Notes: generated from the letters alone by a model not told the origin. A DNA stretch of 64,000 nucleotides from a virus (IMGVR_UViG_3300013281_000008:1-64000); one strand, 5' to 3'; shown: positions 1 through 64,000, numbered from the stretch's first letter. A program made the numbers and translations.

Positions 1-9
1 TTGTTTGGA

Positions 10-606
10 TCATATAATATTAAAAAATGAAATTAAAACTAATCGAGAATTAAATTGATTAGTACCAAATCCATTTATTGGGACTGATCGGTGAAATAGG
101 TCCGAACGTAGGATAAAAGCCCGATTAAAGGCCATCGGACAAAATCCTACTTTAATCCATTTCTCTGAGTTATTCGTATCTCGCTTCCAAATGTCGATTT
201 CCTCTTGAGTTTGAGGGTGGATTTTCATCCCTTCAATATGTTCTAAAATGTCTGTACCGCCCCGACAATCCTCATCCTTGTTTAAATACAACAAGAAAGT
301 ATAGTCTGCTATATTCTTATCGGTATGAGCTTGATGGGGAACATGTACACCTTCTTTAGACATCCGCATAAATGTCATTTTGGGCTGTATTTGACCTTGC
401 TCGAATTCGTCGAACTCGGACATCAAATACTCCAACTTTGTATGGATTTCCAATTTAATATGTTCTGGAATATCAATTGAGATATCTGGGTAGGTTACGC
501 CGTCCTGTGGGTTTACAGCGCCTTCATAAGAACGTTCTATAGCATACTGCCTAAATTCGTCAGCTCGTTCCAGAAAGTCGTCTACGATCAAGGAATGAAG
601 CTTCAT
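10..606 (-). CDS. 2OG-Fe(II) oxygenase-superfamily protein (DUF6445-like)
   Basis: HxD motif (HTD), LLYLN...GGT segment, distal His and Arg (FNR...LFHRS...RLV) typical of the double-stranded beta-helix oxygenases common in phages. Confidence 0.6.
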   Translation of the reverse strand: MKLHSLIVDDFLERADEFRQYAIERSYEGAVNPQDGVTYPDISIDIPEHIKLEIHTKLEYLMSEFDEFEQGQIQPKMTFMRMSKEGVHVPHQAHTDKNIADYTFLLYLNKDEDCRGGTDILEHIEGMKIHPQTQEEIDIWKRDTNNSEKWIKVGFCPMAFNRAFILRSDLFHRSVPINGFGTNQFNSRLVLISFFNII

Positions 607-812
607 TTATCCAACCGCACTGGCTTATCTCGCCATAAAGAATGATTCACATGGGCTCTGATTTCACTTTGTGGCAACCACCACAACTCTCCGCTTTCTA
701 AACACACCAAGTACAATGTATCGGATTCTGGACCATAATCCAACATAGCCCAAAGAACTCCTTCACCTTTCTTAGTAGTTACCCATCTAAGTTGCTGTAA
801 TTCATGGATCAT
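603..812 (-). CDS. hypothetical protein
   Basis: 69-aa ORF, 4-nt overlaps with both neighbours. Confidence 0.5.
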   Translation of the reverse strand: MIHELQQLRWVTTKKGEGVLWAMLDYGPESDTLYLVCLESGELWWLPQSEIRAHVNHSLWRDKPVRLDK

Positions 813-1117
813 TTCTTACTCTTCTCAAAATGTAGATATGGTGCCAAACTTTCTAATGCCGTTACAATGGCCTCTTCGATCTTTCCTGAAATTAGTCCGT
901 TAAGGCCACTTATATCTAGAACCGCATGGAATACTTCGTGAGATAGAACTTCATGTCGTTTTTTCTTCTCTAAAGTTTTGGTTATATATATTTTACCATC
1001 AATATATAATCCTATAGAATCCTTATCTTTAGCTAACTTCGAAATGACACTTTGTTCCACCAAATAGACAGGAACCATTTTTCCAAAGATTGAAAGTTGT
1101 TTCGGGATACTTCCCAT
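809..1117 (-). CDS. small HExxH metallopeptidase-like protein
   Basis: LSHEVFHAVL zincin-like motif. Confidence 0.5.
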   Translation of the reverse strand: MGSIPKQLSIFGKMVPVYLVEQSVISKLAKDKDSIGLYIDGKIYITKTLEKKKRHEVLSHEVFHAVLDISGLNGLISGKIEEAIVTALESLAPYLHFEKSKK

Positions 1118-1121
1118 AAAA

Positions 1122-1694
1122 TCAATTAAAATCTAGAATATAAACAAGGATATCCCCATTGTTCTGCTTAACTCCCGATAACATAAGATTACCGGCCCAA
1201 CAAACAGTTCCAGAACCCTTGTATTGTTTCACTTCTCCGGTCGCGTCATCAGAGGGAACCACGTTGTCGCAGTATTCGATAAGATTGTCTTCACATTGGG
1301 AATTGGGATAAACATCGAACACCTTACCATTATCAATGTTTTCTACCCAAAGACCATCCATCACTTTAGTACACTTATTTTTAGGGGCCAATACTTTAGT
1401 TAATTTTACAGCGTCTTTGCCATCAGCTCCGTCTTTGCCATCAGCTCCGTCTTTGCCATCAGCTCCGTCTTTGCCATCAGCTCCGTCTTTGCCAGCCGGA
1501 CCGGCCAGAAGATCAATAATAGATCCATCGGAACATTGAAGCTGACTTGCATTGATTTGCTTACAACTGAAAGACGACCCGTCTTTACCGTTACTACCGG
1601 AAGCGCCATCTTTTCCAGCTTGAATAAGTTCAACAGTTTCATTACCACAACCGAGTAACGTAATAGTTAAAATGACAGTATTAATTAATTTCAT
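1122..1694 (-). CDS. lipoprotein with collagen-like (GKD/GAD) repeats
   Basis: Likely start ATG 1694 with AAGGAG SD; hydrophobic signal ending LLGC (lipobox); G-X-Y repeats GKDGAD. Confidence 0.65.
   Translation of the reverse strand: MKLINTVILTITLLGCGNETVELIQAGKDGASGSNGKDGSSFSCKQINASQLQCSDGSIIDLLAGPAGKDGADGKDGADGKDGADGKDGADGKDAVKLTKVLAPKNKCTKVMDGLWVENIDNGKVFDVYPNSQCEDNLIEYCDNVVPSDDATGEVKQYKGSGTVCWAGNLMLSGVKQNNGDILVYILDFN
1413..1493. repeat. perfect 18-bp tandem repeat, 4.5 copies (encodes GKDGAD)
   Basis: gtctttgccatcagctcc at 1413, 1431, 1449, 1467 plus a partial copy at 1485. Confidence 0.95.
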
Positions 1695-1704
1695 ATTCTC
1701 TCCT

Positions 1705-2340
1705 TTAAAAATCAAATCCAATATTTAAGAATCCACTTTTATTACTAAACCCAGTAATACCAACGCTCCAAGTTTCCGTAACCAATCTTGAATAACCAAG
1801 CCCAAATACTGGACCATATTTCTGTTCAAATTTAGCATGTGTTTGTGTTAAAATTAGGTTTTTCAATCCATTGGGTCCGACACCACCGTGCACCATAACT
1901 CTATTCTTATTTTGAATCTTGACAACTTCTCTAACTGCTCGAATAGATACAGTATCGACTCTGCGATTGGACTTTAATTCTTTCGATACTGGTAGTTCTT
2001 CACCATAACTAACGAGAATAATTTGCTTTTGCTCAACTCCCTGATTCATTAGTTCTAATGATACCGATAAAGCTCTACGAGCACCCAATTCGATATTGTA
2101 CGATCTATCTCCACGACTATCCGCATTACCAATAACAATGACTTTAAGTTTTTGTTCTTTAATTACCTTAGCGTTCAATTCAATCTTAGGTTGTTCACTG
2201 GGTTTAATATTGGCTTTATCCGTATCAAAATACACGGATTCTAGCTTTTCACCCGTTTCTTCAAAATTACCAAGATATAAATCTTTTGCATTCAAATTAG
2301 TCGAAACCAGCATAACTATAAAACCGATATAATGTCGCAT
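1705..2340 (-). CDS. OmpA/Pal-like peptidoglycan-binding domain protein with C-terminal beta-strands
   Basis: Signal peptide; YFDTD...GNADSRG..YN.ELG.RRA...GE..P...NRRV OmpA_C motif; ends in GFDF (beta-barrel signal-like). Confidence 0.75.
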   Translation of the reverse strand: MRHYIGFIVMLVSTNLNAKDLYLGNFEETGEKLESVYFDTDKANIKPSEQPKIELNAKVIKEQKLKVIVIGNADSRGDRSYNIELGARRALSVSLELMNQGVEQKQIILVSYGEELPVSKELKSNRRVDTVSIRAVREVVKIQNKNRVMVHGGVGPNGLKNLILTQTHAKFEQKYGPVFGLGYSRLVTETWSVGITGFSNKSGFLNIGFDF

Positions 2341-2861
2341 TAAAAGTTTACTCCTAAGCCAATTGTTCCGTGGTTAACGTATCCATTCAATAGATAATTA
2401 TTCTCTAAAAACACTCTTTTGTCAAGAGGTATTTTAATACTAAATGTAGCCCCTCCCATAGGAATAACTTGTATTCCAGCCTTTTTAATGGAGAATAAAG
2501 GGAAATGCCGTTCTGGACGAACTAAAGTACCACCCACAACACCAACGCTAAATACTGATAAGAAGTCAATCTTGGGTCCTAGAAAGAATCCTCCAGAAGG
2601 ATCATTAATTGTATCTTTCATAAAGAATACACTATATTGCATATGCTTAGATTTATACGTTAAATTAACTTCTGGGTGCCAAGTCCAATCTGCATTCTTG
2701 TCTAGCTTTCTAGGAGCCAATGGAGCCAGTTCGGATTGACTTTTTCCATGAAAAGTGAGACCCAAGGGACTCAAAGATATTGAATCCGCTTGGGTCGTTT
2801 CAAAGGGAATTATCCAAAGACTTATAATTAATATAGCATATTTTAAATAATTGTCAAACAT
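2340..2861 (-). CDS. small outer-membrane beta-barrel-like protein
   Basis: Signal peptide, amphipathic beta-strands, C-terminal GLGVNF (terminal Phe). Confidence 0.55.
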   Translation of the reverse strand: MFDNYLKYAILIISLWIIPFETTQADSISLSPLGLTFHGKSQSELAPLAPRKLDKNADWTWHPEVNLTYKSKHMQYSVFFMKDTINDPSGGFFLGPKIDFLSVFSVGVVGGTLVRPERHFPLFSIKKAGIQVIPMGGATFSIKIPLDKRVFLENNYLLNGYVNHGTIGLGVNF

Positions 2862-3070
2862 TATTCACTTCTCTCCTTCAAATCTTCACTAAGCTGTCTC
2901 CAAAGCTGACTCTGAAGCTGACTCCAAAGCTGACTATAAAGCTGATCCCCAAGCTGACTCCAAAGCTGTCTATGAAGCTGACTCTCAAGCTGACTCCCAA
3001 GCTGACCCCTAAGCTGACTATAAAGCTGACTCTTAATATCTTCACCTAAAAAGTCTGAATTATTTTCCAC
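2861..3070 (-). CDS. xxQL-repeat cassette A (12 units)
   Basis: DFLGE head, 12-nt NNNNNNCAGCTT units, EDLKE tail. Confidence 0.8.
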   Translation of the reverse strand: MENNSDFLGEDIKSQLYSQLRGQLGSQLESQLHRQLWSQLGDQLYSQLWSQLQSQLWRQLSEDLKERSE

Positions 3071-3722
3071 CCGTTACTTCTCCGTTACAAAATGGAGGAT
3101 TCTTGAATACAGCGGAAGCTATTAATATAGCCGCCGCTTGATCTTCGTCCTCCCTAACCAAATTTAAATCATAAAGCTCATTTGCAGCCCTAATATAAGC
3201 ATCCTTCTTCGTAAATTTACGAAGCTTATTACCTTGCTCGTCTTTTCGAACGACCTTCTTTCCGGTCTTCTTCTTAAGACGATAGATCTTAGCATTATTG
3301 CTCTTTTCAGCTTTCGAGAATTGTGCTCCCATTAAACGCTTCCAAACTCCATCTCTAATATAAACAACATCTAGTTGGGTCTCGAATAATATATCTATAA
3401 CACAGAAATGAATAAATTCCAAGATCTTTTGAGAATAATTATTCTTGCTTCCAGTTGTTTCTTCTATTGCGATTATATCAATTTTACCATACTTTTGAGA
3501 TAAGTCTCTGATTCTCCTCATGATTTGCTCAGCCATCTCGATAGCAAATATACGATAACCCCAAGGATACCCTTCTTTTTTCTTCTTTTCCCTAAAGAAA
3601 TCAACTAGATGGATAACCCCACTAGTTAGGAGCTTTCCGTCCTGAACCAGAGCAAATCCAGTTTTAGTGCTTAAATCAAGCCCCAGAACTAACATTACTT
3701 TTACCATCCTTATATTCAACAT
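3060..3722 (-). CDS. RuvC-like Holliday junction resolvase
   Basis: LGLDLSTKTG (RuvC-I), IAIEE (RuvC-II), late D..AA.LIA; located at the end of the recombination operon; true start may be slightly downstream. Confidence 0.7.
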   Translation of the reverse strand: MLNIRMVKVMLVLGLDLSTKTGFALVQDGKLLTSGVIHLVDFFREKKKKEGYPWGYRIFAIEMAEQIMRRIRDLSQKYGKIDIIAIEETTGSKNNYSQKILEFIHFCVIDILFETQLDVVYIRDGVWKRLMGAQFSKAEKSNNAKIYRLKKKTGKKVVRKDEQGNKLRKFTKKDAYIRAANELYDLNLVREDEDQAAAILIASAVFKNPPFCNGEVTGGK

Positions 3723-5478
3723 GGACTATATTGTGGACTGAATTCTTAATTAGGCTATTATGTTCTACAATCAATGTAGACCCTTCCAGCTTTTCAAATA
3801 GCTTTAGAAAGCGATTCATCGAAAATTCGCTGAGATTGCTAAAGGGTTCATCGAAGATCCTGAATTGGAATCCATTCTTAATACAAACAATGCTATTTAG
3901 AGCTAAGCTAACTGCCAATTCCACCCGACGCATTTGGCCTCCTGAAAGAAGTCCAAGTGAAAGTTCTTTATCATTAATGTTTATCAATGTTTGAATCTTA
4001 GAAAGCTCGCCTTCCTCACCAAAGTTAGTAAATCTAATAGAAATAGGATGATCGAATAGGTCAACCAAAAGCTCATTTGTTTTAGCTGATAAGAACTCTA
4101 GAATTCCTTCAAATACATATTTCTTGATTTCCCTAAAACTTTCCTTAAGAGTCTCATACTTAGAGCTTAGTGATGTATTAGTTTCTCTTTGAGCGTGGTA
4201 TAAAGAAAGCTTTTCAGATTCTGCTTTGATATCAGATTCAAGCTTCTTAATCTTAGCATCTAAATCATTGACTGCTAAATTGGTAGAATTCTCTAGTTGC
4301 TTCTGGTGTTGTTGGATAAGGAATTCAGACTTCTCAATCTGAGCTTTAAGATTCTGTTCTCGCTTCTCTAACTGTTCGGCTTCGACAAGTTTAGCTCGTA
4401 ATTCTTCCAACTGTGTCTTAATTTCTAGATACTGAGTTTCATTCAATGAAGCAAGTTGTTCAGAAAGCTTTAAGATATTGGCTTCCCGTTCCTTAATTAC
4501 ATTTTGGAGTTGATCTATTTCCTTATTAATCTTGTCTCGGTTATGCACCATTTGACCACAGGTCGGACATTCGGAAGGGTTGTTTAATCCGTCTAACTTC
4601 TTCTTGTTATCAACGAGAGCATTACGAAGGGTATCGATCTTAAATTTCAAACTTTCAGCTGTCTTTTTAATGTCATAAGAAGAAAAGTATTTAGCTTCTA
4701 CTTTTCTAACTTCCAGTTTGAGTTCTTCTGCATTAGATTTAGCCGATTGTCCTTGTAGCCCTTGAAGTCTCTCCAGAATCTTCTTTTCCTCAGCAATCTT
4801 ATTCTGCAAATCTAGTTTGATGTATTCCGCTTGCTGCACAAGCTTGTCCTTAGACGCTTTAGTCTCCTGAAGATTATTATTATGAATCGTAATAATACGA
4901 GCTAGGCTATCAATCTGAGCATCTATCTGAACTGATGCAGTTTTAAGATCTCTAAGCTTCTCATGACAAAGTTTCCTAGCTTTGTCGAACTGAGAGAGAT
5001 TCTGAATCTCAGAAAGAATACGAGCCTTCTCTTCTTCGGAAGCTGTAATAAACTTACTAAAGTTATTCTGGGCAAAGTATACAGTTTGGCAATAGGTATC
5101 GAAATTGAAACCAATTAACTGCTCTATTAGTTTCTGGGTTTCTTTAGCATCCTTACCGAGTATAGGCTCAGATACTAGATTCTTATAGATACCTAGAAAA
5201 TTAGGATTTCTAGTTCGTCGGATTCGAATGCCATTCTTAAGGATAACTTCCACGTCGCAGGACTTCTCGCCATATCGGATAACCTCATCGATCTTTGTTT
5301 CCTTAGGCAGCTTGCCAAACAAGCACCAACTGACCGCATTGAAGATCGAACTCTTGCCACTACCTTCGCTCGTCTGGTCGGTTTCATTCCAACCAGTAAT
5401 TAAGGTAATACCATCTTTGACCTCGAACAGAAGTTCAGACCAAGAGAGGAAGTTCGTCGCTTTAACTCCTGCAATCAT
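3676..5478 (-). CDS. SbcC/Rad50/gp46-like recombination ATPase
   Basis: Walker A GSGKSS, long coiled coil with CPTC zinc hook, signature LSGGQ, Walker B FDEP. Confidence 0.92.
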   Translation of the reverse strand: MIAGVKATNFLSWSELLFEVKDGITLITGWNETDQTSEGSGKSSIFNAVSWCLFGKLPKETKIDEVIRYGEKSCDVEVILKNGIRIRRTRNPNFLGIYKNLVSEPILGKDAKETQKLIEQLIGFNFDTYCQTVYFAQNNFSKFITASEEEKARILSEIQNLSQFDKARKLCHEKLRDLKTASVQIDAQIDSLARIITIHNNNLQETKASKDKLVQQAEYIKLDLQNKIAEEKKILERLQGLQGQSAKSNAEELKLEVRKVEAKYFSSYDIKKTAESLKFKIDTLRNALVDNKKKLDGLNNPSECPTCGQMVHNRDKINKEIDQLQNVIKEREANILKLSEQLASLNETQYLEIKTQLEELRAKLVEAEQLEKREQNLKAQIEKSEFLIQQHQKQLENSTNLAVNDLDAKIKKLESDIKAESEKLSLYHAQRETNTSLSSKYETLKESFREIKKYVFEGILEFLSAKTNELLVDLFDHPISIRFTNFGEEGELSKIQTLININDKELSLGLLSGGQMRRVELAVSLALNSIVCIKNGFQFRIFDEPFSNLSEFSMNRFLKLFEKLEGSTLIVEHNSLIKNSVHNIVHVEYKDGKSNVSSGA

Positions 5479-6433
5479 TTAAAATGCTCAGTCCTAACTG
5501 TTTAGTTTCATCATCTAGCTTTTTGATATTAGAAGCCCAAGTGGTGAACTTAACTTCATTACTCTGGTCCTCTTGTATCTCTAGAGACTTTACCACAGAA
5601 GTGGGTTTTAAGACAAGCTTGACTGTCGGATACTGCTTAAATTTCCTAGCCCAAATATTGATATTCTCAGTAGACCCTTCTAAAACGACCCTATAGTAAT
5701 CCTTGGGATTTTCGTACATCTTCGGAGATTTCTCAATTAAATTATGGATCTCAGTTGCGTCTACATTATAATAATTGGTTATATGATGGGGGAAGTCCGT
5801 TGGTATAAGCTTTGTAATACCGTTATCTAGGTCCCCAATGCCTAGATATTTAATTGGCTCAGTCTCTCCAAAACTATGGCTAAACGGGGTTCCGAGATAG
5901 GTTATATTATCTTCCTTCTGATAGGAATGAAAGTGGCCACTGACCACCCATTTAAAACTGGCTAATTCTTTCCTGTCTATACCGTGTAAATCCTTGATTC
6001 CATTACCATAGTCAAAATGACGGATACTGGCATGACAAACTAAGCTAGTACCGTCATTTTTAAACACCCCTAGAAACTGCCTAAAATCCTCTAGATTGTG
6101 AATATAAGGCATGAATAGTATCTTACCTTTAACCATTGGCTTATCAACGATTGTGACGTGTTTTAGAGCGTTTAAAGTATGGAGGGAGTGTTCGGAGGTA
6201 TAATTATTGAACTGGTCGTGGTTACCTACCAAAATAGTCCATTCTAATTTGGAAGCTTTCAGATTGTCATAAATAGTATTAAGACAGCGGCCTCGAACAA
6301 TTTCCTTGGTGTCTAGTAGATCTCCTAAAAGGATAACTGGATTACCCAGATCCTCAATAATCCTGAATAGCTTATTAATCTTATCTAGATTATCTGGTTT
6401 AGCGTGAAGGTCGCCAACGAACGTATGGTTCAT
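5462..6433 (-). CDS. SbcD/Mre11/gp47-like metallophosphoesterase nuclease
   Basis: GDLH, GD, GNHD, GHFH motifs; adjacent to the SbcC-like gene. Confidence 0.92.
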   Translation of the reverse strand: MNHTFVGDLHAKPDNLDKINKLFRIIEDLGNPVILLGDLLDTKEIVRGRCLNTIYDNLKASKLEWTILVGNHDQFNNYTSEHSLHTLNALKHVTIVDKPMVKGKILFMPYIHNLEDFRQFLGVFKNDGTSLVCHASIRHFDYGNGIKDLHGIDRKELASFKWVVSGHFHSYQKEDNITYLGTPFSHSFGETEPIKYLGIGDLDNGITKLIPTDFPHHITNYYNVDATEIHNLIEKSPKMYENPKDYYRVVLEGSTENINIWARKFKQYPTVKLVLKPTSVVKSLEIQEDQSNEVKFTTWASNIKKLDDETKQLGLSILNDCRS

Positions 6434-6434
6434 A

Positions 6435-6620
6435 TCAACCTTCCCTAAGTTGCTTAATAAGCTTTGGAACTTCCTCTCTATCGTACTTAATGTATAAGTA
6501 TTCTCCTCCGACTCGAAGCTTCAATTTACCACCTTGTCCTTCATCAACAACCGCTTGAATTTGATCTGGTCTAATCCAGATTTTCTCACCGCTAATAAGC
6601 TGAAGTTCTAATAGGTTCAT
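6435..6620 (-). CDS. hypothetical protein
   Basis: 61-aa ORF in operon. Confidence 0.55.
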   Translation of the reverse strand: MNLLELQLISGEKIWIRPDQIQAVVDEGQGGKLKLRVGGEYLYIKYDREEVPKLIKQLREG

Positions 6621-6874
6621 TCTTCCTCCTCATCGGCTTCTTCCAAATATAAAGCGTCATATTGATCAGCCGTATAAACGTTTGATCCTCCAGAACCAAC
6701 GGCTTGGAAGCTTTCAATCAATTCAATAAAAGCATCTTCAAACTCTTCTCGGGCTTTATTGTCCCAGCCCTTTTCCCGGTGAAGAACATAATCTAATTCT
6801 AGAAAGATTTTCTTATTATTCATCACTTTCATCCTCTTCAGATTTGTTATTTGGTAAGATATTAATATGTGCAT
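6617..6874 (-). CDS. hypothetical acidic protein
   Basis: ORF in operon; true start probably internal. Confidence 0.45.
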   Translation of the reverse strand: MHILISYQITNLKRMKVMNNKKIFLELDYVLHREKGWDNKAREEFEDAFIELIESFQAVGSGGSNVYTADQYDALYLEEADEEEE

Positions 6875-7340
6875 CTTCTTTGAAATAAAGCACAGCCGCT
6901 TTATTATAAGCCAAAGCCGCCTCTTCTTCTGTTAAATAATATCCTAATGAAATAGTTTTATAATCTATAGTTATAGTTGCCTGATAACGCTTTTTTCTAT
7001 TTATCGGATGTACCCTTACGCCTTTATATTTTGATTGAGTATTCTTTCTCGGACGCTGATTTCTCATTTGTGTTTTTGGAGTCGCCCAACGCACATTTCC
7101 TGGTTCATAATTTCCATTAACATTTATTCTATCTATTTGGTGCTTATCTGAAGGACAATCTCCAACATCTGTACGAAACTGATTAAAACTATCTAACCAT
7201 GTTTTACAAACTTTTATGCCTCTACCTCCATATAATTCGTAGCCTGTCGATTTAGGATTTATACACCTTTGGCACATATTTTTCCAAATACGATATGTCT
7301 TTGAATAAGACATACCATGTACTTCTTCTTTACGTTTCAT
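6816..7340 (-). CDS. HNH-type homing endonuclease with C-terminal AP2 DNA-binding domain
   Basis: W..M..RC.....Y..YGGRGI.VC..W...IDRI..NGNYEP.NVRWAT, followed by AP2-like SKYKGV...LGYY.TEEEAA.AYN. Confidence 0.85.
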   Translation of the reverse strand: MKRKEEVHGMSYSKTYRIWKNMCQRCINPKSTGYELYGGRGIKVCKTWLDSFNQFRTDVGDCPSDKHQIDRINVNGNYEPGNVRWATPKTQMRNQRPRKNTQSKYKGVRVHPINRKKRYQATITIDYKTISLGYYLTEEEAALAYNKAAVLYFKEDAHINILPNNKSEEDESDE

Positions 7341-8193
7341 TCTTCTTACTCAGTGAAATTCCATCTTTCGTAATGTCTACAATCAGCTTGCGTCCTTGAA
7401 CCCCGGTGTCATCAAAAAGATGCCATTTATAAACTGTCCAAACCGATGTAATACCTTTAATCACTTCCTGACCTTTAGAAGTACCTTTAATATCTGCCAT
7501 TCTATTAACGTGCATAATAACGCTGGCGAAGAAATCTAGACCTTTACCGCCTGTTCTAGATTGTCCATGTGATCCTAGATTATCATATGTTTGATTAATC
7601 ACAAGCATATGAATCTGATCTTTTGCAAGTCTAGGAACTAAGCGTCTAAATCCTCTTTTTGAAGCTTTAGCCGCTGCACCGAGTTGCATTACGTCCTCAT
7701 TAGTGGTGTCCATTTCCTTGATAGACGGAGTATTACCCAATGAATCAATAACTACTAGAATCCTACAATCCGGGTCCGTATCTTTAAAATGTTCGATGTA
7801 TTCTTCGATCCCGTCAAACATTTCTTCTAAGAAATCAGGTTGAATAAGGCCGATCTTATCGGGATTAACTCCCCATGCTTCTAATCTTGTTTTTGTCGTT
7901 TTTTTCTCACTGTCGGCTAAAATAACAGCAACTCCTTGTTCCTGCGCTGCTTTCATGGCTTGAATGGAAAAACTAGTCTTACCTGAATTTTCCTTACCTG
8001 CCCATTCGAAGATATAACCAAAAGGAAGTCCTTTGATTTTAAAGGTTTCTTGAAACCAAGAAGGTAGTTCTATACAATTGTCTGGATTCTTAAGACTTGC
8101 GCCAGTATTAAAGATATCTGCCTTTTTCTTATCGTTTTTAAACTTAGCCTTAATCTTGGCAACAATCTTATCCATGTCAATTTTATCAGACAT
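7330..8193 (-). CDS. RecA/UvsX-like recombinase
   Basis: Walker A GKENSGKT, DSE, VIDSL, INQ, GGKGLDF.AS RecA motifs. Confidence 0.88.
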   Translation of the reverse strand: MSDKIDMDKIVAKIKAKFKNDKKKADIFNTGASLKNPDNCIELPSWFQETFKIKGLPFGYIFEWAGKENSGKTSFSIQAMKAAQEQGVAVILADSEKKTTKTRLEAWGVNPDKIGLIQPDFLEEMFDGIEEYIEHFKDTDPDCRILVVIDSLGNTPSIKEMDTTNEDVMQLGAAAKASKRGFRRLVPRLAKDQIHMLVINQTYDNLGSHGQSRTGGKGLDFFASVIMHVNRMADIKGTSKGQEVIKGITSVWTVYKWHLFDDTGVQGRKLIVDITKDGISLSKKNET

Positions 8194-8618
8194 TAAAATC
8201 CTTCCTTCAATCCACTTGCCATTTGACGGTACATAACGTGCCCATTCTTAAAGATATCTAGATAGGTTCTAACAACCCCCATCTTATTTTCAATTTCTTC
8301 AAACTTCTCTCTAACGTCGATATAATCGGGCATCGCTTCGGCATTAGCTTTTCTCTTAGTCGCATCGCTTCCTTCTGCTAAGTTAAGGGCTTTAGCATAC
8401 TCGACGTCTTTAAGACTAGAGAACTTAATAAGATCATTAGTTAAAGAGTGATGATAAGCTGCCAAATGTGACTGAGCAACCAAAAGTTCAGAAGCACGTC
8501 GCTGAGCTTCAGAGTCGGAAACCGCCCCTTCAGTTGGTAGCATCGAAATATACTTTTCAAGAAATTCATCAATATTCTCCATCCTTATTTTCTCCTTTTT
8601 AAAGGTATTTGCACGCAA
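8193..8618 (-). CDS. helical protein, possibly a UvsY-like recombination mediator
   Basis: Directly upstream of the recA-like gene; size and helical character similar; no diagnostic motif; start may be ATG 8582. Confidence 0.35.
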   Translation of the reverse strand: MRANTFKKEKIRMENIDEFLEKYISMLPTEGAVSDSEAQRRASELLVAQSHLAAYHHSLTNDLIKFSSLKDVEYAKALNLAEGSDATKRKANAEAMPDYIDVREKFEEIENKMGVVRTYLDIFKNGHVMYRQMASGLKEGF

Positions 8619-8674
8619 AATCCAGTTAATTCATTCTTCAAATTCTTTATAGCTGTTTGACATTCTATTTCAGT

Positions 8675-8704
8675 ATTATATCTCCCTAAACTATATATTG
8701 TCAA
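8675..8704 (-). promoter_or_regulatory. sigma70-type promoter TTGACA-N18-TATAAT
   Basis: Perfect consensus hexamers in the intergenic gap upstream of the recombination operon. Confidence 0.75.
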
Positions 8705-8754
8705 GTTAGATATATTATCTTGTGTCTTTACTAGAAATAAGAAAATCCATTCCA

Positions 8755-8946
8755 TCATTTCTTCTCCGGAGCTGAAGTATGTTCAAAAATTCCTCGAAAT
8801 AAAATGAGAGCGACGGTCTTGGCATCCTCAATATCTTTCATGACGATGGTCCCACCACCCCAATTCAATGTGAAATAGGATTGCGGCGAAATCATTAGAA
8901 CGGGCTCTGATTTTGTTTCTACAATTTTAAATACATCTTCACTCAC
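8755..8946 (-). CDS. hypothetical protein
   Basis: 63-aa ORF with GGAGGA SD. Confidence 0.5.
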   Translation of the reverse strand: MSEDVFKIVETKSEPVLMISPQSYFTLNWGGGTIVMKDIEDAKTVALILFRGIFEHTSAPEKK

Positions 8947-8966
8947 ACAGTCCTCCTAGCTGGGGG

Positions 8967-9152
8967 TCATCCAACTCTCTCCGTTTTTAGTTCCCCGGTT
9001 TCCTTATCAAAATCATAACGAACCACGATGAAACCATTGATAACCAGGTCTTCCATAAGTTTTTCAGAAAACTTAATTTTTGAGGCGATTTTCCTAATCA
9101 CCTCTTTGGCTTTTTGATCTTCAAAATATCCCTCATAGTCATCCTCACTCAT
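8967..9152 (-). CDS. hypothetical protein
   Basis: 61-aa ORF. Confidence 0.5.
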   Translation of the reverse strand: MSEDDYEGYFEDQKAKEVIRKIASKIKFSEKLMEDLVINGFIVVRYDFDKETGELKTERVG

Positions 9153-9530
9153 CCCTCACCGCCTCATAAGTCGCTTCGAATTTCTTAGCCCATGCGATGT
9201 CGAGCTTCTCAACCCGATACTTCTTCATCAACTCTGCTAGTTCTTTCAAAAACTCATTTCGAGACTTTTCTGATGAATAGGTAAAAGCTCCGTTCACTTC
9301 GCCAACTAACTCACTCATATAACCTCCACCACGACCGGCCTCTTGCGGTATTTCATAAATCTTCTGCTTTCCTACCTTTTTCGTACATGTATAATTGTGA
9401 AATCGTTATAGCAAGAGTTGCCACTCCAGACAAGAGTAAAGAACTCACCATATTATCAGGTCCTCCCGCCAAACCAACGCAGAAGCCAGAAACCATAACG
9501 CCCATATATCTAAGTAAGAAATCCATTTAA

Positions 9531-9713
9531 TTATCCTTGTTTAAGTTCTTCTAGTTTATCTTCTGAAATAATATCTAAACTAACATTTTGTTTACCTAAT
9601 TGCTTTTCTAAAGAGCTAAATAAATTAAACATAAAAATATAATCCGAATTATTATGTTCTTCTTCAAACCGATAAACAATCTCACTTGATTTAAATTTAA
9701 AATGAGCCAACAT
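9531..9713 (-). CDS. hypothetical protein
   Basis: 60-aa ORF. Confidence 0.45.
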   Translation of the reverse strand: MLAHFKFKSSEIVYRFEEEHNNSDYIFMFNLFSSLEKQLGKQNVSLDIISEDKLEELKQG

Positions 9714-9714
9714 A

Positions 9715-10164
9715 TTAGAATTCCATCCTCAAATAAGTACCGACTTTCGGATTGGCCAATTCAGCGTCCACTTCCGCACCAACCCACGAATTGAAAAATG
9801 GGAGTCTAAACTCGCCGCCAATACGAGGTACTAACTTCGAAGGGTCCTTGACAGCAACTGCAACACCGCCTTTAACTGCATAATGTTTCTTATCTCGGAT
9901 CTTTTCTAGTTCCTTCTCGTTCTTCTGTTCGTTGGTCTTACTGTCCTTTTCTTTATCTCGGGTGATTCGTTCAGTGAGCTTTCCGGTATTAGGATCAAAC
10001 TTCTCTACAACTTCTTTTTCTTTCTCCTTAACGACCTTTTCCTTTTCAACAATCTTTTCAACTTCTCGCACTTTGTCAGGTGCCATATAGTAACCCAAAC
10101 CGCTTCCGAGAACGAATATAACAACTCCAGCTAATGCCAATTTAAGATAGTTCATTATTTTCAT
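9715..10164 (-). CDS. membrane-anchored coiled-coil protein with beta-rich C-terminus
   Basis: N-terminal TM helix, EK-rich coil, ends in RMEF. Confidence 0.55.
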   Translation of the reverse strand: MKIMNYLKLALAGVVIFVLGSGLGYYMAPDKVREVEKIVEKEKVVKEKEKEVVEKFDPNTGKLTERITRDKEKDSKTNEQKNEKELEKIRDKKHYAVKGGVAVAVKDPSKLVPRIGGEFRLPFFNSWVGAEVDAELANPKVGTYLRMEF

Positions 10165-10324
10165 CCTTCAGATCTATAATCGTATTACTTTGTTGATTTA
10201 AAATGTCTGTATATAGTTTGCATCTAAGCTCATTATTATAATTTCCAAAATTATACCCTTCAACGTAAAGCGTATCTTTTAAAATAACAAAGAGAGAAAA
10301 TGCTTGTTGTTCTGTTAATCTCAT
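10142..10324 (-). CDS. hypothetical protein
   Basis: 60-aa ORF. Confidence 0.45.
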   Translation of the reverse strand: MRLTEQQAFSLFVILKDTLYVEGYNFGNYNNELRCKLYTDILNQQSNTIIDLKDENNELS

Positions 10325-10436
10325 TTTTATTCCTTATTGATCTAAATAACGACTATCGCCTTTATTGCAATCTGGGCAATATTCTTCTCCAGTATTATTC
10401 AAAGGTTCATCTCCGCAACTAGGGCATTCTTCTAAT

Positions 10437-11108
10437 TTATAAGATTCCATAGTTCCTTTTTAACACATTTTCAGCCGTTTGTAAAATCCTTTCTTCAAAT
10501 TCTTCTAATCCATCATTATTGCTAACGATTTTAGCATTCTTGGCTATTTCTTTAATTTCAAGCTCAGACGAATGTTCACCTGCTTTAGCTTCGGCTTCAT
10601 CTCGCTTAATATAGATTACATCGAATCCTAACTTGTCGTCAAGCATGGTCTTTAAAGTGTTGTATTCATTAAGGAATCTCAAATCAGTCACGACATAATT
10701 CTGGGACGTCTGAAACTGTATGCTTTCTATCATCTTGCGAATATGGATAGTTGGCTCTCGTTCTCTAAGAATCTCAGTACCAACGTACTGAAGAACCGCC
10801 CTAGGGGTCCAAAATCCAGCATTAAGGTGCTTCCTAAAATCCTGAGTTCTAAGCTTCAGTCCATACATCTCGTAAATCAAAGGTAGTGTGACCAGAGTCA
10901 AACGAAAAGCAGGGACTGCTGGATTTAAAGCCATTTCCTTAAAGTGTGGGTCTTCAAAATATTTAATGTCGGTTTCAAATACTATTGAGCACACTTCCTT
11001 TAAGTATTTAGCCAACTGAAGCTCAACAATATCAGGGTATTTAGCTTTAATAAAGTTAAATGCCGTTGTTTTGCCCGCTCCCTTATTTCCGGTCAAACCA
11101 ATAATCAT
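10437..11108 (-). CDS. deoxynucleoside monophosphate kinase
   Basis: IIGLTG.KGAGKTT P-loop, R.vLQ.vGTE, VTDLRF.NE, H.SE motifs. Confidence 0.88.
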   Translation of the reverse strand: MIIGLTGNKGAGKTTAFNFIKAKYPDIVELQLAKYLKEVCSIVFETDIKYFEDPHFKEMALNPAVPAFRLTLVTLPLIYEMYGLKLRTQDFRKHLNAGFWTPRAVLQYVGTEILREREPTIHIRKMIESIQFQTSQNYVVTDLRFLNEYNTLKTMLDDKLGFDVIYIKRDEAEAKAGEHSSELEIKEIAKNAKIVSNNDGLEEFEERILQTAENVLKRNYGIL

Positions 11109-13264
11109 AATACCAATACCTCTGCCAACTTAGCCTGGTTGCGCTTCAATTTATAATTAAGAAACAACGATTTTACATCGATGATATTATCAAATACTAG
11201 CGCAGTTTTATATAGTTTGTCAAGTAGCCTTTTAGGATCATAGTCACCAGCAAAATCTTCAATAAGCTTAATAGTACCATCTTCTTTAAAGTAGGCATGG
11301 ATCTTATCGCCTTCAAATACGGATTTATTCTCTATTGCGTCTTTAACCTTTTGCTCATTACTTCGGTGAGGATTGAGGATCTTCTCGGTTATGGTTTTTT
11401 TATATGCCCATCGATTCATGTCTTTAATATCGAAGATCTCCTTGACATATTTATGGTAAATGTCTACATAATTCGTGTGACCGTCAATCATTGCCTTTAG
11501 TATCTCTTGGATAAACTCAGCAAGTGCTGGTTCCTTCTGAGTAGCTTTAAGGGCTGAGCCTTTAGTCTTAATCTTCTTTCCATCATAAAGGAGATAGTTC
11601 TTAGCTTTAGCAATAACTACTCTAGGATAGTAGCCATCATCTTCCCATCTAATCTTCTCCGGGAATATGGAGTTAAGTTCTACTAGAAGATCTTTCTTTT
11701 CTTGGTCTGAGAAAGGAGATTGATCTTCTTTACAAACCATAATGGAATCAGTGTCGCCAGACGTAATGATAAACTTCTTAGATTCGGCCCAAGATATCGA
11801 TTTATTTAGAATCTCTCTGCCATTCCTTGTGACTTCAGCGGCACCATTTGGATAATTAAAACTAAGTCCAGTTGCACCCATAAAACCAAAGAAACTATTA
11901 ATTAGGATTTTCTGACTCTGTTCTAATCCTGAAAAATAGCCATCTTTAGTTTCTTTTGCTTTCTTCTTGTTCTTCAATCTCTCGGATGTAAAGTATTGGA
12001 GAATCTGTAGCATATTTTGATTTGGATCTTTAGCTTTATCGAAAATCTCATAATTGATCATGATTGAAGGATACAAGCTAGATGCATCCCACTTGACACA
12101 ATGTGAATAAATTCCAGAATGGCCAAATGAAATACCGCCTTCGAATTGTGCTGGAGGTGAGGCTTTCGGAATCGAATGACCTTCCTGTAGATAGCTTCTA
12201 ACCATCAAACCATTAATCTGGCTTCCAGTTGCTGATTCTATAATTGACTGATAAGAACGAGGAATAGATTGGGCCATATAAAAGAATACCGGGCTCATTA
12301 AATCGTAGAGGGCCAATGCATCATCCGCATCGTGTTCGGCATAATCCTTAATCTTCTGCCATTCCTCTTGAATCTGATAATTAGCATTGATTTTGCTAGC
12401 GTCGTAAAACTGTCGTCCTTCTACTTGGAGTCCTTCCTCGGCTATGATATTCTTAAGACTATAGCTTTTGTACTTTCTTCCTACATCGTACTTGAACGCC
12501 AAGAAAAGAGTATCAATTACTTCCCGACCAAAAATAGTAGCTCGATTGTAGTTATAGAACTGGGAGCCATCTTTCCTAAACTTCCTTTGGAATTGCTCAA
12601 ACTTAACCGATGTATTGTTACGTCCTAACTTTAGGAATGTCCGACTCATGTTAGCTACGTGTTGTAAATAGGGCAAGTCAAACATAAAGATATTATGTCC
12701 AACAATAATGGAAGGATCTATTTCTCTCACCCAATCGCACCATTTCTCTAGCATGTCCTTCTGGTTTCTGTACTGATCATAACAAAACATCTTGCGAGTA
12801 ATTTTTCCGTCAAAAGAACGATAAGTATTCGAGATAATCAATACCTTAGAATCGGGAGTATGCTTAATAGACGTCGTTTCAATATCGAAAGAAAGAATAG
12901 ATACTTGCTTATGGTTCATTCCTTTAAAATAGGTAAAGCCATCCTTAAGCATGGCTTGTTCTTTAGGATCATTGGGTGCCCAGACGTCTTCTTTACCAAG
13001 TTCGTAAAGCTTCTTCTCTTTACGGAATTCAAAATAATCATCATAAAGCTTTGCATACTTATAATGAAGATTACCATCAAGCTCTAGCCATCCTTTAGGT
13101 TCTAGGGGTTGTGGGGCTAAAACCCAGGCTTCATAAGGATAAGACAGAGTGGAAATTTCTCCATTCTTTTCAATAAATATCTGAAGTGTGTCCCTATTAT
13201 ACTCAATAGAAACAATATTTTCGGTTGGCTCTTTGCCGTGGACTATTTCAAGGATTTTAGTCAT
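11105..13264 (-). CDS. polB: family B DNA polymerase
   Basis: Exo motifs FDIET, GHNI..FD; pol motifs DASSLYPS, K.L.NS.FG, GDTDS; start ATG 13264 overlaps the primase stop (ATGACTAA). Confidence 0.95.
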   Translation of the reverse strand: MTKILEIVHGKEPTENIVSIEYNRDTLQIFIEKNGEISTLSYPYEAWVLAPQPLEPKGWLELDGNLHYKYAKLYDDYFEFRKEKKLYELGKEDVWAPNDPKEQAMLKDGFTYFKGMNHKQVSILSFDIETTSIKHTPDSKVLIISNTYRSFDGKITRKMFCYDQYRNQKDMLEKWCDWVREIDPSIIVGHNIFMFDLPYLQHVANMSRTFLKLGRNNTSVKFEQFQRKFRKDGSQFYNYNRATIFGREVIDTLFLAFKYDVGRKYKSYSLKNIIAEEGLQVEGRQFYDASKINANYQIQEEWQKIKDYAEHDADDALALYDLMSPVFFYMAQSIPRSYQSIIESATGSQINGLMVRSYLQEGHSIPKASPPAQFEGGISFGHSGIYSHCVKWDASSLYPSIMINYEIFDKAKDPNQNMLQILQYFTSERLKNKKKAKETKDGYFSGLEQSQKILINSFFGFMGATGLSFNYPNGAAEVTRNGREILNKSISWAESKKFIITSGDTDSIMVCKEDQSPFSDQEKKDLLVELNSIFPEKIRWEDDGYYPRVVIAKAKNYLLYDGKKIKTKGSALKATQKEPALAEFIQEILKAMIDGHTNYVDIYHKYVKEIFDIKDMNRWAYKKTITEKILNPHRSNEQKVKDAIENKSVFEGDKIHAYFKEDGTIKLIEDFAGDYDPKRLLDKLYKTALVFDNIIDVKSLFLNYKLKRNQAKLAEVLVL

Positions 13265-15275
13265 TAAACGGCTTCTTAACATCCTTGAACGATTTAATAC
13301 TTAAAATCTTAGTGTTAATAGGTTCATCTGATTCTTCAGCATCGTCCATTACTTCTTCCATGTCATACTGAGCTTCCAGATTCTGTTTCTTCTCAGTCAT
13401 CTTACGAATCATTTGAGCTTTCTTATGATAAGGAATAAAGATCTCGGATTTTTCATCTATTGTCATTGGGCGGAAATCCTTGCTAACTGAGTCTAGAACA
13501 AGGAGGCGCCAATCATACACCGTGATTCGGTCCCGATTCTCCTCGTCTTGCTCTCTGATCTTACAGTATTGGAATGAGGTCACTTTAAGATCAATCTCCT
13601 TCTGAACCCGTCTAAGTGGCTGCCACGCCGTGATGATGTAGTCACAATACCAATCAAAATGAGAAATCCCATAAGCCGCATTGCCTTCAATCGGAATATC
13701 ACCAACCCCAGACTTCGATTTAGTCGTTTGAGACTGAGCTATAATGAATACATCTAGTTCTTTGGCTAAGGTTTTGAGTTCAGCGCAAATCCGCTCAAGT
13801 GGCATACTCTTTTTAGAGTCAAATCCAAAGTCTGCATTATTGATCAGATTAAAATTAGGAATTTTAGTTGTATCGATGACTGGGCTAATCGCGGCAATAT
13901 GGTCAATAGTAATAGCCAGAACCTTCTTTCCGGTCACTTGCTCAGTATGACGCACTGTCCAGTAAATCTCTTGCAAACCTATACGAATCGGATTACCATC
14001 TTCGTCCTCATTACTAATGATGTACAGTCTATCATCAAAATCCTCATGAGCGACATTGCCTTTCTTCCATCTCTTAATCATTTGATGGGCTGGCATTTCC
14101 AAACTGAAGTACATGAGTAGTCCGTCGCCAGTATTATTGCGAGCAATATGCCGAAACATCGACAACGCTAGAGTTGACTTACCAATACCTTCCCCAGCAA
14201 TCAATCCAAGAACTTCAGTTCGCCTCCAACCGGAATGTGTTCGATCCATAAAGGACGGACCATATATTCTTTCACCCATTGTCGGGAGTTTGCCAGACAC
14301 AGTCATTGCTTTAACAGTCGATGCGACGTGAGTCGGACGCATCTTGAATACCTTATCGATAATACCAGTTACATAGTCTTCTGGATTGCCTTGGTATTCT
14401 CTGGCCTTCTTGGTGTGCATCAAAACCTGAAAAACTTCATTCTTATTGAAGAAGTGTTCAAATAGCTTGTTACAGAGGGCATAGTCGGCACTCGATCTAT
14501 CACCACTGGTTTCAATAGGATTCTCAAAAAGCCGACGTATGCCTTCCTCCTTCTTCATCAGTTTGATAAATTTCTCAGGTAAGATAGAGAAGTCAGGAGT
14601 TTGATCCATAATACTTTTATATGTACCATTAAGTCTGGATAATTTCAAGTCCAGTTTTATTCGATCTCTCTCAGATAACGGCTGGATGGTCTTCATTACA
14701 TCCTCAAATGTATAAGTCCCATCGTCCATATACTCGAACAATTCTTGGCACTTCTTTAACTCATTAAACTTCTTAGTATTAATAGTTCCTGGCAGTCTCA
14801 TAATACGAGAAGGATTCCAGATACTAGCATCACTCTTAAAATGAGCTATAAGCCTCAGTTGGCCTTCTAGAAACCTAGCTTGATCTAAGTCAGAGACTCT
14901 CCAGTAAACATGATAGCCATTTCCAGACGTTGTTACAGTTGTAGGAACTGGCTTAAACTTCTTAAGAGATTCCAAGAACTTTTCACCAGAACCGTAGTTA
15001 TCTTGAAGTTGTTTAGCATCAATGTCGATATAGATATATTGAAATACGTCTATATCTTTGTCCTGAATAGTTCCAGTGGGGGGTGTGCTTGGGTAATTTG
15101 GAAAGAAATAAACATTATAGCCCAGTTTATTCTTTTCCTCGATAAATCCATCAGATAGTTCTAGATCACCAATGACATCTGGTCCATCAATCTCTTGAAC
15201 GAAATCTTTATTGGATCTACCAGTAGCTTTACTGATGGGTTTAGCCCATTCTGGTTTTATAAGACGATAATACAT
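13257..15275 (-). CDS. bifunctional primase (RepB/AEP-like)-SF4 (DnaB-like) helicase
   Basis: DID, SGNGYHVYW, RIMRLPGT.N.K primase motifs; GEGIGKS Walker A, FSLEM, IDH, SQ helicase motifs. Confidence 0.88.
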   Translation of the reverse strand: MYYRLIKPEWAKPISKATGRSNKDFVQEIDGPDVIGDLELSDGFIEEKNKLGYNVYFFPNYPSTPPTGTIQDKDIDVFQYIYIDIDAKQLQDNYGSGEKFLESLKKFKPVPTTVTTSGNGYHVYWRVSDLDQARFLEGQLRLIAHFKSDASIWNPSRIMRLPGTINTKKFNELKKCQELFEYMDDGTYTFEDVMKTIQPLSERDRIKLDLKLSRLNGTYKSIMDQTPDFSILPEKFIKLMKKEEGIRRLFENPIETSGDRSSADYALCNKLFEHFFNKNEVFQVLMHTKKAREYQGNPEDYVTGIIDKVFKMRPTHVASTVKAMTVSGKLPTMGERIYGPSFMDRTHSGWRRTEVLGLIAGEGIGKSTLALSMFRHIARNNTGDGLLMYFSLEMPAHQMIKRWKKGNVAHEDFDDRLYIISNEDEDGNPIRIGLQEIYWTVRHTEQVTGKKVLAITIDHIAAISPVIDTTKIPNFNLINNADFGFDSKKSMPLERICAELKTLAKELDVFIIAQSQTTKSKSGVGDIPIEGNAAYGISHFDWYCDYIITAWQPLRRVQKEIDLKVTSFQYCKIREQDEENRDRITVYDWRLLVLDSVSKDFRPMTIDEKSEIFIPYHKKAQMIRKMTEKKQNLEAQYDMEEVMDDAEESDEPINTKILSIKSFKDVKKPFND

Positions 15276-15358
15276 TTCCTCTCCAAATGTAAATTATGAG
15301 CAGTTTATTGCGTCATGCTCAGGACGTCTTTTGCTTGCTTCACATGGGAGGAGAGGGG
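15276..15358 (-). promoter_or_regulatory. RBS-sequestering 5' leader of the primase-helicase gene
   Basis: CCUCUCC (15356-15350) complementary to SD GGAGAGG (15284-15278); AUGUGAA pairs with UUUACAU; inner UGAGCA/UGCUCA hairpin. Confidence 0.65.
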
Positions 15359-15760
15359 TTAACTGTCTTCTTCGACGGAGTATCCGTCAGAGTCTAAATC
15401 TGCTTCATCATTACCCCCAGTTGAAGCAGAGCCCTCGCCTTCCTCGATCAGTGTCGTGCAATTATCATTATTAAGATCAACTTTAAGATTGAACTCAAGA
15501 CCGTCAATTTCCTTCGACGGAGCGTTCAAATAAATGCTATTAACTCGATAAACATTGCCGGTGTTGGTATCCTTGAAAAGGAGCTGTCCTTCGGCTTTAA
15601 TCGTCTTTCCATCTTTGGTCTGACGATCCTTGTTATTAATAAAACAAGTGAATTGTCCGGTATTAAACTTTGACTTCCAAATGGAGCCAATCGTTCGATA
15701 GCCGCTATAGTCCTTTTGAGTCTTAGTTGGTGTCTTTGCTGTTTTGTTTCCGAATCCCAT
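15359..15760 (-). CDS. putative single-stranded DNA-binding protein
   Basis: Beta-rich core with acidic disordered C-terminal tail; located between SSAP and primase. Confidence 0.5.
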   Translation of the reverse strand: MGFGNKTAKTPTKTQKDYSGYRTIGSIWKSKFNTGQFTCFINNKDRQTKDGKTIKAEGQLLFKDTNTGNVYRVNSIYLNAPSKEIDGLEFNLKVDLNNDNCTTLIEEGEGSASTGGNDEADLDSDGYSVEEDS

Positions 15761-15762
15761 GT

Positions 15763-16137
15763 TTATTTCCTCCCAAATCCCGTTGGTTTAGTTGTTAGTG
15801 TAGAACCTTTAGACGTAAACGTTGATTGCGGAGCGTCGTCCATTTCTTCTTCGGAAGCAATAGCGCTGTCTGCACTATATCCAGCAAATGCCAACGCTCG
15901 ACCTACTGCAACCGATTCGGCTTTCTCAAGCGACTTGGGTTCATTGAGTTCGCTAACCAATGAATGCCCGGTTGAGAGAGTCTTTCCATCTACTGAAACC
16001 TCAGCACTAACGAGCGCTGCGTTAGATTCAGGGAAAAGGCTTACTCCAGTTTTGATTGTCAATTTGGTTCCATGTTCTTTTCGAGCTTCCATAACTCGAA
16101 CATTAACTGGAACGTATGTATCTTTAATTCGGCTCAT
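15763..16137 (-). CDS. Rad52/Sak-like single-strand annealing protein
   Basis: YVPV..R...SLEKAES.AVGRALA..G...IAS.EEM pattern. Confidence 0.65.
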   Translation of the reverse strand: MSRIKDTYVPVNVRVMEARKEHGTKLTIKTGVSLFPESNAALVSAEVSVDGKTLSTGHSLVSELNEPKSLEKAESVAVGRALAFAGYSADSAIASEEEMDDAPQSTFTSKGSTLTTKPTGFGRK

Positions 16138-16155
16138 ATAACTCCTTATTCTATA

Positions 16156-16184
16156 AGTCTACTTTTGTTTTTGTTATTTGTCAA
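16156..16184 (-). promoter_or_regulatory. sigma70-type promoter TTGACA-N17-TAGACT
   Basis: Consensus -35 and 17-nt spacer; points into the SSAP-SSB-primase-PolB operon. Confidence 0.65.
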
Positions 16185-16274
16185 GAACTTGTTTTAAATG
16201 TTTATTAAGATAAAGCATAAAGAAAAACGAACCTATCCTATGAAAGACTTTATAAATAAAGTAATAAATATGCT

Positions 16275-17072
16275 TCATGGCTTTACCTTTAAGGAAGCTT
16301 TCTTTTCAGCCGAGAATAGGTTATTTCGACCACGGACTTCGGCTCCACAACTAGCACAAGAATAACGTTGATATTTACCAACACTGGTATAGCAATAACC
16401 ATTTTTATGGAATTTCTCGCTTCCACAGCTACACACCATGGATTCTGTATCGGTATATAAGTTATAATTCAAACTTCCATCCCATGGTCTAAACTTCTTA
16501 TAAAGTTCCTCAAGGGCTAAGACGTCATGTTTATTATATAATTCCATCTCTTTCCATGCATCTTTATTACCCTTAAGACACTCGGTCCAAAGCTCATGTC
16601 CTGGATACTTCTTATGCTTAAGCTTTTTATACTTAGTATCAGTTACATTGGTCATGTATTCCAAACGATTGGAGGTAAAACCAAACTTCTTCTTAGCAAT
16701 CTTCTTAGTGTCAATGGATTTATATGAACTCGGGGGATTATAACCATTGATTAAAAATCGAGCATTTAGTTTCTTTAAATCGAACTGGTCTCCATTTTGT
16801 GTGATAATAACCTGGGCTTCATTCATAAGTTCCCAAATCCCAGAAAGGAGCTTTTTATCACTACCCATATCTTTTGAATTTCGAAGATCTTGGTAGAACA
16901 ATTTGGGTTCATCTAACCATTTAGCACACCAGGCTATGATATTCCAATCTTTCTTAATCTGATTCAATCCAACATCTTGATTCCAGATACTCCATACATT
17001 AGCTAGGATCGGAGCGGTCTCTATATCCAGTAGGAGTATACGAACTCCTTTATTTTTGCTTGATTTACTCAT
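16275..17072 (-). CDS. RNase H-like (DEDD) exonuclease with C-terminal zinc ribbon
   Basis: LLDIETAP, QNG..FD, YN.HDV..L; CxC...C..C tail. Confidence 0.8.
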   Translation of the reverse strand: MSKSSKNKGVRILLLDIETAPILANVWSIWNQDVGLNQIKKDWNIIAWCAKWLDEPKLFYQDLRNSKDMGSDKKLLSGIWELMNEAQVIITQNGDQFDLKKLNARFLINGYNPPSSYKSIDTKKIAKKKFGFTSNRLEYMTNVTDTKYKKLKHKKYPGHELWTECLKGNKDAWKEMELYNKHDVLALEELYKKFRPWDGSLNYNLYTDTESMVCSCGSEKFHKNGYCYTSVGKYQRYSCASCGAEVRGRNNLFSAEKKASLKVKP

Positions 17073-17304
17073 AATACTTTATAACCGTCTTTCCTCCGTG
17101 TGAATGAATAGCTTCCAATTCTTTCATATTATCAAATATAGTGATTGTATGGTGTTGTGTGAGCCAAGATAGAACAACTCGTCCAGTACTCAGTTCAACC
17201 CCCTCAGCAACATATCCTTCACCCGAAACACCATGAACATCTTGCAAACGTTCTAGGTAAAACATCCTCATACCTGGCTTTGGTTTCTTAGATTTCTTTG
17301 GCAT
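17065..17304 (-). CDS. conserved small phage protein
   Basis: FYL.R..DV.GVSG.G.VAEGV..HGG.T pattern. Confidence 0.55.
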   Translation of the reverse strand: MPKKSKKPKPGMRMFYLERLQDVHGVSGEGYVAEGVELSTGRVVLSWLTQHHTITIFDNMKELEAIHSHGGKTVIKYYE

Positions 17305-17306
17305 AC

Positions 17307-17540
17307 TTATTCCAAATCGTTAGTCAGTTCATTAAACTTTCTGCGGATAGTTTCAATCACTTCTAATTCTCTATTAGAGTGCATTGTTTTATCTTCCATT
17401 AGAGATACTTCATATTTTAAAGCAGATCTAAGCCAATTGTCAAATTCATCACAAGCAAATCTTAAGGAAGCGCCTTCTCGGGCTAATTTGAAGTCTTCTG
17501 ATTCTTCAGGCAAATTAAATTCTAAAATAGATTTCGGCAT
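17307..17540 (-). CDS. hypothetical protein
   Basis: 77-aa ORF in operon. Confidence 0.55.
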   Translation of the reverse strand: MPKSILEFNLPEESEDFKLAREGASLRFACDEFDNWLRSALKYEVSLMEDKTMHSNRELEVIETIRRKFNELTNDLE

Positions 17541-17542
17541 AA

Positions 17543-17941
17543 TTATTTGAGAACTTTAACCATGTTAGTCATCTGTTGATCCGTTTTAATAAACCCCTTG
17601 GCTTCAAGTCTCTCCATAAGCTTAGGATGTAGAATTGAAGTCACTATATACTTTTTACCCTTTAATTTGGATAATGTCAAGAGATTATCAATTAACTCCT
17701 CTAAAGCCTTAGCTCTTTCCTCTTTAGTGGTCTCAGGGTCTGCAATAATCCATTCCATCCATCCGGTCAAACTATTAGAAGTATAAAGAAATCCAGCACA
17801 TACGTCTTTGTCATCTATTGACACTATAATACCCAGATCTGGAAGCATATCCTGCGGAACCGGTGTCCATTTCTGCTTAGTCCACCATTCTTGGATCTTT
17901 TCATAATCTTCAGGCCTGTACATTTTGTGCTTGATATTCAT
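17543..17941 (-). CDS. GNAT-fold acetyltransferase-like protein
   Basis: Size and secondary-structure pattern ending L...GF. Confidence 0.5.
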   Translation of the reverse strand: MNIKHKMYRPEDYEKIQEWWTKQKWTPVPQDMLPDLGIIVSIDDKDVCAGFLYTSNSLTGWMEWIIADPETTKEERAKALEELIDNLLTLSKLKGKKYIVTSILHPKLMERLEAKGFIKTDQQMTNMVKVLK

Positions 17942-18031
17942 AATAAATCTTCACCGGGGACAAGATTCGAACCTGTAATAGGTAAATTAACAGTTTACTG
18001 CGTTGCCAATTTCGCCACCCCGGTGAACATC

Positions 18032-18475
18032 CTACCTTCCACTCGAACCAAAAGAACCCTCACCTCGCTCAGTTGTAGACAACTCATCTACTTCTTCTAG
18101 CTCCACAATTGGATATGGCATAACAATCAACTGAGCTATCTTATCTCCTTTTTGATAAGCAGGGAACTCTGCATTATAAATGCAACGAAATCGAGCCTTT
18201 ATACTCCCTCTAAATGAGGCATCCAATACACCAACTGCATTGACAAGCATCATATTAGTATTGGAGATACTAGATCTTGAGAACAACAAACCAACGTAGC
18301 CTTCTGGAATCTCCATAGCAATGCCCGTGTCGTATTCCCATACTGAATACTCTTTACAACGAACTGGCTCACTGGCTGCAAAAAGATCCAACCCGGCAGA
18401 CCCCATGTCTGCACGAGTTGGTATCCTTGCGTTCGACGTGAGCTTTTTAAACTTTATCTTTAAGAAGTTTTGCAT
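18032..18475 (-). CDS. dut: trimeric dUTPase
   Basis: AGLDL, TGIA, SRSS, GVLDASFRG, AQL, RG.G.FGSSG motifs; start ATG 18475. Confidence 0.95.
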   Translation of the reverse strand: MQNFLKIKFKKLTSNARIPTRADMGSAGLDLFAASEPVRCKEYSVWEYDTGIAMEIPEGYVGLLFSRSSISNTNMMLVNAVGVLDASFRGSIKARFRCIYNAEFPAYQKGDKIAQLIVMPYPIVELEEVDELSTTERGEGSFGSSGR

Positions 18476-18707
18476 TGATATACTCAATATAATCTTGTAG
18501 TAAGACCGATACAACCGAGTCTTGTGAAATCTTTAGAGATTTAGACAGTCGCTTTAGTAGCTTATCTGCTTTTGAATCTATACCAAATTCAATCTCCACA
18601 AGGTTCTTATAATGATTATTACGCAGCTGTTCTTCTGCTAACATTTTAACTATCTGTTGTTCAGATATCTTAAGTTTCTTAGCAAGTTTTGTTAGCGTCG
18701 GATTCAT
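18447..18707 (-). CDS. hypothetical protein (possible DNA-binding)
   Basis: 86-aa ORF with helical repeat character. Confidence 0.45.
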   Translation of the reverse strand: MNPTLTKLAKKLKISEQQIVKMLAEEQLRNNHYKNLVEIEFGIDSKADKLLKRLSKSLKISQDSVVSVLLQDYIEYINAKLLKDKV

Positions 18708-19168
18708 TTCTGTAAGTCCTTCAATAGCTGTTTTACTTCTTTCACTTTACCAAGTTCTTTAGCGATATCCATAACTAATTCTAGTTCGTCTTCGTAAATA
18801 GTACGAAGCTTACGAGGTAAAGTCCCAGTGTCTTCTAACTGCTCTCTTAAGTCAAGTACCAGATCTAACTTATCAGCGAGCTTACCGAGACGAGCTTCCT
18901 TAGCATCTTCAAATTGGGGTCGCATCGCTTCGAACTTATCCAAACCACTCATCTTTTTCTTCGCTGGGCTCGGAATATCTCCAGTTTCTGCCTCCTCTAA
19001 ATCGTGTCCAGCTGCAGCAATTAGCTCCTTACCACCAAGATATGCATAAATAAAAAATACACGGAAAGAATGTTCCGCAACTGATTTCGGTTGCTGTAAT
19101 CTATGGGTCTGAAAACGTTGTACGTTATGGAGGTTCATTGCGAGTTTCAATTGCTCTAAGTTAATCAT
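18704..19168 (-). CDS. HD-domain phosphohydrolase (YfbR/DatZ-like)
   Basis: RF...SVAEHS...HD..EA.TGDIPSP.K...K.AD. Confidence 0.8.
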   Translation of the reverse strand: MINLEQLKLAMNLHNVQRFQTHRLQQPKSVAEHSFRVFFIYAYLGGKELIAAAGHDLEEAETGDIPSPAKKKMSGLDKFEAMRPQFEDAKEARLGKLADKLDLVLDLREQLEDTGTLPRKLRTIYEDELELVMDIAKELGKVKEVKQLLKDLQK

Positions 19169-19553
19169 TCTTTATACTCCCAAATCTCTCTTCGAGATCC
19201 ATTACGATCTCTTCCATGAGTTCATGAAAGTCTTTAGTTGTTACTACTCCCATTTCTTTCATTTCAAGTGAAGCGGAAAGAAGAAAGTTTATTACGTTAC
19301 CTTGATTCTGAATTAGTTGATCACCATACTCAATAATATTCATCTCTTCCTTGTCGATGTCGCCATAACAAGCATCAGACATATACGCAACTGAAATAAC
19401 TTTAGCAACTATTTCTAATCCCTTTTTAGTAATAGTATATGCTTTTTCACCATCTAAAACGGTCGGCTCTAGCCAACCCTCATCAATTGTAAATCCTACT
19501 TCTTGACGAACCTTTCGATCCATGAAATCATTCATGTCGGTTACTTTAGTCAT
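19161..19553 (-). CDS. hypothetical protein
   Basis: 130-aa ORF in operon. Confidence 0.6.
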   Translation of the reverse strand: MTKVTDMNDFMDRKVRQEVGFTIDEGWLEPTVLDGEKAYTITKKGLEIVAKVISVAYMSDACYGDIDKEEMNIIEYGDQLIQNQGNVINFLLSASLEMKEMGVVTTKDFHELMEEIVMDLEERFGSIKND

Positions 19554-20280
19554 CTTTCTTCTTATCCAATTCTTCTTTAACTTCTTTGATTGCTTCGTCT
19601 AATTCCGCCACACGACTGTTACGTTGAGAAGGTGTACCATGCCAAGATAATTCCCAAAACACGCCATAAAGAATGTGGAAAAGGGAATAATGAACTTCAT
19701 CATATTCTAGTAGAACTTTACCCGGAGTTACTTCCACTTTATGGTGTTCTTCATCGTAAACCGTTCCCTTTTGACCGAGCTTTAAGGGTAAATTAATCAA
19801 TTCGTTAGCCGGAGTCAATGAAATGGCATAACCGCCTTTGGTTCCTTCTTTGATAAATTCATCAGCAAGCCAAGTTCCCCAGCCATGAAACTGAGGAAAG
19901 AGACCTCCAGAAAGAATTCTAGGAACTTCTAAGAACTTATCTTCCTTTTCACTGAACTCTTGGGTAATTCGAAGATCCCAATATAGTTCTAGATGATCAA
20001 TCTCGGAAGCTTTCTTCTCCGTTGGAACATGAAGACCTTCGTGAACAAGCTCATTGAATCCTCTCGGCATAATAAGAGAAAGGAAAGCTTCGTGTTTTTC
20101 TGCCAGAAGAAACAAATCTCGTAGGATTACATCATTATCAAGATAACAGTTACTAGTGAGAAGCTTGGAAAGCTTAGACGTTTTATTCTCAGTGTAGAAT
20201 TCACCAGCTTCAGAATTCCAGACGGTCATCATTATTTCACCACCTTTGGTTATCTTGATATCTCCATCACCCAAGTTCAC
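19546..20280 (-). CDS. hypothetical protein
   Basis: 244-aa ORF, GTG start, SD supplied by cassette B. Confidence 0.7.
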   Translation of the reverse strand: MNLGDGDIKITKGGEIMMTVWNSEAGEFYTENKTSKLSKLLTSNCYLDNDVILRDLFLLAEKHEAFLSLIMPRGFNELVHEGLHVPTEKKASEIDHLELYWDLRITQEFSEKEDKFLEVPRILSGGLFPQFHGWGTWLADEFIKEGTKGGYAISLTPANELINLPLKLGQKGTVYDEEHHKVEVTPGKVLLEYDEVHYSLFHILYGVFWELSWHGTPSQRNSRVAELDEAIKEVKEELDKKKDD

Positions 20281-20396
20281 TTATTACTCTCCTTCAAATC
20301 CTCAGTAAGCTGATTCCCAAGCTGACTCATAAGCTGACTCTCAAGCTGACTCCTAAGCTGACCCTTCAACTCTTCACCTAGGAAATCAGAGTTCAT
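20277..20396 (-). CDS. xxQL-repeat cassette B (5 units, 39 aa; not in ORF track)
   Basis: Translates as MNSDFLGEELKGQLRSQLESQLMSQLGNQLTEDLKESNK*. Confidence 0.8.
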   Translation of the reverse strand: MNSDFLGEELKGQLRSQLESQLMSQLGNQLTEDLKESNK

Positions 20397-21867
20397 ATTC
20401 TCTAACTTCTCCCGCAAAATGATCTTTGTATATCATAACACGTTTTCTAAGATGTTGTCCAAGAAATCTAGTATTTAGGAAATCAAAATCATAAATATAA
20501 GCCTTTTCCTTACCCGGATATAGTCTTACTGCGCGGCCTACAGATTGGACGAGCTTAATCTCCGACTTTCCGCCTCCTCCAATAATCAAGTGCTTTGTGG
20601 AGCGTATGTCTATACCTTCCCCGATGACAGTCGTGCCTATAAGTATATTATACTTCAATTCATTAAACCCGTCAATGGCCTCTTTAATGGCTTCTTTCTT
20701 ATCATCTCCAGAAATATATTTGTTAGCATAACCCATATCAGTAAGCCAATCACTGATAAGATTACCAGCTTTATCTTTTCTGTCAACTAAAATAAGTATT
20801 TGTTCTCCCATTGGAATTGTTTTTACAATATCGGCTATTGTGTTTAAAAGCACCATGCCGCCGCAATAATTTAAATCATACTCTCTTTGATAATTTGGAT
20901 GGGCTCTACCTGGAACTTTACAAATAATGTATTCTGTTGGAGTTATAAAACCGTCTTCAACTGCTTTTTTTGGAGGATACTCATATATTACATTTGATAT
21001 AAAGCCATGTAACTCTAAAATTCTGGAATCATTTCTTAAAAAGGTCCCACTAAAGCCATACTTGTAGTATATATTATTAAAATCTTTGGCCAATTCAGTT
21101 GCTGTAAAAGCTCCCCAATGGTGGATTTCGTCCGCAATAACCATATCTACATCGCTAATAAGTTTATCTAAATGACCCTTTTTTTGAAGGGATACCAAAG
21201 TCTGAATGTTTACAATTCTTATTGGGGGTAACTTGTTCTTAGTCTTTAAACCGGCTGTCCTAACCATTTTAACTTTTGGTCCAAATGCCAAAAACAATTC
21301 ATCGTAAATCTGCTGTAAAAGGGCTAAAGAAGGCACTATAACCAACGTATTCACTTCTTTTTGCTTTATAAGCTCAACAATACACCTGGTCTTACCAGAT
21401 GCCACGGAAGCTGATATAACTCCCTTGGAATACTTATCAGTTTGCTCTAGAATTTCCTCTTGGTAATAGCGTAAAGCAGGAGGCTTATTACGCCATTTTA
21501 GTGTCAAGTAAGGGTTGGGCCTCACCCTAGTGTTGATCTCTTCATATAAGTCAAATTTGTGCGTTTTAAGGGTATTCTTAACACGGTATAACAACCCGGC
21601 CATGAAAGTATTGTTTTCGTTGAGTAAACAGACTACATCTTGGGGTAGTTCCGATAGCCTTTTTTTCAAAGCAAAGAAATACTTATGGTTCTTATACCGC
21701 TTAGCCCTCTCCATTTCGGAGTATATACGCTTACGTTCAAACTGGGTTTCTTCATTCCTATAGGATAAATCCTTGGAAATGGCATCCATGATGTCTTTTG
21801 GGAACCCCTTAAGTTCACAAAAGGAATTGCCGATAATTATCTTGGCTTTAGTTGAAGGTTGGATCAT
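20386..21867 (-). CDS. superfamily 2 helicase (UvsW-like)
   Basis: LRYYQ, ASGKT, DEIHH, SGT, EGIDI, Q.VGRAVR motifs. Confidence 0.9.
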   Translation of the reverse strand: MIQPSTKAKIIIGNSFCELKGFPKDIMDAISKDLSYRNEETQFERKRIYSEMERAKRYKNHKYFFALKKRLSELPQDVVCLLNENNTFMAGLLYRVKNTLKTHKFDLYEEINTRVRPNPYLTLKWRNKPPALRYYQEEILEQTDKYSKGVISASVASGKTRCIVELIKQKEVNTLVIVPSLALLQQIYDELFLAFGPKVKMVRTAGLKTKNKLPPIRIVNIQTLVSLQKKGHLDKLISDVDMVIADEIHHWGAFTATELAKDFNNIYYKYGFSGTFLRNDSRILELHGFISNVIYEYPPKKAVEDGFITPTEYIICKVPGRAHPNYQREYDLNYCGGMVLLNTIADIVKTIPMGEQILILVDRKDKAGNLISDWLTDMGYANKYISGDDKKEAIKEAIDGFNELKYNILIGTTVIGEGIDIRSTKHLIIGGGGKSEIKLVQSVGRAVRLYPGKEKAYIYDFDFLNTRFLGQHLRKRVMIYKDHFAGEVREYEL

Positions 21868-22366
21868 CGCCTTTAGGTTTCTTAGGGAAAGGAACTAACT
21901 GACCTTTTGGTTTATTATCTTCAATAAGCTGATCTAAATCGTTCAAAAAGGATTCAGGCTCCATTTGAACAACGCCTTGGATTAGCTCAAAGTATTCTTC
22001 TTTAGCTTGCTCCCCATACAGGATCTCTCCGGTTTTATGGCTATGGTGGAAATAAGAGCCAACTAGGAAGTCTGGGAACTGTTTACGCACAGTATCGATA
22101 AACTCCATAACTTCAATTCCTTTGGAAAGGAATGAACAACTAACCACAACTCTATCTTCTTGAGCTTCTATGATAAAATCTACGCCACCCAAAGGAGGAG
22201 TTTTAATACAAATAGCGTAATGAGGGTTTTCTTTGGCTTCTGACTGGTCTTCAACCATCAAAAGATTATCTGGAACGAATTCTTTTAGTTCTTTAAGAAT
22301 TGTTTCCATTTTAAAAACTAAGCTTTTTGAAAGCATGAATACAGCATAGCCTACTGGAGTCTTCAT
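21848..22366 (-). CDS. hypothetical protein
   Basis: 172-aa ORF. Confidence 0.65.
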   Translation of the reverse strand: MKTPVGYAVFMLSKSLVFKMETILKELKEFVPDNLLMVEDQSEAKENPHYAICIKTPPLGGVDFIIEAQEDRVVVSCSFLSKGIEVMEFIDTVRKQFPDFLVGSYFHHSHKTGEILYGEQAKEEYFELIQGVVQMEPESFLNDLDQLIEDNKPKGQLVPFPKKPKGDDPTFN

Positions 22367-22660
22367 GTCAATAGCTAATAAGTAAAGCTTTTCAATAGCC
22401 TATAGCCTACTGGACTAGCAGTACATAGCTATATTTATTCTCTAGAACCCTAAGCCTACTGTAGTCTTTCCAATACAGACCCTTCTCTCCATGTTCTATA
22501 TGAAAGCTATCTGTAGGACTTATTAGCTTATAGTAATAGCAGTATATTGAGTAGCTATTACGTAGGCTAAGACTTACAGTAAGCTATAAGCTAATGTATT
22601 GCTTAATAGCTATAATAAATCCTACTTATTACAAACTGAGCTTATTACACTGTTCTTGTC
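22340..22660. repeat. AGCT/TAGC-rich low-complexity tract with AGCCTACTG direct repeats (candidate origin)
   Basis: tagcctactgga at 22347 and 22403, aagcctactgta at 22452, and numerous AGCT/TAGC motifs; no long ORF. Confidence 0.5.
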
Positions 22661-23185
22661 CCAAAACAATTAAGGAACATGGAGTCGGGAAGTGAACTAC
22701 CTAACCGAACCGGGGTCTTGCAACAGTGCTTTTACCCATATGTTACAAAGTCATAGAATAACTGAAGGTTGGTCGTCTGACTAGGGTAGTTCAACCGGAG
22801 GGCCTCCCAATACCGCGACATAAGCTACTAGCTATCTAGAGCTAGGACTTTACATACTGAAAAGAAGAAAATAGGAATAGAACTCCTAAGATCGTGCTTT
22901 TGTTTTTTTCAGTTAGGCTTATGGTTTGGTACCTTACGCCCGCAGTTTCAGCTATCTTAATTACTATGTGGCTATAACCGCCGTTTTGTTGATTTGGCAG
23001 CAAACTCCAATTGCGGCATAAACGCTGCCCCTTAGAAAGAGTGTTTGGTGTAACTACTCCCAAGTTCCTGCGCTCTAAGAGAGTATTTCATCCCGTCGAT
23101 ACGATTAGGTCAAGTAGTCCACTCAGACTTCGGTAACTTAAATTTTCCAATCCATCATGTGAAGCAAGCAAAAGACGTTCTGTTC
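22660..23185 (-). ncRNA. candidate structured non-coding RNA (~500 nt)
   Basis: Begins just downstream of the TTAATAAGTAT motif; helices 22693-22701/22785-22793 (9 bp), 22996-23001/23024-23029 and 23031-23036/23074-23079; 5' end antisense to the primase leader. Confidence 0.55.
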
Positions 23186-23190
23186 TATAA

Positions 23191-23201
23191 ATACTTATTA
23201 A
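23191..23201 (-). promoter_or_regulatory. TTAATAAGTAT motif (only minus-strand copy seen)
   Basis: TTAATAAGTATTTATAGAACA identical to the copy at 52871(+). Confidence 0.7.
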
Positions 23202-23227
23202 CTTTTCGTTGTGAAAGACCTTTAATT

Positions 23228-23443
23228 TCATAAAACATTTGTTTCCTTTAAATCTTCAATAAGAAGATTTAGCTGACTCACAAGCTGATCCCTAAGCTGA
23301 TCCCTAAGCTGACCCCTAAGCTGAATCCCAAGCTGATCATCAAGCTGACTCCAAAGCTGACTCCAAAGCTGATCCTCAAGCTGACTCCAAAGCGGTCTCC
23401 CAAGCTGACCTTTAATATCTTCTCCTAGAAAGTCTGCTTTCAT
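23228..23443 (-). CDS. xxQL-repeat cassette C (12 units)
   Basis: Family head, units and tail present. Confidence 0.8.
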   Translation of the reverse strand: MKADFLGEDIKGQLGRPLWSQLEDQLWSQLWSQLDDQLGIQLRGQLRDQLRDQLVSQLNLLIEDLKETNVL

Positions 23444-24387
23444 TTGCGCTTCTTCCTAAACTTATTTAGCATAGACTTTTGGAAACCATATGGATCTTCA
23501 TCGTCTTCACTATCTTCATATGGATCGTATTCATCATTTTCAGCGTCTAGATGAGCTTCCATCATTTGCCTAGCTTTCAGAATAGCATCTTCAAACTTAA
23601 TACCAATACAAAGGACGCTAATAATAAGATCTTTAATATGGTCAATTGTAAAACCCTCGGTTTGCCGAACCCAGTATTCTACATCAATCTCATCTTTCAC
23701 TTTAGCTTTAAGGAACTCCCTTCTAGCATTAGCATCTGGAGTAGGAACTTCAATCACAAGAGCAAATCTAGAAGGTCTATTTCGAATACGAGGAGGAATC
23801 CTATCTAAATAATTAGTTGTAGCGATGTAAAGAACATTCTGAATCTGCATCTCACCATCTAGTAGGGAGAGGAAAGAGCCTTCGTCTCGCTCAAGCAACT
23901 TGTCCAGTTCTTCAAAGATAACTAGAATTCTTCTTTCTTGCTTCTCAATACTTCTGATAATATCCACAGCTTCAGTAAGTAGGCTGGGAGATGGACAGAA
24001 GAATACAATACTTCCGTTATTAACTTCTTTCTCAATTACTTTCGAAACTATACTAGTTTTTCCCGTCCCAGGTAAACCCCAAAGTAGAATTCCACGCTTG
24101 TAAACCATCCCATACTTAGCATAACGACTCTTAACATCTTCCGACCAAAACTGCTCAATCTCACTGATAATTGTAGAACCAACGAAACTGGGAAGTTCAA
24201 CTAGGTCATCAGTCATACTGGACATATTCTTAAAGAACATCTCTCCAGACATATCTCGATGAATTTGATAAATACCAGCTGGGAACTCTTTTTTTCCAGG
24301 ATAGTTCTTTCTTTTGAAATAGACTACTTCTCCGTTAGTGAGAAAGCCATCGTATTCCTTCTCAATTTTGTTTATAATTTTAGGCAT
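23440..24387 (-). CDS. AAA+ ATPase
   Basis: GILLWGLPGTGKT, FEELD, TTNY, NRPSRF (second region of homology). Confidence 0.9.
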   Translation of the reverse strand: MPKIINKIEKEYDGFLTNGEVVYFKRKNYPGKKEFPAGIYQIHRDMSGEMFFKNMSSMTDDLVELPSFVGSTIISEIEQFWSEDVKSRYAKYGMVYKRGILLWGLPGTGKTSIVSKVIEKEVNNGSIVFFCPSPSLLTEAVDIIRSIEKQERRILVIFEELDKLLERDEGSFLSLLDGEMQIQNVLYIATTNYLDRIPPRIRNRPSRFALVIEVPTPDANARREFLKAKVKDEIDVEYWVRQTEGFTIDHIKDLIISVLCIGIKFEDAILKARQMMEAHLDAENDEYDPYEDSEDDEDPYGFQKSMLNKFRKKRK

Positions 24388-24616
24388 TCTTCTTCTCCTT
24401 CAAATCCTCAATAAGCTGACTCCTAAGCTGATTCCCAAGCTGATCCCTAAGCTGTCTCCAAAGCTGACTCATAAGCTGATCATAAAGCTGACTCCTAAGC
24501 TGATCCCAAAGCTGACTCATAAGCTGATCCCAAAGCTGACTCAAAAGCTGACTCCTAAGCTGACTCCTAAGCTGATAGTTCAAATCTTCACCTAGGAAAT
24601 CCTGATTAGCTTTCAT
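24380..24616 (-). CDS. xxQL-repeat cassette D (14 units)
   Basis: Family head, units and tail present. Confidence 0.8.
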   Translation of the reverse strand: MKANQDFLGEDLNYQLRSQLRSQLLSQLWDQLMSQLWDQLRSQLYDQLMSQLWRQLRDQLGNQLRSQLIEDLKEKKNA

Positions 24617-25308
24617 GGAAGCCTCCAGTAGATAGTATCTTGTTTATTCTTTTTTAGAAATTCATTTACTTTAGAGAAGTGTTTACACCAAAAGAATCCC
24701 TTATGAGCAGACATCGGACTAGGATGTGCTGCTTCCAGTATTAAATGATTCGAATTGGTAATTAAATGCTTTTTCTGCTGAGCTAGTTTACCCCACAATA
24801 CCCAGACAATAGGCTGTTTTAAATCATTTACAATACGAACAACCTCGTCAGTGAATGTTTCCCATCCTAGATTCTTATGACTGAGAGGCTTTCCTTTCTC
24901 AACGGTTAGAATTGTATTAAGTAGGAATACTCCCTGAATGGCCCAGTAAGAAAGATCCCCACTTTTGTTTTCAATACCAGAATCAATCTTCAAGGCTCTA
25001 AAGATATTTGTTAAAGACTTAGGATGTTTTGCTGAATCTCTAACGGAAAAAGCTAATCCGGTAGCCGATCCGTCGTGATAAGGATCTTGACCAAGAATAA
25101 CAACCTTGATATTCCAGGGAGGACAAAGATCAAAAGCTTTAAATACATCAAAGCTCATTGGATAGATTGTTGTCCCATTAAATCTCATTTCTTTAATCCT
25201 ATTTTGCATTTCAATAAAGTAGGGTTTTTCAAACTCCACTCTAAGAAGATAATTCCAATTATTCTCCATCATTTTGTACATCTTGTAAACTTCTCTGTCT
25301 TTAACCAA
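24613..25308 (-). CDS. ung: uracil-DNA glycosylase, family 1
   Basis: GQDPYH, GLAFSV, LLNT.LTV, HPSP motifs. Confidence 0.95.
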   Translation of the reverse strand: MVKDREVYKMYKMMENNWNYLLRVEFEKPYFIEMQNRIKEMRFNGTTIYPMSFDVFKAFDLCPPWNIKVVILGQDPYHDGSATGLAFSVRDSAKHPKSLTNIFRALKIDSGIENKSGDLSYWAIQGVFLLNTILTVEKGKPLSHKNLGWETFTDEVVRIVNDLKQPIVWVLWGKLAQQKKHLITNSNHLILEAAHPSPMSAHKGFFWCKHFSKVNEFLKKNKQDTIYWRLP

Positions 25309-25425
25309 TCAAGCTTTAAACTAATTACGTTTACCGTTCCACCAATAAAATAGCCTAAAACTAAACAAAGTACAAACATGCAAATTACAGGCCAAGGAAA
25401 CACTTTAAACATATTGCTTTAAAAA

Positions 25426-25533
25426 TTATATAGACCCAGACCAAGACCAAGACCTAGACCCAGACCCAGACCTAGACCCAGACCCAGACCAATATTCTTT
25501 TCTGTATTTATTCTTTTGACTTCTTGGTAACAT
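25426..25533 (-). CDS. 35-aa Ser-Gly/Trp/Arg dipeptide-repeat peptide (not in ORF track)
   Basis: Translates as MLPRSQKNKYRKEYWSGSGSRSGSGSRSWSWSGSI*; starts 1 nt after the Sm-like gene stop. Confidence 0.6.
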   Translation of the reverse strand: MLPRSQKNKYRKEYWSGSGSRSGSGSRSWSWSGSI

Positions 25534-25534
25534 A

Positions 25535-25810
25535 TTAAAGTTTTGCTTTCAATAAAGTAAAACTTTCAATAGTATTAATCATTACATAAACGTCATTTGG
25601 GAGCTTTTGAGCATCCTTAAAACTTGAATCATTAAATGACCCAGTTTCGTAAATAATTGCAGCATTGTTTAGCTTTACACATTTTTCATTTACTCCTTCA
25701 AGAGTTCCTGAGTAAATATAATTCAAGCAAAACAACGTCACTTGCTTCCCGAGTAATGCAATTAGTCCTTCGTTATCCACTTCAATTACTGCCGTTGGTA
25801 GTTTTTTCAT
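25535..25810 (-). CDS. Sm/LSm-fold-like protein
   Basis: L.LLGK.V.L....Y.G.L.GV....V.L.NA Sm1-like motif and VYV....IESF Sm2-like motif. Confidence 0.55.
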   Translation of the reverse strand: MKKLPTAVIEVDNEGLIALLGKQVTLFCLNYIYSGTLEGVNEKCVKLNNAAIIYETGSFNDSSFKDAQKLPNDVYVMINTIESFTLLKAKL

Positions 25811-26066
25811 ACTTATTCCCTTTCTTAATTAATTTAGATCGATTTTATCGTAGTCATCCTCATCACAGTTTGGGCAAATTCCGTCATCATCATTTACATA
25901 GCCCAGATAGTGGCAGCATCGATCTCTAAACATATCAGCTAACCACTCTCTATCGCAGCTTTGGCATTTATGGGCTACTTTCTCTGAATTTTGAATGTTA
26001 TATTTCATACTTTTAGCTTACTTCAAATCCTCATAAGTTTCAATTAGTCTATCTAAATTATTGAGA

Positions 26067-26387
26067 TTATTCATCTTTTAGTGCTTCATACCTAAGAGAT
26101 AGAAGATTATGTTCCAGGCTTAGTCGTTTAGAATAGTTAATTCTGGCTATCCGTCTCAGAACATTCTTCGTAATATCCTCCCCAGTTTGATGTTCGATAA
26201 CCTTAATTTGCATTCCTTCTTTTAAGAGATTGGTTATTTCAGTCAAGTTAATATAAGACCTTCGGTACTTTCGTTTGGCCGTTGGTGTCAAGTAAGTATC
26301 CTTCTCATAACCTTTTGCCCAATACTTTCGATTAGGATATCTCTTGATAACAATTGTATTCATGATTTCTTTCCATGAACTAGGCAA
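26067..26387 (-). CDS. PhaR-type (PHA accumulation regulator) DNA-binding domain protein
   Basis: IKRYPNRK...SYINL.EI..L.KEG..I.V....TGEDIT..VL motif; start may be ATG 26363. Confidence 0.75.
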   Translation of the reverse strand: MPSSWKEIMNTIVIKRYPNRKYWAKGYEKDTYLTPTAKRKYRRSYINLTEITNLLKEGMQIKVIEHQTGEDITKNVLRRIARINYSKRLSLEHNLLSLRYEALKDE

Positions 26388-26560
26388 CCGAATTCACACT
26401 TAATAAAAGGTTGTTGTCTCATAGCAGCTTCTTCTCTTTTTCTAGCGAAGAACTTTTTCCAATCTTTATCTCGCATTTCTCGCTTAATCGTTAATAGCCC
26501 TTTTTTCTTCTTTAAAAAGCGTTTAGATCGTATTAGTTCCATCGACTTTTCCTCCTTCAA
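26360..26560 (-). CDS. hypothetical basic protein
   Basis: 66-aa ORF. Confidence 0.45.
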   Translation of the reverse strand: MKEEKSMELIRSKRFLKKKKGLLTIKREMRDKDWKKFFARKREEAAMRQQPFIKCEFGCLVHGKKS

Positions 26561-26750
26561 TAACCTTAAGCATAGGCTCTACGATACACCATCCAAGTCT
26601 CGCCGTCTTATAAAAGGGCATCATAACTTCTTTTATTTCAATTGAGAAAGAATAAGCTTCTCTTTCGTTTTTGAAAGTAAGACTTCTTTCTTCTTGGATA
26701 TCTAAATCAACATAGAAGATTTTATATGTTACTCGCCAAATCTGATTCAT
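26523..26750 (-). CDS. hypothetical protein
   Basis: 75-aa ORF, SD supplied by cassette E. Confidence 0.55.
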   Translation of the reverse strand: MNQIWRVTYKIFYVDLDIQEERSLTFKNEREAYSFSIEIKEVMMPFYKTARLGWCIVEPMLKVIEGGKVDGTNTI

Positions 26751-26884
26751 TTATTTCTCTCCTTTAAATCTTCGTTAAGCTGACTCCAAAGCTGACTCAT
26801 AAGCTGACCCCCAAGCTGATCCCTAAGCTGTCTCGCAAGCTGATCCTTCAATTCTTCACCTAGGAAATCCTGATTAGCTTTCAT
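26747..26884 (-). CDS. xxQL-repeat cassette E (6 units, 45 aa; not in ORF track)
   Basis: Translates as MKANQDFLGEELKDQLARQLRDQLGGQLMSQLWSQLNEDLKERNK*; ATGA overlaps at both ends. Confidence 0.8.
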   Translation of the reverse strand: MKANQDFLGEELKDQLARQLRDQLGGQLMSQLWSQLNEDLKERNK

Positions 26885-27066
26885 AAAAACCTATAAATAA
26901 AGTGAATGATAGTTACAACTACTAGTAATTTAATAATGTCATCGAGAATTTCATTAGTCGATTCCAATCGCTTAATTGAATTTCTAATTTCCTTGATTTT
27001 TTTATCAAACTTTCTTTGCTCGATCTTTTCTCGAAATTCATAACAATCGACTTTAATATGTTCCAT
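26881..27066 (-). CDS. small protein with C-terminal TM helix
   Basis: Coiled coil followed by a hydrophobic tail. Confidence 0.5.
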   Translation of the reverse strand: MEHIKVDCYEFREKIEQRKFDKKIKEIRNSIKRLESTNEILDDIIKLLVVVTIIHFIYRFL

Positions 27067-27350
27067 TATAAATCCCTCTTTATAGTTTTTACGATCTCTT
27101 GAAACTTAACATATTGAATACGATTCATTAAATGCAGAGCAATAAAATGAAGCTCATTTAATTCTTTAAGCATGTGTTTTTTAATGTTAGTACAAGCCTG
27201 TAGTCTTTCCATCGTTCTATGTAAACTACCAGTCTCTATTTCCTTTTCAGCTTCTTTTAGACGTTTAAAACGAGCGGTAAATGCTCTGAATCTATCAGCA
27301 AAGACTGCTTTCTGTTCATCATTAATTTGCATGTTAGATTTGGTTTTCAC
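27066..27350 (-). CDS. hypothetical protein
   Basis: 94-aa ORF, GTG start after the cassette F SD. Confidence 0.55.
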   Translation of the reverse strand: MKTKSNMQINDEQKAVFADRFRAFTARFKRLKEAEKEIETGSLHRTMERLQACTNIKKHMLKELNELHFIALHLMNRIQYVKFQEIVKTIKRDL

Positions 27351-27450
27351 TTTTCTCCTTCAAATCCTCAATAAGCTGACTCCTAAGCTGATTCCCAAGC
27401 TGATTACTAAGCTGACCCTTCAACTCTTCACCTAGAAAGTCAGAGTTCAT
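27334..27450 (-). CDS. xxQL-repeat cassette F (4 units, 38 aa; not in ORF track)
   Basis: Translates as MNSDFLGEELKGQLSNQLGNQLRSQLIEDLKEKSENQI*. Confidence 0.78.
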   Translation of the reverse strand: MNSDFLGEELKGQLSNQLGNQLRSQLIEDLKEKSENQI

Positions 27451-27737
27451 TTAATATCCTTCAAATCCTCAATAAGCTGATCCCAAAGCTGATCCCTAAG
27501 CTGACTCCCAAGCTCTTTCCCAAGCTGATCCTCAAGCTGACTCCCAAGCTCTTTCCCAAGCTGATCCTCAAGCTGACTCCAAAGCGGTCTCCCAAGCTGA
27601 ATCTTAAGCGGACCCTCAAGCTGACTCCAAAGCTGACTCCAAAGCTGATCCTCAAGCTGACTCCAAAGCGGTCTCCCAAGCTGACTCCAAAGCTGATAGT
27701 TCAAATCTTCACCTAGGAAATCCTGATTAGCTTTCAT
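27447..27737 (-). CDS. xxQL-repeat cassette G (19 units)
   Basis: Family head, units and tail present; tandem with F. Confidence 0.8.
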   Translation of the reverse strand: MKANQDFLGEDLNYQLWSQLGRPLWSQLEDQLWSQLWSQLEGPLKIQLGRPLWSQLEDQLGKELGSQLEDQLGKELGSQLRDQLWDQLIEDLKDIK

Positions 27738-28132
27738 TTAATATCTCCGAAGAATTCTTCGATAATCCGCTTTGAAACTTTGATAATCTGACTATTTCTC
27801 ATATAAACTAGATAAGCTTCATATATCTTTTGAGTATTTTGGCTCATATCACCAAGTATAACTGCAAACCCTCTTACTTTTGATTGCTTTCTAGAGTCTC
27901 TCCAGTGAACTCGACTTACAACTCCATCTAAAGCAAGCTTTCCAAGATCTCCTGGTAGTATAACGTCTACTCTACACCATTCTTTAGGTGTTGGTAACTC
28001 CCCATTTGTTTCAAAGAACATTCCTTTATTACTTAGATCTTTTAACTTCAAATCTCCAGATGATGTTTCCCAAGCAACTGACAGTCTATCATTCACAATT
28101 GGGATTCGAATGTCTGATCTCTTTTCTTTCAT
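27734..28132 (-). CDS. PilZ-domain protein
   Basis: RxxxR (RSDIR) and DxSxxG (DLSNKG) c-di-GMP motifs; G.V.R...GFAV beta-barrel pattern. Confidence 0.8.
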   Translation of the reverse strand: MKEKRSDIRIPIVNDRLSVAWETSSGDLKLKDLSNKGMFFETNGELPTPKEWCRVDVILPGDLGKLALDGVVSRVHWRDSRKQSKVRGFAVILGDMSQNTQKIYEAYLVYMRNSQIIKVSKRIIEEFFGDIK

Positions 28133-28133
28133 T

Positions 28134-28526
28134 TTACTTCTCTAAGTAATAGTAGGTCTTCGAGTCTGGATCAAAAGTATAGTCCTTATCTATAATAGTC
28201 TCTTTACAATTAGTGCCTTTAAATTGGCCTGCATATTTGTAAGTCCCATCTTGAAACAAAAAATAAGCATTTCGAAAACCGTCTAATTTTAAAGCACATT
28301 CTTGGGTGAAATCTTTAAGGAATTGAATAATTTGATCGTCGCAACCGCCAATTGCAATTAAACTATCCTCATGGACGCCTTTAAAACAACCGGATACGTC
28401 CTTAACTTGAAATCCATCGTTAAGTAAGTATTTTCGGCCATTTTCATGGGCTTTTAGATTAGTAGCTTCACAATTCTGCGCGTTATATGCACTAATAATA
28501 TAAGTAACTGGATAAAATGGTCTCAC
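28134..28526 (-). CDS. DUF3293/SAM-lyase-like small protein
   Basis: ISAYN...N...GF...V.G.FKG..E.S....F.QEC.L pattern. Confidence 0.4.
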   Translation of the reverse strand: MRPFYPVTYIISAYNAQNCEATNLKAHENGRKYLLNDGFQVKDVSGCFKGVHEDSLIAIGGCDDQIIQFLKDFTQECALKLDGFRNAYFLFQDGTYKYAGQFKGTNCKETIIDKDYTFDPDSKTYYYLEK

Positions 28527-28551
28527 GTCGTACTCCTCCCATCGTTTTAAT

Positions 28552-28941
28552 TTAGTCTACTACAGGACGGATCATCTCGTCAAACATGCCCTTCTCACGG
28601 ACCTGTCCAATTCGATAATCTCCCACTGGAACTGGCACTTTATCGTGTTCATTATGTACAAGGTTTGTTTCCTTGAACACTCGCAAATAGGTTACATTTG
28701 AAGTAGGATCTCGAAATACCATAAAATTCCGTGAATCCTTATTCTTTTCAGGCGCTCCATGAACTTTAGCCATTTGGTCGACATTTTCACCTTCATCTAC
28801 AAGTCGGTGTGCATGTCCCGTATGCTCACCATGAGCCAATACATAGTTCCTAGGATCTTCTACAACTCCGCTTGGGATTGCATCGATCTTATAGATTAGT
28901 ACATCGCCTTGTTCTCTGATTTCTCGTGCTTCATCTGACAT
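28552..28941 (-). CDS. conserved partner protein (QGDV / GExTGHxH / HxEH motifs)
   Basis: EQGDV, LAHGEHTGHAH, LVHNEH, G.Y.I.QVRE; start ATG 28941. Confidence 0.65.
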   Translation of the reverse strand: MSDEAREIREQGDVLIYKIDAIPSGVVEDPRNYVLAHGEHTGHAHRLVDEGENVDQMAKVHGAPEKNKDSRNFMVFRDPTSNVTYLRVFKETNLVHNEHDKVPVPVGDYRIGQVREKGMFDEMIRPVVD

Positions 28942-28955
28942 TTTAGTTCTCCTTT

Positions 28956-29837
28956 TTAAGTTAAAATTATAGGTTCCAAATAGTTCGGCAGATTCATTCT
29001 CCACGCAAGCGCCGCCTTGCAAGTCTCAATTGTGTCTTCCACTCTCTCATAATGATAGGTGTTAGTCAAGCTGGGATTCTTCATACATAAGACCTTCCTA
29101 ACGACTCCATCTCCAAAGTCCATTGAATAGAGTTTGTAGTCGCACCAAGCTTTTCTATCGTCTTTCCATTCATCTAGTAACTTAGAATTAGTATCCTTTA
29201 AAAGCCGTTCTACTGGAATAAGCTTTAATGCTTCTCGTCTGATATCGACATTCTGCTCACCAAGAATCTTCTTTACGTCGAGCTTTTCTTTAGGAGTTTC
29301 AATAACATAAGCTGGCACTCGAATACCATTTAAAGCATAGATACCCCAGCCATCACGGTATTTAATAGCCATCTTTCCCTCATTATGTAGCCGTCCGTCT
29401 TTCATTGAGACAAACTCCGGTCTATCGCAAATAATGGCAGCTTTTTCATAGAAATAGACCCAACCGCAACTTTTAGCTAGTTTGGACCATTGTTCTAGTA
29501 ATTTACTTTGATCTTTGGTATACTTCACGCCAATTTGCTCGCAAAATTGATAGAAAGCAATCCAATAGTTATCTTGTTGACCCCAGAAATAAGTCCCATT
29601 GTAAACAGCGGCCTTATTTCCTTTGGCTTTATTTATCAATTTTTCAGCTTCTAGAGGCGATGAAACCTTGATAATTTCAGGCTCGGGTTTTTCTAACCGT
29701 CTATAGAATTCTTTGATAATTCTTTCAGCCACTTCGAAATTGGCGGGTTCTGTCGATAGACCAACTTCAAGTGCCTTTTGTCTGAATTCAATTAGATCTT
29801 GTTCCTGTTGTTTTGTTAATGATTCAATTTTCTTCAT
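28956..29837 (-). CDS. DUF6745-like protein
   Basis: LT..Q......ST.P.....SP..A...GQ.D.YW..FY...CGW...ICDRP.....GRLH.E...A..Y.DGW..YA.NG.RVP. Confidence 0.65.
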   Translation of the reverse strand: MKKIESLTKQQEQDLIEFRQKALEVGLSTEPANFEVAERIIKEFYRRLEKPEPEIIKVSSPLEAEKLINKAKGNKAAVYNGTYFWGQQDNYWIAFYQFCEQIGVKYTKDQSKLLEQWSKLAKSCGWVYFYEKAAIICDRPEFVSMKDGRLHNEGKMAIKYRDGWGIYALNGIRVPAYVIETPKEKLDVKKILGEQNVDIRREALKLIPVERLLKDTNSKLLDEWKDDRKAWCDYKLYSMDFGDGVVRKVLCMKNPSLTNTYHYERVEDTIETCKAALAWRMNLPNYLEPIILT

Positions 29838-30048
29838 TTTCTTTCTCCTTCAAATCTTCTTCAAACTGATTCCTAAGCTGCCACCCAAGCTGACTCCCAA
29901 GCTGATTCCCAAGCTGACTCCCAAGCTGATTCCCAAGCTGACTCCCAAGCTCTTTCCCAAGCTGATTCACAAGCTGACTCCCAAGCTGAATCTTAAGCTG
30001 ACTCACAAGCTGACCCTTCAATTCTCCACCTAGAAAGTCAGAGTTCAT
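29824..30048 (-). CDS. xxQL-repeat cassette H (13 units)
   Basis: Family head, units and tail present; supplies the SD of the DUF6745-like gene. Confidence 0.8.
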   Translation of the reverse strand: MNSDFLGGELKGQLVSQLKIQLGSQLVNQLGKELGSQLGNQLGSQLGNQLGSQLGWQLRNQFEEDLKEKENEEN

Positions 30049-30362
30049 TTAATATCCTTCAAATCCTCAATAAGCTGATTCCCAAGCTGACTCCCAAGTT
30101 GACTCCCAAGCTGATCCCTAAGCTGACTCCCAAGCTCTTTCCCAAGCTGATCCTCAAGCTGACTCCAAAGCTGATCCTCAATCTGACTCCAAAGCGGTCT
30201 CCCAAGCTGAATCTTAAGCGGACCCTCAAGCTGACTCCAAAGCTGACTCCAAAGCTGATCCTCAAGCTGACTCCAAAGCGGTCTCCCAAGCTGACTCCAA
30301 AGCTGACTCTTCAATTCTTCACCTAGGAAATCCTCTTTTTTCAATCGGCTTGCTTTCGGCAT
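30045..30362 (-). CDS. xxQL-repeat cassette I (20 units)
   Basis: Family core and tail present; tandem with H. Confidence 0.78.
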   Translation of the reverse strand: MPKASRLKKEDFLGEELKSQLWSQLGRPLWSQLEDQLWSQLWSQLEGPLKIQLGRPLWSQIEDQLWSQLEDQLGKELGSQLRDQLGSQLGSQLGNQLIEDLKDIK

Positions 30363-30568
30363 ATTTGAACCCTCACAATTCCGGGTGTGTTAAGAGCCTT
30401 CTTGATCGTATGTCTCATTATAACATCAAACGTGGCAGTCTCAGGATCAAAAAACAACGTAATGCTATTCTCCCGATCTACTTCACATGAGCTTACCACA
30501 TGCACGCTCTTTCGATAAGCTACATCATAAATTTCAATTGGAGCAACTGGCGGCATATCAAATATCAT
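30341..30568 (-). CDS. hypothetical protein
   Basis: 75-aa ORF with GGAGG SD. Confidence 0.5.
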   Translation of the reverse strand: MIFDMPPVAPIEIYDVAYRKSVHVVSSCEVDRENSITLFFDPETATFDVIMRHTIKKALNTPGIVRVQICRKQAD

Positions 30569-30731
30569 TTTTCATTCCTCCATTTCATAGCTTCAATGTT
30601 ATATTCCATTTGCCTAATCATATATTCAAAGTCTAGCATGAATTCTTCTAAAGCGATAGAGGCCCTAATATGATTTTCTTTAACTCTGTCTTGATAATCC
30701 TTAATAAGTTCTGGATATTCTTTAATGATTT

Positions 30732-31025
30732 TCATAGTTTAATATCCTTCAAATCCTCAATAAGCTGATCCCTAAGCTGACTCCCAAGCTGACTCCCAAG
30801 CTGACTCACAAGCTGACTCCAAAGCTGACTCCTAAGCTGACTCACAAGCTGACTCCCAAGCTGATTCCCAAGCTGATCCCTAAGCTGTCTCCAAAGCTGA
30901 CTCATAAGCTGATCATAAAGCTGACCTCTAAGCTGATTCCCAAGCTGACTCACAAGCTGACCTCTAAGCTGATCCCAAAGCTGACCCTTCAATTCTCCAC
31001 CTAGGAAATCCTGATTAGTTTTCAT
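30732..31025 (-). CDS. xxQL-repeat cassette J (19 units)
   Basis: Family head, units and tail present. Confidence 0.8.
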   Translation of the reverse strand: MKTNQDFLGGELKGQLWDQLRGQLVSQLGNQLRGQLYDQLMSQLWRQLRDQLGNQLGSQLVSQLRSQLWSQLVSQLGSQLGSQLRDQLIEDLKDIKL

Positions 31026-31241
31026 TTAATCTCCCATAAAGTCAGCAGCCGAAATCTGCCGGTCCATCCAAGCTTCGTACAATACATCTTCGCAACTCTC
31101 TTGAAGCTCGTCCAGCTCTTCATCAGTCAAATCTACCATATTATCAGTATAAAACCCACTGCTAAAGTAAATATCCTCCATCTCACGAGAATTACTATCG
31201 AATTCCACTTCAATCTCTCGACCTTTAAATTTCATTAGCAT
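31026..31241 (-). CDS. small acidic protein
   Basis: 71 aa, D/E-rich, strong AAGGAGG SD. Confidence 0.6.
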   Translation of the reverse strand: MLMKFKGREIEVEFDSNSREMEDIYFSSGFYTDNMVDLTDEELDELQESCEDVLYEAWMDRQISAADFMGD

Positions 31242-31330
31242 TAGATCCTCCTTGACTTACAACTCCATTATAGATTGACTACAAATATCTAACAACTACC
31301 ACTAATAACTTTGTCTTTCATATAAATAAA

Positions 31331-31879
31331 TTATATAGCCGGTATATCAACTAAGGATACATCCCCATATATATTAACACACACTACCGGCGGATAAACA
31401 CGGGATTCTCCAATATATGCATTGATAATTGCCGCCCGTTCTTCAATAGTACTATATTCAGTCCCACTAGCTATCGGTTCGATTTGATTATAATTATTTG
31501 ACCAAAAAATATTGCCGGTGTCGGCGTCGATACCGATGAATTCCCCCATTAATACCACGAAGCGCTCATTTTTAACGTCAAGGGTAATAAAGCCTTCAGC
31601 GATTAAATAACGTTCTAATTGCTCAATATTACCATGACTTAATAGCTTCACGTCAACGCAGGTCCATTTATATAATATACCCTGTTCGTTCAATCCATAC
31701 TCTCTTGTATTTTCGAGTGATTCTAAAGCTTGAATTAAGTTTAAATCTTCTATGAATACCTTATTCCATTCATCTTCAAGTTTTTGTTGTATTGGCATCA
31801 GTTGGGTATTCTTTTCAACAACGGCCTTTCTCATTTCCATTTCCAACCCCTTAATTTTCATTTTCTGTAATGCCTTCAT
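31331..31879 (-). CDS. hypothetical protein
   Basis: 182-aa ORF. Confidence 0.65.
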   Translation of the reverse strand: MKALQKMKIKGLEMEMRKAVVEKNTQLMPIQQKLEDEWNKVFIEDLNLIQALESLENTREYGLNEQGILYKWTCVDVKLLSHGNIEQLERYLIAEGFITLDVKNERFVVLMGEFIGIDADTGNIFWSNNYNQIEPIASGTEYSTIEERAAIINAYIGESRVYPPVVCVNIYGDVSLVDIPAI

Positions 31880-32082
31880 TATTTCTTGCCTCCTTCGATA
31901 ACCTTCAATTTAAAGTCTACACCAGATTTATAAGAATTGTCTAGATCAGCCATAAGTTGTTGAATTTCCAGTCCTATTTTATCTAGCAAAAATACATTAT
32001 CTTGCACTTCCCCGGCGAACATTAATAACATATTGATTTTGTTATTGATTTCGGTAACTTCCTTATTAGTTAAGATATTCAT
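31879..32082 (-). CDS. hypothetical protein
   Basis: 67-aa ORF ending KVIEGGKK, which encodes the SD of the next gene. Confidence 0.55.
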   Translation of the reverse strand: MNILTNKEVTEINNKINMLLMFAGEVQDNVFLLDKIGLEIQQLMADLDNSYKSGVDFKLKVIEGGKK

Positions 32083-32276
32083 TACTTCTTTCCTTTCAGA
32101 AAGCGAACTCGGTAAGCCTTACTTTCCAAGGTTTTTCCATCTAAAACGTCATTACCAGCAACTTCTAAGTTATAGGTATTACTGATGATATCAGCCAATA
32201 ATACAGCATCGTTAGCCCCAACTTCATCCATTCCAACCACTTCAGCATCTTTATATCTAATTAAAGCTTTATACAT
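32082..32276 (-). CDS. hypothetical protein
   Basis: 64-aa ORF with GGAGG SD. Confidence 0.55.
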   Translation of the reverse strand: MYKALIRYKDAEVVGMDEVGANDAVLLADIISNTYNLEVAGNDVLDGKTLESKAYRVRFLKGKK

Positions 32277-32547
32277 AATCCCTCCGATTAAGCGAACATT
32301 CCGAAGCTAGCACCCACTCTAAATACGATACCAGCTTTTTCTAGCTTTAGGAACTGTTCCCAACCAACCAAAACGTCTTTAAATAAAGGAATCTTATAGT
32401 TCCCTTCCCGTTGATACATCTTAACTCTAACGTAACTTTCCATATTATACTCCGTCCATCCAATCAACCAAAGCTTCCCCGATCCTAATCACCAGAATCA
32501 CCGGCAGTGCAATCAATCCTATCACATAATCCATATTCAAATACTCT

Positions 32548-32564
32548 TGCAAATCCCATACCAA
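32548..32564 (-). promoter_or_regulatory. sigma54 -24/-12 site TTGGTATGGGATTTGCA
   Basis: GG-N10-GC with TT flanks, directly ahead of the first leftward early ORFs. Confidence 0.6.
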
Positions 32565-32762
32565 CTCTCTTATTCCCTCCCCATTATAAACATTCCCAAT
32601 CATTCTAACCTCTTATGTATAAAATCCCTCTAATCCCAATAAACATACCCCTTACAATAAATGCTCATATTAAACAATACATGTCTAATATAGACCAATA
32701 ATTGCCGTACTACATAAGATTACATTGGTTTAGATCTAGGATTGGTCATTGAATGATGGATT

Positions 32763-32890
32763 GGCTTTTGAAAAGCCCATACTTATAGTTTCCATAGCCT
32801 TCGAAATTGCATTCCCTAGCTATCGAAAAAGCCCATACTTATAGCTTCCTAAACTACCGAAAAAGCATACTTTTCGAAGAAAAGCCCCAT
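32763..32890. repeat. 18-bp direct repeat AAAAGCCCATACTTATAG and palindrome GGCTTTTGAAAAGCC
   Basis: Copies at 32771-32788 and 32827-32844; degenerate copies near 32858 and 32879. Confidence 0.75.
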
Positions 32891-33092
32891 CTGCCACCTT
32901 CCCCGCTTCCACCCGACCTGCTCGGTAACGCTCTAATAGCCCCGCCATTCAACTTTGGCCGTTCCTTGCACCCAAGGTATCCCCCCGCTCCTAATCTTTC
33001 AATATAGGGCATCCTGCTGCGTTCTAATCCCGCTACAACTTGCATACCTATAGCCCACTATGCAATCCGGTCAAGCTTCCCTCGGCTCCCCC

Positions 33093-33353
33093 TGCAAGTT
33101 CTATGCCAACAAACCTGCTAATCCGCCCGCTTACTTTGGCACACTTCTTGCACCCCCCTGGTCAGCTAGACTTGGCACGAATCTTGCATCTCTCAACTGC
33201 TCCCCTACTCTGCATAAAATGCATACCCACGCCTTCTCTCTGCATTATATACATATTCGCATCCTAGCACGATTCTTGCACCCCCTGCAATTTCCATACC
33301 AAGAGACCCCCTTGCTGGGGACAAGCCACCTCCCATGTTGGCACAGTTATTGC
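33093..33353. promoter_or_regulatory. cluster of sigma54 -24/-12 sites on both strands
   Basis: (+) 33136 TTGGCACACTTCTTGCA, 33172 TTGGCACGAATCTTGCA, 33337 TTGGCACAGTTATTGCT; (-) 33093-33109 TTGGCATAGAACTTGCA, 33286-33302 TTGGTATGGAAATTGCA; variant at 33264. Confidence 0.7.
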
Positions 33354-33703
33354 TATATATGAGAGCACACCAACTTACTTTCCTGTATAATTATTAAAAC
33401 CTCCAGCCATCCATCTTTCCCCTAAACTACCCCCCTACCAAATGGTCGATTTAACCCCTTATAAGCCACCTGGGAGCAAAATTATTTCCCTAATTTTCGA
33501 TAATTATAGGCACCTAGAAAGCAGCCAACTGGTACTTTATAATGTGCCACTCCTTGAATCCCTTACCTCCCGAAAATGTAGGTCTGGGGTGGCACCAGTT
33601 GGGCGGTTTCAAGGCTCTGGGCTAACCCTGCTTTAAACATTATTTTTCCTTTTAATTTTCCTGCAATTATTACTCCATTGCCGATAATATAAGATTTCTA
33701 GAT

Positions 33704-34261
33704 TTAGGCAACTTTTATTTTATCCAAAAGGTGGCAAAAGAATAGGAAGGTATTTATAGCATCATCTTTCGAGCTATGTTTCTGACCTTGGAACTTCAGT
33801 CCCATCTTTTTCATGCTATTAGCCAGACCGCCTTTACCCATAAAGCCGTTGGTTAAGCAATAACCAATATAGATCGTTTTAACGTCAATCCAGCGGCGTC
33901 CAAAACACCACTTAAAATCAGCCCCAGATGCTTTAAGTTGCTCGCCTAGGAACTGAGTATCTCCGCCGCCCCAAGTGAGGCAATTAATAAAGCTACCAAA
34001 TGCTATATGAGTAGATCTCAGCTTCTCATATTGAACCAATAAGGGTTGACCCTCGTTGGCTAACTTCTCGTCCGTTATACCAGTCAGCTCAATTATAGGC
34101 TCGGTAAGTGGTTCATCAATCAATACAAACAGATCATCGGAAGCTAGAATTTCCCGGGTTTTTATGTTCCCGATACAATAGCCAATACTTATGATTTTAT
34201 TACTAGGTTGCGCTAGTTCTAGATCTATGGTCGTAAAGATCTCAGTCTGTTTAGGATTCAT
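33704..34261 (-). CDS. DEDDh (DnaQ-like) 3'-5' exonuclease
   Basis: IDLEL, WG..D, DVKT, H...DDA.NT motifs. Confidence 0.8.
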   Translation of the reverse strand: MNPKQTEIFTTIDLELAQPSNKIISIGYCIGNIKTREILASDDLFVLIDEPLTEPIIELTGITDEKLANEGQPLLVQYEKLRSTHIAFGSFINCLTWGGGDTQFLGEQLKASGADFKWCFGRRWIDVKTIYIGYCLTNGFMGKGGLANSMKKMGLKFQGQKHSSKDDAINTFLFFCHLLDKIKVA

Positions 34262-34267
34262 TATTTA

Positions 34268-34576
34268 TTATTCTTGATTCTTATTAATTTTTAAATTATT
34301 TGCCCAATTTGCTACCCAATTATCATAATCTTTAGGAACTGGATAAAAATTGTCTTTAAAAGTATTATCTTCATTTTTGAACTCAAAATCTTCCATCCAT
34401 CTTTCCGACCAATCACCAACATTAGTTGCGAACCATGGTTTATTTTCCCAAGGATATTTAATCCAATCCCAAATAATAATTTTAGTTGGCTTCTCAAGAG
34501 TTCCATCTAAAAGCTGAAAAACTGATCCATTTTTACCTGATTTTAGGCTAGCAATTAATGCATCTTTTAAGTTCAT
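34268..34576 (-). CDS. hypothetical Trp-rich protein
   Basis: 102-aa ORF. Confidence 0.55.
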   Translation of the reverse strand: MNLKDALIASLKSGKNGSVFQLLDGTLEKPTKIIIWDWIKYPWENKPWFATNVGDWSERWMEDFEFKNEDNTFKDNFYPVPKDYDNWVANWANNLKINKNQE

Positions 34577-34833
34577 TATTTAAGCTTTAACCCCCTCTTA
34601 AAGATATACTTTAGATCGTCCAGATCCTGCTCCATAGCCCCGATTCTACCCTCCAAAGTATCCTGCAGGGCGTTGGTAGAGCCGTTACAGAATTCGATAG
34701 TTCGGGTATTAATTTCTAGAACGGAAGCAATGATCTCATTGTCCTTTTCCTTCATTTCCACGATTGTGACCCCTTGGCCGGTAACTATTCCACCAAGTAC
34801 TAAGATAGCAATTAAGTATAGTGCGTCTTTCAT
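34576..34833 (-). CDS. small membrane-anchored coiled-coil protein
   Basis: N-terminal TM helix. Confidence 0.5.
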   Translation of the reverse strand: MKDALYLIAILVLGGIVTGQGVTIVEMKEKDNEIIASVLEINTRTIEFCNGSTNALQDTLEGRIGAMEQDLDDLKYIFKRGLKLK

Positions 34834-34967
34834 AATTATCCTTTCCTCAGCAGGCTTTTCACAGCCGCTACGTTAATTACCAACATTGTTACAAAGATAA
34901 GCGGAATGTTAAGAAGTTGGATAATTTGCAAGGTTTCTACGTGTTCCAATAAGAATGCCATCATATG

Positions 34968-35423
34968 CTATTTTACCTCCAGTTCGTAAGTTATTTCCAT
35001 ATCGTCCATATTAGTTTCCAAGAATCCAAGTTTCTCATGAAGATGTATGGATTTCACATTGTCGTGCTTTACGTAAGCTATAATTTTCTTGATGCCTAAA
35101 TTTTTAGCCTCTTTTAAAGCTAAATCCAACATATCATTAGCTAAGCCTTTTCCTCTAAAATCTTTATCCAAGTGAAAGCCCCAGATCTTAACGTCTGGAT
35201 CATCTGACTTAATATCGTTCCTAAACTCAACGAATCCTATAATCTGATTAGATTCTCCGTCAATATAACAAAGCTTAGGATAATCAGTATGTTTAAAGAT
35301 TCCCACATGCTCAGCCCAAGTAATAGGGGCTTTAGCCTGAGCGAAGTAGCAAACCTCCTGATCATTTCTAAGCCGAAATGTATCTTTCAGGTCGCCTTTA
35401 GCCATTTTTCTTAGATAATTCAT
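34968..35423 (-). CDS. GNAT N-acetyltransferase
   Basis: FRGKGLA acetyl-CoA motif; N..SI.L.EKLGF. Confidence 0.85.
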   Translation of the reverse strand: MNYLRKMAKGDLKDTFRLRNDQEVCYFAQAKAPITWAEHVGIFKHTDYPKLCYIDGESNQIIGFVEFRNDIKSDDPDVKIWGFHLDKDFRGKGLANDMLDLALKEAKNLGIKKIIAYVKHDNVKSIHLHEKLGFLETNMDDMEITYELEVK

Positions 35424-35717
35424 AGAATTTTATTAAAAATCCAAATAATTAATTCAACGGCTATATCGGCAAATAATATAGCTGTAAATAAGGATAGCCA
35501 TTCTAATATGGCTTTTTTTCGTTTCTTGGAAGTTTTAACCAATTTCTTGGGCTTAAATTTTAAAACAGTTGCCATACTTTGCTATTCTTCCGGAAATAAT
35601 AACCAATATAAAAGAGACCGTTCTAATACATATTCTATTGCTTCTTCGGAATAATTATAATATTCCAGAAAACTATTAGCCCACTTACAATAATTCACAT
35701 TAATACCTTCGCACATA

Positions 35718-36083
35718 TTAAAAATGAATAAAAAAGCTTAGTTCGCTATTTAGGTGACTATAGATTTGCTTGCCCTTTTTCCCAAGAGATTTCGAGCGTT
35801 TTTTAGCCTCTTTAATAATATCTTCTAGTTCTTCAATATGAACATCCACCGAGACGTGGGGTGTTCCGGTTTTCTTATTAATTTTAGTATAGGAAGTCCT
35901 AGAAATATTCTTCTTATCTTTTAGAATATATTCTGCGTCATTTGGAAGCTCTTTACCCCGCCTATCGTGCAGAATGTAGTACCCATCTTCCATGTCAAGA
36001 AACTTAAACTTTCCCAGTTTCTTCTTTCCAGACATTTTCCAATAAATATTTTGGAATTGTTTTACTAGATCTTTCATTCCCAT
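35718..36083 (-). CDS. hypothetical basic protein
   Basis: 121-aa ORF. Confidence 0.55.
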   Translation of the reverse strand: MGMKDLVKQFQNIYWKMSGKKKLGKFKFLDMEDGYYILHDRRGKELPNDAEYILKDKKNISRTSYTKINKKTGTPHVSVDVHIEELEDIIKEAKKRSKSLGKKGKQIYSHLNSELSFFIHF

Positions 36084-36265
36084 TCCTTGAATTTCTTTAA
36101 AACTTTATCTTCATAGGGACGAATGGGAGTTGCTTTCTCGTATTCTTCAAGCGCTTCTGCCATTTCCTTAATTAGTGATAAAGCTTGATCTATATCCATT
36201 CCGAGCTGTCCGCGAAAGGACTCTGTGTTCTTAGAAAGCCGTTCATATCCGTTAGGGAGTTTCAT
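36074..36265 (-). CDS. hypothetical protein
   Basis: 63-aa ORF. Confidence 0.5.
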   Translation of the reverse strand: MKLPNGYERLSKNTESFRGQLGMDIDQALSLIKEMAEALEEYEKATPIRPYEDKVLKKFKEWE

Positions 36266-36543
36266 TACATCATTCCTGCTTTTTGTGCTAAAGTCTTAAC
36301 TATGTGGTTGATATCATTCTGATTTAGAACAAATCGTTCAAATAATGTTCGAACTTCTTGTGATCTAAGAATCTCGTCTTGGATTCTTTTAGACATTAGA
36401 TTGAAATCAGCATCAGATTGTTCATAACGCGCCAAATTACTTTCTAGTTTCTCAATCCGGGTCTTTAGATCCGCAACCAGATCTTGCAACTCTCCGAGTT
36501 TATTACAATGCATTATTATTCTCCGTATCTTCCGACTTAGCAT
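36265..36543 (-). CDS. coiled-coil hypothetical protein
   Basis: 92-aa ORF. Confidence 0.5.
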   Translation of the reverse strand: MLSRKIRRIIMHCNKLGELQDLVADLKTRIEKLESNLARYEQSDADFNLMSKRIQDEILRSQEVRTLFERFVLNQNDINHIVKTLAQKAGMM

Positions 36544-36688
36544 TAATAATTACTTGAGTTCTACCAGTATCGGGATTCTTAATTAGTTGAAATAACTGAA
36601 CTTTCTCTTCAATCCAAAAACCTTGCGAGTCTTTATAACGAAGATAATCTTCATTATCTTTTCTCGTTACAATCATCTGATAGCTCAT
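36503..36688 (-). CDS. hypothetical protein
   Basis: 61-aa ORF. Confidence 0.45.
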   Translation of the reverse strand: MSYQMIVTRKDNEDYLRYKDSQGFWIEEKVQLFQLIKNPDTGRTQVIINAKSEDTENNNAL

Positions 36689-36689
36689 A

Positions 36690-36908
36690 TTAATTACCAG
36701 AAGCGGCTTGCAATTCAGAAGTCGTTGAGTTCAACGTAGCGACATTGCCGACTAGACGGCCTTTAACAACAATCACGTTAAGACCTTTAGCCGTCAGATC
36801 TTGAACAGTAGTTGCCAATTCAGCTTCCCCGCGCACTTCTCGCGCAACTGGAGAATTACCATTAACCGTAACAACTGTGAAATAAATACTACCCTTCGTT
36901 CGTGCCAT
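36690..36908 (-). CDS. small hypothetical protein
   Basis: 72 aa, AGGAG SD, high-expression-like codon use. Confidence 0.6.
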   Translation of the reverse strand: MARTKGSIYFTVVTVNGNSPVAREVRGEAELATTVQDLTAKGLNVIVVKGRLVGNVATLNSTTSELQAASGN

Positions 36909-36978
36909 ATAAAAACTCCTATATAAAATTAATAATAAAATACTATTAATTGGAGTTTATAATAATTATGAAATTAAG

Positions 36979-37293
36979 TCAAGCAGTCTTTTGCTTTTGT
37001 CTGGAAGATTTGACTTTTGGAAGCTTTTCAATCTTCTTCTCAAGGAAGTCGTAGCTAAGTCCTTGATCTGACAGCTCTTTTTGATGACGACGGATATGTT
37101 CTACAAAAGACTTATATTGAGGATCAGAAGTCTCAATAATGCCCTTGTTTAAACAATCCATCAGATGTAGAGTATGACTTTCGATATGAGATGCGTGATC
37201 ATCCAAAGGACAATAGGAGACGTGATTACCGCGAACGGTGGTAATATTCTCCTTTCTAGCCCTAGCGAACGTTATTTGAATAATCTTTTGCAT
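36979..37293 (-). CDS. hypothetical protein
   Basis: 104-aa ORF. Confidence 0.5.
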   Translation of the reverse strand: MQKIIQITFARARKENITTVRGNHVSYCPLDDHASHIESHTLHLMDCLNKGIIETSDPQYKSFVEHIRRHQKELSDQGLSYDFLEKKIEKLPKVKSSRQKQKTA

Positions 37294-37459
37294 CTAAAAT
37301 ACTTATTAGATTTCCACTAGTTGAAGCAATCCGCTCTTCAAAATAATGTCCATTATCACATTTATAAGAATGGAATATAATCTTTTGTTCTGGTATATTA
37401 TCGACTTCCCAGCTAATAACTAAATGAACAGGTTTATCGCAATGTCTACAACCATACAT
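37262..37459 (-). CDS. small zinc-ribbon protein
   Basis: CxxC ... CxxxH. Confidence 0.5.
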   Translation of the reverse strand: MYGCRHCDKPVHLVISWEVDNIPEQKIIFHSYKCDNGHYFEERIASTSGNLISILDAKDYSNNVR

Positions 37460-37503
37460 ATATAACGAGTCTAGCAGAATCCTTTATTCTTAGCAAGTAA
37501 TTA

Positions 37504-37514
37504 TTAATAAGTAT
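37504..37514 (+). promoter_or_regulatory. TTAATAAGTAT candidate late promoter
   Basis: Intergenic, at the start of the plus-strand arm. Confidence 0.7.
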
Positions 37515-37537
37515 TTATAGACACTTAGAGAGGATTT

Positions 37538-37807
37538 ATGGCAGATTACGGAGATCAGTCAGATACACTTGACGAAGGGCAGATATTTAGGGCTATCTAT
37601 GATAAGCCTAAAGTCGCCATTCGTACTCTAGCTTTTAATTCCCTAGTTCCTGAAGATTATGATGAAATTACTTTAGCGTATATAACGTCGGGTAACGGTA
37701 CTGGAGAAATAGGAACTGTTTTATATAAAAAGGCTTCAGTAACTGTTGCTGCCTTATCTTTAACCTATGATAGTTCAAATCGTCTAATCGATGTATTAAG
37801 AGTTTAA
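37538..37807 (+). CDS. small virion-associated protein (putative)
   Basis: First gene of the structural arm. Confidence 0.55.
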   Translation: MADYGDQSDTLDEGQIFRAIYDKPKVAIRTLAFNSLVPEDYDEITLAYITSGNGTGEIGTVLYKKASVTVAALSLTYDSSNRLIDVLRV

Positions 37808-37808
37808 T

Positions 37809-38021
37809 ATGGCATTAAAAATAGTATTTAATCCATTTACTAATAATTTTGATTTCGTCGATGATACCGGAAGTGTAAGCTCTGATAATGTTTTAATTAA
37901 AAGAGCTATTACACAAGACTTTACCATTCCAAGTGGTTATACAATGCTGGGGAGAGACACTGTTATTGATTCTGGAATTACTTTAACAATCGACACCGAT
38001 GGTGAACTATTAGAATTATAA
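37809..38021 (+). CDS. small virion-associated protein (putative)
   Basis: FNPFT.NFD N-terminal motif typical of fibre-associated genes. Confidence 0.55.
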   Translation: MALKIVFNPFTNNFDFVDDTGSVSSDNVLIKRAITQDFTIPSGYTMLGRDTVIDSGITLTIDTDGELLEL

Positions 38022-38030
38022 GGATTTAAT

Positions 38031-39587
38031 ATGTCTAAAATTAATCTAAAAGAAGGAAATTCACCATCAACACCCCCAAGTGGCGAAGTCTCCGTGTATG
38101 TAAAAACTGATAAAGAACTTTATATTAAAAATGATTTAGGTGTTGAAACACCACTCACTAATGATAACGAAGTTAAGGTTTCGGCGACTGATACAACTTC
38201 TGATTTCTTAAATCCTAAAATTACAGCAGGAACGGGCATCAGTAAAACAATATTAAATCCAGCAGCTAATGAACAATTAGAATTAAGTGTAAACGAAGCA
38301 GCTCTCACATTAGATAATATTGGAGGCACTTTAAGTATTTCTAAAGGCGGTACTGGTCAAACGTCGGCGCTTGCTGCTTTTGACGCTCTTTCTCCTTTAA
38401 CAACTAAAGGTGATATTTTATCTAGAGACAATACTAATAATGTTCGAGTTCCAGTTGGTACAGATGGGCAGATTTTAACAGCAGATAGCGGACAACCATC
38501 TGGACTTAATTGGACAACCGCAGGAGCCGGAAGCGTAACTTCTGTCGCAATGACTGTTCCTTCTTTTCTCTCAGTTGCTGGAAGTCCTATTACATCCAGT
38601 GGAACTTTAGCTGTTTCTCTCGTTTCTCAAACCCAAAATCTAGTATTTGCTTCCCCAGATGGCGCTCCTGGAAATCCAACATTTAGAGCCCTTCTTAATA
38701 ATGATCTTCCTACTGTTTCAATAGCTAAGGGTGGTACTGGTCAGACGACTCAGACGGCTGCATTTAATGCGCTTTCACCAAACACAACAAAGGGAGATGT
38801 AATTGTTCATAATGGAACGAATAATGTTCGACAGGCCGTTGGTACAAATGGGCAAGTATTAGTTGCTGATAGTACTCAAACAACCGGAGTGAGATGGGGA
38901 AATTCTTTTGAACCAGCTAATGAAACTAGCTTTTTTGACGAATTCATTGGTTCAGATCAAGTAAGTTTAGCAGCTGCTGCTAGAGAGATTTCTAGAGGAT
39001 GGCGAGTAGACAATCCAGGTGGAGCGTCAACGACTAATTATTCCTCAGCAGTTTTAAGTGGAAATCATCCTGGTATAATTATTGTTACTAGTGGTTCTGC
39101 GGGTGGAAATTATTGTAATCTTTCTTTAGCAAGCAACGTTGCATTGGTATTAGGTGGTGGTCAAATACAATTTGAATTTCTTATTCATATACCAGTTCTT
39201 TCTAACGCAACTAATGAATACATTCAACGTTGGGGGTTTGGCGATACATCAGGTGCAAATCAAGCAAATGGTGTTTATTTTTCATACGATAGAGCATCTA
39301 GTGGTAACTTCTTTAGAATTGTTACAGCAAATGCTAGCACTAGAACAACAACTGTTACAGGGACTGCGGTTGCTGCGGGGACTTGGTATAAATTAAGAGC
39401 AGTTATTAACGCAGCTGGAACTAGCGTTGAATATTTTATTAATGGGATATCTGTTGGTACAATCGCGACAAATATTCCAACACTTCCAATAAGTCCATTT
39501 ATGCATTCTATTAGAAGTGCTGGCGGTCCGAGTTCGTTTTATATTGATTATTTTTATATGCAACAAACATTTACAACTCCGAGATAA
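38031..39587 (+). CDS. tail fibre/spike protein
   Basis: Two GGTG.T...AF.AL.P.TTKGD...VGT.GQ.L.ADS repeats; C-terminal lectin-like beta-sandwich. Confidence 0.7.
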   Translation: MSKINLKEGNSPSTPPSGEVSVYVKTDKELYIKNDLGVETPLTNDNEVKVSATDTTSDFLNPKITAGTGISKTILNPAANEQLELSVNEAALTLDNIGGTLSISKGGTGQTSALAAFDALSPLTTKGDILSRDNTNNVRVPVGTDGQILTADSGQPSGLNWTTAGAGSVTSVAMTVPSFLSVAGSPITSSGTLAVSLVSQTQNLVFASPDGAPGNPTFRALLNNDLPTVSIAKGGTGQTTQTAAFNALSPNTTKGDVIVHNGTNNVRQAVGTNGQVLVADSTQTTGVRWGNSFEPANETSFFDEFIGSDQVSLAAAAREISRGWRVDNPGGASTTNYSSAVLSGNHPGIIIVTSGSAGGNYCNLSLASNVALVLGGGQIQFEFLIHIPVLSNATNEYIQRWGFGDTSGANQANGVYFSYDRASSGNFFRIVTANASTRTTTVTGTAVAAGTWYKLRAVINAAGTSVEYFINGISVGTIATNIPTLPISPFMHSIRSAGGPSSFYIDYFYMQQTFTTPR

Positions 39588-39590
39588 TCA

Positions 39591-40109
39591 ATGTACGCTG
39601 TTAGATTATATAAATCGGTTCTAGATAAACCGATTGGCATACCAGACGAATGGCCTGCTGAAGTTGCAGATATAGGAGAAGCTTTAGAACTTCCTCCTGA
39701 ATATTTAGCATCTAAAGGTTGGATGCTAATGTCTCAAGAGGACCTTGATACCCAAAAGGCAACTAATAGAGCTAAGTATAATAATTGGTTTAATGACTAT
39801 AAGAAATTATCTAATAAAACAGTTCCAATTCAAACTATTGTAGAGCGTAAAATAATTAATGCCCAAGTTTTTGGTAATTCTATTATATTAGAATTTGCAG
39901 CTGAGAATGTTCTACTTGGATATGATTTAACAGATATTAAAAATATTATAGTCTTAACGTCTAAAGTTCTAGCTGCACTTCAAACCGGGAGTCTTTATGT
40001 CGCATTGGATGAATTAGAGTTGGTTGAAGAAAATGCTTATATTTCCCAAGAACGAAAGACTAAATATCGTAACAAACTTCAATCTTATTTAGGAATTCCT
40101 TTAACATAA
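39591..40109 (+). CDS. fibre-associated protein (putative chaperone)
   Basis: Follows the fibre gene; 172 aa. Confidence 0.4.
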   Translation: MYAVRLYKSVLDKPIGIPDEWPAEVADIGEALELPPEYLASKGWMLMSQEDLDTQKATNRAKYNNWFNDYKKLSNKTVPIQTIVERKIINAQVFGNSIILEFAAENVLLGYDLTDIKNIIVLTSKVLAALQTGSLYVALDELELVEENAYISQERKTKYRNKLQSYLGIPLT

Positions 40110-40110
40110 T

Positions 40111-40623
40111 ATGAAAACAATATATATTGGATTTTCTAAACCTAAATCGTGGTTTGTTCCACTTTCTTGGGCTATTCGTAAGATTGAAGGAGTCCCTTTC
40201 TCCCATGTATATATTCGATTTAAATCAGATTCGTTAGATCGGGATATTATTTATCATGCCAGTAAAACTATGGTCCATTTTATGGGCAAAGAACGGTTTG
40301 ATAAAGAAGCTATAATTGTTGAAGAATATGAGTTTAAAATTCCAGATGCTATTTATAAACACATGTTACAATATGCTATAGATAAGGCCGGTATTTCATA
40401 TGGGTCAATTGCATTAATTGGCTTAGGATTTGTTAAATTAGCCCGTTTTTTCGGGTTTAAAATAAGAAATCCCTTTAGTGATAAAGACGGATCTTATATA
40501 TGCTTGGAACTTATAGGTAGCTTATTGTGGTATTCTGGTGCAATAGATGAGATTCAAGAGCTTGAATCTATTGGTCTTTTAGAATTTAATGATATCATAA
40601 AAGACATCCAAATCGATTTTTAA
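40111..40623 (+). CDS. permuted papain-like amidase (YiiX/YaeF, NlpC/P60-like)
   Basis: FSHV (His) early and YICLEL (Cys) late: permuted catalytic order. Confidence 0.65.
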   Translation: MKTIYIGFSKPKSWFVPLSWAIRKIEGVPFSHVYIRFKSDSLDRDIIYHASKTMVHFMGKERFDKEAIIVEEYEFKIPDAIYKHMLQYAIDKAGISYGSIALIGLGFVKLARFFGFKIRNPFSDKDGSYICLELIGSLLWYSGAIDEIQELESIGLLEFNDIIKDIQIDF

Positions 40624-40630
40624 TAAGTAT
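40620..40630 (+). promoter_or_regulatory. TTAATAAGTAT candidate late promoter
   Basis: Overlaps the amidase stop; ahead of the packaging operon. Confidence 0.7.
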
Positions 40631-40705
40631 TTATAGAGACAGGTTTACCTAAAAAGATAACCTGACTAATAACTATCGCGTTGCGACGTTAGAAGGAGTA
40701 CTTAA

Positions 40706-40969
40706 ATGTCCAATAAAATTGTCACCTATACTGCCGAAGAACAACAAGATCTTACATCTCTAGCTGGAACTGAACGAGTACTTAAGAATACTCTTTCTCT
40801 TCTTCAAAATGGTATGTTTGTCGGAAATGCATCTTTGGCTGTTTTGGAATGTTCTCAATTTGTCGAATCGCTCGTCAAACAAACGACTGAGCAACGCGAG
40901 CGTATTGAAAAGGCAGCTAAAGCTCGTTCTGAAGCGTCAGAAGAGCCGAAGCTCGCTAAGGCTAATTAA
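40706..40969 (+). CDS. hypothetical protein
   Basis: 87 aa, AAGGAG SD. Confidence 0.6.
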   Translation: MSNKIVTYTAEEQQDLTSLAGTERVLKNTLSLLQNGMFVGNASLAVLECSQFVESLVKQTTEQRERIEKAAKARSEASEEPKLAKAN

Positions 40970-41172
40970 TGGAAACAATCGCTGATATATTTATAGCAAT
41001 AGCTTTAATTATTGTTACTGCTTCTTGCGTTTTCTTTATTATCGGCGATTTAAGGAGACCAACTAAATGGCAATCAAGAAACGCCCGACGAAACAAGAAC
41101 AATCTAATTTACCTCAACAACCATCGAAAGAGCCAAAAGCCCCAGCAGAATCAAACTTTGAAGCCCCAGTAA
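40969..41172 (+). CDS. small TM protein (holin/spanin-like?)
   Basis: N-terminal TM helix, basic tail. Confidence 0.35.
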   Translation: METIADIFIAIALIIVTASCVFFIIGDLRRPTKWQSRNARRNKNNLIYLNNHRKSQKPQQNQTLKPQ

Positions 41173-41339
41173 TCGAATCATATACTTTGGTTCGACGAGG
41201 TGGCGGATGGTCCGTTGCTGCGATTAAAACTCAAGGCGACAAAGTTCTTTCCACTGAGTATTCTGAGCCAGATCTTAAAAATGTTGCAAAAGAACGATTT
41301 GCTGTTACTTTTTCGCAAAAAGTATTGATGAAAGATTAA
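41067..41339 (+). CDS. hypothetical protein
   Basis: 90-aa ORF. Confidence 0.55.
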   Translation: MAIKKRPTKQEQSNLPQQPSKEPKAPAESNFEAPVIESYTLVRRGGGWSVAAIKTQGDKVLSTEYSEPDLKNVAKERFAVTFSQKVLMKD

Positions 41340-41340
41340 C

Positions 41341-41652
41341 ATGAAAGCTTATCTTTTTAAGGCGGCAGACTTTTTCCGACTAATTGATGAAACCAATAAG
41401 GTTTCCATTACCAATGTAGCAGTTTGGGTTGTGCTCGTTAAGATAGCTACCACCCAAGACTTCAATTTGGTAGACGCTGGAGCCCTTTTTGTGTCTCTTC
41501 TCAATTATTCCGGTAAAAAGCTCATGAGAAAGATCAAAGATCCTTCGGAAAAGAAAGAAGATGTTTCTAAGTATGAAGAAAAGCTGAAGGAGCTTCAAGA
41601 TAAAGTTAATTCCGTTATGGTTACCTCTGGAATTAAACGCACGGTCTTGTAA
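41341..41652 (+). CDS. two-TM membrane protein (holin-like)
   Basis: Two short hydrophobic helices and a charged C-terminus. Confidence 0.4.
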   Translation: MKAYLFKAADFFRLIDETNKVSITNVAVWVVLVKIATTQDFNLVDAGALFVSLLNYSGKKLMRKIKDPSEKKEDVSKYEEKLKELQDKVNSVMVTSGIKRTVL

Positions 41653-41894
41653 TGTCTCAGCTTAAATCCATGATTGAGTCTATTCTTATAACCGAAATTA
41701 AGCGGTTATACGAAATGGCAGCAACTCCGACCGGACTTACTAATGAAGAGACTAAGAAATTAGAAACGTTCTGTAAGATTCTTCATATTTTCGATGATCT
41801 TCACGACACGCCTAAAAAGTCTAAGCCAATACAAGCGTCAATGGAAGAACTAATACGTTTAGCTAAGACGCCTACGGATAAAGATGTCAAATAA
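41652..41894 (+). CDS. putative terminase small subunit
   Basis: Position immediately before TerL only. Confidence 0.35.
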   Translation: MSQLKSMIESILITEIKRLYEMAATPTGLTNEETKKLETFCKILHIFDDLHDTPKKSKPIQASMEELIRLAKTPTDKDVK

Positions 41895-43407
41895 TGATGA
41901 CATTGTATATCTTCAGCCGGAAGATAATGATGGGCAACCTGAAACGCCCATTCAATTAACTCCAGAAGGGGCTAGGGCTTATCTTTGGACAACTGGAAGC
42001 TTAGATTGGAAGCTTTATGATTCCCAAAAAGAGATATATAACGTTTGGCGTGATTATACAGGGCAGAAGTTTATCCTTAACTGTTCAAGGCGTTTTGGCA
42101 AATCATTCATGTTGTGTTTAATCGCAATTGAATATGCACTTAAACACCCTAAAAGTCGTATTTGCTACGCAGCCCCCACGGCAAAGATGGTTAAGAAGAT
42201 TATTGCTCCGATCTTCAAGGATATTCTTGAGGATTGTCCTAGAGAACTAAGACCGGTTTGGAAAGCTCAGGATCAAATCTACCTTTTTCATAACCAATCA
42301 GAAATCCATATAGCAGGTACTGACGCTGAACGCGCCGAAGCGCTTCGAGGTCAGTCTATGCATCTTGGTATTGTAGATGAAGCTGGGTTTATGAGCCAAA
42401 TGGACTACGTGGTGTCTGACATTCTTATGCCCCAGACACTTACAACGGATGGTAAAATCATTATCGCTTCCACTCCACCTAAAACACCGGCTCACGACTT
42501 CACCCAGTATGCCATTGACGCCGCCATACGTGGAAATTATATCAAACGGACCATTTATGACAATCATACCTTGTCAAAAACACGTATAATTCGAACCATG
42601 ATGGAAACTCAGCCTTCTTTAACTAAAGAACAGGCTGAAGAATACTATATGCAACGCTCTGGGCCTAAAAACTCCACCTGGCTCAGAGAATATATGGCTG
42701 AATTTGTCACAGATGAAGCCTATTCTGTCATACCAGAGTTTACTGAAGAATGGTCTAAGGAATTAGTCCAAGAATGTAATAAACCCCCATTTTTCGACTG
42801 TTATGTCAGTATGGACGTCGGATATAATGATTTTACCGCCGTTTTGTTTGGATATTGGGACTTTTTCGAAGCTAAGCTTATTATCGAAGACGAAATAGTC
42901 ATGAATCGCATGACTTCTGCAACTTTAGCTAACGAAATTAAGAATAAAGAGCTATTCCTATGGAATGGTAAGAAACCATACGTTAGAGTCTCCGATACTG
43001 ATCTAATTGTGCTCTCAGATCTCCAACGAACCCATGGAGTTAATTTCGTCCCAACCCCCAAGGACAATAAAGAAGCGGCCATCAACAAAGTTCGTATGAT
43101 GATTGCCGATAAGAAGATATTAATTAATCCACGATGTAAGAATCTTATTAATCATCTTAAATTTGCAGTTTGGAATAAGCAAAAAACCCAGTTCGAACGG
43201 TCTGGAGACTATGGTCACTTTGACCTTGTGGATGCCCTTGTTTATATGGTGCGGAATATACAAACTAATAGAAATCCTGTCCCCCCTGGACATGGTTTAA
43301 ATATAGCTACTCAGTTTGTTCCACCCCAAACCAAGAAATCTTACTCAGAAATCCAGATGGGTAAGCTTTTAAATTTAAAGAAGTATTTCAAAGACTGGAA
43401 TAAATAA
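41884..43407 (+). CDS. terL: terminase large subunit
   Basis: SRRFGKS Walker A, LRG, DEAG, STP motif III, RNase H-like domain MDVG...H.DLVDAL.Y. Confidence 0.92.
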   Translation: MSNNDDIVYLQPEDNDGQPETPIQLTPEGARAYLWTTGSLDWKLYDSQKEIYNVWRDYTGQKFILNCSRRFGKSFMLCLIAIEYALKHPKSRICYAAPTAKMVKKIIAPIFKDILEDCPRELRPVWKAQDQIYLFHNQSEIHIAGTDAERAEALRGQSMHLGIVDEAGFMSQMDYVVSDILMPQTLTTDGKIIIASTPPKTPAHDFTQYAIDAAIRGNYIKRTIYDNHTLSKTRIIRTMMETQPSLTKEQAEEYYMQRSGPKNSTWLREYMAEFVTDEAYSVIPEFTEEWSKELVQECNKPPFFDCYVSMDVGYNDFTAVLFGYWDFFEAKLIIEDEIVMNRMTSATLANEIKNKELFLWNGKKPYVRVSDTDLIVLSDLQRTHGVNFVPTPKDNKEAAINKVRMMIADKKILINPRCKNLINHLKFAVWNKQKTQFERSGDYGHFDLVDALVYMVRNIQTNRNPVPPGHGLNIATQFVPPQTKKSYSEIQMGKLLNLKKYFKDWNK

Positions 43408-43418
43408 TTAATAAGTAT
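43408..43418 (+). promoter_or_regulatory. TTAATAAGTAT candidate late promoter
   Basis: In the 24-nt gap before the portal gene. Confidence 0.7.
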
Positions 43419-43431
43419 ATTTGAGGTCAAT

Positions 43432-45462
43432 ATGTCATCAAAAGATACCTATTTCGCAGCTCTTCCGTCCGATGAGATCGGTCCAGAATTAATGCGAAAA
43501 GTCAATGATTGGTACACCCACATATCTGCTTCTGGCATATTTGGCCGGATGAAAAAGTCCTATTATTCTTATTATGGCTACAGCGATACCACTGGTGGTA
43601 CTTCTGCCGATATTCTTAAAGGTGGCTCCCAAGGTGAATTAGCTTTAATGAAGGTTAATCACTTCCGCAACCTCATACAGCACATTCTCGTAATGACTAC
43701 CAGTAATAGACCTGCCATGGAAGCCAGAGCGATTAACACAGACCATCGGTCAATGGCTCAAACTATTCTGGCTAATGGTATTCTTGATTATTATATGCGC
43801 GAAAAGACGCTTGAAGAGTACCTCAAACAATCTGCTGAATTTGCTCTAGTATTTGGTGAAGGTTACGTAACTCTTGAATGGGATGCCTCTCAAGGTGATG
43901 AATATGCCGCCGATCCAGACACTGGTAGAATCATCCACAGCGGAGATCTTCGATTTAATGCATTAAATCCAATTGATGTTGTTAAAGATGTTTATGAATC
44001 TGAAGTGGATAATCCTAACTGGCGTATTGTACGGAAGTTCCTTAATAAATATGATTTAGCTGCTAAATATCCTGAGCTATCTGAAAAGATTATTTCAGCG
44101 CCTTCTAAATATGATGCTGAAAAAAGCATGATGTTTGAATTTACTAATCCTTATAAGGAAAATAGCGACCTCGTTGCTGTTTATGAATTCTATCATCGAA
44201 GATCAGATTCACTTCCTTCTGGACGCTTGGTATCCTTCATCGACGACGAGGTAGTACTTTATGATGGACCTCTCCCTTACAAGAATGTGCCTATTTATCG
44301 CATTGCGCCTGGTAATTTCATTGGCACTGTTTATGGGTATTCTCCTGCTTTTGACCTCCTAGGTCTTCAAGAAGCTGTAGACGCCCTCTATTCCGTTATT
44401 GTAACGAATCAGACTACATTTGGTGTCCAAAACATTCTTATTCCTTCTGGACACAATATTGCTGTTAGTCAACTTGCTGGCGGTATGAATGTTATCGAAT
44501 ATGATAGCCAGCTTGGTAAACCAGAAGCCCTTAACCTAACGGCTACTCCTCCCGAAATCTTTAATTTTATTGATAAGATCGAACGAACGATGGAAACTAT
44601 CTCCGGTGTTAATCAAGTCGCTAGAGGTGATCCGGCTGCCAATCTTCGTTCTGGTAACGCGTTGGCGCTTATTCAATCGATGGCCATCCAATTCAATAGT
44701 GGGCTTCAGAATTCGTATGCTCGCTTAATTGAAAATATTGGTACTGGAATTATCAATACACTTAAAGAGTTCGCAGAAGCTCCGCGTATTATTATGATCA
44801 CTGGTCGGCATAATATGTCTTATGCTAAGGAATTTAAAGGATCTGATCTAGATAAGATCAATCGTGTTATTGTCGATATCGCAAACCCACTTAGTCGTAC
44901 AATGGCGGGTAAGGTTGAAATCGCAGATAACCTACTTAAGATGGGTCTGGTTAATCCTCAGCAATATATCAACCTAATTAAGACCGGAAATCTAGATGTA
45001 ATGCTCGAAGGACAAGAATCTGAATTGATGCTTGTCAAACAAGAAAATGAAGAGCTTTCCGAAGGAAGAGATGTAATAGCAGTCGTCACAGATGCTCACG
45101 CTCTTCATATCCAAGAACATAAGTCAGTTTTGGCCTCTCCAGATGTTCGCAAAGACCCCACGATAGTCCAGGCAGCTATCAAACATATCGAAGAACATAT
45201 TGAACTTCTCCGTTCTACCGATCCTGGACTTCTCGCAGTACTGGGGCAGCAAGCAATACCTCCTGTCGGGCAACAGCCTGGGGCACCTGCCGAAGGCGGG
45301 CTACCACCAGGCGGAGAGTCACCTCTCGCTGGAGCAGGCCAAACTATTCCAGAAACGTTAGAAGCACAAATGCAACCCGGTGAAGAAATGCCTTCGTTAC
45401 CAAGTCCAGCTACTAATCCACTCAGTGGAAATAAGTGGAATCCCGAGACAGGCGGTTTATAA
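43432..45462 (+). CDS. portal protein (podovirus/P22-like)
   Basis: Follows TerL; 676 aa; ISGV..V.RG....SG.AL pattern; disordered C-terminus. Confidence 0.85.
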   Translation: MSSKDTYFAALPSDEIGPELMRKVNDWYTHISASGIFGRMKKSYYSYYGYSDTTGGTSADILKGGSQGELALMKVNHFRNLIQHILVMTTSNRPAMEARAINTDHRSMAQTILANGILDYYMREKTLEEYLKQSAEFALVFGEGYVTLEWDASQGDEYAADPDTGRIIHSGDLRFNALNPIDVVKDVYESEVDNPNWRIVRKFLNKYDLAAKYPELSEKIISAPSKYDAEKSMMFEFTNPYKENSDLVAVYEFYHRRSDSLPSGRLVSFIDDEVVLYDGPLPYKNVPIYRIAPGNFIGTVYGYSPAFDLLGLQEAVDALYSVIVTNQTTFGVQNILIPSGHNIAVSQLAGGMNVIEYDSQLGKPEALNLTATPPEIFNFIDKIERTMETISGVNQVARGDPAANLRSGNALALIQSMAIQFNSGLQNSYARLIENIGTGIINTLKEFAEAPRIIMITGRHNMSYAKEFKGSDLDKINRVIVDIANPLSRTMAGKVEIADNLLKMGLVNPQQYINLIKTGNLDVMLEGQESELMLVKQENEELSEGRDVIAVVTDAHALHIQEHKSVLASPDVRKDPTIVQAAIKHIEEHIELLRSTDPGLLAVLGQQAIPPVGQQPGAPAEGGLPPGGESPLAGAGQTIPETLEAQMQPGEEMPSLPSPATNPLSGNKWNPETGGL

Positions 45463-45471
45463 GGAATAATT

Positions 45472-45807
45472 ATGAAAGAGAATCTATTTAACATTCTAGT
45501 TATTACAAACGGAGATATGTCCGGTAATTTGACCTCATCGATTGTGGATGTATCTAAAATCAATGCCGTTGTATTCTACGCCAAATGGACAGGAACTCCA
45601 ACTGGTTCTATTAAACTTCAAGTATCGATTGATGATGTAAACTGGGTGGATCTACCTAGTTCTTCCCAAGCAACTGGTGGCGCCGCTGGTGATTTTATGT
45701 GGAACGTTACTGATACTAATTATGACAAAATTAAATTAGTTTATACATTCTCATCTGGATCTGGGACATTAAATGTTCAAGCCAATGGTAAGGGTTCGAA
45801 GGTCTAA
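45472..45807 (+). CDS. virion protein, paralog of 55055-55390
   Basis: NLFNI..ITNGDMSGN...SGSGTLNVQ shared with the paralog. Confidence 0.65.
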   Translation: MKENLFNILVITNGDMSGNLTSSIVDVSKINAVVFYAKWTGTPTGSIKLQVSIDDVNWVDLPSSSQATGGAAGDFMWNVTDTNYDKIKLVYTFSSGSGTLNVQANGKGSKV

Positions 45808-45809
45808 TT

Positions 45810-47783
45810 ATGACAAGTGGTTATATAAAATTACCGGTTTCTGGCGGCGGTGGTGGAGCAGTTGACTCTGTTAATGGGCAAACTGGCGTTGTTGTTCTCA
45901 CAGCTAGTGATATCGGCGGCGGCACTGCCAATACTTTTGCCGGATTTGATGGAAGTGGAGATTTTCAATCTATCCCAGGATTTTCTCTATCGACGGATGT
46001 AAATGGATTTTTAATTGCTAAACCAATTCAGCCAGATAATGATTCTGGATTTTTTAACGTTCATAGTTATAATGGCACGTTTAATCCTCTTCAAAATAGT
46101 CCAAACGAAACTTGGTCATATCACAATACTTTTTTAGAGCTAGATACTGGAGACTCTGGATTTACATTTGGCACATCAGGGAACGCACTAACTGCATACA
46201 ATGTCACGATTAAACACTATGGTACCGGGGAATCTGGTTCACTATCGTTGTTTAGTAATAATTTTGATATAGGAAATGGAACAGATCCTGTCGCCGTTAG
46301 AGGACTTGGTTATTCTTTTGGATTTGGGACAGTTAATGCTAATGCGACTATTAAAAATGGAATTCAAGGTTATGGATTTCAATTAAATGTTAATGCCAGT
46401 GCTACACTAGATTCGGCTACCTCATATACGAATGCCTTTTACGATTTTGCCAACTACGCAACAGCTAGTAATAGTTATGTTTCATATACAGCCAGTCCAA
46501 TAATCGAAGAAATACGAAATAATAATGGGTATAGCGGTTTAAATATAAATCCAACAATAGACACATTTACTGGAAATGCCGGTTTTACTGGCGTTGGTAT
46601 TGCTGGGGATTTAGGCACATTTGGTACTGGAGGATTTAACGGATTAAATGTAAACCCGAATATTGATTTAATTAATACCACCGCGTACGGCATATTTGTA
46701 TCAATGGATAACGTTACTCTATATGCTGGCGCTCAATCATCTCTGGTTGAACAAGATATTACATATACTTGGATTCAAGCTGGTGATAATGATGTTTATA
46801 CTTTGGAATATGTTGACGATACCACAGCCGGTAATGAATCTGTTACAATTGCAGGAACCGATGTAACAGTTCATATCGAATCTGGCGTATCAACTGCCAC
46901 TCAAGTTAAAACGGCTTGGGATGCGTCTCAAGCGGCGTCGGCAGTTAATGCAGTTATTACTGGAACTGCTGGAGACGCGCAAGTTGCATTTGGTCCAACT
47001 AATTTTACTGGTGGTGAAAATCCCGGTACTAAAAAAGCAGCTTATCTGGATGGAGACGTAGAAATTACTGGGTCTTTACAATTCGGCGGTGCTTTATCAA
47101 TTGGACAACTCAATGCTTTTTATTCGGCCCCACTTGTTAGTAGTCCTGGACAACCTACGTCTACTCATTTACTCATTTCTGCCCCAACAGTTGCTGCAAA
47201 CGCTACGGTATCTAGTGCTGACTTTTTAGGCGTTAATACGGCATGTTTGATGCAATTTGGAGATAATAGTACAGTAACAACTGATTTTCTTGGAGTTGCA
47301 GCTTTAGGTCTTCCAGCTGTCGCTAGTTTTGGCACAGGTGCAACAGTGGACCGGGTATCCGGCGCAACATTTGCTTTAAGTTTAGATGCTTCTTCAACTG
47401 GCGGAACTATTGATCGATTAGCACTTTGCCGTGCAATATCGATTCCAAACGGAATAACAGCTGTAACTCGTCAATATGGTTATGCTTTTGATCTTCCATT
47501 TGGAGATCCAGCAACAACTACTTGGGGTGTGTACATTTCTCCTGATTGTAATAACTTCTTAAAAGGAAGTTTAAAAATTGGCGGGATTGTTGATTCCACC
47601 GACGTTGTAACTAACGACAGCGTTGCGTTAGAAGTTGAATCCACAACTAAAGCCGTTGTATTCTCTCGTATGACAACTACTGAACGGGATGCACTTACTG
47701 CCATAAACGGAATGGTTATTTATAATACCACAGATGACAAGCTCCAAGTTAGAGCAGCAGGCTCATGGGTAGATTTACATTAA
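45810..47783 (+). CDS. fibre/spike-like structural protein
   Basis: SVNGQTG.V.L N-terminal motif; G/T/N-rich beta; C-terminal MTTT.R.A...GM.IYN.T...Q. Confidence 0.65.
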   Translation: MTSGYIKLPVSGGGGGAVDSVNGQTGVVVLTASDIGGGTANTFAGFDGSGDFQSIPGFSLSTDVNGFLIAKPIQPDNDSGFFNVHSYNGTFNPLQNSPNETWSYHNTFLELDTGDSGFTFGTSGNALTAYNVTIKHYGTGESGSLSLFSNNFDIGNGTDPVAVRGLGYSFGFGTVNANATIKNGIQGYGFQLNVNASATLDSATSYTNAFYDFANYATASNSYVSYTASPIIEEIRNNNGYSGLNINPTIDTFTGNAGFTGVGIAGDLGTFGTGGFNGLNVNPNIDLINTTAYGIFVSMDNVTLYAGAQSSLVEQDITYTWIQAGDNDVYTLEYVDDTTAGNESVTIAGTDVTVHIESGVSTATQVKTAWDASQAASAVNAVITGTAGDAQVAFGPTNFTGGENPGTKKAAYLDGDVEITGSLQFGGALSIGQLNAFYSAPLVSSPGQPTSTHLLISAPTVAANATVSSADFLGVNTACLMQFGDNSTVTTDFLGVAALGLPAVASFGTGATVDRVSGATFALSLDASSTGGTIDRLALCRAISIPNGITAVTRQYGYAFDLPFGDPATTTWGVYISPDCNNFLKGSLKIGGIVDSTDVVTNDSVALEVESTTKAVVFSRMTTTERDALTAINGMVIYNTTDDKLQVRAAGSWVDLH

Positions 47784-48004
47784 GAGGATTTTATGACTAG
47801 AGAACAAGCTAAAACAATTGTAGACGAACTTTCTGATAAAAAGAATTTATCATCTTTAGAACGTAAACAACTAATAGACGCACTTAAGATATTAGCCAAC
47901 AAATGGTCAATGCCTAGTTAAATGATTTTGATTACTACCCAATAGTTGGGCGTAATAACCAAATAAACTATCCCTTAATTGGGACGTATTAAAGGAGATA
48001 TAAA

Positions 48005-48961
48005 ATGTCAGACACTCAAACCCCCGCTCCACAGGAATCTGTTGGAGAAATTGCAAATCAACAAGCCAATGAAGGTTCTATTACAGAAGCCGTTTCCGAG
48101 GCGACAACCCCGGCGCAGAACGCTGTTTCCCAACTTCAAGAAAGTGGAGTTGATGTAAAAGAATCTGCAAACTCAACGCCTGAAAATAAGAAATACAAAG
48201 TTAAGATCGATGGTAAAGAAGTAGAAGTTACGGAAGATGAACTTCTAAAGGGTTACCAAAGTTCTAAATCGGCAAGCAAACGCTTCAATGAAGCTGCTAA
48301 AATGCGTAAAGAAGCCGATCAGCTTATTGAGTTTATGAAGACTCAACCTGTTCAAGTTATTGAACAACTTGGTCATAATTTCCGAGAAATCGCTGAACAA
48401 TACTTAATTCAAAAGCTTGAAGAAGAAAGCATGGACCCTAAAGATCGCGAACTTCTAGATGCTAAGCGTAAGCTTCAAGAATATGAAGAACGAGAAAAAC
48501 AACTTGCCCAACAACGTGAACAAGAAGAATACGCTAAAATGAAGTCTTCTTATGAAGAGCAAATTGATACTCAAATCTCTGATACTCTTCAAAAATCAGG
48601 CCTCCCCAAGACTCCCTACACAGTTAAAAGAATGGCTCAATATCTTTCTCGTGCTCTTGAGAATAACCTAGAACTCGCACCAAACGATGTAGTTGAACTT
48701 GTTAGAAAAGACTACTACAACGATCTTACATCTTATCTTGGTGGATATGATGGAGATAAACTCCTGGAAGTAATGCCTAAAGACGTGGTTGAAAAGATCC
48801 GTAAGGCTGAACTAGCCAAGGTTAAAGCTAAAACTGCTCCTACTCCTACGAAAGTAGAAGAAGTGGCTAAGCCTAAATCTGAAGATGCTGATAAGAAAAA
48901 TAAGAAGAAAATGAGCATGGCTTCTTTTCGTGAATGGGCAGATAAAGCGTCAAGAGAGTAG
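48005..48961 (+). CDS. capsid scaffolding protein
   Basis: KYKVKIDGKEVEVT.DEL.KGYQ motif; coiled coil; lies between portal and MCP. Confidence 0.85.
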   Translation: MSDTQTPAPQESVGEIANQQANEGSITEAVSEATTPAQNAVSQLQESGVDVKESANSTPENKKYKVKIDGKEVEVTEDELLKGYQSSKSASKRFNEAAKMRKEADQLIEFMKTQPVQVIEQLGHNFREIAEQYLIQKLEEESMDPKDRELLDAKRKLQEYEEREKQLAQQREQEEYAKMKSSYEEQIDTQISDTLQKSGLPKTPYTVKRMAQYLSRALENNLELAPNDVVELVRKDYYNDLTSYLGGYDGDKLLEVMPKDVVEKIRKAELAKVKAKTAPTPTKVEEVAKPKSEDADKKNKKKMSMASFREWADKASRE

Positions 48962-48969
48962 TATTAAGA

Positions 48970-48999
48970 GGGGACAGATTAGTCTGTCCCCATTTTTTT
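48970..48999 (+). terminator. intrinsic terminator
   Basis: GGGGACAGA-ttag-TCTGTCCCC followed by ATTTTTTT. Confidence 0.85.
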
Positions 49000-49001
49000 A
49001 T

Positions 49002-49570
49002 ATGAAACCATATGGAATTATCTATAAAGTTACTAATAAATCCAATGGAAAGGTCTACATCGGGCAGACTGTTCAAGGTCTGAAACAACGTAAAAACAAA
49101 CATATTTATACTTCTAAACGACAGATAACAAATTTGCATTACATCATGCTATAAATAAATATGGAAAAGAAAGCTTTGATTTTGAGACTATTTGTTCTTG
49201 CTTTGACATTGATGAGCTAAATAAACAAGAACAACATTTTATCGAACAATACAAATGTATCGCACCCAATGGCTATAACTTGAAAAATGGTGGCTATAAT
49301 AAAAAGTATAGTGAAACGACCATTCGTAAAATGAAAGAAATAGCGAGTAAACGAGGCCCTAATCATCCATCGACTTTAGCTCTTTTAGATAGAAGTAAAA
49401 ACTATCAAAAACAAAAAGGTTGTATTGGTAATGTTAGACGTTTTATTCAAGCCGAAGATGGGACGATTTATACAGGTGTTACTGAATTAGCTAAAAAGCT
49501 CGACACAACGGCTTCTTCAATACATAATTCTATTAAAAAAAGAGGCAAATATATTTGCCTATTATTTTAA
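49002..49570 (+). pseudogene. GIY-YIG homing endonuclease with a -1 frameshift near 49120
   Basis: GIIYKVTN..NGKVYIGQT in the first frame; ...AINKYG.E.F...E.HFI..Y....PNGYNL..GG continues in the -1 frame from 49121. Confidence 0.8.
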
Positions 49571-49577
49571 TAAGTAT
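49567..49577 (+). promoter_or_regulatory. TTAATAAGTAT candidate late promoter
   Basis: Ahead of the MCP leader. Confidence 0.7.
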
Positions 49578-49762
49578 ATATGGAAACATAGGTTTAGCTC
49601 CAAACGCTAAATCTTTTGAACGTTCAAAAGACTATTCAAAAGGTATTTAGGGTTAGGACACTAGATAAATGTTCTGTAGGGTTTATCCGTTCTGGACAAC
49701 TCTAAATAATCATTAAAACTAGTATTTTAACATTTAACCTAAATCAAAGGATATACAATAAT

Positions 49763-51310
49763 ATGTCAGGTGCAAATATTGTCAGCACGCTGTCTGGTCT
49801 GTTCAAAGAACAGTACAGTGACAAGCTCATGGATCTAGTTCCAGATGGCGTCAAGATGCTTCGAATGGTTCCATTCGTAGAATCTAGTAAAGAAATCGGT
49901 AATTTTTACCATCAGCCTTCTGTTTAAGCATAGGGCCCCTTATTAGAAATGATAAGGTAAACACTCTTTGAATTGCTGGAAACTCCAAAATAGGGACAAT
50001 CAGCAGCCAAGCTGTAGAAATACAGAAGGTTCAACGACTAGGTCATATGACCGTACCGTCAAGCGACGGGAAGTGGAGAGCATCCGAAAGGATGAAGAGA
50101 TAGTCTAATCTTGCAGGTAACTGCAAGCTGCTCGAAAGAGCGGACAAGATGTAGCGAATCTTGTTGAATATAAATGGTGCTTTTGGCACAAGAACACGGA
50201 CTCACGTACGCCCCGGCGAACGGAACGGCCTTCTCCCTAGGAGATGCCATTGCTGCTCGTCTTCAAGATGCTCAAATCGCTGGCGCTCAACTTCTGTTGC
50301 GCTCCTCGATCAGCTATGAAGCCGCTGCCCGTGCGTCGAACGATAAGAAAGCTTTCGTGAAAGCGACCAGCCTTCTTGTCGAAAACATGCTCAACTCAAT
50401 CAGCAAGCGATTGGAAATCTCGCTTCTCTACGGACAATCAGGCCTTGCCTCGTCTGTAGCGACGACTAACCAATCTGCTACTTCTACCCGTCTGGAAGTT
50501 CCTGCGGCTTCTTGGGCCCCTGGAATCTGGTCTGGATCGGAAAACGCTGTTTTGGTTGCGTACAACGGTACAACCCGTCTGAACGCTGCGGATACCGCTG
50601 GTTACACGGTTACTTCGGTTGATCTTCTCAACCGATATGTATTCGTGTCTGCATCTAGTGCTGATATTACGGCGATTGACGCTGCTTCTGGTAGCATCAC
50701 GCTGTACTTCCTCAGTTCAGTGGTTGGTTCCGGTGGAGGTCAAACCTTTAACGAAATGGCCGGTCTTGATAAGATCATTACGAACACTGGCTCGCTCTTC
50801 AACATCAACGCTTCTACGTATGCGTTGTGGAAAGGTAACTCCTACAGCGCCGGATCTGCGTCACTTAGCTTGACAAAGATCTTGAACGCCGTGGCGTTTG
50901 CCGTGGAACGTGGTCTTGATGAAGATGTAGTTTGCATGATGTCTGCAAAGACGTGGGCAAACATTGCTTCTGATCAAGCTGCTCTTCGTATCTATGATCA
51001 AAGCTACAAGCCCTCGAAGCTTGAAAACGGTGCTTCTGAGTTCGTGTTCAACGGACAAAATGGTCGCATCGAAATCCACACTTCAATCTACGTCAAAGAA
51101 GGTGAAGCATTCGTGTTTCCTCTTAAGAGACTTAAGAGAATTGGAGCTATGGATGTTAGCTTTAAAATGCCTGGTCGTAGCCAACAAGAAGACTTCTTCT
51201 TGGAGCTATCTAATGCTGCTGGGTACGAGCTCAGATGTTATACTGATCAAGCAATCTTCTGTGATTCGCCTGCGAAACTCGTGAAGATTACGAACATCGT
51301 TAATAGCTAA
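49763..51310 (+). CDS. major capsid protein, spliced: exon 1 49763-49918, exon 2 50177-51310 (429 aa)
   Basis: Exon 1 MSGANIVSTLSGLFKEQY...FYHQP joins in frame to VLLAQEHG...; follows the scaffold gene; high-expression codon bias. Confidence 0.85.
49919..50176 (+). mobile_element. group I intron (IA-like, 258 nt, ORF-less)
   Basis: P AAUUGCUGGAAA, Q AAUCAGCAG, R GUUCAACGACUA, S AAGAGAUAGUC; P1 GCCU|U:AGGGC with U.G; P10 AAGCAU:GUGCUU; terminal omega-G at 50176; P7.1/P7.2 hairpins. Confidence 0.92.
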
Positions 51311-51339
51311 TCAAAAGGCTACTTTTAGTGGCTTTTATT

Positions 51340-51366
51340 GGGGGTCCTTTTTGGACCCCCTTTTTT
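51340..51366 (+). terminator. intrinsic terminator after MCP
   Basis: GGGGGTCC-ttttt-GGACCCCC followed by TTTTTT. Confidence 0.85.
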
Positions 51367-51412
51367 ATTTATTTCACTTGACGGTCTTTAACATAGATGA
51401 TAATCTATGTGA

Positions 51413-52849
51413 ATGAAAGAATGTTCTAAATGCAAGCAGATTTTAGCTTTTGAAGAGTTTGCTAAATGTAAAGCCAATAGAGATGGTTATCAATATCAAT
51501 GTCGAAAGTGTAAGAAACTTGCAGTTGAACAAATTAAACTCCTTCACGTAGATGGAAATTATAGTGACAATATAAGTAATAAGCAATGTTCTAGATGTCA
51601 CAATCTTCTTCCTAAAGACGCTTTTACAAAGAATTCATGTCAGAAAGACGGCCTTCATAATGAATGTAAAGGATGTATGTCATTAAGGGCTAAATTACGT
51701 TATTCAAATAACAAGGATAAAATTAAAGCCCAACAGGCTAATTATTATAAGAATAATAAACATGTTAAAAATACTTATTGGCAAAAACGAATAAAAACCG
51801 ATGTACAATTTAAGATAAAAGTGGGATTAAGAAGACGTCTAAAATTAGCATTAACCAATAATTATAAGAAAGGGATGGTTATAAAGAATCTTGGCTGTAG
51901 TGTTGAGGAGTTTAAGTGCTATTTCGAGTCTAAGTTTCAACCCGGAATGACTTGGAAAGACTTTCTTAAAGGTAAAATACATGTTGACCATATTAAACCA
52001 TTATCTGCTTTTAATTTGACAGATCCTGAACAAATTAAAGAAGCTTGTCATTATACTAATTTACAACCTCTTTGGTGTGAAGATAACATTAAAAAGGGTT
52101 CGAAGTATATTAATACATTCTATGAAGATGATAATTTAAAAGTAAATATTATACCCATATCTGTTTTAGTTGGGATGGATAGACATCATTTATCTAAAGA
52201 GGTTCAAAAAACGAATAAAAGGCTTGTACAATTCTTTGATTTTGAATTGGTAGAAAGAGGATTTCAAATAACAAGCTTTGTAAAATCGGCTAGTGGACAA
52301 AATAAAAATAAGGTATTTGCTAGAAAATGTGAAATTAAAGAAGTTTCCCAAGACGATGCTAAAGGCTTTTTAGATAAATATCATATTCTAGGTGGCTCAT
52401 TAAATTTTAGATTAGCATTGGGTTTATTCCATAAAGATGATTTAATAGCTTTAGCGACATTTGGAGCACACCATAGGAATCATACTAAGAATGTATTAAG
52501 TCGTTTTGTGACTAAAATAGACTGGAATGTAATAGGTGGCTTGTCGCGACTTTCTAAAGCTGCTTATGATCAATTGGGTGAGATTTATACGTGGATTGAT
52601 TTACGCATGTCAAATGGGGATAATTGGATTAAAGCCGGTTGGATATTCGAAGAAAAGCTGAATCCCGACTATTTTTATTATAATTTCAAAGCCAATAAAG
52701 TAATTAAAAAGCAATCTCGACAAAAATCCCTGGTAAACACCCCAGACCATATGACTGAATTTGAACACGCCAAGCGAGATGGTCTAATCCGTATATTTGA
52801 TTGTGGTAAGATACGGTTAAAGTTTGACCCCAAAAAAGAATCTAAATAA
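51413..52849 (+). CDS. HNH endonuclease with Zn-finger repeats fused to a GNAT/Mom-like (Hef-like) domain
   Basis: Two CxxC..DG....CxxC repeats; HVDHI.P...HYTNLQPLW..DN..KG HNH; C-terminal ARKC.I.E...FL..YH..G...SRF...GG.SRL...D.R.S.G..W...G. Confidence 0.75.
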   Translation: MKECSKCKQILAFEEFAKCKANRDGYQYQCRKCKKLAVEQIKLLHVDGNYSDNISNKQCSRCHNLLPKDAFTKNSCQKDGLHNECKGCMSLRAKLRYSNNKDKIKAQQANYYKNNKHVKNTYWQKRIKTDVQFKIKVGLRRRLKLALTNNYKKGMVIKNLGCSVEEFKCYFESKFQPGMTWKDFLKGKIHVDHIKPLSAFNLTDPEQIKEACHYTNLQPLWCEDNIKKGSKYINTFYEDDNLKVNIIPISVLVGMDRHHLSKEVQKTNKRLVQFFDFELVERGFQITSFVKSASGQNKNKVFARKCEIKEVSQDDAKGFLDKYHILGGSLNFRLALGLFHKDDLIALATFGAHHRNHTKNVLSRFVTKIDWNVIGGLSRLSKAAYDQLGEIYTWIDLRMSNGDNWIKAGWIFEEKLNPDYFYYNFKANKVIKKQSRQKSLVNTPDHMTEFEHAKRDGLIRIFDCGKIRLKFDPKKESK

Positions 52850-52870
52850 TTCCTCAATCATTCCAATAAT

Positions 52871-52881
52871 TTAATAAGTAT
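52871..52881 (+). promoter_or_regulatory. TTAATAAGTAT candidate late promoter
   Basis: Intergenic; followed by a hairpin-rich leader. Confidence 0.7.
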
Positions 52882-52972
52882 TTATAGAACAACATTCAAC
52901 TTGTACTCCCTATACGGTATAGGGTTGCCTCTCTCCTTGAGGTCCTGTTGAATCAAAGGAGTGTAAATACTT

Positions 52973-53542
52973 ATGTCTTCACACACAATAATTATGTTTA
53001 AAACGGGCAACGATGTTGCTCAACAACGTCAATTGACTGAGTCTGTTGGTAACCCCAAAGTTTCTGGTCACAAGTTGGCCAACTTTGTTCGCGGATTACT
53101 TGGTGGTGCCAGATCTGCAGTTATGGAAATGGGTTCTGTTGATAACAGTGCTGAGCCGGTAGCTGCTTCTAAAGTTGCTACGTTTTCAGCAGCCCCGGCT
53201 GCTTCTGAAACGATTTCGATCAATGGCGTTGCTATTACATTTGTAGACGGCGTTGCTGGTAACAATCAAGTTAAACGAGACGATTCTCCTTCTAACTCGA
53301 CACTTGCCACACGATTGGCAGCTGCAATTAATAACAGTACGTCGGATGCCTTGGCCGGAGTTGTAAAAGCTGAAGCATCTAGTGCAAACGTGACGGTCTC
53401 TTGTTTGATTCCTGGTGTCATCGGAAACAGTATCGTTTTAGCAGACGCCGCTGCTGGTGTTGCTTGGGCAGGCGCAGCAACTGCACTTTCGGGTGGAGTT
53501 GGACGTTTACCTTCGTTGAATCAGTACAAATTTTCTCGCTAA
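52973..53542 (+). CDS. putative head decoration/structural protein
   Basis: Ala-rich beta protein after MCP; own promoter motif and terminator. Confidence 0.5.
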   Translation: MSSHTIIMFKTGNDVAQQRQLTESVGNPKVSGHKLANFVRGLLGGARSAVMEMGSVDNSAEPVAASKVATFSAAPAASETISINGVAITFVDGVAGNNQVKRDDSPSNSTLATRLAAAINNSTSDALAGVVKAEASSANVTVSCLIPGVIGNSIVLADAAAGVAWAGAATALSGGVGRLPSLNQYKFSR

Positions 53543-53552
53543 TTGAATGTTG

Positions 53553-53575
53553 GGGCCGGTTTAAACCGGCCCTTT
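53553..53575 (+). terminator. probable intrinsic terminator
   Basis: GGGCCGGTTT/AAACCGGCCC followed by TTT. Confidence 0.65.
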
Positions 53576-53612
53576 AACTCTCCAGGCAGGACGGAGAGAT
53601 TGGAGAGTCCTA

Positions 53613-55055
53613 GTGTCAATTTCTTTGAATATCAATGGCATAGTTTATCCTTTTCCTGTCGAAGGTGAAGAAAACTGGGGCCCAGATGTAACTAATTGGG
53701 CTCAGGCAATCACACAAGGTGCCCTACTTAAAGGAACTGGAGTACTGGGTGCTACTCAAGTTTTCACATTAACTGGGGACGTGGACTTCGGGGCCACGTA
53801 TGGTCTTCGAGTTGCTTACCTCAGATCTAGAACAGCAACTGCAGCAACTAGTGGATTAGTTAGGCTAGCCAATGCCGAAGAAATCAATTGGCGCAATCAA
53901 GCCAATAGCGCTAACCTTCCTTTAAGAGTCAGTACGGCTAACTGGCTTCAATTTAATTCTATCGATCTAGTAGATGTATCTACTGCGCAAAACTTAAGTA
54001 ATAAAGTGTTTGGATCACATTTACTTCCAACTGCGAGTAATACATATGATTTAGGATCAACTGGAACTCGTTGGAAAGATGGATGGTTTCAAGGTAATTT
54101 AACAGTTGCAGGAAGTCTCAGTGCTGGATCTGTAACATTTGCAGATTTTACTGCTACTGGAAATATAACATTAGGTGATGCAACTTCTGACACCGTCAAT
54201 GTTATTGCCAGATTTGTAAGTAATTTGATACCAAGCTCAAGTACTACTTATGATTTAGGAAGTAGTTCTTTAGTTTGGAATAATAGTTACTCAAATAGAG
54301 TATTGGTTGGTAACGGATCGACGGCAACACCATCAATTGCGTTTATTAGTGAAACTGGATTAGGCACATATAGAGATGCAAGTGGTTCAATCACTTTAGG
54401 TGCAAACACTGGCTCTCTTGCCCGATTAATTATTCGTTCGAACGATTTAAACGCAGCAACGGTTGTTCTATTAAATTCAAATGGCGGCGGTTCTGGGGAT
54501 CAATTGATCTCTTTTTGTGAAGCATCATCTTCAACTGGAGCATGGTCTGTTGGACGACACGATAGTGATTCAAGTGCTTTTAAAATTTCACAGGGATTAG
54601 TTACTTTAGGTACAAATGATTATTTTAGAGTGACTACTTCTGGTGAATTGACGCTTGGCGCAATAAGTAGTGTTCAAACACACACTATTATTGGCAATGC
54701 AGTTGCAAGACAGAATTCTTTGGGCGTTACAGTTACTGAGGATTCTTTATCAACAGTCACATTGAATGATAACCAGGCTTCTGCGACCAATGCCTTTACT
54801 TATACCGCAGCTGGTAATGAACATATTGTTCTAGATTATTCTATTTCACGAAGCACGGCTAGAGAAACTGGAACCATTCTTATTGGACAAAATGGCACCG
54901 ATGTTGAATTTAATCGCGTACACGGTGGTACTGGTGATACAGGAATCACCTTTAGTGTGGATATTAGTGGTGGTTTAGTGCGATTACGTTATACCAGTAC
55001 GAGTACTGGCTCCAGTGCAACAATGCGAGCCATTGCTCGTCGTTGGGGTTCATAA
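53613..55055 (+). CDS. fibre-like structural protein
   Basis: P...YDLGS repeats; C-terminal domain shared with the next fibre genes. Confidence 0.65.
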   Translation: MSISLNINGIVYPFPVEGEENWGPDVTNWAQAITQGALLKGTGVLGATQVFTLTGDVDFGATYGLRVAYLRSRTATAATSGLVRLANAEEINWRNQANSANLPLRVSTANWLQFNSIDLVDVSTAQNLSNKVFGSHLLPTASNTYDLGSTGTRWKDGWFQGNLTVAGSLSAGSVTFADFTATGNITLGDATSDTVNVIARFVSNLIPSSSTTYDLGSSSLVWNNSYSNRVLVGNGSTATPSIAFISETGLGTYRDASGSITLGANTGSLARLIIRSNDLNAATVVLLNSNGGGSGDQLISFCEASSSTGAWSVGRHDSDSSAFKISQGLVTLGTNDYFRVTTSGELTLGAISSVQTHTIIGNAVARQNSLGVTVTEDSLSTVTLNDNQASATNAFTYTAAGNEHIVLDYSISRSTARETGTILIGQNGTDVEFNRVHGGTGDTGITFSVDISGGLVRLRYTSTSTGSSATMRAIARRWGS

Positions 55056-55390
55056 TGGCACAGAATTTATTCAATATTAAGATTATTACCAATGGTGATA
55101 TGTCTGGTAATATTACTTCAGATGAAATCGATCTTTCCAAAGTCGATGGATATGCAATTCAAGCTGATTATACCGGATCTCCAACTGGAGATATTAAAAT
55201 TCAATGTTCAGTAAATGGATCGACTTGGGCAGATTATCCGTCTTCTGAAGTTGCAATTCCAACTGCGACTAGTCCTATTCTTTGGGAAATAACTACAGCT
55301 TTTTACGATAAGGTCAGAGTAATTTATACCGCGTCTTCTGGCTCTGGAACTCTCAATGTCCAAATTAATGTAAAAGGAACTGAGGATTAA
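55055..55390 (+). CDS. virion protein, paralog of 45472-45807
   Basis: Likely start ATG 55055; NLFNI..ITNGDMSGN motif. Confidence 0.65.
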   Translation: MAQNLFNIKIITNGDMSGNITSDEIDLSKVDGYAIQADYTGSPTGDIKIQCSVNGSTWADYPSSEVAIPTATSPILWEITTAFYDKVRVIYTASSGSGTLNVQINVKGTED

Positions 55391-56004
55391 TGTCCTATTT
55401 CGTTAAATTAGGCGATGGCGGAGCGGTCACTTGGAAAGAACCCTCGGCAACGGTTGGAGATTTACCCCCAACTGGAAATCAAGTTGGTGATGCTAGAATT
55501 GTTATTAGCCCAGCCTCTGTCTATGTTTGGGATGGAAGTTCCTGGCAGAATGTATCTTCTGGCGGCGGAGGATCTCCTGGGGGTGTTTCAGGAACCGTCC
55601 AATTTAATGATTCTGGGAACTTTGACGGCGATAGCCAATTTCAATGGAATGAGACCAATAAATTCATTAATTTGAATGGATTGGCAATTAAAGCACTTAG
55701 TGCCTCAACCAGTTTAGTTGACGCCCAAGCTTCACCTGTAACTGCTTTTTCATATAGTGCTACTAGTTATAATTTTACGATTATCGAATACTCAATAACA
55801 AGAAATACATCCAAACAGGTTGGGATGTTGTTTGTTTCAAATGACGCGTCTTCTGCCGCTTTAAGTAATGGATTTGCAAATTTATCAGATGTTGGGGTTG
55901 AACTATCAGCCAGCGTTTCAGCTGGAAATGTAAATATTCAGTATACAACTACTGCTACTGGATTTAATGCATTTCTTAAATATGCAATAAGACAATGGAT
56001 CTAG
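55390..56004 (+). CDS. fibre-like structural protein
   Basis: GDAR....VYVWDG.SW, PGG..G.VQFN..G.F.G motifs; shared C-terminal domain. Confidence 0.65.
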   Translation: MSYFVKLGDGGAVTWKEPSATVGDLPPTGNQVGDARIVISPASVYVWDGSSWQNVSSGGGGSPGGVSGTVQFNDSGNFDGDSQFQWNETNKFINLNGLAIKALSASTSLVDAQASPVTAFSYSATSYNFTIIEYSITRNTSKQVGMLFVSNDASSAALSNGFANLSDVGVELSASVSAGNVNIQYTTTATGFNAFLKYAIRQWI

Positions 56005-56007
56005 AAA

Positions 56008-56018
56008 TTAATAAGTAT
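56008..56018 (+). promoter_or_regulatory. TTAATAAGTAT candidate late promoter
   Basis: Intergenic. Confidence 0.7.
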
Positions 56019-56055
56019 TAATGGTATTAACACAGAGTATTAAAAGGGGTACATA

Positions 56056-58347
56056 ATGGGAAATAATCAATGGAAACTTCAGGGCGCGCTTCGGTTTGGT
56101 AACCTTTCTGGTGACCCAACGCCGACATCAGCTGGCCTTTCTTACTTTTCAACATCGGTTAATAAGCTTCGCCTTTACAACGGCTCGGCTTGGGTTAGTT
56201 TGGCTAACCTTTCCGAATTAGCCTCTACTACAGACGGGTCTGCTGGTGCTGATTTAGTTGGTGGTGAGAATAAGTCGTATACCAATATTTCTGGCCTTAC
56301 GACCTATACCGTCCAAGATTTCATTGATCGAATCGATGTAGCCCTCGGTGTCTCTGGTGGAAGTACCTTTAACGATAACGTATTTCGTATTTATGACAAC
56401 GGCGATAATACTAAACAAATCGCTTTTCAAGCTTCTGGTATTTCTACGGCAACGACTCGTACGATTACAATGCCGGATGCCGACGTTGATCTTGGAAACC
56501 TTACGAATTCTAATATTTCAGCGTCTGCCGCCATTGTGTATAGCAAACTTAATTTAACGGGAAGTATTGTAAATGCGGATATTAATGCCTCTGCTGCTAT
56601 CGCTTATAGTAAGCTAAGCTTAACCAATAGCATTGTTAATGCTGATATCAACGCTTCTGCGGCTATTGCTTATAGCAAATTAAACCTTGCTAATAGTATT
56701 GTTAATGCAGACATAGCTACTGGAGCAGCCATTGATGCTGCTAAAATCCACGATGGATCGGTAAGTAACACAGAATTTGGTTACTTAGATGGTGTCACTT
56801 CTTCGATTCAAACCCAATTGGACGCTAAAGCCGATGATGCTGATGTTATTAAGAAAGATGGATCGGTTGCGTTCACTGGTGACCAATCGATGGGTGGATT
56901 TAAACTCACATCTCTTGGTGCCCCAACATCTGGAACAGATGCTGCAACAAAACAATATGTTGATAACGTAGCTGAAGGACTTAAACCCAAAGCCGCCGTT
57001 AGAGCAGCCACAACTGCTGATATTACACTGGCTAATGAGCAAACTATCGATGATGTTGCTCTAGTTGCCGGTGACCGAGTTCTTGTTAAAGATCAAACCG
57101 ATGACGAAGACAACGGTATTTATAACGTTGTGGACGCGGGTGCATGGACTAGATCTTCTGATTTTGACTCACTTACTCCTATTGATGAAGTCAATGGTGC
57201 ATATGTTGCAGTTCAAGAAGGTACAGTTAATGCCGGTAAAATCTATGTTCAACAAGGTGAAGTAACCGCGATTGGTACAGATCCAATTATCTTTGTATTC
57301 TTCAACTCCTCAGCCTCTCTTGTTGGTGGAGATGGTATCACTGTTTCTGGTAATAATATCAGTGTTGATCACGACGGTGAAGGTCTTACGTTTGTTGCCA
57401 CACAGTTGGCACTTGAACTTGACGGATCTACACTTTCTAAATCAGCTTCTGGTCTTAAAGTTGCAGATGGTGGTATTACCAATACTCAAGTTAATGCTTC
57501 TGCGGCTATTGCTTATAGCAAGTTAAATCTATCAAATAGTATTGTTAATGCAGATATTAACGCGTCTGCAGCTATCGCATATAGTAAGCTAAGCTTAACC
57601 AATAGCATTGTCAATGCTGATATTAACTCAGCAGCCGCCATTGCTTATAGCAAGTTAAACTTGTCAGCAAGTATTGTGAATGCTGATATAGCAGCAGCTG
57701 CAGCGATTGCTCTTAATAAACTTGCCGCAGTGACAGCTAACCGAGCGTTGGCTTCAGATGGATCTGGCTTTATTGTAGCTACTTCTGTCACGGATACTGA
57801 ACTTGGATATCTCTCGGGTGTTACATCTGCCATCCAAACTCAACTGGACGCTAAAGTAACTGGACCGGCTTCTGCAACGGACGAAGCACTTGCTCGATTC
57901 GATGGAACAACCGGCAAGCTTGTTCAAAACAGCTCAACCAACCTGTCGGATTCTGGAGCACTCACTATCGCCGATGTATTCAAACGCGGTGATGGTGGTT
58001 TAACAAACTTTATTGAAGAAGAGTACATTTACAACCAGAGCTTAACTGCTTCCACTACGGCAGTTTTGGCGGCTCTTACTTTCGATAGTAAGGTTTATAA
58101 GGCGATCCATGTTGAATATCAAGTTCGAAATGGTAATAACCGCCGAACTGGTAAACTCTATGTCGTATGTGACAACGCCGATGGCGTTGCCGCAACTAAC
58201 GTATCCATTGTAGACAACTCTACAGAAACGGCAGAAATCAACCTTTCTTGGTCTGCCGCAATGAACGGGGATAACGTAGAAATCAGTTATACGACGAGTT
58301 CTGGAACTTATTCAATAAACATGGATACTAAACGTTTTAAGAGCTAA
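56056..58347 (+). CDS. long tail-fibre-like protein with 22-aa repeats
   Basis: NADINASAAIAYSKL.L.NSIV repeats in two blocks; central AATK.YVD...GDRVLVKDQ...NGIY domain. Confidence 0.75.
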   Translation: MGNNQWKLQGALRFGNLSGDPTPTSAGLSYFSTSVNKLRLYNGSAWVSLANLSELASTTDGSAGADLVGGENKSYTNISGLTTYTVQDFIDRIDVALGVSGGSTFNDNVFRIYDNGDNTKQIAFQASGISTATTRTITMPDADVDLGNLTNSNISASAAIVYSKLNLTGSIVNADINASAAIAYSKLSLTNSIVNADINASAAIAYSKLNLANSIVNADIATGAAIDAAKIHDGSVSNTEFGYLDGVTSSIQTQLDAKADDADVIKKDGSVAFTGDQSMGGFKLTSLGAPTSGTDAATKQYVDNVAEGLKPKAAVRAATTADITLANEQTIDDVALVAGDRVLVKDQTDDEDNGIYNVVDAGAWTRSSDFDSLTPIDEVNGAYVAVQEGTVNAGKIYVQQGEVTAIGTDPIIFVFFNSSASLVGGDGITVSGNNISVDHDGEGLTFVATQLALELDGSTLSKSASGLKVADGGITNTQVNASAAIAYSKLNLSNSIVNADINASAAIAYSKLSLTNSIVNADINSAAAIAYSKLNLSASIVNADIAAAAAIALNKLAAVTANRALASDGSGFIVATSVTDTELGYLSGVTSAIQTQLDAKVTGPASATDEALARFDGTTGKLVQNSSTNLSDSGALTIADVFKRGDGGLTNFIEEEYIYNQSLTASTTAVLAALTFDSKVYKAIHVEYQVRNGNNRRTGKLYVVCDNADGVAATNVSIVDNSTETAEINLSWSAAMNGDNVEISYTTSSGTYSINMDTKRFKS

Positions 58348-58348
58348 T

Positions 58349-58359
58349 TTAATAAGTAT
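58349..58359 (+). promoter_or_regulatory. TTAATAAGTAT candidate late promoter
   Basis: Intergenic. Confidence 0.7.
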
Positions 58360-58437
58360 TATGTAAGGTATATGGGGTCTATTATGACCCCATCTGCCTC
58401 TTTAAATGGATAGTTTGGAAAGTTAAAGAGGATATTA

Positions 58438-59841
58438 ATGTCGTTGGACTTCTTCAGGATCTCAAAAGGGATTAGATTAACACCCCAGTCGGGAGCGCCT
58501 TCTTCTCCACAAGAAGGTGATTTATACTTTGACAACTCCCTTGTAAAACTCAGGGTGTATCAAAATGGAACTTGGGTTAATATCACCGATTCTGACGGAA
58601 CTGTACTTCTAGCTGACGGATCGGCTGCTTCCCCATCTTTAGCTTTTGCTTCTTCCGGGAATGAAAATACTGGTCTTTATTTATTTGGAACTGATAGTCT
58701 TGGTTTTTCCGCCAACGGAACTTCTGTTGGTAACTATTCAGCAGCTGGTCTTTGGACCATTGGAGCAACTAGCGGCACGCAAACCCATGCAGTAAATGGT
58801 CAGATGGCTATTACTAGCCGTCTCGCAGTAGGAACGACTGATTCTTCAGCTACGGCACTAAACGGTGCCGGCTCTGTCACAAGCGGTGCTTCTCAATCTG
58901 GTATATCGTCAGATTGGACTTATAGCTCTGCGGCCACCACACAAGCGTTGGGTATTGTTTCAAGAATTAATACTCAAGCTGCTTCATTTACTTTACCATT
59001 TGGTGCTGCTTTTAATGCGACAGCGCCTATTATTGGAGCAGGTTCAACTATTACTAGGAGTATTGGTTTACGTTTTAGTGGTACTTGGACAGGTGGTACT
59101 AATAATGCTTATATTGCTGATAATACTTCGTTCACCGGCAACTACTTTATTAACTCGACAAGTACAAATCCATCGGTTTTAAGTGGAAGATTAGATATTA
59201 ATTCAGGCGGAACCACCTCCACATCTATTTTAAGAGTTGGTGGAACAGCAACTATTTTAACTGGTACTGATCAACAAGGTATTTATACAAACTCGGCAAT
59301 GTCATCTGCGGCAACAAGTTCTATTGCCGGTATTAGAATTCAAGTCGAAACACCTAATACAACATTTACAACAGCAATAGCTGCTTCTTTACGAACGACG
59401 AGCTTTGTAAAAGGCGCTTCTCATACAATTACAAGATACGCTCAATTACTCATTGATGGAACTATTCCAACTACGGCAACCGGATCAGCTTACATAGCTG
59501 ACAACACAACATTCACCGGCAACTACTTCATCCATTCCACAAGCACTTCAGAATCTTTAATATCTGGTGATTTAAGAATTAATACGGCAGGTAAAGGCCT
59601 CCTTGTAAAAGAAGGATCTAATGCTAAAATGGGAGTTGCTACGCTAGTTGCTGGTACTGTTACGGTTAATACGACGGCAGTTACTGCAAATAGCCGTATT
59701 TTTCTAACTCATCAAAATAATAGTGGAACTGTGGGATTTGTGACAGTAAGTGCAAGAACCGCATCAACTAGTTTTACGATTCTCTCCAGCAATGCAGCAG
59801 ACACTAGTAATATCGCTTGGATGATAGTAGAACCGGCATAA
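58438..59841 (+). CDS. fibre/spike-like structural protein
   Basis: DGSAASPSLAF..D.NTGLY motif; internal duplication YIADNT.FTGNYFI.STST; C-terminal G.ATLVAGTVTV.TTAV domain. Confidence 0.7.
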   Translation: MSLDFFRISKGIRLTPQSGAPSSPQEGDLYFDNSLVKLRVYQNGTWVNITDSDGTVLLADGSAASPSLAFASSGNENTGLYLFGTDSLGFSANGTSVGNYSAAGLWTIGATSGTQTHAVNGQMAITSRLAVGTTDSSATALNGAGSVTSGASQSGISSDWTYSSAATTQALGIVSRINTQAASFTLPFGAAFNATAPIIGAGSTITRSIGLRFSGTWTGGTNNAYIADNTSFTGNYFINSTSTNPSVLSGRLDINSGGTTSTSILRVGGTATILTGTDQQGIYTNSAMSSAATSSIAGIRIQVETPNTTFTTAIAASLRTTSFVKGASHTITRYAQLLIDGTIPTTATGSAYIADNTTFTGNYFIHSTSTSESLISGDLRINTAGKGLLVKEGSNAKMGVATLVAGTVTVNTTAVTANSRIFLTHQNNSGTVGFVTVSARTASTSFTILSSNAADTSNIAWMIVEPA

Positions 59842-59877
59842 TAAAGTTTAATATTAATTTAAGGAGCAAATAATAAC

Positions 59878-60201
59878 ATGGCAGATCAAATGAACGCAAA
59901 ACAGCAAGCTAAGAAGGAACTCCTTCAAGAGCTTATCGATATGATGAATCAAGAAATGGATTATTCTCTTCCCGGTATGGAACGTCCAGAAATGGATATG
60001 GAAATGCCCGAGGAAGTTGAATTGGAAGTAGACATGGAAGCACCCAAGGCACCCAAAGTGGAAATGCCTGAAGAGGGTATGGAAGAGATTGAAATGTCTC
60101 AACCTCCGATGTCTGATGAAGATCAAATGGATCAAGATTTGATGGAATTGGCCAGCAAGAAATCCATAAAGGACGAAGAAGAGGATAAAGAAGAGGCTTA
60201 A
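59878..60201 (+). CDS. acidic Met/Glu-rich hypothetical protein
   Basis: 107 aa, low complexity. Confidence 0.6.
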   Translation: MADQMNAKQQAKKELLQELIDMMNQEMDYSLPGMERPEMDMEMPEEVELEVDMEAPKAPKVEMPEEGMEEIEMSQPPMSDEDQMDQDLMELASKKSIKDEEEDKEEA

Positions 60202-60203
60202 TT

Positions 60204-60515
60204 ATGCCCTTTGATTATAAGCAAGAAGCTTTAAAAGATCTCATGAGACAGATCGAGGAAGGACGTCTTCAAGAATCTGATCTTATGACTCAACTTGAAC
60301 AGAAACCGTCTGATCAAGAAGCTTCTGATGCTATCTCTCGTTTTCTTGCTTCACAAGATCCAAAAGAAGCCGTTCCTCCAGTTCAACCAGGTCCTCCAAT
60401 GGAACAACCTAGTGCTCAACGTGACCTTAACGTTTTAGAAAAGCCCTTTTATGAAGGCTTAGAAGAACGTAAGCGTCAAGAACGAGAATTGGAAGAATAC
60501 TTCAAAAATAGATAA
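60204..60515 (+). CDS. hypothetical protein
   Basis: 103-aa ORF. Confidence 0.6.
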   Translation: MPFDYKQEALKDLMRQIEEGRLQESDLMTQLEQKPSDQEASDAISRFLASQDPKEAVPPVQPGPPMEQPSAQRDLNVLEKPFYEGLEERKRQERELEEYFKNR

Positions 60516-60526
60516 AGGGGTTCCTA

Positions 60527-61459
60527 GTGCCCAGCTACACAACCACCCAATTGGTTAATACGATTAAGACCAAAGGTCTTGTTCCTACTAACCAGTTAAC
60601 ATTTACAACGGATCAAATTCTTCAGATTGCAGATGAAGAAATGCAGACTGGTGTTGTTCCACTCATTATGACTGCCAGAGAGGAATACTTTGTCAAGTTT
60701 GAAGACTTCACTATTAATTCTGGTCAATCTGAATATGAACTACCTTATCGCTCAATTGGCTCCAAATTGCGCGAAATTACGGTTGTAAACGGCGAATCTG
60801 AGTATAAGATTCCTCTTTTTCAAGCTGATCAAATTGCCGATAGAAACGATCCATTTGGATTTAATGCCGGGACTGTTGCATATCTAAGAGCTAATAAGGT
60901 GGTTCTTAGTCCCGGCCCTGTACCTTCTCTCGGTCAAACCCTTCGAATGTATTATTTTAATCGAAGAAATACTTTGGTTCAAGAAACAGCAGCCGGGCGT
61001 ATTGATGCGATAGATACCAATACCAATACTATTACTCTATCTAACGTTCCAACAACCTTTAGTATTTCTAGCCAATATGACTTCATTAAATCTAAGCCAG
61101 GTTTTGAGAATCTAGCAGAAGATCGCACACCTACTGCAATTAATGGGACTTTATTTACTTTTGCAAGTCTTCCATCTGGTTTGGTGGTTGGTGATTATTT
61201 GGCGTTATCTGGAGAATCCCCGATTGTACAGATACCCGTAGAATTCCAGCCAGTTTTAGCCCAGCGTGTAATTGTACGTATTTTAGAAGCAATTGGCGAT
61301 ACCACTGGGGTTCAAGTTGCTAGAACAAAGTTAGTTGAATTAGAAAAGAATACTTTGGATCTTATTTCTCCACGAGTTGATGGAAATCCAAAGAAGATTG
61401 TTAATATTTATGGTCCGCTTAATGCGGGAGGACGTTTTTCTAGATGGTGGCGTTCCTAG
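60527..61459 (+). CDS. head-tail adaptor / tail tubular protein A-like
   Basis: YTT..L...IK...T..QIL..A.EE helical N-terminus; Y.LP; IP.EF...L...V; precedes a tubular-B-like gene. Confidence 0.6.
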   Translation: MPSYTTTQLVNTIKTKGLVPTNQLTFTTDQILQIADEEMQTGVVPLIMTAREEYFVKFEDFTINSGQSEYELPYRSIGSKLREITVVNGESEYKIPLFQADQIADRNDPFGFNAGTVAYLRANKVVLSPGPVPSLGQTLRMYYFNRRNTLVQETAAGRIDAIDTNTNTITLSNVPTTFSISSQYDFIKSKPGFENLAEDRTPTAINGTLFTFASLPSGLVVGDYLALSGESPIVQIPVEFQPVLAQRVIVRILEAIGDTTGVQVARTKLVELEKNTLDLISPRVDGNPKKIVNIYGPLNAGGRFSRWWRS

Positions 61460-61483
61460 AACAAACGAATTGGTTAATTAAAA

Positions 61484-64000
61484 ATGAGTCAGCAATTAAC
61501 AATTCGAACTCAAGGTCTTTATCGCAATACTAACGAACTCTCTGAAACACCAGAAGGTTCTTTACTTACTGCAGATAATATCGTAATTGATAAAGACAGC
61601 ATTATTGAACCACGTCGTGGTTTAGATTCACTTGCCTATAAATTTCGTGATGCTTCCGACCGTGCTATAAATCTATTCTTCTACAAAGATGCTTTATTGG
61701 CTCATAATAGCACGGACTTAATGAGCCGTTATGATTCAACCGGAGTTGCAGTTACTGGCGACTTTACATCTAGCACGAATATAATTACGTCCATTGCGCC
61801 AAATACCGATGATTTATCAGTCGGCCAAACTGTTGTCGGAACCTACGTATTTGAATTAACAGCGGTTGCCGACGTAGCCGGAAGCTTAGCTGGTAAATAC
61901 TTTCTATTTAATGCCGCTCAAAATAGTACTAGATACTATGGTTGGTTTCAAGTTTCTGGTTCTGGAATAAATCCAAACGTACCAAATAGAACCGGTGTTC
62001 AAATTAACATATCGACAAACGACACCGCAAATACTGTAGCCTCGGCAATTAACACGCAAGTGAACGCTTTGACCGATTTTAATTCTAGTGTTCTAGGTGC
62101 TATCGTAACTGTTACGAATGCAAATGTTGGAGATTCTGATATTGCAAGAAACGCCCCGGGCGTAGACTCTCCAGGATTTACATTTAATAATATTGGTACT
62201 GGTGTTCCAGAGGGAACCGTTATTGACAGTATCGATAGCGCTTCCCAAGTAACTGTGTCCCAAAACTTCACCGAAACTCGAACTGGTGGTAATATAGCCT
62301 TTGCCGGATGGCGTAATTATAATGGAACTTATACCGCTCCCGGTGCCGCTTATACTAGAATTAGGGCATCTACCTCTAATCAGAACTTCTATTTTGTTTC
62401 CAATACTGGAGTTAAAAAGCTTGATAGCTTAGACGGTACTATTATTAATTCCGGCGGAATAAAAGCCATTGATGGGGCTGGAACTACGACCGGATCTTCT
62501 GGTTTTTTAGCCAACAATTTTAAAGTCGCATATAGGATTGTTTGGGGTTATAAAGACACCAACAATAACTTAATTTTAGGAGTCCCAAGCGAGCGCATCG
62601 TTGTCAATAATACGAGCGGCGGAACCAGAGATGTAGAATTAACTATTTATATTCCAGATGGTATTACTGTCGATTATTTCTATCAAATCTATCGTTCCGA
62701 ACAAGCTGATGTAAATGGAGAAGGTCCTTCAGACGAGCTTAGGCTTGTATATGAGGATAATCCAACATCTGCTGAATTGACTGACGAAGAAATCGTATTA
62801 ACTGAAAATACTCCAGAAGATCTTAGAGATGGAGCTCTCATTTACACAGCGCCGTCTCAAGAAACCATTCTTCAAGCGAATGAAATACCGCCATATGCGC
62901 AAGATATAGACGTATTTCAAAATTGCATGTTCTATGCGAATACTCGAACACGTCAACAGCTTCCTTTGACATTGTTAGCCGTTGGGGCTCCAACTGGATT
63001 GAATTATATAGTTCAGGACGCAACCTATGTAAATGCTACAACATTCACGGTTGTATCGGCGTCTGGTATTGCAGTTGGAATGCTTATTACTGGTCCTGGG
63101 GCTAATATTCCATCTGGATTGAGTGTTTCAAACGTCAATGGTACTACCATTACGGTGACTGGTGGGACTCTTACCGCTTGGGGTGGAACTATCTCTGTCC
63201 AATTTAGAGATGGTATAACAATCAATGGTGTGCAGTACATATCTAATAATTTGACAGAATATGATAATACTGTTACGTTTACGGCGGCTTCTCCAGGTAA
63301 GGTTAATTGGACAGCTCACGGATTAACTGCTAATTCAACCATTGTCTTTTCAACAACTGGGACACTTCCAACTGGATTAGTTGCAGGAACCACCTATTAT
63401 GTAAATAATCCAGGCGCCAACGATTTTGAGATTGCAGCCACTCAAGAAGGCACAAGTATTAACTTAATTGATACTGGAACTGGTGTTCATACGGCAATTG
63501 CCAACCAAAGACGTTTTCAAGTCTATACTGGCGGATCTCCGGCCCAAAATGTTGACACCACAGCCAGACAAATAATTCGAGTCGTAAATACAACATCTTT
63601 GAATACTACGGTCTATGGATATTATTTATCAGGTCCAGAAGATCTTCCAGGACAAATGTTAATAGAGGCGCGAACTGTTTCAGTTGCTCAATTTTTTACA
63701 ACAGCAACTTCTCACGGAAGTGCATTTAATCCAGTTCTTCCAACATCTGGTACTTCTGTTGCTTCCATTAATGATGAATTTAAAAATGGTCTTTATTTTA
63801 GTAAACCTCTTCAACCAGAAGCCGTTCCATCTGGAAACTTCTTAAGAATTGGTGATGCTGACGAAGAAATCCTTCGTATAAAACGACTTCGAGATGCTCT
63901 TTTCATATTTAAAAAGGATGGAATCTTTCGAGTAATCGGGGATGATCCTACTACATTTAGGGCGGATCTTTTGGATAATACGGCAACTATCGTTGCTCCA
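61484..64000 (+). CDS. tail tubular protein B / P22 gp10-like nozzle protein, truncated at the window end (not in ORF track)
   Basis: ATG 61484: MSQQLTIRTQGLYRN.NELSETPEGSLLTADNIVID....EPRRG; frame not translated codon by codon to the end, but no plus-strand ORF interrupts it. Confidence 0.65.
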   Translation, partial: MSQQLTIRTQGLYRNTNELSETPEGSLLTADNIVIDKDSIIEPRRGLDSLAYKFRDASDRAINLFFYKDALLAHNSTDLMSRYDSTGVAVTGDFTSSTNIITSIAPNTDDLSVGQTVVGTYVFELTAVADVAGSLAGKYFLFNAAQNSTRYYGWFQVSGSGINPNVPNRTGVQINISTNDTANTVASAINTQVNALTDFNSSVLGAIVTVTNANVGDSDIARNAPGVDSPGFTFNNIGTGVPEGTVIDSIDSASQVTVSQNFTETRTGGNIAFAGWRNYNGTYTAPGAAYTRIRASTSNQNFYFVSNTGVKKLDSLDGTIINSGGIKAIDGAGTTTGSSGFLANNFKVAYRIVWGYKDTNNNLILGVPSERIVVNNTSGGTRDVELTIYIPDGITVDYFYQIYRSEQADVNGEGPSDELRLVYEDNPTSAELTDEEIVLTENTPEDLRDGALIYTAPSQETILQANEIPPYAQDIDVFQNCMFYANTRTRQQLPLTLLAVGAPTGLNYIVQDATYVNATTFTVVSASGIAVGMLITGPGANIPSGLSVSNVNGTTITVTGGTLTAWGGTISVQFRDGITINGVQYISNNLTEYDNTVTFTAASPGKVNWTAHGLTANSTIVFSTTGTLPTGLVAGTTYYVNNPGANDFEIAATQEGTSINLIDTGTGVHTAIANQRRFQVYTGGSPAQNVDTTARQIIRVVNTTSLNTTVYGYYLSGPEDLPGQMLIEARTVSVAQFFTTATSHGSAFNPVLPTSGTSVASINDEFKNGLYFSKPLQPEAVPSGNFLRIGDADEEILRIKRLRDALFIFKKDGIFRVIGDDPTTFRADLLDNTATIVAP

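Follow-up and report, generated by a model that had tools for sequence, protein, structure and literature searches.

Why should a virus carry, in and beside a non-coding region of 1.1 kb, a cluster of close matches to the bacterial RpoN (sigma-54) promoter consensus that point in both directions, several of them towards no gene that they could serve? Sigma-54, of which a cell has roughly a hundred molecules, serves nitrogen, flagella and envelope stress in the host under tight gating, and to our knowledge its use by phages is nearly undocumented. We addressed the question in a window of 64 kb (the whole stretch of DNA that was analysed), the first part of an IMG/VR record of 83 142 bp that is 100% complete according to CheckV. 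Sequence comparison led us to favour, with a probability of about 0.5, a reading in which these would be real RpoN sites forming compact two-way promoters.

Sites in the control region

The genes of the phage fall into two arms. Leftward genes run from ~37.3 kb down to position 1 and continue from 83.1 to 75.8 kb; their content is replication and accessory (family B polymerase, DnaB-like helicase, RecA, SbcCD-like proteins and a uracil glycosylase-family protein, PF03167, UDG). The rightward genes, from 37.5 to 75.8 kb, include those for a T4-type large terminase (TerL), a P22/SU10-type portal, capsid and tail. BLAST searches with the region, TerL, PolB and portal revealed no close named relative among 50 697 phage records; the best named match, a Silvanigrella phage with 30–33% identity, has no site cluster.

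The control region lies within the leftward arm (Table 1). The sequence-only reading had described it as large and non-coding, and this was confirmed: we found no credible gene in it, ~100 related loci contain no relatives of its ORFs, and Rfam gave no match in it at E ≤ 1. Its plus strand is C-rich, with a GC skew of ~−0.43 at 32001–33000 and ~−0.29 at 33001–34000 (1-kb bins).

Sites were searched with the pattern TTGGYANNNNNNTTGCW (TTGGYA-N6-TTGCW), the background being 100 dinucleotide shuffles. The window contained seven exact matches against a shuffle mean of 0.16 and a maximum of 2. Six of the matches fall within 32548–33354 and the seventh, at 54691, is inside a late gene; the remaining 19 kb of the record had no further match, and the reversed control had none. 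The plus-strand sites were also recovered as a repeat family in a repeat search that used no prior pattern. All six sites reported by the sequence-only reading are thus present, one of them starting at 33338 and not at 33337, and so is its variant at 33264 (S5v), which lacks the GG of the −24/−12 core, while the six exact sites have the bipartite core complete. Scored against the RpoN consensus, the plus-strand exact sites have 12, 12 and 11 of 12 positions and the minus-strand ones 10–11 of 12. Weaker look-alikes occur at 32955 (TTGGCCGTTCCTTGCA, whose spacer lacks one base) and at 33507.

Table 1. Sites, promoter-like boxes and flanking features of the control region; positions are counted from the first nucleotide of the window
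Feature	Position	Strand	Remarks
S1, TTGGTATGGGATTTGCA	32548–32564	−	Points left; predicted start ~32537
Control region, non-coding, 1.1 kb	32604–33703	.	Within leftward gene arm
Two 42-nt direct repeats, each with CTATAAGTATGGGC	32771–32868	−	Resembles late-type promoter TTAATAAGTAT; points left
S2, TTGGCATAGAACTTGCA, then GGGGG	33093–33109	−	Points left; predicted start ~33082
S3, TTGGCACACTTCTTGCA	33136–33152	+	Points right; back-to-back with S2, 28 bp between 16-mers
S4, TTGGCACGAATCTTGCA	33172–33188	+	Full consensus; tandem with S3, gap 20
S5v, variant CTAGCACGATTCTTGCA (CTAGCAC...TTGCA)	33264–33280	+	AG replaces GG
S6, TTGGTATGGAAATTGCA	33286–33302	−	Face-to-face with S5v
S7, TTGGCACAGTTATTGCT	33338–33354	+	Points right; back-to-back with S6, gap 37
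DnaQ/RNase T-like exonuclease gene	33704–34261	−	Right flank of region; PF00929 in homologues
Late-type box TAATAAGTAT	37299–37308	−	5 nt before ATG of 36979–37293; heads block 33704–37293

Starts were predicted by the rule that transcription begins 11 nt after the 17-mer (PMC4591121). S5v and S6 make a face-to-face unit (33264–33302) in which only 5 bp (CCCCC) separate the two TTGCA ends; transcription is predicted to diverge from starts at 33291 (rightward) and 33275 (leftward), a distance of 16 bp. S1, S2 and S6 point at a leftward gene train, with the late-like boxes of the 42-nt repeats sitting among them. An ATG at 32534 lies 13 nt past S1, in frame with the ORF 32445–32603, and from this ATG (32534–32445, minus strand) a 29-aa hydrophobic peptide, MDYVIGLIALPVILVIRIGEALVDWMDGV, could be made.

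In front of S3, S4, S5v and S7 is the 3′-end of leftward genes. As had been noted, the plus-strand sites face minus-strand genes only: the genes across 33704–37293 are all on the minus strand, and the first plus-strand gene beyond them begins at 37538. No credible gene or RNA was found between S7 and the 3′-end of the exonuclease gene. We considered a small RNA at the inverted repeat 33513–33614 and rejected it, as shuffled sequences fold equally well (z −1.6 and −0.25) and the repeat has no Rfam hit; a peptide downstream of the rightward sites was rejected as well, the ORFs of the region having no homologues in related loci.

Conservation and geometry of the sites

With the exonuclease next to the region as query, we found homologues that led to three related contigs; alignment of the portal led to 80 of 183 related IMG/VR loci, some of them from records of 75–89 kb. 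The portal alignment was needed, as the exonuclease and TerL, each used as a single query against IMG/VR, led to distant or non-syntenic loci only. Portal identity among the relatives is ~45–60%, and none of them shows similarity to the non-coding region of the window, in nucleotides or in peptides. Still, they contain 63 exact sites against one in the reversed control (~1.1 Mb). Most of these sites are clustered in large non-coding gaps, often in two-way clusters (five sites in L036, four in L080, three or more in L088, five in L107 and six in G005). About half of 18 whole or partial records have a cluster or pair, and the relatives range from none to six sites. The core is kept across the family, while the N5 spacer and the flanks vary. 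Because divergent relatives have kept the sites but not the DNA around them, the sites are, to judge by the sequences, functional and under selection rather than a product of chance.

The phages' own TATA-type promoter box behaves differently: it is TTAATAAGTAT in the window phage, GGCTATATA in L024 and L020, and GGTATATAT in L021. An invariant motif beside drifting phage-specific promoter boxes suggests that the reader of the motif does not co-evolve with the phage, and so points to a host factor.

The two-way, interleaved layout described by the sequence-only reading proved to be real and recurrent, with similar two-way clusters in relatives and in other IMG/VR loci. The array lies between divergent arms in L024, L107 and L119, and also in L144 and L248, which are outside the family. 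This weakens the earlier view that the plus-strand sites need a special explanation, for in several relatives such sites are the mirror halves of units between divergent arms.

One could speculate that the rightward sites are relics of a rearrangement in the course of decay, or that the matches are due to chance. The order of genes in the region does vary among relatives, L020 and L024 have the exonuclease gene on the strand of the terminase whereas the window phage has it on the opposite one, and S5v has lost one G of the GG. However, the three exact rightward sites still have nearly or fully consensus scores, 0.16 matches per window would be expected by chance, and two-way clusters recur in L036, L107 and G005; we consider this explanation very improbable.

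The pairs have a narrow choice of distances. In the family, face-to-face pairs have 2–5 bp between the TTGCW ends, and back-to-back pairs have gaps of 6–8 bp or gaps ~10, 20 or 30 bp longer; in G005 the sites form a strict 40-bp lattice of alternating orientation. The face-to-face pattern with a gap of 2 was found in at least 120 IMG/VR stretches (114 unique cores), the backwards pattern in none. When the gap was left free between 0 and 24 bp, the matches listed included 7, 22, 22, 17, 35 and 4 unique units for gaps of 1 to 6 bp, and 0–5 units per gap beyond 6. Among the matches listed, gaps of 1–5 bp account for 103 of the 135 unique face-to-face units, which gives predicted starts 16–20 bp apart, and a gap of 5, that of the window unit, is the commonest class. 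Back-to-back gaps are 6–10 and 16–22 bp, with none at 0–5 or 11–14 and with smaller peaks at 29 and 37–38 bp, again among the matches listed. The gaps in the window (5 face-to-face; 28 and 37 back-to-back) fit these classes. In some loci, arrays of two or three units have periods of 40–54 bp, and G/C homopolymer runs adjoin many arrays.

The spacers of the two arms of a unit share 29% identity and are not complementary, so the unit would be no hairpin or terminator; a cruciform was rejected on the same grounds, and a terminator scan of the region was negative. By sequence, the two arms are separately specified protein sites, each with an orientation of its own. The variable gap of 1–5 bp would rotate the arms against each other by up to ~140 degrees; a protein docking independently either way would tolerate this, a repressor in the form of a rigid dimer would not. 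With core elements that abut on opposite strands and predicted starts 16–20 bp apart, inside the span of 7–25 bp expected of that class, the unit has the geometry of a putative symmetrical bidirectional promoter.

The units are placed as promoters might be. As greedy ORF calls over-call coding in non-coding DNA, we replaced the coding class with a test of open-frame length: units sit where open frames are short (median 84 versus 177 aa), and their flanking genes are divergent in 36% of cases versus 14% in the background (2.5 times). Among the family sites, 9 of 59, S1 included, have an ATG 12–13 nt after TTGCA; six of these begin ORFs of at least 25 aa, including a 104-aa gene of L021 that is called in the database. 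The spacers of 12–13 nt before these ATGs carry Shine-Dalgarno-like purines, so the sites could sit inside the leader instead of beginning it. In the relatives, small unrelated ORFs stand at the same distance from gene-proximal sites, and nearly leaderless mRNAs are predicted there. A peak of ATGs 12 nt after the site in non-family loci was discarded as an artefact of the partner arm (CATGCCA).

Two cultured phages carry the paired unit, Vibrio phage D260 (OZ195864, unit at ~105215) and Pseudomonas phage vB_PpS_SYP (OQ183418, unit at ~11958), and the D260 group has eight exact sites in 12 kb. The motif is absent from HMO-2011, and the first 14 kb of T5 have no sigma-54-type site. In D260 (our locus L420), positions 4700–6300 form a C-rich, repeat-rich non-coding stretch of 1.5 kb with several families of short direct repeats; it is near annotated DNA-transfer genes and holds a face-to-face unit, with seven more exact sites nearby.

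A large group of small phages has a layout of its own: in L144 (4760–4900), L248 (3440–3600) and similar IMG/VR loci, two or three face-to-face units with periods of 47–54 bp precede a run of GGGGGAGGGGG, then a sigma-70-like promoter and the gene of a 135-aa AT-hook protein, which heads an arm bearing the terminase gene further downstream.

Candidate readers of the sites

The six exact sites match every defined position of the RpoN −24/−12 consensus. In 112 of 114 unique paired units a purine follows TGGCAY, at a position that our pattern left unconstrained, and the classical consensus TGGCACG/A has a purine there. TGGTATG variants, which are known from nif promoters, also occur among the units. 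Both Vibrio and Pseudomonas have RpoN. That RpoN reads the sites, that transcripts start at them and that the two directions have separate roles is what we infer from these sequences.

The only hint of a host comes from L107. It is weak, and the Shine-Dalgarno-like sequences that precede many genes in the window phage conflict with it. L107 is a contig of 15.7 kb (CAZRNW010000024.1), phage throughout, that was binned in an uncultured Flavobacteriaceae MAG; its five two-way sites are at 3274–3515.

In the phage itself we detected no sigma-54 DNA-binding domain, no enhancer-binding ATPase (PF00158) and no sigma-70 region 2. No T7-type polymerase was found either, in a search that is weak, the control genomes being likewise negative. 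The AAA protein at 23440–24387, the only one that the phage has, was rejected as an activator because it is of the Cdc48/p97 type. We saw no upstream motif shared by the sites, and no upstream activator sites could be recognised.

Sigma-70 does not account for the region: it has no strong leftward sigma-70-type promoter, and TTGGCA was rejected as a −35 box since a suitably spaced −10 box is missing at most sites. A perfect sigma-70 consensus, TTGACA-N18-TATAAT, is found in the leftward arm at 8704 (minus strand), in the gap 8619–8754. The phage probably also uses host sigma-70 elsewhere, judging by such boxes, but not in the 1.1-kb region.

Of the late-type box TTAATAAGTAT there are eleven copies, and nine of these closely precede annotated starts, those of eight late-arm genes and of the gene 36979–37293. 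The promoter class, (T/A)TAATAAGTAT followed by (T/A)TATAG, is sharply defined and occurs on the plus strand at 37505, 40621, 43409, 49568, 52872, 56009 and 58350, and past the window at 65596, and on the minus strand at 37308 and 23200; it stands from a few to 25 nt before the starts of eight rightward late genes and two leftward units. As a sequence class it implies a putative late specificity factor encoded by the phage, yet no sigma-70-type gene is detectable.

Could another DNA-binding protein, of the phage or of the host, read the sites? They would then mark a packaging site, an iteron origin or an operator lattice, and the sequence-only reading had itself named a phage protein or the terminase as a competitor. 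The lattice geometry with its fixed classes of gap, the 10-bp periodicity and the 40–54-bp periods of the arrays would suit such a protein, and so would the location in large non-coding stretches between gene arms with G/C homopolymer runs beside many arrays. The paired unit is 0.7–2.2 kb upstream of TerL in 69 of the 70 loci of other phages that include TerL, and a position upstream of packaging genes is the classical place for pac or cos sites. The D260 unit, in its repeat-rich stretch near DNA-transfer genes, has a layout like that of the T5 first-step-transfer region; T5 itself, however, lacks the motif in its first 14 kb.

In the window phage the array does not have the place of a pac or cos site, since 8.5 kb and no fewer than 20 genes separate it from the TerL gene (41884), and elsewhere the motif serves 24 terminase lineages with differing small neighbours. 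Clustering of the proteins of 206 motif-bearing loci gave no family common to all: the commonest, TerL, was in 82 loci (40%) and belonged to these 24 lineages, so that the motif and its paired form are spread over many unrelated phage groups, and the 135-aa AT-hook protein was in 58 of the 206 and is absent from the window phage. The variable centre of the units argues against a symmetric dimer. Moreover, for a protein other than RpoN, the agreement of the sites with TGGCAY(R)-N4-TTGCW, the GG-N10-GC spacing and the secondary preferences would be a remarkable coincidence. The competitor thus gained from its nearness to TerL in other phages and lost by its distance here and by the want of a common reader; we regard a different reader as rather unlikely.

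Proposed two-way promoters and known systems

Under the promoter reading, the phage would depend on host polymerase and have the array in its main control region. In a face-to-face unit the −12 elements almost touch, and polymerase could dock either way, with diverging starts ~16–20 bp apart; the back-to-back pairs would keep the helical register. Leftward, S6, S2 and S1 may feed a train of small early or middle genes that begins at 32603, S1 being so close to its small ORF that the mRNA would be almost leaderless. Rightward, S3, S4, S5v and S7 would be the mirror halves that face the opposite arm in several relatives. Here the leftward block 33704–37293, driven by its late promoter, is in the way, so the rightward sites could give only non-coding or antisense transcripts or stay idle. 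The simplest account, as far as gene order tells, may be that the rightward target of the two-way units was displaced in this lineage. Activation might come from a host enhancer-binding ATPase or from a phage factor that we did not recognise.

Several observations count against promoters. Four of the seven sites of the array have no gene to serve, and back-to-back sites 26–37 bp apart leave no room between them for a classical enhancer. Where the centres of neighbouring sites are 17–30 bp apart, there is no space for a whole polymerase on every site simultaneously, and gaps with a 10-bp periodicity suggest a nucleoprotein lattice more than independent promoters.

Such points would suit a decoy: sigma-54 would bind without transcription, either in a lattice that holds the scarce host factor, silencing the sigma-54-dependent stress and repair responses or freeing core polymerase, or as closed complexes that block or insulate the region. 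High-affinity consensus sites too dense for independent promoters yet kept in helical register, the four without a gene and the failure to find an activator gene or enhancer all speak for it, and binding of sigma-54 without core polymerase is reported for strong promoters. On the other hand, there are just 6–7 sites per genome, and an array that varies in relatives from none to six sites would not be an essential fixed device. Gene-proximal sites are correctly oriented, 12–13 nt ahead of start codons, and the enrichment between divergent genes fits promoters better.

In E. coli, genome-wide binding revealed many strong sigma-54 sites that are remote from gene starts, have either orientation and are for the most part silent; decoy and interference roles were discussed for them (Bonocora et al. 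2015, PMC4591121). The E. coli sites are single, dispersed and mostly intragenic, and none makes phased mirror-image units, whereas the phage sites are arrayed. Roadblock repression by bound sigma-54 was tested there and not seen, and for the intragenic sites of E. coli it is effectively excluded (PMC4591121), which by analogy tells against the roadblock that the sequence-only reading had proposed. All in all, we find a decoy or occlusion improbable. The description of the sites as RpoN-type in that reading is supported by the consensus match, the selection and the recurrent layout; the sponge, the roadblock and the array for loading polymerase that it attached to them found no support.

The favoured two-way promoters can be compared with known systems, beginning with bacterial RpoN promoters (glnAp2, nifH, pspA). 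The core is identical, TGGCAC/TGGTAT-N5-TTGCW with GG-N10-GC and a purine after TGGCAY; the array is likewise non-coding, and some sites are correctly oriented just upstream of genes. RpoN promoters need an enhancer-binding AAA+ activator, usually with sites 80–150 bp upstream, and their classical leaders have tens of bases. Unlike them, the array has no recognised activator sites or activator gene, its sites point both ways at a packing distance of 17–50 bp, several of them lack a gene downstream, and the leaders predicted at gene-proximal sites have only 2–3 nt.

Symmetrical sigma-70 bidirectional promoters, in which 18 bp is the commonest distance between starts (Warman, Grainger and colleagues; bioRxiv 10.1101/2020.01.31.928960; PMC12825309), offer a second comparison. 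There, too, core elements of opposite strands share one spot, docking one way excludes the other, and the promoters are enriched between divergent genes. The overlap in the sigma-70 case comes from symmetry of the −10 hexamer, whereas in the phage unit two complete −24/−12 sites are interdigitated, each −24 element lying within the transcribed strand of the other. Neither a sigma-54 version of a bidirectional promoter nor phased arrays of such sites are described in the literature that we searched.

The earlier remark that lytic phages are rarely described as using sigma-54 agrees with the literature, in which we found one case, Pseudomonas phage YuA. YuA is lytic and relies on host sigma-70 and sigma-54 promoters (Ceyssens et al. 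2008 via bioRxiv 10.1101/2023.10.13.562163), and its sigma-54-type promoter P015 had promoter-trap activity and a mapped start (bioRxiv 10.1101/2023.10.13.562163). It is a single conventional promoter in an unrelated phage, as opposed to a two-way array.

Finally, the array resembles lambda cosB, with its R sites (the packaging repeats), and the T5 injection-stop region in that a number of short repeats with a defined orientation occupy a large non-coding stretch close to packaging or first-entering genes. The lambda and T5 repeats are phage-specific and read by phage proteins; here the repeat is a universal host promoter consensus found across unrelated phages.

What is new here is the common geometry of the sigma-54-type units, their spread and their cultured carriers. 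A perfect RpoN consensus is the sole conserved element in the control regions of a family of ~80-kb phages. Tentatively, and as a possibility on which we would not insist, the mirror-image units may represent an undescribed, widespread phage device acting on host sigma-54. They could be bidirectional promoters that fire without a classical enhancer bound to the DNA, through a host activator from solution or an unrecognised phage factor; or they could be a phased lattice that captures sigma-54, for the phage or away from host stress responses. If this were true, dependence on RpoN, or manipulation of it, would extend to a sizeable group of uncultured phages and to some phages of Vibrio and Pseudomonas; the presence of the unit in two cultured phage groups makes the finding directly testable.

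If RpoN does read the sites, the early programme of many environmental phages would hinge on a host factor which in turn requires an ATP-driven activator, infection would be sensitive to host physiology, and the unit would be a new bidirectional promoter architecture of sigma-54. If it does not, a widespread phage DNA-binding system would have converged on the RpoN site, possibly competing for it.

Two further features were seen in the rightward arm of the window. The head-gene region has a group I intron (Rfam RF00028, 94.8 bits) at 49909–50127 on the plus strand, just before the ORF of the major head protein, and the intron is followed by a 478-aa HNH or homing-endonuclease-like gene (51413–52849, plus strand).
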